From Minisyncoccota bacterium (GTDB lineage: Bacteria > Patescibacteriota > Minisyncoccia > UBA6257): a DNA stretch of 38,049 nucleotides. This document shows, in pieces, positions 1 to 38,049 of this stretch. Within the stretch, counting starts at the first letter, position 1; each line of letters opens with the position of its first letter. The notes under the pieces were generated by a model. It ran no database searches and was not told the origin of the DNA. It saw only the letters and a list, made by a program, of their open reading frames with translations. The stretch spans positions 1 to 38,049 of the forward strand of contig DAOSBJ010000001.1 in assembly GCA_035360795.1 (NCBI GenBank), written 5' to 3'. The translations under genes were made by a program, and so were the position numbers.

Positions 1-96
1 AACTAATTTGAAAAATCTAACAATTTTTAATATAATTAAATAATGGTCGAAGATAGGTTCGTCCACCCCACACAATAAAATTAAATTAATAAAATT

Positions 97-495
97 ATGA
101 AAGGGTTTTTTGCTAATATAGAGAAAGAAACCTTGGAAAATGAAAATTTTCGCAAAGTTTTATACACCAGCAAACACTCACAATTAGTTTTAATGAGTTT
201 AAAGCCAAAAGAGGAAATTGGAATGGAGGTTCATCCAGAAAATGACCAATTTTTTCGTTTTGAGAAAGGTCTTGGAAAAGTGATTATTGACGGAAACGAA
301 TACCAAGTTTCCGATGGCTCAGCAATTGTGGTGCCTGCTGGCGCCCAACATAACGTCATTAATCTTTCCGAAACCGATAGTTTGAAACTATATACTATTT
401 ATTCTCCGGCTCATCATAAAGATGGAATTGTCCGCAAAACAAAAGAAGAGGCGATAGCTCAAGAAGCAGAATTTGATGGAATAACAACAGAATAA
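97..495 (+). CDS. Small single-domain cupin protein
   Basis: 132-aa ORF. Cupin motif 2, G-x5-P-x-G-x2-H-x3-N, is matched exactly by GSAIVVPAGAQHNVIN. A motif-1-like GMEVHPEND lies upstream. Confidence 0.7.
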   Translation: MKGFFANIEKETLENENFRKVLYTSKHSQLVLMSLKPKEEIGMEVHPENDQFFRFEKGLGKVIIDGNEYQVSDGSAIVVPAGAQHNVINLSETDSLKLYTIYSPAHHKDGIVRKTKEEAIAQEAEFDGITTE

Positions 496-502
496 ATAAT
501 TT

Positions 503-1081
503 ATGATTCTTTCTGACCGCGACATTAAGAAAGTAATTAAAGAAAAAAGATTGATTTTTAAGCCGGCTCTATCCAAAGACCAGATAGGGCCGGCTTCAAT
601 TGATTTGAAATTAGGTCCAATCTTCAAATCATTTAACATCTCAAAACAGTCAATGATAGATACGAAAAAAGGACTGCCAGACAAATCTTTTATTAACACT
701 CGGAAATTAAAAGACAATGAACCGTTTATTCTACATCCAACTGATTTTGTTTTAGCTTCAACTAAAGAATATGTTAAAGTCAGCGACGACTTGGTTTTAA
801 AAGTGGAGGGGAAAAGCACCTTGGCTAGAATGGGAATTTTGGTCCATACTGCCGGTTTTGTTGACCCGGGATTTGAAGGAACTTTAACTTTAGAAATTTC
901 CAATCAATCTAATTTGCCAGTTGCCCTGTATCCAGAGATGTATATCTGTCAAATTGCCGTAGAATTTCTGTCATCTCCTGCAGAAATACCTTATAATAAG
1001 CGGAAAAAGTCACTATATTCGAAAGCCAAAGGACCAATAGAAAGTAAAACCCAAAACCTATTTGAAAAAAATAAATTTTAG
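503..1081 (+). CDS. dcd: dCTP deaminase
   Basis: 192 aa, collinear with E. coli Dcd as I remember it: N-terminal M-x-LSDRDI, ASIDLKLG, the GKSTLARMGILVH block, and VDPGFEGTLTLEISN. Confidence 0.85.
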   Translation: MILSDRDIKKVIKEKRLIFKPALSKDQIGPASIDLKLGPIFKSFNISKQSMIDTKKGLPDKSFINTRKLKDNEPFILHPTDFVLASTKEYVKVSDDLVLKVEGKSTLARMGILVHTAGFVDPGFEGTLTLEISNQSNLPVALYPEMYICQIAVEFLSSPAEIPYNKRKKSLYSKAKGPIESKTQNLFEKNKF

Positions 1082-1125
1082 AGTACAATAAGTATAAGAA
1101 AAAATTTCAAATAATAATTAATCAT

Positions 1126-1197
1126 TCCGGGGTAGTTCAGCGGTAGAACGCCTGGCTGTTAACCAGGATGTCCGAGGTTCGAATCCTCGCCCCGGAG
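1126..1197 (+). tRNA. tRNA-Asn (anticodon GUU)
   Basis: A 72-nt cloverleaf folded by hand. Acceptor tccgggg/ccccgga is 7 bp. D stem is gttc/gaac with a GG loop. Anticodon stem is cctgg/ccagg with loop ctGTTaa. The variable loop is 5 nt. T arm is cgagg-ttcgaat-cctcg. The discriminator is G, and CCA is not encoded. Confidence 0.88.
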
Positions 1198-1245
1198 CCG
1201 TGCACCACGTAGGGTGCACGGCCATGAACCCCACGTGGTTTATGG
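1198..1245 (+). repeat. Two tandem 24-nt hairpin units directly abutting the tRNA 3' end
   Basis: Unit 1 is ccgtgcacc-acgtag-ggtgcacgg, a perfect 9-bp stem. Unit 2 is ccatgaacc-ccacgt-ggtttatgg, 9 bp with one G.U. Two stem positions covary between the units (g-c to a-t, and c-g to a-t). Both loops contain CACGT. Confidence 0.6.
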
Positions 1246-1283
1246 CCTACCCCTATGTGATAATTAATTAGCCCCACTGTTTA

Positions 1284-1535
1284 ATGTTTTACGTTTATAT
1301 TCTTCAGAGTTTAAAAGATAGAAAACTTTACATCGGTTATAGTACAGATTTAAGAAAGAGATTGAAAGATCATAATTCTGGCGGTACCAAAAGTACAAAA
1401 ATACGAAGGCCATTTAAATTAATCTATTACGAAGCTCATCTTTCTGAAAAAGAGGCAAGAAGAAGAGAAAAATATTTTAAGACAGCCAAGGGTAAAAGCA
1501 CTTTACGGCAGATGTTAAGAGAATCCTTATCTTAA
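1284..1535 (+). CDS. GIY-YIG nuclease-superfamily small protein (UPF0213-like)
   Basis: 83 aa. It starts FYVYILQS...LYIGYSTDLRKRLKDHN, matching the GIY-x10-YIG pattern plus the conserved R and H-N, and is followed by the E-x-K-Y-FK motif typical of stand-alone GIY-YIG proteins. Confidence 0.8.
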   Translation: MFYVYILQSLKDRKLYIGYSTDLRKRLKDHNSGGTKSTKIRRPFKLIYYEAHLSEKEARRREKYFKTAKGKSTLRQMLRESLS

Positions 1536-1563
1536 AAAGCCTCATAAATAGAGGCTTTTTTGT
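1535..1563 (+). terminator. Rho-independent terminator after the GIY-YIG gene
   Basis: aaaagcctc-ataaata-gaggctttt stem-loop followed by a T-run. Confidence 0.7.
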
Positions 1564-1568
1564 TCCTC

Positions 1569-1587
1569 TTGACACGTGTGGTATAAT
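1569..1587 (+). promoter_or_regulatory. Extended -10 promoter candidate (TGgTATAAT)
   Basis: tgg-tataat at 1579-1587. The TTGACA at 1569-1574 is too close (7 nt) to act as a -35, so only the extended -10 is counted. Confidence 0.35.
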
Positions 1588-1654
1588 ATATATATAGTCG
1601 ATAAATTTATGTTTATCAAATTTAATAATAATCCCCTCGTAATTGTAGACTCAG

Positions 1655-1680
1655 ATGCCTTATTTTAAGGCATTTTTATT
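1655..1680 (+). terminator. Terminator-like hairpin in the RCC1 upstream region
   Basis: atgcctta-ttt-taaggcat (8 bp) followed by ttttatt. It lies about 85 nt downstream of the 1582 -10 box and upstream of a second TATAAT at 1690-1695. Confidence 0.4.
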
Positions 1681-1735
1681 ATAAGGTATTATAATAAAAA
1701 TTTAAAAACTGATTATTAATAATATCAAAATAACC

Positions 1736-3166
1736 ATGAAATATAAAAATTTAATAATTCCAGTTGCTATTGCTATCAGTCCTATTTTAATTTTTATGGC
1801 TATTGTAGCCGGTTATAATTATTTTAGTAGTAAACAGCCCCAATTTGTGGAAGAGAGAACTGACAGCCATGGCTGTTTAATTTCTAGCGGCTATTCTTGG
1901 TGTGAAGCTAAGCAGAAATGCATAAAAATGCCAGAAGAATATTGCAATGGCTTATCTTCAACTACAACAGTGAAGGCAGATAAAGCTTATATTTCAGAAA
2001 CAACTATTAGGGTAAATGAGAGTAGTAAAACTACTATTACCACAACGACAATACCGACACCTGCTACGACTGTTGCAATTCAGACTCCAATTCAAAGCTA
2101 CCCCAAGCTTTCTTTTACTCCTCAAATTTCGTCTTCAGCTAACCATACCTGTGTTGCCTTATCTCCAAATAACATTAAATGCTGGGGCGATAATGAGGTT
2201 GGGCAGCTTGGGAATGGAAAAGCAAGCGACAGTCCTGTTCATATTGCCGTTTCAGTGATTGGTATAAACGATGTAGTGAAAATTACTGCAGGAGGACTCT
2301 CGACCTGTGCTTTATTAAAAGACAGTTCAATAAAATGCTGGGGATTTGTATACCCGGAAAGCAGCTCTACTTATCATTATTATACCTCTCCCACATCTTT
2401 ATTTGACTTAAATAAAGTATTAGATATTTCAGTAGGATTGGGGCATATATGCGTATTAATAAATGATAACACAGTACAATGCTGGGGTTATAACGAAGAA
2501 GGAGAATTAGGAGACGGTACTAATGATTATAAAAAGGAACCAACCCCGGTAAAAAATCTCTCTGGAGTTATAAGTTTATCGCTAGGCTACTCTCATAGTT
2601 GCGCTTTATTAGAGGATAAGACAGTAAAATGCTGGGGCGATAATGAGGTTGGACAGCTTGGCAATGGCACCACTACTTCAAGCAATATTCCGGTGGCAGT
2701 AAAAGATTTGTCGGATGTTAAAGAGATAAGCGCTGGCGGTTGGCATACCTGCGCTTTATTAAATAATGGGGTAGTAAAATGCTGGGGCCGTAATTATGCA
2801 GGAGAAGTAGGTGACGGCACTACCAATGAGAAATTGACACCAGTTTTAGTGAAGGGTTTAGAAAATGACAAGGTTAAAAAAGTAGTCACTGGAGGGTTTA
2901 GAAGTTGTGCCCTTTTAGCTGATTCGACAGTAAAATGCTGGGGTGAAGGATATAGTGCTGATGGCAGAACAGTAGATTTTGCGTATCAAGCTAAAACGGT
3001 ACTGGGTTTAAATAATGTACAGGATGTAGCGGTTGGAAAACAGCATACATGCGTTCTTTTAACTGATAATAGCGCTAAGTGCTGGGGTCTTAATACCTAT
3101 GGCCAAATAGGTGAAGGGACTTTTGCTTACTATGTTATTGAACCTACCACAGTAGTCGGTTTATAA
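1736..3166 (+). CDS. Membrane-anchored RCC1-repeat (7-blade beta-propeller) protein
   Basis: 476 aa. It has an N-terminal TM helix (LIIPVAIAISPILIFMAIVAGY), a Cys-rich segment and a Thr-rich linker. Seven repeats of the RCC1 signature follow: h-KCWG-x-N-x-x-GQLG-x-G ... HTCAL. Confidence 0.85.
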   Translation: MKYKNLIIPVAIAISPILIFMAIVAGYNYFSSKQPQFVEERTDSHGCLISSGYSWCEAKQKCIKMPEEYCNGLSSTTTVKADKAYISETTIRVNESSKTTITTTTIPTPATTVAIQTPIQSYPKLSFTPQISSSANHTCVALSPNNIKCWGDNEVGQLGNGKASDSPVHIAVSVIGINDVVKITAGGLSTCALLKDSSIKCWGFVYPESSSTYHYYTSPTSLFDLNKVLDISVGLGHICVLINDNTVQCWGYNEEGELGDGTNDYKKEPTPVKNLSGVISLSLGYSHSCALLEDKTVKCWGDNEVGQLGNGTTTSSNIPVAVKDLSDVKEISAGGWHTCALLNNGVVKCWGRNYAGEVGDGTTNEKLTPVLVKGLENDKVKKVVTGGFRSCALLADSTVKCWGEGYSADGRTVDFAYQAKTVLGLNNVQDVAVGKQHTCVLLTDNSAKCWGLNTYGQIGEGTFAYYVIEPTTVVGL

Positions 3167-3220
3167 CAAACATTGTATGAATTCAAAAATAAAAGGTCGA
3201 TTAATCTATATCAATTTTAT

Positions 3221-3928
3221 ATGACTAAAAAAACTTTAATTATAATATTAATTGTGGCTGTAGTTATAATTAGCATAGGTCTATATTTTCAAAATCAAAG
3301 GAATAGTAATATAGTGTCACCGGAGCAAGGCAAAGAAATAAAAACAGAAGGAGTTAATCAATATAGGAATTTATTATTGGGGATTGAATTTGATTATCCT
3401 AAAAATTTTATTCCTTACCTTAGAGATAATGAATATTTAGGCGATCAACCGTCGCGTTTTGTGGCTGGCAAAGATTCATATGCTTTATTAGACGAAAATT
3501 CTTATTTCGTAATAACTCTTAATGGCGTTAGGGGTTATTATGATTGTCCTTCTTTAGAAAATTCAGAAATGTCTTACTCTGGTTCATATGAAGATATCCA
3601 ACAATTCATTCAAGAAGGCAAGCCAATTAAATTAGAGAATTGCAAAGAAATTATTCAAACTATAGACCAAATTGCTAAAAACTCTGCTTATCACAAATTA
3701 CTGCCTTTTGGGGAAAATTCAACTATACACAAATTAGAAATTGAAACACAAGAAGCAAGACTTATAATTCCATCTGACGCAGGTATTAATGAAACAGAAT
3801 TAATCGTAAGGCTAAAAAATCCTGTTTTGTTTAATAATAATTATTGGACTTTTCTTATTATCCACGTGAGCCAAGATATAGACGGAGAAGTAATAAAAAT
3901 GATTTCAAAATCATTGCATTTTATTTAG
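3221..3928 (+). CDS. Hypothetical membrane-anchored protein
   Basis: The ORF-track ORF starts at a TTG (3173). ATG 3221 (MTKKTLIIILIVAVVIISIGLYF) gives an N-terminal TM anchor. I recognised no family. Confidence 0.5.
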   Translation: MTKKTLIIILIVAVVIISIGLYFQNQRNSNIVSPEQGKEIKTEGVNQYRNLLLGIEFDYPKNFIPYLRDNEYLGDQPSRFVAGKDSYALLDENSYFVITLNGVRGYYDCPSLENSEMSYSGSYEDIQQFIQEGKPIKLENCKEIIQTIDQIAKNSAYHKLLPFGENSTIHKLEIETQEARLIIPSDAGINETELIVRLKNPVLFNNNYWTFLIIHVSQDIDGEVIKMISKSLHFI

Positions 3929-4047
3929 ATTTTGTTTAGTTTGCGCGCCGATTTAATTCCTGATAGAAAACTATAAAAGTTGTATTATTTTTTATGGTGA
4001 AAAATAATATTCTATATTAATATGAAATTTGAAAACCTCACAAAACC

Positions 4048-4305
4048 TCATATTTTGGAAGCGTATGGACGTAAATCTGGGATATAAATATATTCATTTT
4101 GCCTCTCAATTATCATTCTAACATTGTTTACAATTCGGAGCACTGTAGAACACTTTGAGGTTTGAAGCACCGTATCAAACGGTGTTTTAATTTTAAGTAT
4201 TAGCTTTTCGCCCTTTAACCGCAGGTTCTGAAGTAAAAAATTCAAAAGTTGCCTTTTTTCTTTTACTTCAGAACTTTGGAAGATTTCATAAGTTTTTTTA
4301 GCCAA
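4048..4305 (-). pseudogene. C-terminal remnant of a large serine recombinase
   Basis: The 85-aa ORF contains EKRQLLNFLLQNLRLKGEKL...KTPFDTV. This resembles the extreme C-terminal tail of large serine recombinases as I recall it (...KRKLLNFLLSN..L.dg.L....KKPFDL...). There is no resolvase catalytic domain or zinc-ribbon upstream. Confidence 0.45.
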
Positions 4306-4520
4306 TGAGAAAAATTCAAAAAGCGATTTAAAAAGTTTCCACAGATTAATTCTTGACTTTATTTTTTAAATTTTGGGGCATATACTTAATAAGTAATAAA
4401 AATTAATAAATAATTAAAGATAAAAAAAATTATTTAGGTTTGATTAATTAAAGGACGTTGCTAGTAGTAAAGTAAATTTTACTACAAAGCAAAGAAATTA
4501 ATTAAAATAATTAATAAAAA

Positions 4521-4883
4521 ATGAAGAAAAATAAAACTAGAGAAATCACAATCAATGATATTCAGAAATGGGAAAGATCGTTTACTAAAAGAAAGGGGAT
4601 TGCCCAAGATGAAGATACTGCTATTAAGATTGCTGTTTTTAAATTAACAGAAGAAGTTGGAGAAGTCGCGAAAGCTATATTAGAAGAGCAATGGAATGAA
4701 GTTCCAGCTGAAATTTCCGATGTTATTGTTTTTGCTTGCAAAATAGCAAATATAGCAGAAAAATTTCATAAATCCGAAAAACTTAACAAGGTGTTACAAA
4801 AAAAATTAAATTATTGTGAAACTAGAAAATACAATGTAAAAATCAAAAAATTCGATAAACCCAAAAATGAAGAATTTAAATAA
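4521..4883 (+). CDS. MazG-like nucleotide pyrophosphohydrolase (all-alpha NTP-PPase)
   Basis: 120 aa. It has the E-E-x-x-E metal-binding helix (KLTEEVGEVAKAILEE) and a downstream acidic helix (EISDVIVF). Confidence 0.65.
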   Translation: MKKNKTREITINDIQKWERSFTKRKGIAQDEDTAIKIAVFKLTEEVGEVAKAILEEQWNEVPAEISDVIVFACKIANIAEKFHKSEKLNKVLQKKLNYCETRKYNVKIKKFDKPKNEEFK

Positions 4884-5062
4884 TAATTATAAAAAAATTA
4901 TTAGCCAATTAACATAAGAATATTTTAAAGCTATTAAGAGTTTTAGCGATTTTATTTTTTAATTATTCCTTTACTCGGCCGAAGATGATAACTAATCGAT
5001 TTCGGAAGTTAAACAACATGCAAATTTTGAGAAAATGAATTTAAGATAATGAATGAGTTAAG

Positions 5063-7045
5063 TTATGCGGTATCAGTGTCTATAGGAGAAAGGAATTGAC
5101 TCATATAGAGATTGTAATAAAAACCACGGGCCGCTAAAAGTTGTTTATGGTTTCCTTGTTCTACAATCCGACCTTTATTCATCACTAAAATAATATCAGC
5201 ATTATAAATAGTGGATAGGCGATGGGCTATAACTAAACTAGTGCGACCTTTTCTTAGTTTAGCCATGGCTTTTTGAATCAATATCTCCGTCCGCGTATCC
5301 ACGGAACTGGTCGCTTCATCCAATATTAATATCTTTGGGTCAGCCAAAAAAGCGCGGGCTATGGTCAAAAGTTGTTTTTGCCCCTGCGAAATATTAGAAG
5401 CATCTTCCGTTAATATGGTGTCGTATCCTTGAGGTAACGTTCTAATAAAGTGGTCTATATAGGCTGCCTTAGCAGCGGCTATTATTTCTTTCTCTGTGGC
5501 TTCTTCCTTGCCATAGGCAATATTCTCTTTTATAGTGCCATTAAATAGCCAGGTATCTTGTAACACCATCCCGAAAATCTTACGCAGGTCATCTCTTTTC
5601 ATTTTCCGAATATCCACTCCATCTATAGAAATACACCCGCTGTCTATCTCATAAAAGCGCATCAATAAATTAACCAGCGTGGTTTTACCGGCGCCAGTGG
5701 GCCCTACGAGAGCCACTGTCTGCCCGGGTTCAACTTTTAAATTCATATCCTCAATTAGAGGAATATCACTACTATAACTGAAATATACATGTTCAAACTT
5801 AATCTGCCCCTTTATTTTTTCTAAAACTATTGGATTTTCGACATCTGGTATTTCTTCTTTTTCATCCAAAAGTTCAAACACCCGTTCAGCCGAGGCGGCA
5901 GTAGATTGGAGGATATTTACAATACTGGCTACCTGAACTACGGGCTGGGTGAACTGTTTTGAATATTGAATAAAAGCCTGTACTCCACCAAGAGTAATAA
6001 GACCTTTTGTCACTCGTATTCCACCAACAATACATATTGCTACATAGTTCACATTGTTCAGAAAATTTACCGAGGGACGAATAAGACTGGAGATAAATTG
6101 TGCTTTAAAACTTGATTCATAAACTCGTTGGTTCTCTTTATCAAAAAGTTGTTTTACTTTATCTTGTTGGTTAAATGCTTCAATAATATTATGGCCGGTA
6201 AATGTCTCTTCTATCTGACCATTTAAAGTACCAGTGCTGTCCCATTGAGCAACAAAGTATTTTTGAGAACGACTAATAACTAATCTGGTAATGAGAAGAG
6301 ATAATGGAATAATCATTAGAGATATCCAACTGAGAAGCGAGCTTATAGAAAACATCATTACCAGAATTCCTACCACTAATGCAATTGCATGAACCAGTTG
6401 AGTAATACTCTGCTGGAGGGTATGAGAAATATTATCTACGTCATTGGTTACTCTGCTTAAAATATCACCGTGAGAATGGGTGTCATAGTATTTTAAAGGT
6501 AATTTAGCAAGTTTGTTATCCACTTGTCGTCGTAACCGGTAAACAGTATTTTGGGCTATCCCAGCCATTGTGTATTGCTGTAACCATTGAAAGAAAGCCC
6601 CTAAAAGGTACACTCCTAAAAGAGTAATCAGAATATACCCCAGCACTTTGAAATCTATTCCTTTACCAGGAATAACATCCATTGCCGTCATCATCTCAGC
6701 TAATTGGTTCTGCCCCTTTGCCTTTAATTCTGCTATGGCTTGCTCTTTAGTCATTCCCGCTGGTAATTGCTTGCTCATTACTCCTTCAAATAGTTTATTG
6801 GTAGCCTCACCAATTATTCTTGGTGCCAGAACAGTAAATACCACACTTAAAATGGTAAAAATCACCACTAAAATAAGGGGAATTGCCTGAGGTTTAAGAT
6901 AAATAATAAGACGTTTAAGAGTTCCCTTAAAGTCTTTGGCTTTTTCCACTGACCTCATCGCCGCTCGCGTCCCACCGCCAAATCCGCCATGTCGCCTTTG
7001 TGCTTGAACATTTGGTTTATTATTTTGATGATTATCATTACTCAT
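5063..7045 (-). CDS. ABC exporter, fused permease/ATPase subunit (type I exporter half-transporter)
   Basis: 660 aa. A six-TM domain is followed by Walker A GPTGAGKTT, Q-loop, signature ISQGQKQ, Walker B ILILDEATS and an H-loop (AHRLST). Confidence 0.9.
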   Translation of the reverse strand: MSNDNHQNNKPNVQAQRRHGGFGGGTRAAMRSVEKAKDFKGTLKRLIIYLKPQAIPLILVVIFTILSVVFTVLAPRIIGEATNKLFEGVMSKQLPAGMTKEQAIAELKAKGQNQLAEMMTAMDVIPGKGIDFKVLGYILITLLGVYLLGAFFQWLQQYTMAGIAQNTVYRLRRQVDNKLAKLPLKYYDTHSHGDILSRVTNDVDNISHTLQQSITQLVHAIALVVGILVMMFSISSLLSWISLMIIPLSLLITRLVISRSQKYFVAQWDSTGTLNGQIEETFTGHNIIEAFNQQDKVKQLFDKENQRVYESSFKAQFISSLIRPSVNFLNNVNYVAICIVGGIRVTKGLITLGGVQAFIQYSKQFTQPVVQVASIVNILQSTAASAERVFELLDEKEEIPDVENPIVLEKIKGQIKFEHVYFSYSSDIPLIEDMNLKVEPGQTVALVGPTGAGKTTLVNLLMRFYEIDSGCISIDGVDIRKMKRDDLRKIFGMVLQDTWLFNGTIKENIAYGKEEATEKEIIAAAKAAYIDHFIRTLPQGYDTILTEDASNISQGQKQLLTIARAFLADPKILILDEATSSVDTRTEILIQKAMAKLRKGRTSLVIAHRLSTIYNADIILVMNKGRIVEQGNHKQLLAARGFYYNLYMSQFLSPIDTDTA

Positions 7046-8792
7046 AGATTATTTTCTCATTAGAAAGTTGCGAATGCACTATGTCACGATATACTTCGCA
7101 AGTTTTCATTAATTGATTATGGTTACCAATGCCGGCGATAGTGCCATCATCATTTAGAGTAATAATCTGGTCGGCATTTAGAATAGTACCTACGCGCTGA
7201 GCCACAATAATTACGGTATTATGAACAGTTTCTTTTTTAAGTGCTTGTCTTAATTGACTATCAGTTTTGAAGTCAAGGGCAGAAAAACTATCATCAAATA
7301 AGTATATCTCCGGCTTTTTAACTATAGCCCGGGCAATTGCCAGCCGTTGTCGTTGCCCGCCTGAAAAATTAACTCCTCCTTGTTCTACAGGAGCATATAA
7401 TTTATCAGGTAGTGCCATAACAAAATTTTTAGCCTGGGCTACTTCTAAAGCATGCCAGAGTTCTTCTTCAGTCGCATCTTCTTTTCCAAATCGCAAATTA
7501 TCGGCTATTGTTCCGCTAAAAAGAAAAGCCTTTTGTGATACCAATCCTATTCTGTCTCTTAAATCTTGCAAAAGAATATTACGAATATCTATGCCATCTA
7601 TTTTTATACTCCCGCTAGTTACGTCATAAAAACGGGGGATTAAAGCTATTAAGGTGCTCTTACCACAGCCAGTACTTCCTATAATAGCAGTAGTTTTTCC
7701 TGGCATCGCCGTGAAAGAAAGATTTTTAAGAACCGGTTCTTCTGCATCAGGATATCTAAAATCCACCTTACAAAACTCTATCTTTCCCTTTACTTTGTAT
7801 TCTGCTTTGGGAAGTAAAACTATAGGTTTGGTCGGATCTTTAATAGATGGTTCAGTATTTAATACTTCTAGTAACCGTTCAGCCGAGGCTTCAGCTCGAG
7901 GCACCATAAGAAACATACTCATAGCCAAAGTAACTGCTATCATAATTTCCATAATGTAAGTTAAAAAAGCAGTCAGATTACCTATTGCCATTGCTCCACT
8001 TTCTATTCTGTGACCTCCAAACCAAATAATGGCAATGGTAGTCATATTCATAATAATAAGAAGAGAGGGTATAGCCAAAGCAATAATTCGATTTACTCTT
8101 AAGGTGGTAGCAGTAAGGTCACGATTTGCTTTATCAAAACGTTGAGCTTCATAATTATTTTTCACAAAGGCTCTTATAACCCTGACACCCATCAGTTTTT
8201 CCCGCATAATTTGGTTCACGCGATCTATTTTGCTCTGAATAGAACGAAATAGTGGTATAGCCCTTATTAAGATAAGCCATACTACCACCGCCATCAAAGG
8301 AGCAATAATAATGATAGAAGAAGACAGCACTACGTCCTGTCGCAAAGCCATTATAATCCCGCCCAAGCACATAATGGGCGCCATAACCATAAGATTTAAT
8401 CCTAGAAGAACCAGCATCTGAATTTGGTGTACATCATTGGTATTACGGGTGATAAGAGAAGGAACGCCAAATTTATCAAGGTCAGCCTGGGAAAAACTTT
8501 CTACTTTATAAAATACAGCCTGCCTCATATCTCGTCCTACACTCATTGATATTCTAGAACCCAGATAAGAAGATGAAATGGCACAAGCTACTAATATTAG
8601 AGTAACTGCCAGCATAAAAGCGCCCGCTCTTATAATATAATTGATATCTCCCTTGGCCATCCCATTGTTAATAATATTAGCGTTGAGATTGGGCAAATAA
8701 AGACTGGCCATTACTTGAGCCAATAATAAAACTTCAGCCAAAACGACCTGTTTTCTATAAGGTTTTAAAAATTTTATTATTAAATCTTTCAT
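7038..8792 (-). CDS. ABC exporter, fused permease/ATPase subunit (partner half-transporter)
   Basis: 584 aa. TM domain, then Walker A GSTGCGKST, signature FSGGQRQR, Walker B IYLFDDSFS and an H-loop position reading AQRVGT. It overlaps the downstream partner by 8 nt, consistent with a heterodimer. Confidence 0.9.
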   Translation of the reverse strand: MKDLIIKFLKPYRKQVVLAEVLLLAQVMASLYLPNLNANIINNGMAKGDINYIIRAGAFMLAVTLILVACAISSSYLGSRISMSVGRDMRQAVFYKVESFSQADLDKFGVPSLITRNTNDVHQIQMLVLLGLNLMVMAPIMCLGGIIMALRQDVVLSSSIIIIAPLMAVVVWLILIRAIPLFRSIQSKIDRVNQIMREKLMGVRVIRAFVKNNYEAQRFDKANRDLTATTLRVNRIIALAIPSLLIIMNMTTIAIIWFGGHRIESGAMAIGNLTAFLTYIMEIMIAVTLAMSMFLMVPRAEASAERLLEVLNTEPSIKDPTKPIVLLPKAEYKVKGKIEFCKVDFRYPDAEEPVLKNLSFTAMPGKTTAIIGSTGCGKSTLIALIPRFYDVTSGSIKIDGIDIRNILLQDLRDRIGLVSQKAFLFSGTIADNLRFGKEDATEEELWHALEVAQAKNFVMALPDKLYAPVEQGGVNFSGGQRQRLAIARAIVKKPEIYLFDDSFSALDFKTDSQLRQALKKETVHNTVIIVAQRVGTILNADQIITLNDDGTIAGIGNHNQLMKTCEVYRDIVHSQLSNEKIIYE

Positions 8793-9008
8793 TTAAAATT
8801 ACCCCTATTTCTATTTTAATATCACAATTTCAATATTATACACTTAATTAAATGCTTTTCAAACAATGAAATATGATTTACCTTAAATTTTTCTTTTATA
8901 AAATTTAATTTGTTTTTTTGAATATCTTTTTTGCTTTATTTTGTTTAAAGGTATATTATAAGAAGTGAAAAAATAGAAGTGAAAAATAAATATTAAAAAT
9001 ATAAATCA

Positions 9009-9935
9009 ATGAAAAAAAATTTTATTTGGATTTTACTGGCAATAATTATTCTTTGCGGAATAAGTATTTGGTTAAGCTATAATAAAAGTCAGGTGAATTT
9101 GGTTCCATCCAATCAGCCTCCTCCAGGGGAAAATCTTATTGCTCAAGTGACTTTTCTTTGTAAAGATAATAAAACAATCGAAGCCAGCTTTTATAAAGGA
9201 GAAGCAAAGCCGGTAGAACCCGGCGAGCCGCCAATTCCTCGGGGAAAAGTGAAGCTTGTTTTAAGTGATGGCCGGAGTTTTGAATTACCTCAAACTATTT
9301 CTGCCAGTGGCGCTCGCTATGCTAATAGTGATGAGTCGTTTGTTTTTTGGAATAAAGGCAATGGCGCTTTAGTTTTGGAAAATAATGAAGAAAAAAATTA
9401 TATCGGTTGTGTAATTTTGGCTAAAGATTCAGGAAATTTACTAAACACTTATTTAGATGCTGTGGTAGGTTTCACCATTCGTTATCCGATTGATTATAAA
9501 ATAGATACTTCGTATAAGTATCAGGCTTTAGGTCCTGGTAAAGAAATTGGCGGTGTAAAATTTATTATTCCAGAGAGTTTTGCTACAGGTACTAATTTAT
9601 CAAGTTTTGATACTGGAATCTCGGTTGAAATTATTCCTACGACCGAAAATTGCCAAGCCAGCCTTTTTCTGCCTGTTACTGATAGTACTGAAGTTGAAAA
9701 TCTTGTTGATAATAATATTGAATATTCTTTCGCAAAAATTACCGAAGGCGCTGCTGGCAATTATTATGAAGAACAAGTTTGGGCGCTTATAGAAACTAAT
9801 CCCTGCATTGCTCTCCGCTATCTAATCCACTCAACCAATATTAATAATTATCCCGAAAGGATGGTTAAAGAATTCGATCGTGCCAATCTCCTAAATACTT
9901 TTGATAAAATTCGTTCTTCTTTGGTTATTTTGTAA
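9009..9935 (+). CDS. Membrane-anchored MliC-domain (C-type lysozyme inhibitor family) protein with an unknown C-terminal domain
   Basis: 308 aa with an N-terminal TM. The MliC-like block is VTFLCKDNKTIEASF...LPQTISASGARYANSDESFVFWNKGNGALVL. I could not assign the roughly 170-aa C-terminal part. Confidence 0.65.
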   Translation: MKKNFIWILLAIIILCGISIWLSYNKSQVNLVPSNQPPPGENLIAQVTFLCKDNKTIEASFYKGEAKPVEPGEPPIPRGKVKLVLSDGRSFELPQTISASGARYANSDESFVFWNKGNGALVLENNEEKNYIGCVILAKDSGNLLNTYLDAVVGFTIRYPIDYKIDTSYKYQALGPGKEIGGVKFIIPESFATGTNLSSFDTGISVEIIPTTENCQASLFLPVTDSTEVENLVDNNIEYSFAKITEGAAGNYYEEQVWALIETNPCIALRYLIHSTNINNYPERMVKEFDRANLLNTFDKIRSSLVIL

Positions 9936-10108
9936 GATATCTTATACTATTTTAACTGGTCAACAAAAACAAAATAAAATAACAAATGAAAATAATTTTA
10001 TGAAATCAAAAAAGAATCTATTAATTGTAATAGGAGTAATTTAAGAAGCCAGGAAGTGAGCACGAAGTTATCTAATCGACTTACAGAATTAGGCAGAAAA
10101 TAATAATC

Positions 10109-11284
10109 TTAAGCTCTCTTTTGAGTAGTTTCCAAGATTTTCGCGCAAATAAGGCCAATAATAGAAAAAATAATAGCAACGGTAATTAAATAATTATCGC
10201 TTTTAATTGCGCTTAAAAGAAAACTTGGAATCGTACCGCCTAAAGTAGAAATAAGACTTGAGGCAGCGCCGGCTTTTTGAACCTGCTCTTCAAAAAGGTC
10301 TAATGATAAAGCGGCTCCATTGCTTTCTTTAATTGCATAGTCAACTCCAAAAGCACATAAGGTAATTGCCAATACCCAAATGTTTTTGCTTAAGAGAAAA
10401 CACACCCCTCCAACAATTCCTATCAAGATTTCCAGATAAAGCATTTTAAAACGACCTATTTTGTCAGAAATTGCTCCCATTGGGTGAGTTAATAATACTC
10501 TCGTAATTTGAAAGATTATAAGAAGAAGGCCAATGTAAGAAGCGCCATAAAGGTTCTGAATAGTAAGAGGAATTTTTGCAGTAATTAATCCAAAAATCCA
10601 ACCAGTGGCAATAGAGCTGGGCAAAAGTAAAAGGATTCTTCTATCAAAAACAAATTTTAGAATTTCTTTCAACTGACCAATAAAACTTCTTGAATAACTC
10701 TCTTGAAATTTTGATTTTGGCTCTCTTAAAAAGATTAAAAGAATGAGAAAGCCTAGAAAAGCAATAATTGTAAGAATGAAATAAAAATTTACAAAAGACC
10801 CCCGAGCCAAATAGAGCGAACCAAAAACCAAACTCAAAGTTGCCCCAATTCTTACTCCAGCGCGATAAAAACCATTAAAACTTCCTCGTTTTTCTTTAGG
10901 ACTAACTGCTCCAATATATGCCACTTCAACATTACCCTTTAATCCTGCCCCTAATCCCAAACAAATAGCCGCCGTATATAAAAAAAGAACATTTCTCGTA
11001 ATAATAGCCAATATAAAAAGAGGATAAGAGAAAAAACCCAAAACTAAAGATTTTTTTAAGCCAATTTTAGAACTTATAAAAGGCGCCGCAATCTTTCCCA
11101 AAAATATTACCCCATATAAAAGCGAAAGGGCTTTTAGGGCGAAAGTTAATTGACCAGTGGTTTTATAAAAAGCGGTAAAATAATGTTCTGCTGCTTGCCA
11201 GCCAAAAAATAAAATTCCTCCTGCCAGAGTTAAAATTATAATATCTGCGTATTGATGAAGAGAAAACCGTTGCTTATTTTCCAT
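10109..11284 (-). CDS. MFS transporter
   Basis: 391 aa and about 12 hydrophobic helices. A loop 2-3 style motif is present (GKIAAPFISSKIGLKKS). Confidence 0.75.
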   Translation of the reverse strand: MENKQRFSLHQYADIIILTLAGGILFFGWQAAEHYFTAFYKTTGQLTFALKALSLLYGVIFLGKIAAPFISSKIGLKKSLVLGFFSYPLFILAIITRNVLFLYTAAICLGLGAGLKGNVEVAYIGAVSPKEKRGSFNGFYRAGVRIGATLSLVFGSLYLARGSFVNFYFILTIIAFLGFLILLIFLREPKSKFQESYSRSFIGQLKEILKFVFDRRILLLLPSSIATGWIFGLITAKIPLTIQNLYGASYIGLLLIIFQITRVLLTHPMGAISDKIGRFKMLYLEILIGIVGGVCFLLSKNIWVLAITLCAFGVDYAIKESNGAALSLDLFEEQVQKAGAASSLISTLGGTIPSFLLSAIKSDNYLITVAIIFSIIGLICAKILETTQKRA

Positions 11285-11297
11285 ATCTTTGTAAACC

Positions 11298-12179
11298 TTA
11301 CCAGTCGAAAATTGAAATTAGATATTCGTCAATTTCGCGCTGGTCTAAATCGTAAAAATTTTTATTTTCTTGATGAAGTTTGGTGGCTAATCTAATACCG
11401 ACAAATCGCCAATGCCAAGGTTCAAAAATATAATATTTGTTATTTTCCGGATAAGATAAAATAAAACCGTATTTATAAGCATTTTCTAAAAGCCATTTAT
11501 ATGCTTTCGTTTTATGAAATAAAGAAGAATTTCCATTGAATTCACTGGTAGTAAAATCAATAGTTGTTCCTAATTGGTGTTCTGAATATCCTTGGTCAGC
11601 AACAAATTTATTTGCTCCAGAACCATAAGAAAAAGAAGAACTGGATTTAATATTTGCTTGTTCAAAAAAAGAACGATATCCCCATTTAACTTTTAAATCG
11701 ATTTGATTCTTTTTTGCTTCTTCTAAGAGAGTATATAAAAACGGCAAAACATTACCGTGGATATATTGTTCCTTTGAATTGTTTACATATTGGGGGTCAA
11801 TCGGGAGCAGGGTCTTTGGCACATAGTTCTCGTTTAAAAAATAAACTTTGGAATATTTTTTTAATAGTTCTTCGTCTAAATTTCTTAATTTTACAATCGT
11901 ATTAACATTTTGTTTTAAACCCTCGAGGTCCGAAGAGAAATTGCTGATTTTTGTTTCTTCTTCGGCTATTTTTTGTTGAAGAGCCAAATTTTCTTCGATT
12001 TTCTTTTCCACTAAATTTCTATAGCCCTCGCTTATTTTTTGATAGATAGCGAGGTTATTTTTTGTTTGTTTGAATTCATTTAAAAAAATATAAGAACTGA
12101 GACAAAAATAAAAAAGAGCGCCAAAACCAAGCCAAACAGCAACTATTATAACTACTGTTTTGAAAAACGATTTTTTCAT
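11298..12179 (-). CDS. M15-family D-alanyl-D-alanine carboxypeptidase (VanY-like), membrane anchored with a coiled-coil spacer
   Basis: 293 aa. N-terminal TM and coiled coil, then a VanY/M15B signature: SGYRSF-like (WGYRSF), SEHQLGTTIDF and EPWHWRFVG. Confidence 0.8.
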   Translation of the reverse strand: MKKSFFKTVVIIVAVWLGFGALFYFCLSSYIFLNEFKQTKNNLAIYQKISEGYRNLVEKKIEENLALQQKIAEEETKISNFSSDLEGLKQNVNTIVKLRNLDEELLKKYSKVYFLNENYVPKTLLPIDPQYVNNSKEQYIHGNVLPFLYTLLEEAKKNQIDLKVKWGYRSFFEQANIKSSSSFSYGSGANKFVADQGYSEHQLGTTIDFTTSEFNGNSSLFHKTKAYKWLLENAYKYGFILSYPENNKYYIFEPWHWRFVGIRLATKLHQENKNFYDLDQREIDEYLISIFDW

Positions 12180-12245
12180 TTATTTTACTTCTTTATTATA
12201 TCAACCTTTGAAATATAATGCAAAATGCGATAAAATACTGAAAAG

Positions 12246-13004
12246 ATGGAAAAAGAACTAATTTTAAACGGGCTTCTGGTCCACACTTATTTCAAAAAAT
12301 CTTTAGAAAAATCTAAAGGAAATGTCTTGCTTCTTCATGGCTGGGGGGTTTCTGCCTCTATTTTCGATTCGCTGGTAGAATTTCTCACTAAAGAAAATTT
12401 CGATGTCTATCTAATCGATTTTCCTGGTTTTGGCGAATCGCCAGCGCCAAAAACACCTTTAGTGTTGGAAAACTATTCGCTACTGGTAAAAGAATTCATT
12501 GAAAAAGAAATTAAAGAAGAGACTATTGTTTTAGCTCATTCATTTGGAGGAAGAGTAGCCATTAAACTCGCTAGTAATTTCCCGCAATTGATTAAAAAAT
12601 TGGTTTTAATAGACAGCGCAGGTTTTGTTAGAAAGGGCTTAAAAAATACTTTGATTAAAATTTTTGCCAAGATTTTTAAACCTCTCTTTAAACTTCCAGT
12701 CCTTTCCTCTTTGAAAATTAAAGTTTATAAAAAAATTGGCACCGAGGATTATCTTTCTAATCTTGAACTTAAAAAAACTTATGCCAATATTGTTAAAGAA
12801 GATTTAACAGAGGAAATGAAAAAGATTTCCGTTGAAACAATTATTATTTGGGGGAAAAGCGATAAAACTACTCCTTTAGAATGGGGAAAGAAAATGCATC
12901 AATTAATCAAAAATTCTATATTTTACGAAATAAAAGGAGGCCATTTTTGTTTTTTAGACAATTCATCTGAATTCAATTTTATTTTAAAAAATATTCTTGG
13001 TTAA
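12246..13004 (+). CDS. Alpha/beta-fold hydrolase
   Basis: 252 aa. HGWG oxyanion motif, nucleophile elbow AHSFGG, and a C-terminal GGHF histidine region. Confidence 0.8.
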   Translation: MEKELILNGLLVHTYFKKSLEKSKGNVLLLHGWGVSASIFDSLVEFLTKENFDVYLIDFPGFGESPAPKTPLVLENYSLLVKEFIEKEIKEETIVLAHSFGGRVAIKLASNFPQLIKKLVLIDSAGFVRKGLKNTLIKIFAKIFKPLFKLPVLSSLKIKVYKKIGTEDYLSNLELKKTYANIVKEDLTEEMKKISVETIIIWGKSDKTTPLEWGKKMHQLIKNSIFYEIKGGHFCFLDNSSEFNFILKNILG

Positions 13005-13022
13005 AATAAAAATAATTTGACA

Positions 13023-14447
13023 ATGTCTAAGCTCATAAAAATCCTATTTTTTTATCCCTTATACTTTCTTCAGTTAGAAAACTACCAATTGAAAAGATTT
13101 TATCGGGTTTATTTTAAAAAGGTTTTTGTTTTAGAAAAACCACGGCAAAAACTCGTTTTAACCTTGAAAATGAAAGTTATTATCTTGGTTTCATTAGCAA
13201 TAATTCTTTTGTCTGGAGCACTATTTTTAAAAAAGTTTTCTGTTACCCTCGGAATTCTCGTCAGTTTTATCCTTGCCTTATGTTTTCCCTTTATTGTTGG
13301 TTTAAGTGTGATAATTCTTCTTCCTTTTGATATTTTAATCAAAAAATTAAATATTTTAGAGGCGCGACAAAAAATTAGAAAATTAAAAAATCTGAAAATA
13401 ATTGGTATTACTGGTAGTTATGGAAAAACTTCTTTTAAGGAAATTTTGGCTACTATTTTGGGAGTAAAATATAAAGTAGTTTATACTCCGGAAAATAAAA
13501 ACACTCCGCTGGGAATCAGCCGCCTGATTTTGAAAAATTTAAAGCCAGAGACGGAAATTTTTGTTGCCGAAATGAGCGCCTGGCAAAAGGGGGATATAAA
13601 AACCCTTTGTCAAATAGCGCCACCGGAAGTAGCGGTTCTAACCGGCATAAATGAAAGCCATTTAGAGAGATTTAAAACCATTGAAAATACAATTAACACC
13701 AAATTTGAGATTGTAAAATATTCAAAGGAGAATGCTTTAGTTGTTCTAAATGCAGACAATAATTATATTATAAAAAACTACAAAAAATATGTTGACAATA
13801 AAAAGGTAATCTTCTTTGGCAAAGAAAATGAAGAATTTTTAAATTATAAAATTAAAGAAATAACTTTTAACGAAAACACCTTAAAACAAACTTTTGTTTT
13901 AGAATTAGAAGGTAAAACTTATCAATTTGAAATTCCCTTTTTGGGTGAATATGCGGTTGCGATGACTATTGGCGCAATTTTAATTGCGAAATATTTCAAT
14001 TTAGATGACACAGAAATAAAAATAGGCTTAAGTTTATTAAAACCAGTTGAACATCGCCTCCAACCAATTTTTCACGGCAATACTTTAATTATTGATGATA
14101 GTTATAATGGCAACCCCAATGGCGCCAGAGAGGCGATTAAAGTTCTATCCCGCTTTAAAAACAAAAGAAAAATATATGTTACGCCGGGCCTGGTGGAAAC
14201 TGGCAGCCGCAGTAATGAGATTCATAAAGAAATTGGAAAATTATTGGCACCAGTGGCAGATTTGGTAATTTTAATCAAAAACAGCGTGACGGATTTTATC
14301 ATTGAAGGCTTAAAAGAAAATAATTTTAATTCAGAAAAAATCATTGTGTATAATACTCCTTTTGAATTAGAAGAAAATATCAACAAGATAATCAGAAATA
14401 ATGATGTAGTTCTGTTTCAAAATGATTGGCCAGACAACTACCTGTAA
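13023..14447 (+). CDS. murF: MurF-like Mur ligase (UDP-MurNAc-tripeptide--D-Ala-D-Ala ligase) with a transmembrane N-terminus
   Basis: ATG at 13023; the track TTG is at 13017. Central-domain P-loop GITGSYGKTSFKE, NINESHLERF-type motif, C-terminal DDSYNGNP and PGLVETG. The first ~110 aa are 2-3 hydrophobic helices instead of the canonical N-domain. Confidence 0.75.
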   Translation: MSKLIKILFFYPLYFLQLENYQLKRFYRVYFKKVFVLEKPRQKLVLTLKMKVIILVSLAIILLSGALFLKKFSVTLGILVSFILALCFPFIVGLSVIILLPFDILIKKLNILEARQKIRKLKNLKIIGITGSYGKTSFKEILATILGVKYKVVYTPENKNTPLGISRLILKNLKPETEIFVAEMSAWQKGDIKTLCQIAPPEVAVLTGINESHLERFKTIENTINTKFEIVKYSKENALVVLNADNNYIIKNYKKYVDNKKVIFFGKENEEFLNYKIKEITFNENTLKQTFVLELEGKTYQFEIPFLGEYAVAMTIGAILIAKYFNLDDTEIKIGLSLLKPVEHRLQPIFHGNTLIIDDSYNGNPNGAREAIKVLSRFKNKRKIYVTPGLVETGSRSNEIHKEIGKLLAPVADLVILIKNSVTDFIIEGLKENNFNSEKIIVYNTPFELEENINKIIRNNDVVLFQNDWPDNYL

Positions 14448-14500
14448 AATTAACTGCCAATAACATTTTCTTTTTGAAATTTGTTTTGGTAAAATAAAAT

Positions 14501-15676
14501 ATGAATCGTAAAAAAGCAACAATTGGGGTTTTCTTTGGCAGTCGAAGCCCTGAACACGATATTTCTATTATTACGGCTGAATTAATTATCAGCGGTTTAA
14601 AAGGATTGGAATATCCTGTTATTCCTGTTTATTTCGCCAAAGACGGCACTTGGTATATTAATGAAAAATTGGGCAATTTGTCTTTTTTCCAAACTGATAT
14701 CTGGGATTTTAAAAATTGGCATCGCTATTATTTAGATTTAGAAAATTCCAAAGAAAAAATCGTTTTAAAACAAAAGGGGATTTTTGGGAAAAAAGTTGTT
14801 ATTGAAATTGCTTTTCCGGCTTTTCATGGTCAATATGGCGAAGACGGTACTATCCAAGGATTATGGGAGACTTTTAATGTTCCTTACATTGGTTGCGATG
14901 TTTCGTCTTGCGCCCTGGCAAAAGACAAAGTCTTTACAAAATTAATTTATCAGGCAAACCAGATTCCGACAGTAAATTTTGTCTATTTTTACAATTTTGA
15001 GTGGAATATTCAAAAAGAGAAAATTTTAAAAGAAATTGAAACAAAACTTAATTATCCTCTGTTTGTAAAACCGGCAAGACTTGGTTCATCTATTGGAATA
15101 AAAAAAGTGAAAAATCAAAACGAATTAGAAGAAGCAATAGAAGTTGCCCTTCACTATGATGAAAAAGTTCTAGTGGAAAATGGAATTGAAAATGTTAGAG
15201 ATTTAACTTGCGCAGTTTTGGGAAATTTCAAAAACCCCTTTGTTTCTTTGGTTCAAGAATCTCTTTATGAGGTTGACTTTTTTACTTTTGAAGATAAATA
15301 CTTGAAAGGTGGAGGCGCTCAAACTGGAAAAGCCCGGCAAAAAATAGTTATTCCCGCAGAAATTCCCAATAAATTAACTGAAGAGATTCAAAAATTGGCA
15401 AAAGAAATTTTTATAATGTTTGGCGGCACTGGAATTTCAAGAATTGACTTTTTATATGACGAAGAAGAAAATAAATTATATGCTAATGAAATTAATCCCT
15501 TGCCCGGCACTCTTTATCATCATTTATTTAAAAAGAGCGGAGTTGAATTTCCTCAACTCCTGCAAAAACTAATTGATTTGGCGCTTGAAAGACATAAAGA
15601 AAAACAGCAATTAATCACTACTTTTAACTCTTCAGTTCTAAAATCCAGTAATCTAAAAGAAAAATTGAAACTTTAA
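14501..15676 (+). CDS. ddl: D-alanine--D-alanine ligase
   Basis: 391 aa. FGGRSPEHDISI-type N-terminus, GEDGTIQG, an ATP-grasp block (YPLFVKPARLGSSIGI) and C-terminal EINPLPG. Confidence 0.9.
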   Translation: MNRKKATIGVFFGSRSPEHDISIITAELIISGLKGLEYPVIPVYFAKDGTWYINEKLGNLSFFQTDIWDFKNWHRYYLDLENSKEKIVLKQKGIFGKKVVIEIAFPAFHGQYGEDGTIQGLWETFNVPYIGCDVSSCALAKDKVFTKLIYQANQIPTVNFVYFYNFEWNIQKEKILKEIETKLNYPLFVKPARLGSSIGIKKVKNQNELEEAIEVALHYDEKVLVENGIENVRDLTCAVLGNFKNPFVSLVQESLYEVDFFTFEDKYLKGGGAQTGKARQKIVIPAEIPNKLTEEIQKLAKEIFIMFGGTGISRIDFLYDEEENKLYANEINPLPGTLYHHLFKKSGVEFPQLLQKLIDLALERHKEKQQLITTFNSSVLKSSNLKEKLKL

Positions 15677-15724
15677 TTTCAAAATTTTAAAAAGGTCGAA
15701 AAAAAATTAATTTAATTTACTTTT

Positions 15725-16003
15725 ATGGTAACAACGGTTATTAAAAAAAGTGGCCAAGAGGAACCGTTTGATGTCGAAAAGATTAAAAAGGCAGTTAGAG
15801 GCGCTTGCCGCGAAGCAGAATTAGACGAAACAAAACAAGAAGAATTAGCAAATTTAATTAGTGAAAAAATAATAGAAATGTATGCAGAGCAAAATGAAGT
15901 TACTGCCTTGGAATTAAGAGAAAAGATATTAGGAGAATTAGAAATAATGGCTCCAGAAGCAGCAACTGCTTGGCATAACTACGAAGCAAGAAAAACAAAG
16001 TAA
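15725..16003 (+). CDS. Stand-alone ATP-cone domain protein
   Basis: 92 aa. VIKKSGQEEPFDVEKIKKAVRGA matches the ATP-cone N-terminal signature. There is no NrdR zinc ribbon and no RNR catalytic domain. Confidence 0.65.
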   Translation: MVTTVIKKSGQEEPFDVEKIKKAVRGACREAELDETKQEELANLISEKIIEMYAEQNEVTALELREKILGELEIMAPEAATAWHNYEARKTK

Positions 16004-16015
16004 AGAAAAAATAAA

Positions 16016-16050
16016 AAGGGGGCAATCTATTGCCCCTTAGTTTTTTATTT
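16016..16050 (+). terminator. Rho-independent terminator after the ATP-cone gene
   Basis: aagggggcaa...ttgcccctt stem followed by agttttttattt. Confidence 0.6.
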
Positions 16051-16080
16051 CTATATTTTTTAGCCAAGCAATATCAAAAT

Positions 16081-16839
16081 ATGAAAAACTATCTTCAAAG
16101 AGTAAAAAAGTGGCTCTTAGAAGAAAAATATAATGGCAGAATGACCTCTGATTATTTTAAAGATTTGGAAAGATTAAAAAGAGGAGAGCCGTTGGATTAT
16201 ATAATCGGTTTCAGAAATTTCTTAAATTGCAAAATTGATTTATCTTTAAAACCTTTAATTCCCCGAGAAGAAACGGAATATTGGCTGGAAAAAGTAATCA
16301 TTGATATTAAAAACAAATATTCCGGCAAAAAACTAAAAATTTTAGACCTTTTTAGTGGTTCCGGCTGTATTGGAATAGCTATTTTAAAACATTTGCCGAA
16401 CTCTATTGTTGTTTTTGGCGAAAAATATCCTAAATTTATAAAACAAATTAAAATTAATCTGAAATTAAACAAAATTAAACCTTCTCGATATAAAATTATT
16501 CAAACAGATACCTATTCAAATATCAAAGGTAAATTTGATTTTATTTTTGCTAATCCACCTTATTTATCTAAACAAAGAACTTCTAAAATCCAAAAGTCAG
16601 TTTTAAAATATGAACCTAAAATTGCTCTATTTGCCAAAAACAACGGCTTATATTTTATTGAAAAACTAATTCAACAATCAAAAAACTTTCTAAAGCCAAA
16701 AGGAGAAATATATATTGAATTTGATTCTTGGCAGAAAAAGAAAATAGAAAAAATCTTAAAAGCAAATTCTTTCTACAATTTTCAATTTTTTAAAGACCAC
16801 TTCAACCGTTACCGCTACCTAAAACTTACTTTGAAATAA
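16081..16839 (+). CDS. prmC: Release-factor glutamine N5-methyltransferase (HemK/PrmC family)
   Basis: ATG at 16081. The track TTG at 16030 lies inside the upstream terminator. Motifs: PLDYIIG, PRxETE, SAM motif ILDLFSGSGCIG, and catalytic NPPY (FANPPYL). Confidence 0.8.
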   Translation: MKNYLQRVKKWLLEEKYNGRMTSDYFKDLERLKRGEPLDYIIGFRNFLNCKIDLSLKPLIPREETEYWLEKVIIDIKNKYSGKKLKILDLFSGSGCIGIAILKHLPNSIVVFGEKYPKFIKQIKINLKLNKIKPSRYKIIQTDTYSNIKGKFDFIFANPPYLSKQRTSKIQKSVLKYEPKIALFAKNNGLYFIEKLIQQSKNFLKPKGEIYIEFDSWQKKKIEKILKANSFYNFQFFKDHFNRYRYLKLTLK

Positions 16840-16894
16840 ATAAAAAGAGACATTAAATATCATCCGTGCTACAGATTTTATCCATGGTATTTTG

Positions 16895-16923
16895 TTGATA
16901 AAGAGGAATAAAAGTGATAAAAT
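16895..16923 (+). promoter_or_regulatory. Sigma70-type promoter (TTGATA-17-TGaTAAAAT)
   Basis: -35 ttgata at 16895-16900, a 17-nt spacer, and an extended -10 tga-taaaat ending at 16923. It overlaps the track GTG start, which supports ATG 16950 as the real start. Confidence 0.5.
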
Positions 16924-16949
16924 ATTTTATAATTCATAACAAAACAAAT

Positions 16950-19454
16950 ATGAATAAGAAATCAGCAACAATATTAATCTTTTTTTCTATAATTATTATA
17001 TTTTTAATCGTTTTTGTTAATAAAACCTTTATTAATTTAACAATTACCTCACCGACTAAACAAGAAGAAAAATGGATAGTAAATGGGCCTATTTACGCAG
17101 TTTTGCCCACTACCAACAATATAACTTATCTTGGTGGCGATTTCTCTTATATTGGACCTTATACCGGCAGTGGCGTTATACTTAATACAGTCAACAACCA
17201 ACTTTTAAATTCTTTTCCAAAGATAAATGGGGTAATTAATACAGTCATTTCAGATGGCAAAAATGGATGGTATATTGGCGGGAACTTTAGTAAAGTCGGG
17301 GAGGGGGAGTTGGCAAGGCATAATATTGCTCATATTTTACCTAATGGAGTTGTTGATATAAATTGGAATGTAGGAGTAAAAGAACCATTTTCTTCTGAAT
17401 ATATCAATTGGTCACCAGATAAAGAAGTTTATGCTCTTGCTCTTAATCATAATGGTTCTATTCTATATGTGGGAGGAGCTTTTACCAAAATTGGTACTAA
17501 ACCAAGAAATGGCCTCGCTGCTTTAGATGCTAAAACCGGTTTGCCCCTTGAATGGAACCCCGAGGGTGATAATAGGCCGGTTTACACTTTATCCCTTAGT
17601 CATAACGATAAAATTTTATATGTTGGTGGTGAATTTGATATTATTGGTGGTAAAAAAAGAAATAGTCTTGCTGCTATTGATACTAGAACAGCTTTAGCTA
17701 CCGATTGGGACCCTAATCCAAATCTTATTTCTAATGGTATTAATGGTCCTTTTGTTGACAAACCAATAATTTATAAATTATATCTTACTCATGATGATAA
17801 AATTTTATACGTCGGTGGTGAATTTAATAATATTGGTGGTAAGCAAAGAAATCATCTTGCGGCTATAGAAACTACAACAGGTCTAGCTACTAATTGGGAT
17901 CCCAAAGGCGGTCCAGCTCATACAGGTTTTGGGATGGGTATAGTTCGGGCTATGGTTCTTAATAAAGATGAATCTATTCTGTATGTCGGTGGAAATTTGG
18001 TAGAAATGGGGGGACAAAGAAGAATTGGGCTTGCCGCTGTAGATACTTCAACCGGTTTAGCAACTAACTGGACTGCTAATGTTAGAACAATTAATGGTAT
18101 CGCTACTTTAAAAGATAATGATAATTTAGGAAGAGTTTATAGTCTGACACTTAGTTCCGATGAATCAGTTTTATATGTAGGCGGAGAGTTTGACATTATT
18201 GGGTACCAACCTCCTCCATGCCCTGACTACGAAGAGATCTATGACTTGGGGATTTGTTATTATTTCGATATCTCTACAATGAGAGGTGAAATAAGAAAAA
18301 ATTTTGCTGCTGTAGATGTTAAAACTGGTAAAGTACTCCCTTTAAATTTTAATACAAGTGACGCAGTTTATGCTTTATCTTTAAGTCCAGATGATTCGTT
18401 ATTGTATATTGGAGGGTCATTTGATAGCGTGGGTGGTGAAGTCAGACATCATTTAGCAGCATTTAATTCTCTTACTGGCCAGCTTACTAGTTGGAATCCA
18501 GATGCTCATGGGGATCTTATTAGCCTATCTCTAGGAGCTAAAGTTGATTATGTAATTCTTTCCTTAGCTCTTAGTCCAGATGGTTCAATTCTGTATGTTG
18601 GTGGTAATTTTGATAGGGTGGGTGGTCAAGAAAGACATAATCTAGCAGCTATCGATACTAAAACTGGTTTAGCAACTAATTGGAATCCTCAGCAAGTTGA
18701 GGGTACAGTGCGCGCTTTATCTTCTAGTCCAGATGGATCAATCTTATATGTGGGAGGTAACTTTAATTCTATTGGCGGCCAGGAAAGAAATTATCTTGCA
18801 GCTATTGATACTAAAACTGGTTTAGTAACCGATTGGAATCCTGATGTCCAAATGGCTCCGTCTGTTCTAGCAGAAGTGGAAGAAATAATGCCTTATTATT
18901 GGTTTGGAGTATTTACTTTCTCATTTAGCCCAGATGGTTCAATTTTGTATGTTGGTGGTAATTTTGATAGCGTGGGAGGTCAAGAAAGACATAATCTTGC
19001 TGCTATTGATACTAAAACTGGTTTAGTAACTGATTGGAATCCTAATTCTGATTCCCGGCCACAACCTTTCTCCCATGTAGAATCTTTATCTTTCAGTCCA
19101 GACGGATCAATTTTATACGTGGGAGGTAACTTTCATTCCATTGGCGGCCAGGAAAGAAATTACCTTGCAGCTATTGATACTAAAACTGGTTTAGTAACTG
19201 ATTGGGATCCTGATATCTGCAAAATCTGCAAAAATCGAGGTGATAGTTGTGATGATGATCCCAAATTCTTTCTTAACTCAGATGGTTCAGTTTTATATGT
19301 AGTAACTAATTATTATGACATATTTGATGAAAAGGATATCCCAATTATTACTGCGATAGATACTAAAAGTGGTCAATTTTTATCAAATCTACCTACTAAT
19401 GAAAACTTATCAATATTTTTAATGAAATTTTTCACGAATGTTGTTTATTTTTAA
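16950..19454 (+). CDS. Membrane-anchored 13-repeat beta-propeller surface protein (DUF5122 / delta-60-repeat-like)
   Basis: N-terminal TM (ATILIFFSIIIIFLIVFV). Thirteen repeats of about 55 aa follow the pattern S-x-DG-S-ILYVGG-x-F-x-x-IGG-x-x-RN-x-LAAID-x-x-TG-L-x-T-x-WNP. Confidence 0.8.
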   Translation: MNKKSATILIFFSIIIIFLIVFVNKTFINLTITSPTKQEEKWIVNGPIYAVLPTTNNITYLGGDFSYIGPYTGSGVILNTVNNQLLNSFPKINGVINTVISDGKNGWYIGGNFSKVGEGELARHNIAHILPNGVVDINWNVGVKEPFSSEYINWSPDKEVYALALNHNGSILYVGGAFTKIGTKPRNGLAALDAKTGLPLEWNPEGDNRPVYTLSLSHNDKILYVGGEFDIIGGKKRNSLAAIDTRTALATDWDPNPNLISNGINGPFVDKPIIYKLYLTHDDKILYVGGEFNNIGGKQRNHLAAIETTTGLATNWDPKGGPAHTGFGMGIVRAMVLNKDESILYVGGNLVEMGGQRRIGLAAVDTSTGLATNWTANVRTINGIATLKDNDNLGRVYSLTLSSDESVLYVGGEFDIIGYQPPPCPDYEEIYDLGICYYFDISTMRGEIRKNFAAVDVKTGKVLPLNFNTSDAVYALSLSPDDSLLYIGGSFDSVGGEVRHHLAAFNSLTGQLTSWNPDAHGDLISLSLGAKVDYVILSLALSPDGSILYVGGNFDRVGGQERHNLAAIDTKTGLATNWNPQQVEGTVRALSSSPDGSILYVGGNFNSIGGQERNYLAAIDTKTGLVTDWNPDVQMAPSVLAEVEEIMPYYWFGVFTFSFSPDGSILYVGGNFDSVGGQERHNLAAIDTKTGLVTDWNPNSDSRPQPFSHVESLSFSPDGSILYVGGNFHSIGGQERNYLAAIDTKTGLVTDWDPDICKICKNRGDSCDDDPKFFLNSDGSVLYVVTNYYDIFDEKDIPIITAIDTKSGQFLSNLPTNENLSIFLMKFFTNVVYF
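18573..19212 (+). repeat. Intragenic near-identical DNA repeats (two-blade unit duplicated, A-B-A'-B')
   Basis: Blade cores of about 120 nt start at 18573, 18726, 18927 and 19095. Cores 1 and 3 are nearly identical at DNA level, as are cores 2 and 4. The unit period is about 354-369 bp. Confidence 0.75.
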
Positions 19455-19556
19455 TAAATATAAATAAAATTTAAATTCAAATAAAAGATTAATTAACCCC
19501 TTCATTCATTAGTAATTAATTACTGATATCATCCACTAATTTCATTATCTTTTCTA

Positions 19557-19585
19557 TTGCTAATTAAGAATAAAAGTGATAGAAT
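19557..19585 (+). promoter_or_regulatory. Sigma70-type promoter upstream of uvrB (TTGCTA-17-TGaTAGAAT)
   Basis: -35 ttgcta, a 17-nt spacer and an extended -10 tga-tagaat. The spacer shares aataaaagtga with the promoter at 16895. Confidence 0.5.
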
Positions 19586-19646
19586 AGAAATTTGAACTCT
19601 ATTTTAGAGGCTTTATAACTCTAAAATGGGGTGGTTTTCTATTTCT

Positions 19647-21473
19647 ATGCCTATTTTTAAACTTAAAGCACCATATAAACCAGCCGGCGGCCAGCCTCAA
19701 GCCATAAAACAACTAATAGAAGGAATAAAAAAAGGCTATCGTTTTCAAACTTTAATGGGGGTTACCGGTTCCGGAAAAACTTATGTAATGGCAAATGTTA
19801 TTTCTCATTTTGATTTGCCTGTTTTGGTAATTGCGCCAAATAAAGCCTTGGCTGCCCAACTTTATCATGAATACAAAACTTTTTTCCCAGAAAATTCAGT
19901 TAACTATTTCGTTTCTTACTATGATTATTACCAACCAGAAGCGTATCTGCCAATTTCTGATACTTATATAGAAAAAGAAGCCCTTATCAATGAACAAATA
20001 GATAAATTAAGACACAAAGCAACTTCCTCTTTAATGACTCGGCGCGATGTCATTATCGTGGCTTCAGTTTCTTGCATTTATAACTTAGGAGTGCCTTTAA
20101 ATTATTTCGCTTCTGCCATTCATTTAGAAATTGAAAAACCAATTACTCGCGGAGACTTAATCAGACAACTGGTAAAAATTCAATTCACTCGCACTAATAG
20201 CGATTTAAAACCGGGCTATTTTAGAGTAAGAGGAGATGTTTTTGAAATTATGCCTATCACCGGAGAGGTAATTTATTATGTTGAAATCAAAGACCAAAAA
20301 ATTTATGACTTGGCTTTATTAGACCATTTAACCAGAAAAATTATTGAAAAACTAAAAGAAGTGATAATTTTTCCAGTCAAACATTTTATTTCTTTGGAGC
20401 CGCAGAGAGAAAAGGCGATTGAAGAAATTAAAAAAGAATTAAAAGAAAGATTAGACTACTTTAATAAAAATAAACTTTATTTAGAAGCAGAAAGATTGGA
20501 AAGAAGAACGAAATATGACATTGAAATGATTAAAACTTTGGGTTATTGCCATGGCATTGAAAATTATTCAAGGCATTTAACTGGCAAACTAATGGGCGAA
20601 CCACCAGATACTTTGCTTTCTTATTTTCCGACCAAAGATGGCAGACCTGATTTTCTGACAATTATTGATGAATCCCACATTTCCATTCCTCAAATTAGGG
20701 GAATGTATGAAGGCGACCGTTCAAGAAAGGAAGTCTTAGTTCAATATGGCTGGCGCCTGCCATCGGCTTTAGATAACCGACCTTTAAAATTTGAGGAATT
20801 TTTGGAAAGGATTGACCAAACAATTTTTACTTCTGCCACTCCTAATGATTTTGAAAAAAAGAATTCCCAGCAAATCGTAGAATTAATTATTAGGCCAACC
20901 GGACTGGTTGACCCGCCAATTGAAGTCCGACCAGTTTTTGATAAAACAACTAATTATAGCCAAATTGATGATGTCTTGAAAGAATTGGAAATGATTGAAA
21001 AAAGGGGGGAGCGCGCGATTGTTAATGTCTTGACTAAAAAAATGGCTGAAGAATTGACCGATTATCTTTTAAGAAAAAATATCAAAGCAAATTATCTTCA
21101 TTCTGATATCAAAACTTTACAGCGAGCGGAAATTTTAACTAAATTCAGAGAAGGAGAATTTAACGTTTTGATTGGAGTCAATCTTTTAAGAGAAGGGCTT
21201 GATTTGCCAGAAGTCACTTTGGTTTTAATTCTAAATGCTGACCAAGAAGGATTTTTAAGAAGTGAAACTTCTTTAATTCAAACAATGGGAAGAACTGCGA
21301 GAAATGTTAAAGGTAAAGTGATTATTTACGCTGATAATTTAACCGGTTCAATTAAAAACGCAATCAAAGAAACTCAAAGAAGAAGAAAAATTCAATTGGA
21401 ATACAACAAAAAGCATCAGATTACTCCCGAAAGCATCTATAAAAAGGTAGAGGAATTAATTACTTTTGATTAA
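19647..21473 (+). CDS. uvrB: Excinuclease ABC subunit B (short form lacking the C-terminal UVR domain)
   Basis: The start is probably ATG 19647 (MPIFKLKAPYKPAGGQPQAI, compare E. coli FKLNSAFKPSGDQPEAI). Helicase motif I GVTGSGKT, DESH, and motifs V/VI (QTMGRTARN). It ends right after YNKKHQITPESI, without the UVR coiled coil. Confidence 0.95.
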   Translation: MPIFKLKAPYKPAGGQPQAIKQLIEGIKKGYRFQTLMGVTGSGKTYVMANVISHFDLPVLVIAPNKALAAQLYHEYKTFFPENSVNYFVSYYDYYQPEAYLPISDTYIEKEALINEQIDKLRHKATSSLMTRRDVIIVASVSCIYNLGVPLNYFASAIHLEIEKPITRGDLIRQLVKIQFTRTNSDLKPGYFRVRGDVFEIMPITGEVIYYVEIKDQKIYDLALLDHLTRKIIEKLKEVIIFPVKHFISLEPQREKAIEEIKKELKERLDYFNKNKLYLEAERLERRTKYDIEMIKTLGYCHGIENYSRHLTGKLMGEPPDTLLSYFPTKDGRPDFLTIIDESHISIPQIRGMYEGDRSRKEVLVQYGWRLPSALDNRPLKFEEFLERIDQTIFTSATPNDFEKKNSQQIVELIIRPTGLVDPPIEVRPVFDKTTNYSQIDDVLKELEMIEKRGERAIVNVLTKKMAEELTDYLLRKNIKANYLHSDIKTLQRAEILTKFREGEFNVLIGVNLLREGLDLPEVTLVLILNADQEGFLRSETSLIQTMGRTARNVKGKVIIYADNLTGSIKNAIKETQRRRKIQLEYNKKHQITPESIYKKVEELITFD

Positions 21474-21478
21474 ATTCT

Positions 21479-23995
21479 ATGGAAGATGAAATAATTATTA
21501 AAGGAGCAAGAGTTCATAATTTAAAAAATATCAACTTAAGACTGCCAAAAAATAAGTTGATTGTTTTTAGTGGCGTCTCTGGAAGCGGAAAGTCTTCCTT
21601 GGCTTTTGACACTATTTTTGCCGAAGGTCAACGTCGTTATTTAGAATCATTATCTCCTTATGCCAGACAGTTTTTAGGCCAAATGGATAAACCAGATGTT
21701 GACGAAATTTTAGGTCTTTCGCCAGCAATTGCCATTGACCAAAAAGCCTTAAGCCATAATCCACGTTCAACTGTCGGCACTCTAACAGAAATCCACGATT
21801 ATTTGCGAGTGCTTTTTGCCAGAATGGGAGAAGTCTTTTGTCCTTTATGCGGAGAAAAAATTCAAAAACTCTCCTTAGACGAAATGACGGATATTATTAA
21901 AGAAAAAGCAAAAAATTTAAAAAATAAAACTGTCACTATTCTTTCGCCAGTTGTTCGGGGTAGAAAAGGGGAGTATTATCAAATGCTTTATGATTTTCTA
22001 TCCCTGGGTTATTCTTTTGCTTATATTGATTCGAAAAAATATTCTCTTCACGACAAAATTGAACTTTCGCGTTATAAAAATCACACTATTGAAATTGTAA
22101 TTGACACTGTCTTAATTGACGATGAATCACGACTTTTTGAAGCAATAGAAAATGCAACAAATTATAGCAAGGGTTTGGTGAAAGTAATCTTTGAAGAAGA
22201 AAAACCGCCTCACAAAATAAAAGAAACCCTTCTTTTATCAAGTCTTTGGACTTGTCCAAAAGATAATTTTGCTTTTCCAGAAGTTGAACCCCGTCTTTTC
22301 TCCTTTAACAGTCCTTATGGCGCCTGTCCTGCTTGTCATGGTTTGGGGAAAGAAGATATTTTTACCAATGAAATTTGTCCAGTTTGCGAAGGAAAAAGAC
22401 TAAAACCAGAAGCCTTAGCCGTAAAAATCAATGGCAAAAATATTTATGAATTAAGCAACTTATCAGTTGACCAACTTTATTTATTTTTTAATAAATACGA
22501 AGCGAATTTGAAAGAGAAAGAAAAAATTATTGTTGCTGATTTGATTAAAACAATAAAAGAAAGATTAAAATTTTTAAGTGAAGTTGGACTTTCTTATTTG
22601 AGTTTAAGCCGAGAAGCAGAAACTTTGTCTGGCGGAGAAGCCCAAAGAATTAGATTGGCTTCCCAAATTGGTTCTCAACTTTCAAATGCTTTATACGTTT
22701 TAGATGAACCAACAATCGGACTTCACGAAAGAGACACTGACAAACTAATTAAAATTTTAGAAACCTTAAAAGAAAGAAACAATACTATAATCGTGGTTGA
22801 GCACGATGAAAAAACAATTTATTCTTCAGATTATTTAGTAGATTTAGGTCCGGGAGCAGGAGTTAAAGGCGGTTATATTACTGCTTGTGGCAAGACAGAG
22901 GAATTAATCGAAAATGAAAAAAAATACCAATCTTTAACTTTGGATTATTTAAGAGGCAAAAGAACAGTTTTTGTCCAAAATCCTTTAAGAGGACAAATAA
23001 CAGAAAAACTTAAAATAATCGGCGCCAGAGCAAATAATCTGAAAAATATTAATGTGGAAATCCCTTTAAGAAAATTGGTGGTTGTCACTGGCGTTTCTGG
23101 CAGTGGAAAATCTTCTTTAATTTACGATGTCTTGTATAAAAATCTTGTTAAGCTAATTTATCGTCTTCCTCAAGATTTAGAGAAGGTGTCAAAAATTTTA
23201 GGCAGTGAATATTTAGACAGAGTAGTAATGGTCACCCAAGCGCCAATTGGCCGTACTCCTCGTTCAAATCCCGCCACTTATACCGGAATTTTTACTCCAA
23301 TCCGTGAATTTTACGCTTCTTTAGAAGAAGCGAGACAACGGGGATATTCTGCTTCTAGGTTTTCATTCAATGTTAAAGGCGGTCGCTGCGAGGCTTGCGA
23401 AGGAGCGGGTTATAAATTAATTGAAATGCATTTTTTGCCGCCAGTTTTAGTGGAATGCGAAGTTTGCCACGGAAAAAGATTCAATCGAGAAACTTTACAA
23501 GTAAAATATCAAGGAAAAAATATCAGCGAGGTGTTGGATTTAACAGTAGAAGAAGCACTCCAATTTTTTGAAGGAATTTATCCTATTACAGAGAAATTAC
23601 AGGTTTTAAAAGAAGTTGGACTAGGTTATATTAAATTAGGACAATCAGCCACCACCTTGTCTGGCGGAGAAGCCCAAAGAATTAAATTGGCCCGCGAACT
23701 TACTCATCCTTTAGGGAGAAGAGTTCTTTATCTTTTAGACGAACCAACGGTCGGCCTCCACTATTACGATATAGAAATGCTCCTTAAAGTTTTAATCAAA
23801 TTGATTGAAAAGGGAAATTCAGTAATTATGATTGAACATAACATGCATGTAATAAAATGCGCAGATTATATTATTGATTTAGGACCAGAAGGCGGTGAAA
23901 AAGGAGGAAGATTGATTATTGAAGGAATACCGCAAGAAATTATAAAAACAAAAAATTCTTATACTGGTCAATATCTTAAACATTACTTACAATAA
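21479..23995 (+). CDS. uvrA: Excinuclease ABC subunit A (838 aa, lacking the insertion domain)
   Basis: Two ABC modules (GVSGSGKSS twice, LSGGEAQR twice), zinc-module cysteines, and a UvrB-binding-domain-like segment. It is collinear with E. coli UvrA except for a deletion of about 100 aa. Confidence 0.95.
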   Translation: MEDEIIIKGARVHNLKNINLRLPKNKLIVFSGVSGSGKSSLAFDTIFAEGQRRYLESLSPYARQFLGQMDKPDVDEILGLSPAIAIDQKALSHNPRSTVGTLTEIHDYLRVLFARMGEVFCPLCGEKIQKLSLDEMTDIIKEKAKNLKNKTVTILSPVVRGRKGEYYQMLYDFLSLGYSFAYIDSKKYSLHDKIELSRYKNHTIEIVIDTVLIDDESRLFEAIENATNYSKGLVKVIFEEEKPPHKIKETLLLSSLWTCPKDNFAFPEVEPRLFSFNSPYGACPACHGLGKEDIFTNEICPVCEGKRLKPEALAVKINGKNIYELSNLSVDQLYLFFNKYEANLKEKEKIIVADLIKTIKERLKFLSEVGLSYLSLSREAETLSGGEAQRIRLASQIGSQLSNALYVLDEPTIGLHERDTDKLIKILETLKERNNTIIVVEHDEKTIYSSDYLVDLGPGAGVKGGYITACGKTEELIENEKKYQSLTLDYLRGKRTVFVQNPLRGQITEKLKIIGARANNLKNINVEIPLRKLVVVTGVSGSGKSSLIYDVLYKNLVKLIYRLPQDLEKVSKILGSEYLDRVVMVTQAPIGRTPRSNPATYTGIFTPIREFYASLEEARQRGYSASRFSFNVKGGRCEACEGAGYKLIEMHFLPPVLVECEVCHGKRFNRETLQVKYQGKNISEVLDLTVEEALQFFEGIYPITEKLQVLKEVGLGYIKLGQSATTLSGGEAQRIKLARELTHPLGRRVLYLLDEPTVGLHYYDIEMLLKVLIKLIEKGNSVIMIEHNMHVIKCADYIIDLGPEGGEKGGRLIIEGIPQEIIKTKNSYTGQYLKHYLQ

Positions 23996-24001
23996 TTTCT
24001 T

Positions 24002-25168
24002 ATGGCATCTCTTAAAGAACAAGTTAAAAAATTTCCAAAATCAAGCGGTGTTTATCTTTTTTTGGATAAAAATGGCAAAGTGCTTTATGTTGGCCGGGCA
24101 ACCTCTTTAAGAAAAAGAATTTCAAATTATTTTGAAAAGGGACTGGAGCCGAGAATTTCTGAAATGGTCAGTCTGGCAAAAAAGGTCAAATATATCAAAA
24201 CTAACAATCTTTTAGAAGCAGTGGTTTTAGAAGCAAATCTAATCAAAAAATATTGGCCAAAATACAATATTAAAGAAAGAGACAACCGCTCTTTTATTTA
24301 TCTGGTGATTTTAAAAAAAGACTTTACTCATCCAATTATTGTGAGAGGTCAGGAACTAAAAAAATTTCCGCCGGAAAAAGCAGAAATTTTCGGCCCTTAT
24401 CAAAGCTTAACGCTTGTAAACAATGCTTTAAAGATTTTACGGCGTTTTTTTCCATACAGCACTTGTAAAATTAACTCTTTTAGACCCTGTTTTGATTATC
24501 AAATAGGACTCTGTCCCGGCGCCTGTATTGGCGCTATCTCAAAAGAAGATTACCAGAAAAATATAGATAACTTAATTCTCTTTCTAAAGGGCGAAAATAA
24601 AAAACTTTTTAAAATTATCGCTAAAGAAAATCCAGAAAAATTAAAAGCCTTAAAACATATTCAAGATGTAGCCTTAATTTCCAAAGAAGACTATTATTTA
24701 AAGCAAAATCTTTATCGAATTGAGGGTTATGATATCTCTTATTTCCAGGGTAAAATTCCTTATGGCTCAATGGTAGTTTTCATAAATTCAAAAAAATCAC
24801 CTTCTGACTATAGAATTTTTAAAATCAAAGACGCCAAACCAAAAAATGATTTAGAGGCTTTAGGAGAAGTCATTCAAAGAAGATTAAAACACCAAGAATG
24901 GAGATTGCCAGATTTAATTGTCATTGACGGCGGCAAACCCCAAATAGAATATCTGTCAAAAATATTTAAAAAATTACAAGTGAAAATTCCCTTAGTTGGA
25001 ATATCAAAATATCAGAAAGACAAATTTGTTTTTCCAAAAAATACAAAAATCACGGTTAAGAATCTAATTGAAAGTCAAAAGGACACCTTACTCAAAGTGC
25101 GAGATGAAGCCCATCGTTTTGCACTAAAATTCTCCCGAAGAACCATAAACCTGAAGAAAATGAAATAA
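24002..25168 (+). CDS. uvrC: Excinuclease ABC subunit C (388 aa minimal form)
   Basis: N-terminal GIY-YIG (GVYLFLD...VLYVGRATSLRKR), a Cys-rich region, and an RNase-H-like endonuclease domain (IEGYDISY...DLIVIDGGKPQ...VRDEAHRFA). The UVR domain and C-terminal (HhH)2 are absent. Confidence 0.9.
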   Translation: MASLKEQVKKFPKSSGVYLFLDKNGKVLYVGRATSLRKRISNYFEKGLEPRISEMVSLAKKVKYIKTNNLLEAVVLEANLIKKYWPKYNIKERDNRSFIYLVILKKDFTHPIIVRGQELKKFPPEKAEIFGPYQSLTLVNNALKILRRFFPYSTCKINSFRPCFDYQIGLCPGACIGAISKEDYQKNIDNLILFLKGENKKLFKIIAKENPEKLKALKHIQDVALISKEDYYLKQNLYRIEGYDISYFQGKIPYGSMVVFINSKKSPSDYRIFKIKDAKPKNDLEALGEVIQRRLKHQEWRLPDLIVIDGGKPQIEYLSKIFKKLQVKIPLVGISKYQKDKFVFPKNTKITVKNLIESQKDTLLKVRDEAHRFALKFSRRTINLKKMK

Positions 25169-25193
25169 AAATCAAAGAAATTTGTATAATTAT

Positions 25194-25787
25194 ATGAGAG
25201 TAAATAACAATTTTCCCAAAAAAGAAACCATCTCTGATGAACAAATCGCCACCAGCGTCCAGAAAGGAAATTTAGAAGATTTCGGTGAATTAGTGCTAAG
25301 ATACGGTAAGAAGATACAGAACTACCTTTTTAGATTTATTCAGACTAAAGAGGAAGTAGAAGACCTAACTCAAGATATTTTTTTAAAGGCCTATTCAAAT
25401 ATTTTAAGTTTTAATCCAAAGAAAAAATTCACTCCCTGGCTTTATCAAATAGCCCACAACGAGTTAGTCAATTATTTAAGAAAAAAACATTATCTTTCAA
25501 CAAAATTTATCAATTTAGATTTTGATGTTTTGGCCGCGAAAAGTATATCGGAAAATGACATTCTAAAAGATTTAGAAAACAACTTAAAATTCGAATTAAT
25601 AGACAAAAAACTAAATAAATTAAATTTTAAATATCGTCAGCCGTTTGTTTTATTTTTTTATGAGAATCTTTCTTATCAGGAAATCTCCGATATCTTAAAA
25701 ATACCTATTTCCACCGTTGGAACCAGAATCAAAAGGGCAAAAGAAATTATAAAAAAATCCGTTAATAATTCAGAATCTTTTAATTAA
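25194..25787 (+). CDS. ECF-type RNA polymerase sigma-70 family factor
   Basis: Region 2 (DLTQDIFLKAY, PWLYQIAHN) and a region 4 HTH (LSYQEISDILKIPISTVGTRIKRAK). ATG 25194 is preferred over the track TTG 25182. Confidence 0.85.
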   Translation: MRVNNNFPKKETISDEQIATSVQKGNLEDFGELVLRYGKKIQNYLFRFIQTKEEVEDLTQDIFLKAYSNILSFNPKKKFTPWLYQIAHNELVNYLRKKHYLSTKFINLDFDVLAAKSISENDILKDLENNLKFELIDKKLNKLNFKYRQPFVLFFYENLSYQEISDILKIPISTVGTRIKRAKEIIKKSVNNSESFN

Positions 25788-25791
25788 ATTT

Positions 25792-26538
25792 ATGGAAAAA
25801 GAGGAAACTAACAACACCCAAAAATTGAAAGAAAAAATTCTTACTCAAATTAAAAATGGGAAAGTAAAAATAAAATCTAAATTTTCTTTTATTTTAAAAA
25901 ACGTCCTTCTAATAGTAGGCATAATTGCTTTAATTCTTTTGGCATTGCTTATTTTAAGTTTTGTTTTCTTTAATTTAAAAGTTACAGGACTATTTTTTCT
26001 TTCCCATATAGGCCCACACGGTTTAAAAATGTTTCTGATAAATCTTCCCTGGCTATTAATTCTTATTGTCTTAGTGATTCTAATAATCTTGGAATTATTT
26101 GCCAAAAATTTAGCAGTGGTTTACCGAAGACCACTTCTTATTTCTTTTTTCGTCCTCTTCGGCTTAATTTTAATTGGCAGTCTAATCCTAAACAGAACAC
26201 CTCTTCATCCTTATTTTTTTTCTCAATCAAAAAAGCAGATGCCCCCGCCAGTTTATGGCTATTTTTACAGAAGAATCGGCCCCCCAAAACCTCCGTCCCG
26301 TTTTCAATCTTTTGTCTGGCGTGGTAATATAAAGGAACTTACAAACAAAGGCTTTATCCTGGAAACTTATTTTGGTGAAATATTAGAAATTCAAACCTCT
26401 ACATTGAGACAGAATCTTTCCGAACCTCTGAAAATAGGGGAGTCGGTAGCAGTAATTGGAAAAAAGAAAGGAACAATTATTGAAGCGGAGAAAATTTTAA
26501 AAACTGAAGATATTTTCAAAAAACCTCCCAGAAAATAA
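25792..26538 (+). CDS. Multi-pass membrane protein, putative cognate anti-sigma factor
   Basis: 248 aa. It starts 4 nt after the sigma gene. The N-terminus is short, cytoplasmic and basic, and several TM helices follow. There is no HxxxCxxC zinc motif. The assignment rests on position only. Confidence 0.4.
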   Translation: MEKEETNNTQKLKEKILTQIKNGKVKIKSKFSFILKNVLLIVGIIALILLALLILSFVFFNLKVTGLFFLSHIGPHGLKMFLINLPWLLILIVLVILIILELFAKNLAVVYRRPLLISFFVLFGLILIGSLILNRTPLHPYFFSQSKKQMPPPVYGYFYRRIGPPKPPSRFQSFVWRGNIKELTNKGFILETYFGEILEIQTSTLRQNLSEPLKIGESVAVIGKKKGTIIEAEKILKTEDIFKKPPRK

Positions 26539-26559
26539 AAAAATTTAATAATTAAATTT

Positions 26560-28323
26560 ATGGCTAACAATTCTTTAAACTTCATGAAAAAATTAGCAAA
26601 AAATAAAATTTTAATTTTCATATTAATTGCCATCATTATTGTTGGTGGTTATTTTATCTATAAAAAAACCACCAATAAGGAAGTGACTAAATATATTATC
26701 GGTCAAGTTTCTAAAGGAACAATCAGCAAAACCGTTTCTGGCAGCGGTTATATAACTATCCCTGACCAGTTAGATATCAAATCAAAAATCGGGGGAGAGG
26801 TTGTCTATATTGGAGTAAAAAATAACACTCCTGTTAACGCCGGCGCCCTGATTTTAAAAATAGACTCAAAAAATTATGAAAAACAAGTTAAAGACGCCCA
26901 GTTTAGTTTAGAAATGGCTCAGATGTCTCTTGAAAAACTAATTTCCCAAAAAGAACAAACAACCAACGATTTAAACAAAGCCTATGAAGATGCTTTTCAG
27001 AATCTTTCAACAATTTATGGCAGTCTTCCTTCCTTAGTGACAACTGTAAAGGGAGTTTTTGACTCAGAAACAACAAAAGAAACTAATCTAAAAGATTTGG
27101 ATTTTTATGCTCAGGTTGTCAGTTTCTACAATAACTTGCCTTACACCAAAAACCAACAGATAGATTCTTTTAATAAACTTCTAAGCGAGTACTACAATTT
27201 ATTCAGAGACTATCAATTGCTAAAATTACCAGTTAACCAAGATGACTTTGATAATTTTTTACAGTCAAGTTATTACACCATTAAAAACTTATTTGATTTA
27301 ATCAGAAGTAATCGCGATAACCTTCTTTCCTATAAAGATTTGTATGACAATCATTCTGTTTTTACTGAAATTCCCATTACAGTTACTGTTTCTCAACTCA
27401 CTTCTTTATCAGAAGCAGCAGCAAGTTTAAATCAATATCTAAATACAATTACTTCAAATAGAAATACCATTGAAAAATACAAGACAACATTAAAAAATTA
27501 CGAACAAGATATTAAAAATCAGGAGTATTCCATTAGACAAAAAGAAAATGCTTTAAAAGAAGCGGAAGATAATCTTGATAATTGTTATGTTAGGGTGCCC
27601 TTGAGAGGAGAATTAACAGGGTCCGAAGCACCCTTGAGCGGAATCATAACAAATTTTGAAATAAAAAAAGGCGATTTAATTTCCAGCAATACTACTATCG
27701 GTACTTTAATTACTGACAATAAAATAGCAGAAATTACCTTAACAGAAATAGACGCGGCTTTGGTAAAAGAAGGACAATCAGCCACTTTAACTTTTGATGC
27801 TTTACCAGGAGTAACTTTAAAAGGCAGGGTAACTGAAGTCGGATTATTGGGCCAGACATCACAGGGAGTAGTTTCTTATCCAGTTAAAATTTCCATTGAA
27901 CCTTCGCCTGATTTAGAAAAAGTGAAAGCTTCAATGACAGTTGACGCCAATATTGTGGTAGAAGAAAAAACCGATGTTTTGACTATTCCTCTAACTGCTC
28001 TTAAAACAAGAAACGAAAAAAGTTTTGTTGAAGTTCCTGATGAGGCAGATTTAACTTTATTCAAATCGCAAACTTCAACTAATCAAAGACAACGCTCACA
28101 AAAAACAGTTACTTTAGAATTTCCACCTAAAGAAAAATTTGTTCAAACTGGAATAAGTGATGAAGAGAATATAGAAATAATCTCTGGCTTAAATGAGGGA
28201 GATTATATTATTGTTCGAACTATCGTTCCTAATCAAAACACTTCCACTCTAAAACAAAATTCTTTCTTTAACAGTTCTCAGTTTAGAATGGGAGGAGGTG
28301 GCGGAATGCCAATGATGAGATAG
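26560..28323 (+). CDS. Efflux periplasmic adaptor (HlyD/MacA/YknX-like membrane fusion protein)
   Basis: 587 aa. N-terminal TM, a lipoyl-like half motif (GGEVVYIGVKNNTPVNAGALILKID), a long coiled-coil hairpin, and beta-barrel segments (ATLTFDALPGVTLKGRVTEVG). It ends in GGGGGMPMMR. Confidence 0.8.
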   Translation: MANNSLNFMKKLAKNKILIFILIAIIIVGGYFIYKKTTNKEVTKYIIGQVSKGTISKTVSGSGYITIPDQLDIKSKIGGEVVYIGVKNNTPVNAGALILKIDSKNYEKQVKDAQFSLEMAQMSLEKLISQKEQTTNDLNKAYEDAFQNLSTIYGSLPSLVTTVKGVFDSETTKETNLKDLDFYAQVVSFYNNLPYTKNQQIDSFNKLLSEYYNLFRDYQLLKLPVNQDDFDNFLQSSYYTIKNLFDLIRSNRDNLLSYKDLYDNHSVFTEIPITVTVSQLTSLSEAAASLNQYLNTITSNRNTIEKYKTTLKNYEQDIKNQEYSIRQKENALKEAEDNLDNCYVRVPLRGELTGSEAPLSGIITNFEIKKGDLISSNTTIGTLITDNKIAEITLTEIDAALVKEGQSATLTFDALPGVTLKGRVTEVGLLGQTSQGVVSYPVKISIEPSPDLEKVKASMTVDANIVVEEKTDVLTIPLTALKTRNEKSFVEVPDEADLTLFKSQTSTNQRQRSQKTVTLEFPPKEKFVQTGISDEENIEIISGLNEGDYIIVRTIVPNQNTSTLKQNSFFNSSQFRMGGGGGMPMMR

Positions 28324-28328
28324 TAAAT

Positions 28329-29036
28329 ATGTTGGAAACTAAAAATATAACAAAAATTTACAAAACTGGTGAAATAGAAACCCGAGCTTTGGATGGGGTT
28401 TCTTTAAGAGTTAATGATGGTGAATTTGTTGCCATTATGGGTCCTTCTGGCTCAGGAAAATCAACCCTAATGCATATTTTAGGATGTTTAGACACTCCCA
28501 CTTCTGGTAAATATATTTTAGACGGAGAGGATGTTTCTAATTTATCAGATGACGAATTGGCAAAAATTAGAAATAAAAAAATTGGTTTTGTTTTTCAATC
28601 TTTTAATCTTTTACCAAGAGTCACTATTTTTAAAAATGTAATGTTGCCACTGCTTTATAGCAATCAACCTCTTTCAAAAAGAGAGCAATTAGCCAAAGAA
28701 GCTTTGGAAGCAGTTTCTTTTGCGGAAAAATTCTGGTTTTATTATCCTAACCAAATTTCTGGGGGAATGGCTCAAAGGGTGGCAATTGCCCGAGCTTTAG
28801 TTAACGACCCATCAATTATTTTAGCAGACGAGCCAACAGGAAATTTAGATTCAAAATCATCAGAAGCAATAATGGAAACTCTTTGTTTTCTCCATCAAAA
28901 ACAAAAAAGAACCATTGTAATGATTACTCACGAGCCAGATATAGCCCAATATGCTCAACGGATTATTTATTTGAAAGACGGCAAGATTGTTTCTGATGAA
29001 GAAAATAAAAACAAAATATTTTTTAATTTTAATTAA
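28329..29036 (+). CDS. MacB/LolD-type ABC ATP-binding protein
   Basis: Walker A GPSGSGKST, FVFQSFNLLP, signature ISGGMAQR, Walker B ILADEPTGNLD, and the H-loop ITHE. Confidence 0.9.
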   Translation: MLETKNITKIYKTGEIETRALDGVSLRVNDGEFVAIMGPSGSGKSTLMHILGCLDTPTSGKYILDGEDVSNLSDDELAKIRNKKIGFVFQSFNLLPRVTIFKNVMLPLLYSNQPLSKREQLAKEALEAVSFAEKFWFYYPNQISGGMAQRVAIARALVNDPSIILADEPTGNLDSKSSEAIMETLCFLHQKQKRTIVMITHEPDIAQYAQRIIYLKDGKIVSDEENKNKIFFNFN

Positions 29037-29044
29037 ATTATAAA

Positions 29045-30256
29045 ATGAAAGTCAATGATTTATTATCAGAATCAGTAAATGCTTTAAAAGCCAATAAACT
29101 TAGAACATTTTTAACTATTTTGGGAATAGTTATTGGTATTGCCTCGGTAATAGTAATGATTTCAATCGGCGAAGGAGTACAGAAAACAATTGAATCAGTT
29201 ATTGAAGGTCTAGGTTCAAATCTTTTAATTATTTATCCTGGCGCTTCTTCAAATCAAAGGGGGTCTGTTTCATTGGGAAGAGGCAGTATGACTTCTTTAA
29301 AAAATGAAGATATTGATTTAATAAGAAAAATCGATGGGGTAGCTTTCGTCGCGCCGGTTTTTCAAAGGCAATACCAAATTGTAAGCCAGACCGGTTATAA
29401 CACCCGAGCCTCAGTTGTTGGCACTACCAGTGATTATTATTCTGTTAGAAACTTAAAACTTAAAAGCGGCAGATTTTTAACTCCTACTGATGACAAAAGT
29501 TATAACAAAATAGCAATTATTGGCGCAAATATCAAAGAAGACCTTTTCCCTGATGATGACAATCTAATTGGAAAAAATATCAAAATAAATAGAGTAAATT
29601 TTAAAATAGTCGGAGTTTTAGAGTCAAAAGGAGGGGGATTTGGTTTGGAAGATGATTCAATTATTGTTCCTCTTTTAACAATCCAAAAAATGTTGGCCGG
29701 AGTTGATTATCTGGCAACTATCTCCGTCAGCGTTTCAAACCAAAACCAACTTTCACAAATCCAAGAAGAAATCACCAAAGTTCTCCTTCTTCAACATAAA
29801 GTTTCTGAACCTGATTTCTCTTTTATCTCTCAGCAAGATATTCTTTCTGCTTTAAATCAAATTACTACCACTTTCACAATCTTTCTCGCCTCTATTGCCG
29901 GAATTTCACTTCTCGTTGGCGGAGTGGGAATTATGAATATGATGCTTACCACTGTCACTGAGAGAACACGTGAGATTGGTTTAAGAAAAGCAGTTGGTGC
30001 CAAAAAAATTGAGATTACTCATCAATTTCTCTCGGAAGCCATTATTTTAACCAGTTTAGGAGGAATACTTGGAATTATTTCTGGTTGGTTAGGTTCAATT
30101 CTTTTTGCTAAAATAGTTAATGTTTATACTTCTATTTCTCCAGTCTCAGTTGTTTTAGCTCTTGGAATTTCTTTTCTGGTTGGTTTAGTTTTTGGTTATT
30201 ATCCTGCAAAAAAAGCCGCCAATTTAAATCCAATTGATGCCTTAAGATACGAATAA
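29045..30256 (+). CDS. MacB-type ABC permease (MacB periplasmic core + FtsX domain)
   Basis: 403 aa. NKLRTFLTILGIVIGIASV at the N-terminus, a large extracytoplasmic domain, and a C-terminal FtsX block (ERTREIGLRKAVGAK...YPAKKAANLNPIDALRYE). Confidence 0.9.
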   Translation: MKVNDLLSESVNALKANKLRTFLTILGIVIGIASVIVMISIGEGVQKTIESVIEGLGSNLLIIYPGASSNQRGSVSLGRGSMTSLKNEDIDLIRKIDGVAFVAPVFQRQYQIVSQTGYNTRASVVGTTSDYYSVRNLKLKSGRFLTPTDDKSYNKIAIIGANIKEDLFPDDDNLIGKNIKINRVNFKIVGVLESKGGGFGLEDDSIIVPLLTIQKMLAGVDYLATISVSVSNQNQLSQIQEEITKVLLLQHKVSEPDFSFISQQDILSALNQITTTFTIFLASIAGISLLVGGVGIMNMMLTTVTERTREIGLRKAVGAKKIEITHQFLSEAIILTSLGGILGIISGWLGSILFAKIVNVYTSISPVSVVLALGISFLVGLVFGYYPAKKAANLNPIDALRYE

Positions 30257-30286
30257 TTATTATTCACAAGTTATCCACAGTCGCAC

Positions 30287-30314
30287 TTGATTTATTTTTA
30301 AAATAATTTAAAAT
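30287..30314 (+). promoter_or_regulatory. Promoter-like hexamers (TTGATT-16-TAAAAT) just upstream of the hairpin array
   Basis: The predicted start is near 30320, which coincides with the first nucleotide of hairpin 1. Such hexamers can arise by chance in AT-rich spacer DNA. Confidence 0.3.
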
Positions 30315-30318
30315 GAAA

Positions 30319-30529
30319 GTGCTGTTGCTTAGAAGCCGAAAGGCAACTAAGCAATAGCACGCTGCCTTTTAGAAGCCGCAAGGCAACTAGAAGGTAGCAC
30401 GGTGATCCTTAGAAACCGCAAGGCGACTAAGAATCACCACGGTGATCCTTAGAAACCGCAAGGCGACTAAGAATCACCACGCTGCTCCTTTGAAGTCGCA
30501 AGGCAGAGAAGGAGCAGCATTTTTTATTT
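30319..30529 (+). ncRNA. Candidate structured RNA or 3'-UTR element: five tandem 40-nt hairpin modules ending in a terminator-like hairpin plus T-run
   Basis: Units lie at 30319-30360, 30361-30400, 30401-30440, 30441-30480 (identical to unit 3) and 30481-30518. Each has a 10-14-bp basal stem, an AA/AA-type internal loop, a 3-bp helix (gcc/ggc) and a GNRA tetraloop (gaaa or gcaa). Basal stems differ between units but stay complementary. Unit 5 is followed by tttttt. Confidence 0.55.
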
Positions 30530-30537
30530 CTTTAAAT

Positions 30538-30603
30538 AGTCATTCTGAGCGTAGCGAAGAATCTCTCGTATATTGTCATTCTGAGCACAGCGAAGAATCT
30601 CTC
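30538..30603 (+). repeat. Direct repeat of a ~29-nt element (gtcattctgagc-NN-agcgaagaatctctcg), two copies
   Basis: Copies at 30538-30567 and 30575-30604 differ at 2 positions. A 6-bp hairpin, tctcgc-gaat-gcgaga, follows the second copy. The element translates as HSERSEESL, which explains the spurious track ORF 30442..30693. Confidence 0.7.
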
Positions 30604-30661
30604 GCGAATGCGAGATTTCCAATCCAATGCGCGACATCTGATATCGTACCTAGTGTTATTT

Positions 30662-30690
30662 TTGACCTTTCAATTGCTACTTGCTACAAT
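30662..30690 (+). promoter_or_regulatory. Sigma70-type promoter (TTGACC-17-TGcTACAAT) for the DUF1858-pcm operon
   Basis: -35 ttgacc at 30662-30667, a 17-nt spacer, and an extended -10 tgc-tacaat ending at 30690. Confidence 0.55.
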
Positions 30691-30717
30691 TGATAATAAA
30701 CTCTCCAAGTTTTTATT

Positions 30718-30933
30718 ATGAAAAAAACCGCTAAAATCACAGGCAATACTTTGCTTTCAGAAATTGTAGACAACAAGAAATTCTTAAAAATTTTAACTAA
30801 ATATCAAGTACCTTGTTTAACTTGTCCTTTTGCTATTTTTGAAATTCAAAATTTAACTCTAAAGGAAGTCTGCGAAACTTATAATCTTGACCTTAAAAAA
30901 CTTCTCAAAGAATTAAATAAATCTAATAAATAA
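30718..30933 (+). CDS. DUF1858-domain small protein (hybrid-cluster-protein-associated redox disulfide domain family)
   Basis: 71 aa. TLLSEIV...KILTKYQVPCLTCPFA...TLKEVCETYNLDLKKLLKELN matches the DUF1858 pattern (C-x2-C, then an 'l.eac..hgid...ll.eLN' tail). Confidence 0.65.
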   Translation: MKKTAKITGNTLLSEIVDNKKFLKILTKYQVPCLTCPFAIFEIQNLTLKEVCETYNLDLKKLLKELNKSNK

Positions 30934-31548
30934 ATGCCAACTTTACAGGGTTTGGTAGAGAATTTAAAAAACGAAGGTTGGCTTAAAACAGAAAAAATTA
31001 TTGAAGCCTTTAAAAAAATTAAAAGAGAAGATTTTGTAATTGACAAAGATTTATCTTATTTTGATACCGCCTTAGAAATTGGCAAGGGTCAGACGATTTC
31101 TCAACCATTGGTGGTGGCTTTTATGCTTGAATTACTCCAACCAAAAGAAGGAGAAAAAATTTTAGATATTGGCTCTGGCTCTGGCTGGACAACTGCTTTA
31201 TTGGCTCATTGCGTAGGGAAAAACGGCAAAGTAATTGCTGTTGAAATAATTCCAGAATTAAAAGAATTTGGCGAGAATAATGTAAAAAAATATAACTTTA
31301 TAAAAAAGGGAATCGTGAAATTTGTTTTAGGAGATGGCAAGTTTGGCTATAAAAAAGAAGCACCATTTGATAAAATTTTGGTTTCTGCCGGCGCAATAGA
31401 AATTCCCCAAGAGTTAAAAAATCAATTAAAAGTCGGAGGGAAAATAGTCATTCCAATTTATAATTCAATTGTTGAAGCAACTAAAATCAACCAAAACAAA
31501 TTTAAGGAAGAAGCATATCCGGGCTTTGTGTTTATCCCTTTCATTTGA
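30934..31548 (+). CDS. pcm: Protein-L-isoaspartate O-methyltransferase
   Basis: 204 aa. GQTISQP, the SAM motif ILDIGSGSGWTTALLA, and VKFVLGDG...PFDKILVSAGA...LKVGGKIVIP. Confidence 0.9.
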   Translation: MPTLQGLVENLKNEGWLKTEKIIEAFKKIKREDFVIDKDLSYFDTALEIGKGQTISQPLVVAFMLELLQPKEGEKILDIGSGSGWTTALLAHCVGKNGKVIAVEIIPELKEFGENNVKKYNFIKKGIVKFVLGDGKFGYKKEAPFDKILVSAGAIEIPQELKNQLKVGGKIVIPIYNSIVEATKINQNKFKEEAYPGFVFIPFI

Positions 31549-31572
31549 CAAATGTTTCAAACAGCGTATACT
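31545..31572 (+). promoter_or_regulatory. Sigma70-type promoter (TTGACA-16-TATACT) for the RRM protein gene
   Basis: The -35 ttgaca overlaps the pcm stop codon. The -10 tatact is at 31567-31572. The predicted 5' UTR is about 90 nt. Confidence 0.5.
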
Positions 31573-31667
31573 AAAAGAGGCGTTTAAAAACGTCATGCTC
31601 CGAACCTGCTTCCTTGGTTGAATAAGGATTTAACGGGGCAGGTCGATAAAAAGAACAAAAATAAAAG

Positions 31668-31961
31668 ATGAATACGAGATTATACGTAGGAAGTCTTTCT
31701 TACGATACGACTGATGAAACCTTGAAAGACACCTTCTCTCAAGCAGGAACAGTGACTGCCGCCACAGTTATCACAGATAAATTTTCTGGTCGCTCAAAGG
31801 GTTTTGGCTTTGTTGATATGTCAACTGAAGAAGAAGCCCAAAAAGCAATTGAAATGTTTAATGGTAAAGAATTAGACGGCAGAACAATTGTTGTTTCTGA
31901 AGCCAGACCAATGCGCGAGAGACCTCCGAGAAGATATCAAAATAGAAGATTTGAAAACTAA
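31668..31961 (+). CDS. RRM-type RNA-binding protein
   Basis: 97 aa. RNP-2 LYVGSL, RNP-1 KGFGFVDM, and an Arg-rich tail. Confidence 0.9.
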   Translation: MNTRLYVGSLSYDTTDETLKDTFSQAGTVTAATVITDKFSGRSKGFGFVDMSTEEEAQKAIEMFNGKELDGRTIVVSEARPMRERPPRRYQNRRFEN

Positions 31962-31981
31962 AATTTCAAAATTTTCTACTC

Positions 31982-32013
31982 GCCCCCTCTTTTTTAAAAG
32001 AGGGGGCTTTTTT
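31982..32013 (+). terminator. Rho-independent terminator
   Basis: A GC-rich stem, gccccctctt / aagagggggc, followed by tttttt. Confidence 0.85.
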
Positions 32014-32053
32014 AAAAGGGGGTTTTGAGTTATAATAACAAGAAAGAATTACT

Positions 32054-33070
32054 ATGCTTTCTATTGGAATTGTTGGTTTGCCAAATGTGGGAAAGTCCAC
32101 CCTTTTTAAAATTTTAACCAAACAGGAAGTAAATATTCAAAATTATCCTTTTACCACTATCAATCCAAATGTGGCAGTAGTGCCGGTAAAAGACGAAAGA
32201 TTGGACGCAGTTGCAAAAATTTCTAAACCAGAAAAAATTTTGCCGGCAGTGGTTGAATTCTATGATATTGCCGGCTTGGTAAAAAATGCTTATAAGGGAG
32301 AAGGACTGGGAAATCAATTTTTAGCCCAAATTAGAGAAACTAATGCCATTATTGAGGTTGTTAGATGTTTTGAAGAGCCAACAGTTGCTCATTTAGAAGG
32401 AACAATTGACCCCTTGCGAGACATAGACATTATCAATACTGAATTGATTTTTAAAGATTTAGAAACAGTAGAAAAAAGAATGGAAAAAATATCTGGCGAA
32501 GCAAAGGCCGGAATAAAAGAAAGTCAAAAAGAAATGGAAATTTTAAATCAAGTAAAAAATGAATTGGAAAATGGCAATTTGCTTTTTTCAATTTTTGATT
32601 CGGAATTTTTAGAAGAACCATCAATAAAAAATTTAAATTTACTAACAGTTAAAAAACAAATTTATTTATTAAACATTAACCAAGCGTCAAAAGAAATTTC
32701 TCAAACTGTATTAAATAAAATCAAAGAACTAAAAGCAGAATATTTTATCGCTGATTTAAATCAAAATCCTGATTTAAGCAATTTAATCAAAAAGGCCTAC
32801 GAAATTCTAAATCTAATCAGTTTTTTTACCATTGTCGGCACTGCTGAAGCCAGAGCCTGGCCAATTAAAAAAGGCGCAAAAATAATAGAGGCGGCAGAAA
32901 TGATTCATTCTGATTTCAAAGAGAAATTTATCAAAGCCGAAGTCATTAACTGGCAAAAACTAGTTGAAGTAGGGGACTGGCAAAAAGCCCATCAAAAAGG
33001 TTTAGTGAGGACAGAGGGCAGAGATTATATTGTTGAAGACGGCGACGTAATAATCATAAAACACCATTAA
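32054..33070 (+). CDS. ychF: Redox-regulated ATPase YchF (Obg-like)
   Basis: G1 GLPNVGKST, FTTINPN, G3 DIAGLV, a coiled-coil insert, and a C-terminal TGS-like region (FFT.G..E.RAW.I..G..A..AA..IHSDF...FI.AEV). Confidence 0.9.
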   Translation: MLSIGIVGLPNVGKSTLFKILTKQEVNIQNYPFTTINPNVAVVPVKDERLDAVAKISKPEKILPAVVEFYDIAGLVKNAYKGEGLGNQFLAQIRETNAIIEVVRCFEEPTVAHLEGTIDPLRDIDIINTELIFKDLETVEKRMEKISGEAKAGIKESQKEMEILNQVKNELENGNLLFSIFDSEFLEEPSIKNLNLLTVKKQIYLLNINQASKEISQTVLNKIKELKAEYFIADLNQNPDLSNLIKKAYEILNLISFFTIVGTAEARAWPIKKGAKIIEAAEMIHSDFKEKFIKAEVINWQKLVEVGDWQKAHQKGLVRTEGRDYIVEDGDVIIIKHH

Positions 33071-33071
33071 G

Positions 33072-33341
33072 ATGACGACAAAAAAGTTTATTTTCTCCGG
33101 CACAGTTCAAGGGGTGGGTTTCCGCTACTTTACTAAAAAATTCGCCAGAAAGTTAAAACTTACTGGCTGGGTTAGAAATAACGACGACGAAACCGTAACT
33201 TTAGTTGCCCAGGGAGAAGAAAAAAACATTGAGGCCTTGCTTAATTATTTAAAACTATTCTTTAAAGGCAGAATTGAAAAAATAGAGGAGCGAGAAACAA
33301 ATTTAGAAGAAACCTTCAAAACCTTTGAAATCAGAAAATGA
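33072..33341 (+). CDS. acyP: Acylphosphatase
   Basis: 89 aa. Signature GTVQGVGFRYF and GWVRNNDDETV. Confidence 0.85.
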   Translation: MTTKKFIFSGTVQGVGFRYFTKKFARKLKLTGWVRNNDDETVTLVAQGEEKNIEALLNYLKLFFKGRIEKIEERETNLEETFKTFEIRK

Positions 33342-33832
33342 CAACCCATCTTTCTCAATACACAATTCCGTTTGGGGGCAATTATTATTGGACAAAACAT
33401 TCATTAGCGAAAATGGCTTTTTACGGTTTGTCAGAAAGCAAAGTTAAAAGAGTCTTGCGTTTTCCCCAAAGAACCGAAAAGGGGATTGCGCCTGAAACTA
33501 TTGCTTCAATGCAAACTGCTGGTTCAAAAAAACATCCTTATGAAATTTGGGTAATGTACCAAATACAAAACGAAATATCAAAAATAAAAAATAAAAAATT
33601 AAATTCAAAATTCAAAATTAACAACGAAAGCGTCATTGCGAGCAAAATACCAGCCTGGCAGTCAGATAGGAAACAATCTCTAAAAACTCGTCACGGTCTT
33701 CGACCTCGCGATAATAGACAAAAGATTATTACCATCATTAGCGCTTGGAAATATCCGGGAATTACTAAACCTGGAGAGCCGATCCCAATTCCTCAAGACA
33801 TTTTAGAAGAAATCCTAAAAAATTACACCTAA
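33338..33832 (+). CDS. Hypothetical protein with an internal low-complexity / repeat-derived insert
   Basis: 164 aa, with ATGA overlap with acyP. The conserved-looking ends (YYWTKHSLAKM...EIWVMYQ and KIITIISAWKY) are separated by a Lys/Asn-rich segment and a stretch encoded by a gtcattgcgagc-type repeat. Confidence 0.5.
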   Translation: MTTHLSQYTIPFGGNYYWTKHSLAKMAFYGLSESKVKRVLRFPQRTEKGIAPETIASMQTAGSKKHPYEIWVMYQIQNEISKIKNKKLNSKFKINNESVIASKIPAWQSDRKQSLKTRHGLRPRDNRQKIITIISAWKYPGITKPGEPIPIPQDILEEILKNYT

Positions 33833-33873
33833 ATAATTCTAAATATTATTTCCAAAAACATTTGACAAAACAT

Positions 33874-33902
33874 TTGACATTTTAAAAATTATTTGCTATA
33901 AT
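33874..33902 (+). promoter_or_regulatory. Full-consensus sigma70 promoter (TTGACA-17-TGcTATAAT)
   Basis: -35 ttgaca at 33874-33879, an exactly 17-nt spacer ending in tgc (extended -10), and -10 tataat at 33897-33902. This is the best promoter match in the window. Confidence 0.65.
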
Positions 33903-33908
33903 GGAACT

Positions 33909-34085
33909 GCTTGGCTCTGGACTACCGGTGGGGCAGAGCCAGGCACTAATTTTAAAAAACATGGGGTATTTTTATCTCAAATCAAGGGTTTTTCGAGCAT
34001 TTAGCCCCAAAAACCAAATAAAAGTAAAATCTCTAAAAAAGGTCGGATTAGATTGGCGTTTTTAAATAGCGCCAATCTTTTAATT
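33909..34085 (+). ncRNA. Candidate sRNA or cis-regulatory leader between the consensus promoter and a terminator-like hairpin
   Basis: 5' hairpin gcttggctctg-(14 nt)-cagagccaggc, 11 bp with one G.U, at 33909-33944. 3' hairpin agattggcg-(11 nt)-cgccaatct at 34050-34078, followed by tttt-aa-ttt. I recognised no known RNA family. Confidence 0.35.
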
Positions 34086-34140
34086 TACCCGCCCAAATAT
34101 TTGCAAAGTAAAAATTTGGGTGAGGCAAGCAAACAATAAT

Positions 34141-37100
34141 ATGAACAAAAAATTTATTGCAATTTTAGTAAGCGTTTTCGCGGTTGTGGGGATAGTAATA
34201 ATAGCCGGAAGAGCGAGAGCAGATACGCTTAATCCAAAAACTATTAATGTGGGGCCTCTTAATGGTTCTATCAATGGTTCTATCTCCGGTACTTTAACTG
34301 TTGGGAATAATGATACTGCCTCCACAAGTTCTTTAATTGGTACTTTTCCAGCTGTTGTCACTGGAATTAGTGATGGTACTTACAGTATTAGTGGTGATCA
34401 TCTAAGATTTACACCAGATAAATCAGGGCTTCCTCCCTATACTTCTGAGCAAGCATTTAATGGCACTATTACTCTTGATAAGGGAGTAGTTACTCTTCAA
34501 GGCACCCTTAATCCAGGGTTCAAGACAGATTCTGATGGAGATACTCATGACGTTACTAGTGTTAATGCTTCATTTTCTAATGGGATGGGTACTATTAAAA
34601 TTACTACTACCATTAATTATGGAACAGCTGAAAATCCTGTCGTCGTTAATTGGACTGTAGAAGGAGAAGTGGAAGCAGATTCTCTTAATGGTTCTATCAC
34701 TTCCGGTACTTTAACTGTTGGGAATAATGATACTGCCTTCACAAGTTCTTTAATTGGTACTTTTCCAGCTGTTGTCACTGGAATTAGTGATGGTACTTAC
34801 AGTATTAGTGGTGATCATCTAAGATTTACACCAGATAAATCAGGGCTTCCTCCCTATACTTCTGAGCAAGCATTTAATGGCACTATTACTCTTGATAAGG
34901 GAGTAGTTACTCTTCAAGGCACCCTTAATCCAGGGTTCAAGACAGATTCTGATGGAGATACTCATGACGTTACTAGTGTTAATGCTTCATTTTCTAATGG
35001 GATGGGTACTATTAAAATTACTACTACCATTAATTATGGAACAGCTGAAAATCCTGTCGTCGTTAATTGGACTGTAGAAGGAGAAGTGAATACTAATTCT
35101 ATTCAAGCTGCTATTAATGCCGCTTCTTCTGGCGACACCATCAATGTGGCAGCAGGAAATTATAAAGAACAATTGGTTATTGATAAATCTTTAACTCTGC
35201 AAGGAACAGGAGCTGGAACAACAATTATTGAAGCTCCTGACACGATGGCAGCAACTACTTGGACGCACCGTCGCACTGCATTCCAAACACTAATTGAAGT
35301 GAATGGAACATCTGCCCATGGTATTACTGTAAATATCAGCGGCTTTACCATTGACGGCCTCAACAAGTCCAGTGCAGATCCTCGATATACGGGCATCGTC
35401 TACCATAATGCTAATGGAACTATCTCAAATAATACTATCACGAAATTTGGCAACAATCCTCCAAAAGGTGCAGACGGATGGGGAATTTTTGTAGTAGAAG
35501 GCTCCAACGTTACTATCAGTAACAATACGGTTGATAAATGGGGCAAAGGTGGAATTGTCGTGGATGGGGATAATGATTATACAAGTACCGATGTTACAGC
35601 GACTATTACTGGTAACATAATAACTGGCGCAGGAGAGATAACTGCTGTTGCTCAAAATGGTATCCAAATTAGCCGAGGAGCAACGGGTACTGTGAGTAAA
35701 AATACTGTGAATGGCAATTATTATGATGGTTCAGATTGGAGTGGAAGCGGCATACTCCTTTATTACTCAAAAAATGTTTTAGTTTCCGAAAATACTCTTA
35801 CGGGTAATCAAACCGGGATTTACATTAACGGGGATAGTACTACTTATCCTCCTGATACTTATACTACGGATGGTTCACAGATTATAGATAATGATATTAA
35901 GGACGGAAAATATGGCATTGCCATTCTTCATACTAAGGACACTACCATAACTGGTAATACCATTAGCGGAAATACTGCTTCTGGCTTTCGTCTCCGAGCC
36001 GATGAAACTAATACTATTATTCGAGGTAACAATATTACCAGGAATAATACTTCTGACGCAGCTACTGCTGGGGGTATTTTGATTGAAAAAGATGCTAATG
36101 CTGATCAAATCACCGCCAACTTCAATAATATTGTGGGCAATAAGCAATACGGCATCTTCAACGGCAGCACAACTGACACTGTTAATGCCACCAACAACTG
36201 GTGGGGAGATAAGAGTGGACCCGGAGGTGTTGGCTCGGGTCTCGGGGATGCCGTTTCAGACAATGTTAACTATGACCCATGGATCGGGGCTGAGATAGAA
36301 AATAGTAAAACAGATTCAGTAACCGATGGCACTCTTGACGCTAAAACAGAAGCTAATACTGAAATTGTAGTAACAGGAGGAACTGCTACCGTAACTGCAG
36401 CTAAATATTCAGGTAATCCTGGAACTGGTTTTACTGGTGATATTGGTAAATACATTGATGTCTATGTCTCTCCAGACAGTACTGCTGCTGGAATAGAAAT
36501 TCGGCTTTATTATGCTGATAGTGAAATTTCTGGTAAAGACGAATCAAGTTTGAAATTGTATTGGTGGAACGATACAGCTTGGTCGCCTTGTTCTGATTCG
36601 GGAGTAGATACTGCTAGCAATTACATCTGGGCAAAAATTAGAAGTGATACTACGCCTAATTTAACTCAATTAACTGGCACTGCTTTTGGCGGAAGCGGCA
36701 GTCCATTGGTTACCACTGGTGGAGGTGGGGGTGGGGGTGTTATTGATATTACTCCTCCTGTTATCAGTGATATTAAAGTTGAAGCCCATAGCGATAAAGC
36801 AATTGTGAGTTGGACTACTGATGAATCAGCTATTTCTTGGGTAGCTTATGGAACTATTCCTAATTATGGTAATGAATTTCAGGATAATAATTACGTTACT
36901 TCACATACAGTCACTTTAAGTTTTTTGTCTCCACAAACCACTTATTATTATCAGGTAAAAGCTAGAGATAGAGCTGGTAATGTTTCTTCTAGCAGTGGTG
37001 CCACCTTTACTACTTTAAGTCCGGGTGAAGTTCTTGGTGCTTCAACCGAAGCAATGACATTAGAAGACTTAATGGCTAAAGTGAATGAAATTAAAGCTCA

Positions 37101-37452
37101 AATACAGAAACTTCAGAACAAATTAGCTCAACTTACCGGTAAGGTAGTTTTGGGTGCCGCTACTTATGAAGGAATTCCCCAAGATTTCAGTTTTAAAACT
37201 AATCTGAAAGAAGGGGATTCCTCAAACGATGTTAAGTATCTTCAGATAATTTTGAAAGCTGAAATCGGCGCTCCGACTTATCCAGAGAATGTGCCGGCTA
37301 CTGGCTGGTTTGGTCCCATTACTAAAGCCGCAGTTATTAAATTCCAAGAGAAATATGCTTCAGAGATATTGGCTCCTTGGAATCTCACTAAAGGCACTGG
37401 CTTAGTTGCTAATACCACCAGAGCCAAACTTAACCAAATGTTAGGCCACTAA
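34141..37452 (+). CDS. Giant cell-surface protein: TM/signal anchor, 2x139-aa duplicated domain, right-handed parallel beta-helix (PbH1/NosD-like), Fn3-like domain, coiled coil, and a C-terminal PG_binding_1 domain
   Basis: ATG 34141 (MNKKFIAILVSVFAVVGIVIIAG); the track GTG is at 34120. Beta-helix entry motif IQAAINAASSGDTINVAAGNY, many N-x-I/V-x-x-N turns, NNWWGDKSGPGG, an Fn3-like ITPPVISDI...YYYQVKARDRAGN, and PG-binding DVKYLQIIL...GWFGPITKAAVIKFQ. Confidence 0.85.
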   Translation: MNKKFIAILVSVFAVVGIVIIAGRARADTLNPKTINVGPLNGSINGSISGTLTVGNNDTASTSSLIGTFPAVVTGISDGTYSISGDHLRFTPDKSGLPPYTSEQAFNGTITLDKGVVTLQGTLNPGFKTDSDGDTHDVTSVNASFSNGMGTIKITTTINYGTAENPVVVNWTVEGEVEADSLNGSITSGTLTVGNNDTAFTSSLIGTFPAVVTGISDGTYSISGDHLRFTPDKSGLPPYTSEQAFNGTITLDKGVVTLQGTLNPGFKTDSDGDTHDVTSVNASFSNGMGTIKITTTINYGTAENPVVVNWTVEGEVNTNSIQAAINAASSGDTINVAAGNYKEQLVIDKSLTLQGTGAGTTIIEAPDTMAATTWTHRRTAFQTLIEVNGTSAHGITVNISGFTIDGLNKSSADPRYTGIVYHNANGTISNNTITKFGNNPPKGADGWGIFVVEGSNVTISNNTVDKWGKGGIVVDGDNDYTSTDVTATITGNIITGAGEITAVAQNGIQISRGATGTVSKNTVNGNYYDGSDWSGSGILLYYSKNVLVSENTLTGNQTGIYINGDSTTYPPDTYTTDGSQIIDNDIKDGKYGIAILHTKDTTITGNTISGNTASGFRLRADETNTIIRGNNITRNNTSDAATAGGILIEKDANADQITANFNNIVGNKQYGIFNGSTTDTVNATNNWWGDKSGPGGVGSGLGDAVSDNVNYDPWIGAEIENSKTDSVTDGTLDAKTEANTEIVVTGGTATVTAAKYSGNPGTGFTGDIGKYIDVYVSPDSTAAGIEIRLYYADSEISGKDESSLKLYWWNDTAWSPCSDSGVDTASNYIWAKIRSDTTPNLTQLTGTAFGGSGSPLVTTGGGGGGGVIDITPPVISDIKVEAHSDKAIVSWTTDESAISWVAYGTIPNYGNEFQDNNYVTSHTVTLSFLSPQTTYYYQVKARDRAGNVSSSSGATFTTLSPGEVLGASTEAMTLEDLMAKVNEIKAQIQKLQNKLAQLTGKVVLGAATYEGIPQDFSFKTNLKEGDSSNDVKYLQIILKAEIGAPTYPENVPATGWFGPITKAAVIKFQEKYASEILAPWNLTKGTGLVANTTRAKLNQMLGH
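34288..35089 (+). repeat. In-frame tandem duplication, period 417 bp, ~385 bp of near-identity (1 mismatch)
   Basis: By direct comparison, 34288-34672 matches 34705-35089. The only difference I found is C34322 versus T34739, which changes Ser to Phe. Confidence 0.9.
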
Positions 37453-37476
37453 AGTTAAGAAAGTCATTAAATACAC

Positions 37477-37516
37477 AAAAACTCCGACTTGTTTAGTCGG
37501 AGTTTTTGTTTTTTAT
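37477..37516 (+). terminator. Rho-independent terminator after the giant surface protein gene
   Basis: aaaaactccgac-ttgttta-gtcggagttttt followed by gtttttt. Confidence 0.85.
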
Positions 37517-37535
37517 GGCTAAATCCTTTGTTTTT

Positions 37536-37544
37536 TGGTATAAT
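37536..37544 (+). promoter_or_regulatory. Extended -10 promoter (TGgTATAAT)
   Basis: tgg-tataat lies 11 nt upstream of ATG 37555, which implies a very short leader. Confidence 0.4.
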
Positions 37545-37554
37545 AAATAATAAA

Positions 37555-37935
37555 ATGAAAAAAGAAATGTTTGAAAATTTGGTTTCTCAAATGACAAAAG
37601 AATTGCCAAAAGAATTTCTGAAAAAACTTAAAAATGTGGCTATTTTAATTCAAGATTTCCCGGACGAATATCAATTAAAACAAGGGGGTTATTCAGAGAA
37701 TAAATGCTTATTGGGATTATATGAAGGAGTGCCACAAATTCAACGCGGATATTACAATCGCGCTTTGCCAGACAAAATAACTTTATTTCAAAAAAATATT
37801 GAATCAATTGCTAATAACGACCCTGAAGCAATAAAAGAAATTATTAAAAATACCTTATGGCACGAGATTGGTCATCATTTTGGTTTCACTGACGAAGAAC
37901 TCAACAATAAATTAAAAATAAAAGATAAAAAATAA
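37555..37935 (+). CDS. Small zincin-like metallopeptidase family protein (DUF1025 / Zincin_1-like)
   Basis: ATG 37555; the track TTG 37489 lies in the terminator. LLGLYEGVP...LPDKITLFQKNI...TLWHEIGHHFGFTDEEL contains the HExxH motif in the family-typical context. Confidence 0.7.
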   Translation: MKKEMFENLVSQMTKELPKEFLKKLKNVAILIQDFPDEYQLKQGGYSENKCLLGLYEGVPQIQRGYYNRALPDKITLFQKNIESIANNDPEAIKEIIKNTLWHEIGHHFGFTDEELNNKLKIKDKK

Positions 37936-37959
37936 AAAAGATAAATATTATTTACTTTT

Positions 37960-38049
37960 ATGTCTATTTATGTTATCAACAGCCAAGGTCAAAAAGAACC
38001 CTTTTCCTTCAAAAAAATATACCTGAGCGCCCAAAGAGTCGGAGCACCG
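37960..38049 (+). CDS. 5' fragment of an ATP-cone-like ORF (runs off the window)
   Basis: MSIYVINSQGQKEPFSFKKIYLSAQRVGAP resembles an ATP-cone N-terminus (V-x-x-x-x-G-x-x-E-P-F-x-x-x-K-I). Only 30 codons are visible. Confidence 0.35.
   Translation, partial: MSIYVINSQGQKEPFSFKKIYLSAQRVGAP

Follow-up and report, generated by a model that had tools for sequence, protein, structure and literature searches.

What is the role of the tandem hairpin array that lies between two operons in this Minisyncoccota genome? The window, by which we mean the whole stretch of 38,049 nt that was analysed, contains five head-to-tail hairpins of 38 nt with a period of 40 nt at positions 30321-30518. A first-pass annotation had described them as five tandem 40-nt hairpin modules, the third and fourth identical, and had proposed either a multi-hairpin small RNA (sRNA) of about 210 nt or a REP/BIME-like stabilizer. 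The structural description is borne out. TRF reports a single array (30328-30505, period 40, 4.4 copies, 82% matches), and a covariance model finds five units, all on the + strand, at 30321-30358, 30361-30398, 30401-30438, 30441-30478 and 30481-30518; the sequences of units 3 and 4 agree exactly. The + strand RNA of 30310-30520 folds into exactly five independent hairpins at -107.9 kcal/mol, compared with -52.5 +/- 4.1 kcal/mol for shuffles of the + strand array (z = -13.6), and this minimum-energy fold has an ensemble frequency of 0.45.

Every unit follows one plan: a basal stem of 12 bp (14 bp in unit 1), an A-rich internal loop of 2x2 or 3x3 nucleotides, and an apical stem of 2-3 bp capped by a GAAA or GCAA loop. 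Linkers of 2 nt join the units, with no spacers. GC content is 47-58% for the units in the window and 47-61% across all loci, against about 33% for the window itself. Hairpin 1 (class I, 30319-30360, + strand) has a 14-bp stem, an AA/AA internal loop and a GCC-GAAA-GGC apex; it matches the covariance model at 60.1 bits (30321-30358), and its orthologues show compensatory changes at four stem positions. Hairpin 2 (class II, 30361-30398, +) has a 12-bp stem with two G.U pairs and a GCAA loop. The same loop caps hairpin 3 (class III or GGTG type, 30401-30438, +), whose 12-pair basal stem includes a C7.A32 mismatch. Hairpin 4 (30441-30478, +) is an exact copy of hairpin 3 and is missing in L011 and L019, two strains of the window's own lineage. 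Hairpin 5 (terminator class, 30481-30525, +) consists of 10 bp and a U.G pair with a GCAA loop, followed by an A and six Ts. With 0 mismatches allowed, the apex pattern AARCCGNAAGGCRA has no match outside the array in the 38-kb window. We rejected a coding reading of an 83-aa open reading frame at 30442-30693, which has no family match and whose frame would be broken by insertion or deletion of 40-nt units.

Related arrays were sought in three ways. We scanned 185,579 species genomes for TAGAARCCGNAAGGCRACTA, scanned the JGI metagenomes with the same motif after changing C to Y at position 15 (TAGAARCCGNAAGGYRACTA), and reached further loci by walking from DUF1858 homologues to their contigs. 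Together these searches recovered arrays of 3, 4, 5 or 6 units in six lineages of Paceibacterota/Minisyncoccia. Lineage A has 5 units in the window, L001 and L002 and 4 in L011 and L019, so that two independent assemblies give the longer form and two others the shorter. There are 6 units in lineage B (L016, L142, L033) and in lineage E (L029-L032), in both of which the block made up of class II and class III is duplicated. Lineage C has 4 units in L006 and 5 in L036-L038, lineage D has 4 (L008, L034), and lineage F (L039) has 3 and lacks class II. Array size changes in steps of 40 nt, and the first and last units are always retained. This variable unit number was absent from the first-pass annotation, as was the double DnaA box described below.

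Among the 185,579 species genomes scanned, none has the array at more than one locus, and overall the count is one per genome or contig, which supplies the locus count that the first-pass annotation had called for. The covariance model of the unit (R1) matches only arrays in 225 kb of related sequence. In all lineages the array stays in place, flanked by the macAB side and by the DUF1858 side, and the DUF1858 neighbour in lineages B-F is 63-88% identical to that of the window. DUF1858 loci at 69% identity or below have different neighbours and no array, so the known range is one Paceibacteria clade. Loci with a single motif match (L005, L007, L009, L012, L014, L015, L017, L018, L020-L024) proved to be unrelated lone hairpins or coding sequence. 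A BLAST search against phage records gave one 32-nt AT-rich chance match only, and the apex motif had one unrelated single match in viral contigs.

Because the apex motif is found at one locus per genome, the array is not a REP or MITE repeat. Like REP/BIME and BOX elements, it is a set of stable, GC-rich tandem palindromes right after a stop codon in an AT-rich genome, and it could protect the upstream mRNA. Those elements, however, occur in tens to hundreds of copies per genome, whereas the array is not dispersed, holds a conserved position, and has no RAYT or other transposase among the window's open reading frames of at least 90 aa and three shorter ones near it. It also differs from them in having a conserved promoter and double DnaA box in front, and in units that are orthologous across lineages and carry compensatory changes. 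The relatives hold such arrays in six lineages, not identical dispersed repeats.

The hairpins are maintained by compensatory changes. We recovered 32 distinct units across loci. When the 29 distinct units of 38 nt are aligned to a 12+3-pair hairpin, 93.8% of the cells are paired, compared with 80.3% in shuffles and 23-53% with a slid partner, and 9 of the 15 pairs change on both sides (covariation score 0.444 versus 0.173); this signal comes from few independent lineages and from paralogous units, and palindromic DNA would give the same one. None of 500 shuffles reached the observed value for four of the five measures, and 25 of 500 did so for the number of double-change pairs. When only orthologues are aligned, from four natural 4-unit arrays, the four hairpins are predicted again; they contain 58 pairs, and 8 of these have changed on both sides. 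The conserved apex and covarying basal stems noted in the window alone are also found among its relatives.

Conservation within the unit is concentrated at the apex. Positions U9, U10, G12, A13, A14, C16, C17, G18, G22, G23 and A29 are near-invariant, and the apical module UAG-AA-RCC-tetraloop-GGC-RA-CUA is almost constant, while the basal helix varies and stays paired. GNRA loops cap 28 of the 32 distinct units; the loop types are GCAA (19 units), GAAA (8), GUAA, UUCG, UUUU, AAAA and UGAAAA. In three units the tetraloop is exchanged for UUUU, AAAA or UGAAAA, which suggests that the loop itself is not the recognition element. Unit 1 of L039 has UUCG in place of GAAA, a classic exchange between two extra-stable classes of RNA tetraloop. 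The C7.A32 mismatch recurs in the GGTG-type units of every lineage, the one exception being an extra, perfectly paired copy in L036.

A conserved set of elements precedes the hairpins. At 30260-30279 on the + strand, 7 bp before a -35 hexamer, lies a double DnaA box, TTATTCACA-ag-TTATCCACA. Its two tandem 9-mers (30260-30268 and 30271-30279) are 2 bp apart, both are exact matches to TTATNCACA, and they form the sole such tandem pair in the window. The two-box geometry, with 9-mers near TTATCCACA at a 2-bp spacing, is kept in all six lineages; the boxes are exact TTATNCACA in five of the six, whereas L008 and box 2 of L034 agree at 8 of the 9 positions. Nearly all in-vivo binding of DnaA in Escherichia coli is at double DnaA boxes with a spacing of 2-3 bp (PMC11317965). 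The spacing here is therefore the in-vivo binding geometry of the E. coli protein, and DnaA binding at this site is predicted. We rejected a replication origin as an explanation of the boxes: there is a single double box, no dnaA gene in the 38 kb and no turn in GC skew, and the genes on both sides are co-directional.

A promoter scan places a sigma-70-type promoter, TTGATT-16-TAAAAT, at 30287-30314 (+), the hexamers that had been proposed in the first-pass annotation, with a predicted transcription start at about 30319-30321, the foot of hairpin 1. TTGAYT-N16-18-TAWAAT is conserved across all lineages, and its distances to the boxes on one side and to hairpin 1 on the other are fixed. The frame common to the six lineages reads TTATYCACA-NN-TTATCCAC(A/C), N7, TTGAYT, N16-18, TAWAAT, N5-6 and then hairpin 1, from its first G; the intervening spacers are variable, and the -35, the -10 and the box geometry are constant.

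The last unit had been likened to an intrinsic terminator, a claim that stands in part. The hairpin has its 10 perfect pairs and U.G pair, followed by an A and then T6 at 30520-30525, and all arrays that are complete have a T-run behind their final unit. However, a simple terminator scan of the window and its relatives does not call this hairpin, because the internal loop interrupts the stem. The designation "terminator" consequently depends on how the sequence reads and on the T-run being conserved.

The genes around the array are informative about its autonomy. Upstream, all on the + strand, are uvrB, uvrA, uvrC, a gene for an ECF-type sigma factor, a gene for a 248-aa protein, and genes for an HlyD-type adaptor, an ABC ATPase and the MacB-type permease. 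The permease gene ends at 30256 and is followed by a gap of 461 nt, in agreement with the 460 nt first given. Downstream are genes for a 71-aa DUF1858 protein (30718), PCMT, a 97-aa RRM protein, YchF and acylphosphatase. This operon has its own promoter, TTGACC-17-TACAAT at 30662-30690 in the window; in L008 and L039 an operon promoter, TGGAAA-17-TATAAT, lies within the terminator hairpin. Rfam and ARAGORN searches give a single match in the window, a tRNA-Asn at 1126-1197. Pfam scans covered window open reading frames of at least 90 aa together with the DUF1858 and acylphosphatase genes and one frame overlapping the array; no Nop/Tas, Cas, reverse transcriptase, ToxN, transposase, dnaA or dnaN gene was found in the 38-kb window.

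Rearrangements in relatives separate the array from either neighbour. For example, L006 has an upstream gene other than macB, and its boxes, promoter, hairpins and T-run are intact. In L039 a deletion has removed the genes from the sigma factor to macB, except for a macB remnant of about 60 nt behind uvrC, and in L142 genes for GT2 and GH113 proteins (3.4 kb) have been inserted between the array and the DUF1858 operon; the block is intact in both. In the lineage of L025-L028, a gap of 103 nt precedes DUF1858, and the array lies 3.8 kb upstream, right after macB. The retention of the block in L006, L039 and L142, together with the separate operon promoter, counts against the array being purely a macB 3'-UTR element or purely a DUF1858 leader. 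The array block is independent of both flanking operons. With its predicted promoter and putative intrinsic terminator conserved along with the RNA in three flanking contexts, it has the makings of an independent sRNA transcription unit.

Strand is less readily assigned. The - strand of the array folds nearly as well as the + strand (-105.1 kcal/mol), and the difference in folding energy between the strands has mixed signs across lineages. G.U wobbles had been taken to fit only a + strand RNA, with a reservation for the C/A mismatch of units 3 and 4. This argument is not significant once relatives are included: wobble sites are G.U in 13 cases and A.C in 7 (p = 0.13), and C7.A32 in the GGTG-type units would, if read from the - strand, be a G.U pair. 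A + strand RNA is nonetheless likely, given the promoter, the T-run and the GNRA and UUCG loops.

We compared the array with known RNA families and repeat systems. As the first-pass annotation had found no family it recognized, so Rfam 15 gives no match for the array in the window or in six relatives, at gathering or permissive thresholds; the best matches in 30200-30750 have E-values of 0.29-7.8 and fall far under the gathering scores. By analogy, the array would work most like the repeated-hairpin sponges of the Csr/Rsm type. As in CsrB, RsmY and RsmZ, there appears to be a stand-alone sRNA gene with a promoter and an intrinsic terminator (here predicted), a variable count of repeated stem-loops offers one short motif, and little sequence is free for antisense pairing. 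Unlike those sponges, the array has no GGA in its loops, the only GGA being inside the terminator stem; it has GNRA tetraloops, and its conserved part is the A-rich internal loop with flanking pairs. Its units are near-identical 38-nt modules in a strict 40-nt period, and it lacks the Rfam match.

Three further systems share parts of this layout. ToxI arrays have a promoter, tandem repeats of about 36-40 nt, a terminator and a protein gene immediately downstream, and in lineages D, E and F the array has this order, including the adjacent downstream gene. However, that gene encodes DUF1858, not a ToxN, CptN or TenpN endoribonuclease, the units are simple hairpins, and the array persists where DUF1858 has been moved 3.4 kb away. 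A type III toxin-antitoxin system was rejected, the downstream genes being DUF1858 and PCMT, or GT2 and GH113 in L142, with no toxin gene. In 3'-UTR sRNAs of the DapZ/MicL type, the promoter is found where the upstream coding sequence ends or just beyond it, and the upstream mRNA uses the same terminator. The predicted promoter and terminator of the array are placed in the same way relative to the upstream gene, but its RNA would be fully structured, has no evident seed region and is retained after loss of that gene. A CRISPR array was rejected since the units abut via 2-nt linkers, without spacers, and there are no cas genes. TIGR arrays consist of 36-nt tandem units with alternating conserved and variable segments and a rho-independent terminator, in systems (TIGR-Tas) reported from phages and parasitic bacteria; Patescibacteria are mentioned once (PMC12045711). 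The 40-nt tandem units, the alternation of conserved and variable segments and the terminator-like end of our array resemble these. In TIGR arrays, though, the variable segments are independent spacers, whereas here the two are complementary and form a stem; the array also lacks the UG...CCA box order, has no Tas (Nop-domain) gene nearby, and its variable parts are conserved between lineages. We rejected a TIGR-Tas array on these grounds: no Nop-domain protein, and variable segments that are reverse complements (93.8% of cells paired) and orthologously conserved.

Several readings of the locus must be weighed against that of an sRNA gene, and two of them assign the array to a flanking operon. 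It might be the 3' end of the macAB mRNA, a single-locus REP/BIME-like stabilizer and terminator blocking 3'-to-5' exonucleases, with the "promoter" a fortuitous AT-rich sequence. The array begins 60 nt after the macB stop codon with no terminator between them in lineages A, B, D and E and in the L036 strains of C, so that read-through macAB transcripts must end in the array, and the hairpins are very stable. The stabilizer is hard to reconcile with an array that keeps its boxes and promoter behind a gene other than macB (L006) and persists after deletion of the whole macAB operon (L039), with constant -35, -10 and box geometry beside variable spacers, with apical conservation far in excess of what blocking exonucleases needs, and with a single locus that belongs to no dispersed family. 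We therefore regard this reading, in effect the stabilizer of the first-pass annotation, as unlikely on its own, although a 3'-end role could be compatible with an sRNA gene, as a 3'-UTR sRNA with its own promoter. Alternatively, the array could be a 5' leader or attenuator of the DUF1858-PCMT-RRM-YchF-acylphosphatase operon: transcripts begun at the DnaA-box promoter would end at the last hairpin unless some factor, for example the RRM protein of the operon, allowed read-through. It always lies upstream of this operon in the same orientation, the start codon is about 20-30 nt past the T-run in lineages D, E and F, and the RNA-binding RRM protein is a conserved member. However, the array of L142 is intact with two unrelated genes intervening, the operon has promoters of its own (TTGACC-17-TACAAT in the window, TGGAAA-17-TATAAT in L008 and L039), unit number varies freely, and the hairpins are mutually independent in the fold, with no alternative antiterminator pairing visible. 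A leader is quite unlikely in our judgment.

The remaining readings concern DNA and processed RNA. The palindromes fold equally well on both strands, the wobble asymmetry (13 versus 7, p = 0.13) is not significant, and no flanking feature is more conserved than the double DnaA box, all of which would suit a DNA-level element beside a DnaA site, acting in DnaA titration or replication control, as a cruciform or as single-stranded DNA hairpins, and not as RNA. Against it, there is one double box, with neither dnaA nor dnaN in 38 kb and no turn in GC skew at 30 kb; the GNRA and UUCG loops are found specifically on the strand of the promoter and T-run, hairpin 1 stands at a fixed 5-6 nt from the -10, and DNA cruciforms would not need the conserved A-rich internal loops. 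We judge a DNA-level role very unlikely. Repeats of a guide-RNA or antitoxin type (TIGR-Tas-like, CRISPR-like or ToxI-like type III), processed into unit RNAs, are extremely improbable: the order of a promoter, then repeats of about 40 nt in which conserved segments alternate with variable ones, then a terminator, is in general that of TIGR arrays (PMC12045711), but no Nop/Tas, Cas, reverse transcriptase or ToxN-type protein is encoded in the 38-kb window, the variable segments are mutually complementary and evolve slowly by compensatory change between lineages instead of being unrelated spacers, and the DUF1858 protein is widespread and also occurs without the array.

The array is a conserved, single-locus structured element, and its most probable identity is that of a new sRNA gene, specific to this clade, of unusual modular build and with a DnaA-box promoter. 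The comparative data, namely a block of promoter, hairpins and terminator-like end in six lineages with compensatory changes, favour the first-pass proposal of a multi-hairpin sRNA. Our preferred explanation, which we hold to be probable but well short of certain, is that 30260-30525 is an autonomous + strand sRNA gene whose DnaA-box promoter drives an almost fully double-stranded, protein-binding RNA. Some observations weigh against it. DNA-level selection on perfect palindromes is equally compatible with the pairing, the - strand folds about as well with a G.U/A.C asymmetry of p = 0.13, the C7.A32 mismatch would pair as G.U on that strand, the terminator scan makes no call on the last hairpin, and the tetraloop is replaced in three units. 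The known range is also narrow, a single Paceibacteria clade, and the covariation derives from few independent lineages and paralogues.

For such an sRNA gene we infer transcription from the + strand, DnaA binding and protein binding, as follows. The sigma-70-type promoter would start the RNA at the foot of hairpin 1, and the double DnaA box abutting it probably makes the activity of this promoter follow the state of DnaA, the replication initiator. The predicted RNA, with a length of about 205 nt in the window and of about 130-250 nt in relatives, would be a string of 3-6 independent 38-nt hairpins, with the last hairpin and its U-run ending transcription; the array would also, necessarily, form the 3' end of any macAB read-through transcript. 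With almost no single-stranded nucleotide and a constant apical module, antisense pairing with mRNAs is unlikely. Instead, the apical modules may bind a protein multivalently, making the RNA a sponge or an assembly scaffold whose valency is tuned through gain and loss of 40-nt units. A bolder version, which we consider rather unlikely, would make the array a new class of replication-coupled riboregulator in the genome-reduced CPR: a DnaA-gated, nearly all-duplex RNA whose 3-6 identical apical modules titrate or assemble a hairpin-binding protein (for example an RNase, a ribosome-associated factor or the RRM protein), at a dosage that the rapid gain or loss of 40-nt units would determine. Alternatively, its hairpins would be cut into unit RNAs for another effector.

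Patescibacteria (CPR) have tiny genomes with little non-coding DNA, so a GC-rich block of 200 nt kept across lineages implies a real function. To our knowledge, almost nothing is known of regulatory RNA in this group. If our reading is true, the array would be among the first clade-specific sRNAs defined in Patescibacteria, and its 3-6 units, which vary even between strains, would be a natural case of valency tuning through module duplication. In it, DnaA acting as a transcription factor would also have a candidate non-coding target, through which replication status would reach an RNA effector, and its conserved apical module would be a ready bait for the presumed binding protein.

In the GGTG-type hairpins of the array, which in the window are hairpins 3 and 4, position 7 of the stem is a C.A mismatch (30407 with 30432, and 30447 with 30472). 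It is kept in hairpins of this type in 6 of 6 lineages while the adjacent pairs covary, the exception being one additional GGTG-type copy in L036, a lineage C locus, that lacks it. Read on the - strand, the mismatch would become a G.U pair.

Upstream of the array in the window, an ECF-type sigma factor gene and then a 248-aa ORF (25182-26538 together) directly precede the HlyD, ABC and MacB genes. The ORF had no Pfam match and is possibly an anti-sigma factor. At L039, the lineage F locus, all five genes from sigma to MacB have been lost jointly and the hairpin array is retained; a remnant of the macB 3' end, about 60 nt long, is found directly 3' of uvrC (L039:2129-2300). The geometry of the double DnaA box and -35 element that fronts the array recurs on an unrelated viral contig of higher GC content, IMGVR_UViG_3300045996_001982 (L049:2902-2934, TTATCCACAggTTATCCACAgaaattgTTGACT). 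The hairpin array is absent there, and the sequence downstream of the boxes reads as coding, unannotated here.

The interval that separates the array from the DUF1858 operon has received insertions at some loci. In lineage B, the array and the operon are split at L142:6704-9897 by two inserted genes, one of glycosyltransferase family 2 and the other of GH113. In lineage E, L030 (2323-2490) and L032 share a 161-nt insertion located after the terminator and before DUF1858, which is absent from their sister strains, L029 and L031. With repetitive ends in inverted orientation (ctaaactctaaactctaaac ... gtttagtatttagtgtttag), the insertion resembles a MITE. The window has a direct repeat in this interval, with both copies (30539-30565 and 30575-30601; motif GTCATTCTGAGC[GA][TC]AGCGAAGAATCTC) placed downstream of the array and ahead of the DUF1858 promoter. 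One to three copies are present in lineages A and B, and none in lineages C-F. The core 25-mer has matches in 92 viral-contig stretches that range from 32% to 69% GC, with no conservation in their flanks and frequently with an inverted partner 30-60 nt off; from this distribution, the repeat appears to be a tiny dispersed element with a very wide occurrence.

A longer tandem repeat, of 417 bp in 2.0 copies at 98% identity (window 34266-35088), lies inside an ORF of 1110 aa (34120-37452) with beta-helix/NosD, fn3 and peptidoglycan-binding domains. Judged by that identity and the domain content, it is a recent internal duplication within a predicted large surface protein.

The predicted promoter of the DUF1858 operon, TGGAAA-17-TATAAT, occurs at L008:4402-4430 (- strand) and L039:2462-2490 (+ strand), and the same sequence is found in L034 and L006. 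This promoter overlaps the terminator of the array: the 3' half of the terminator hairpin contains its -35 element, and the T-run serves as its spacer. Since the start codon of the operon follows the -10 element by only 7-14 nt, the DUF1858 operon mRNA may be nearly leaderless.
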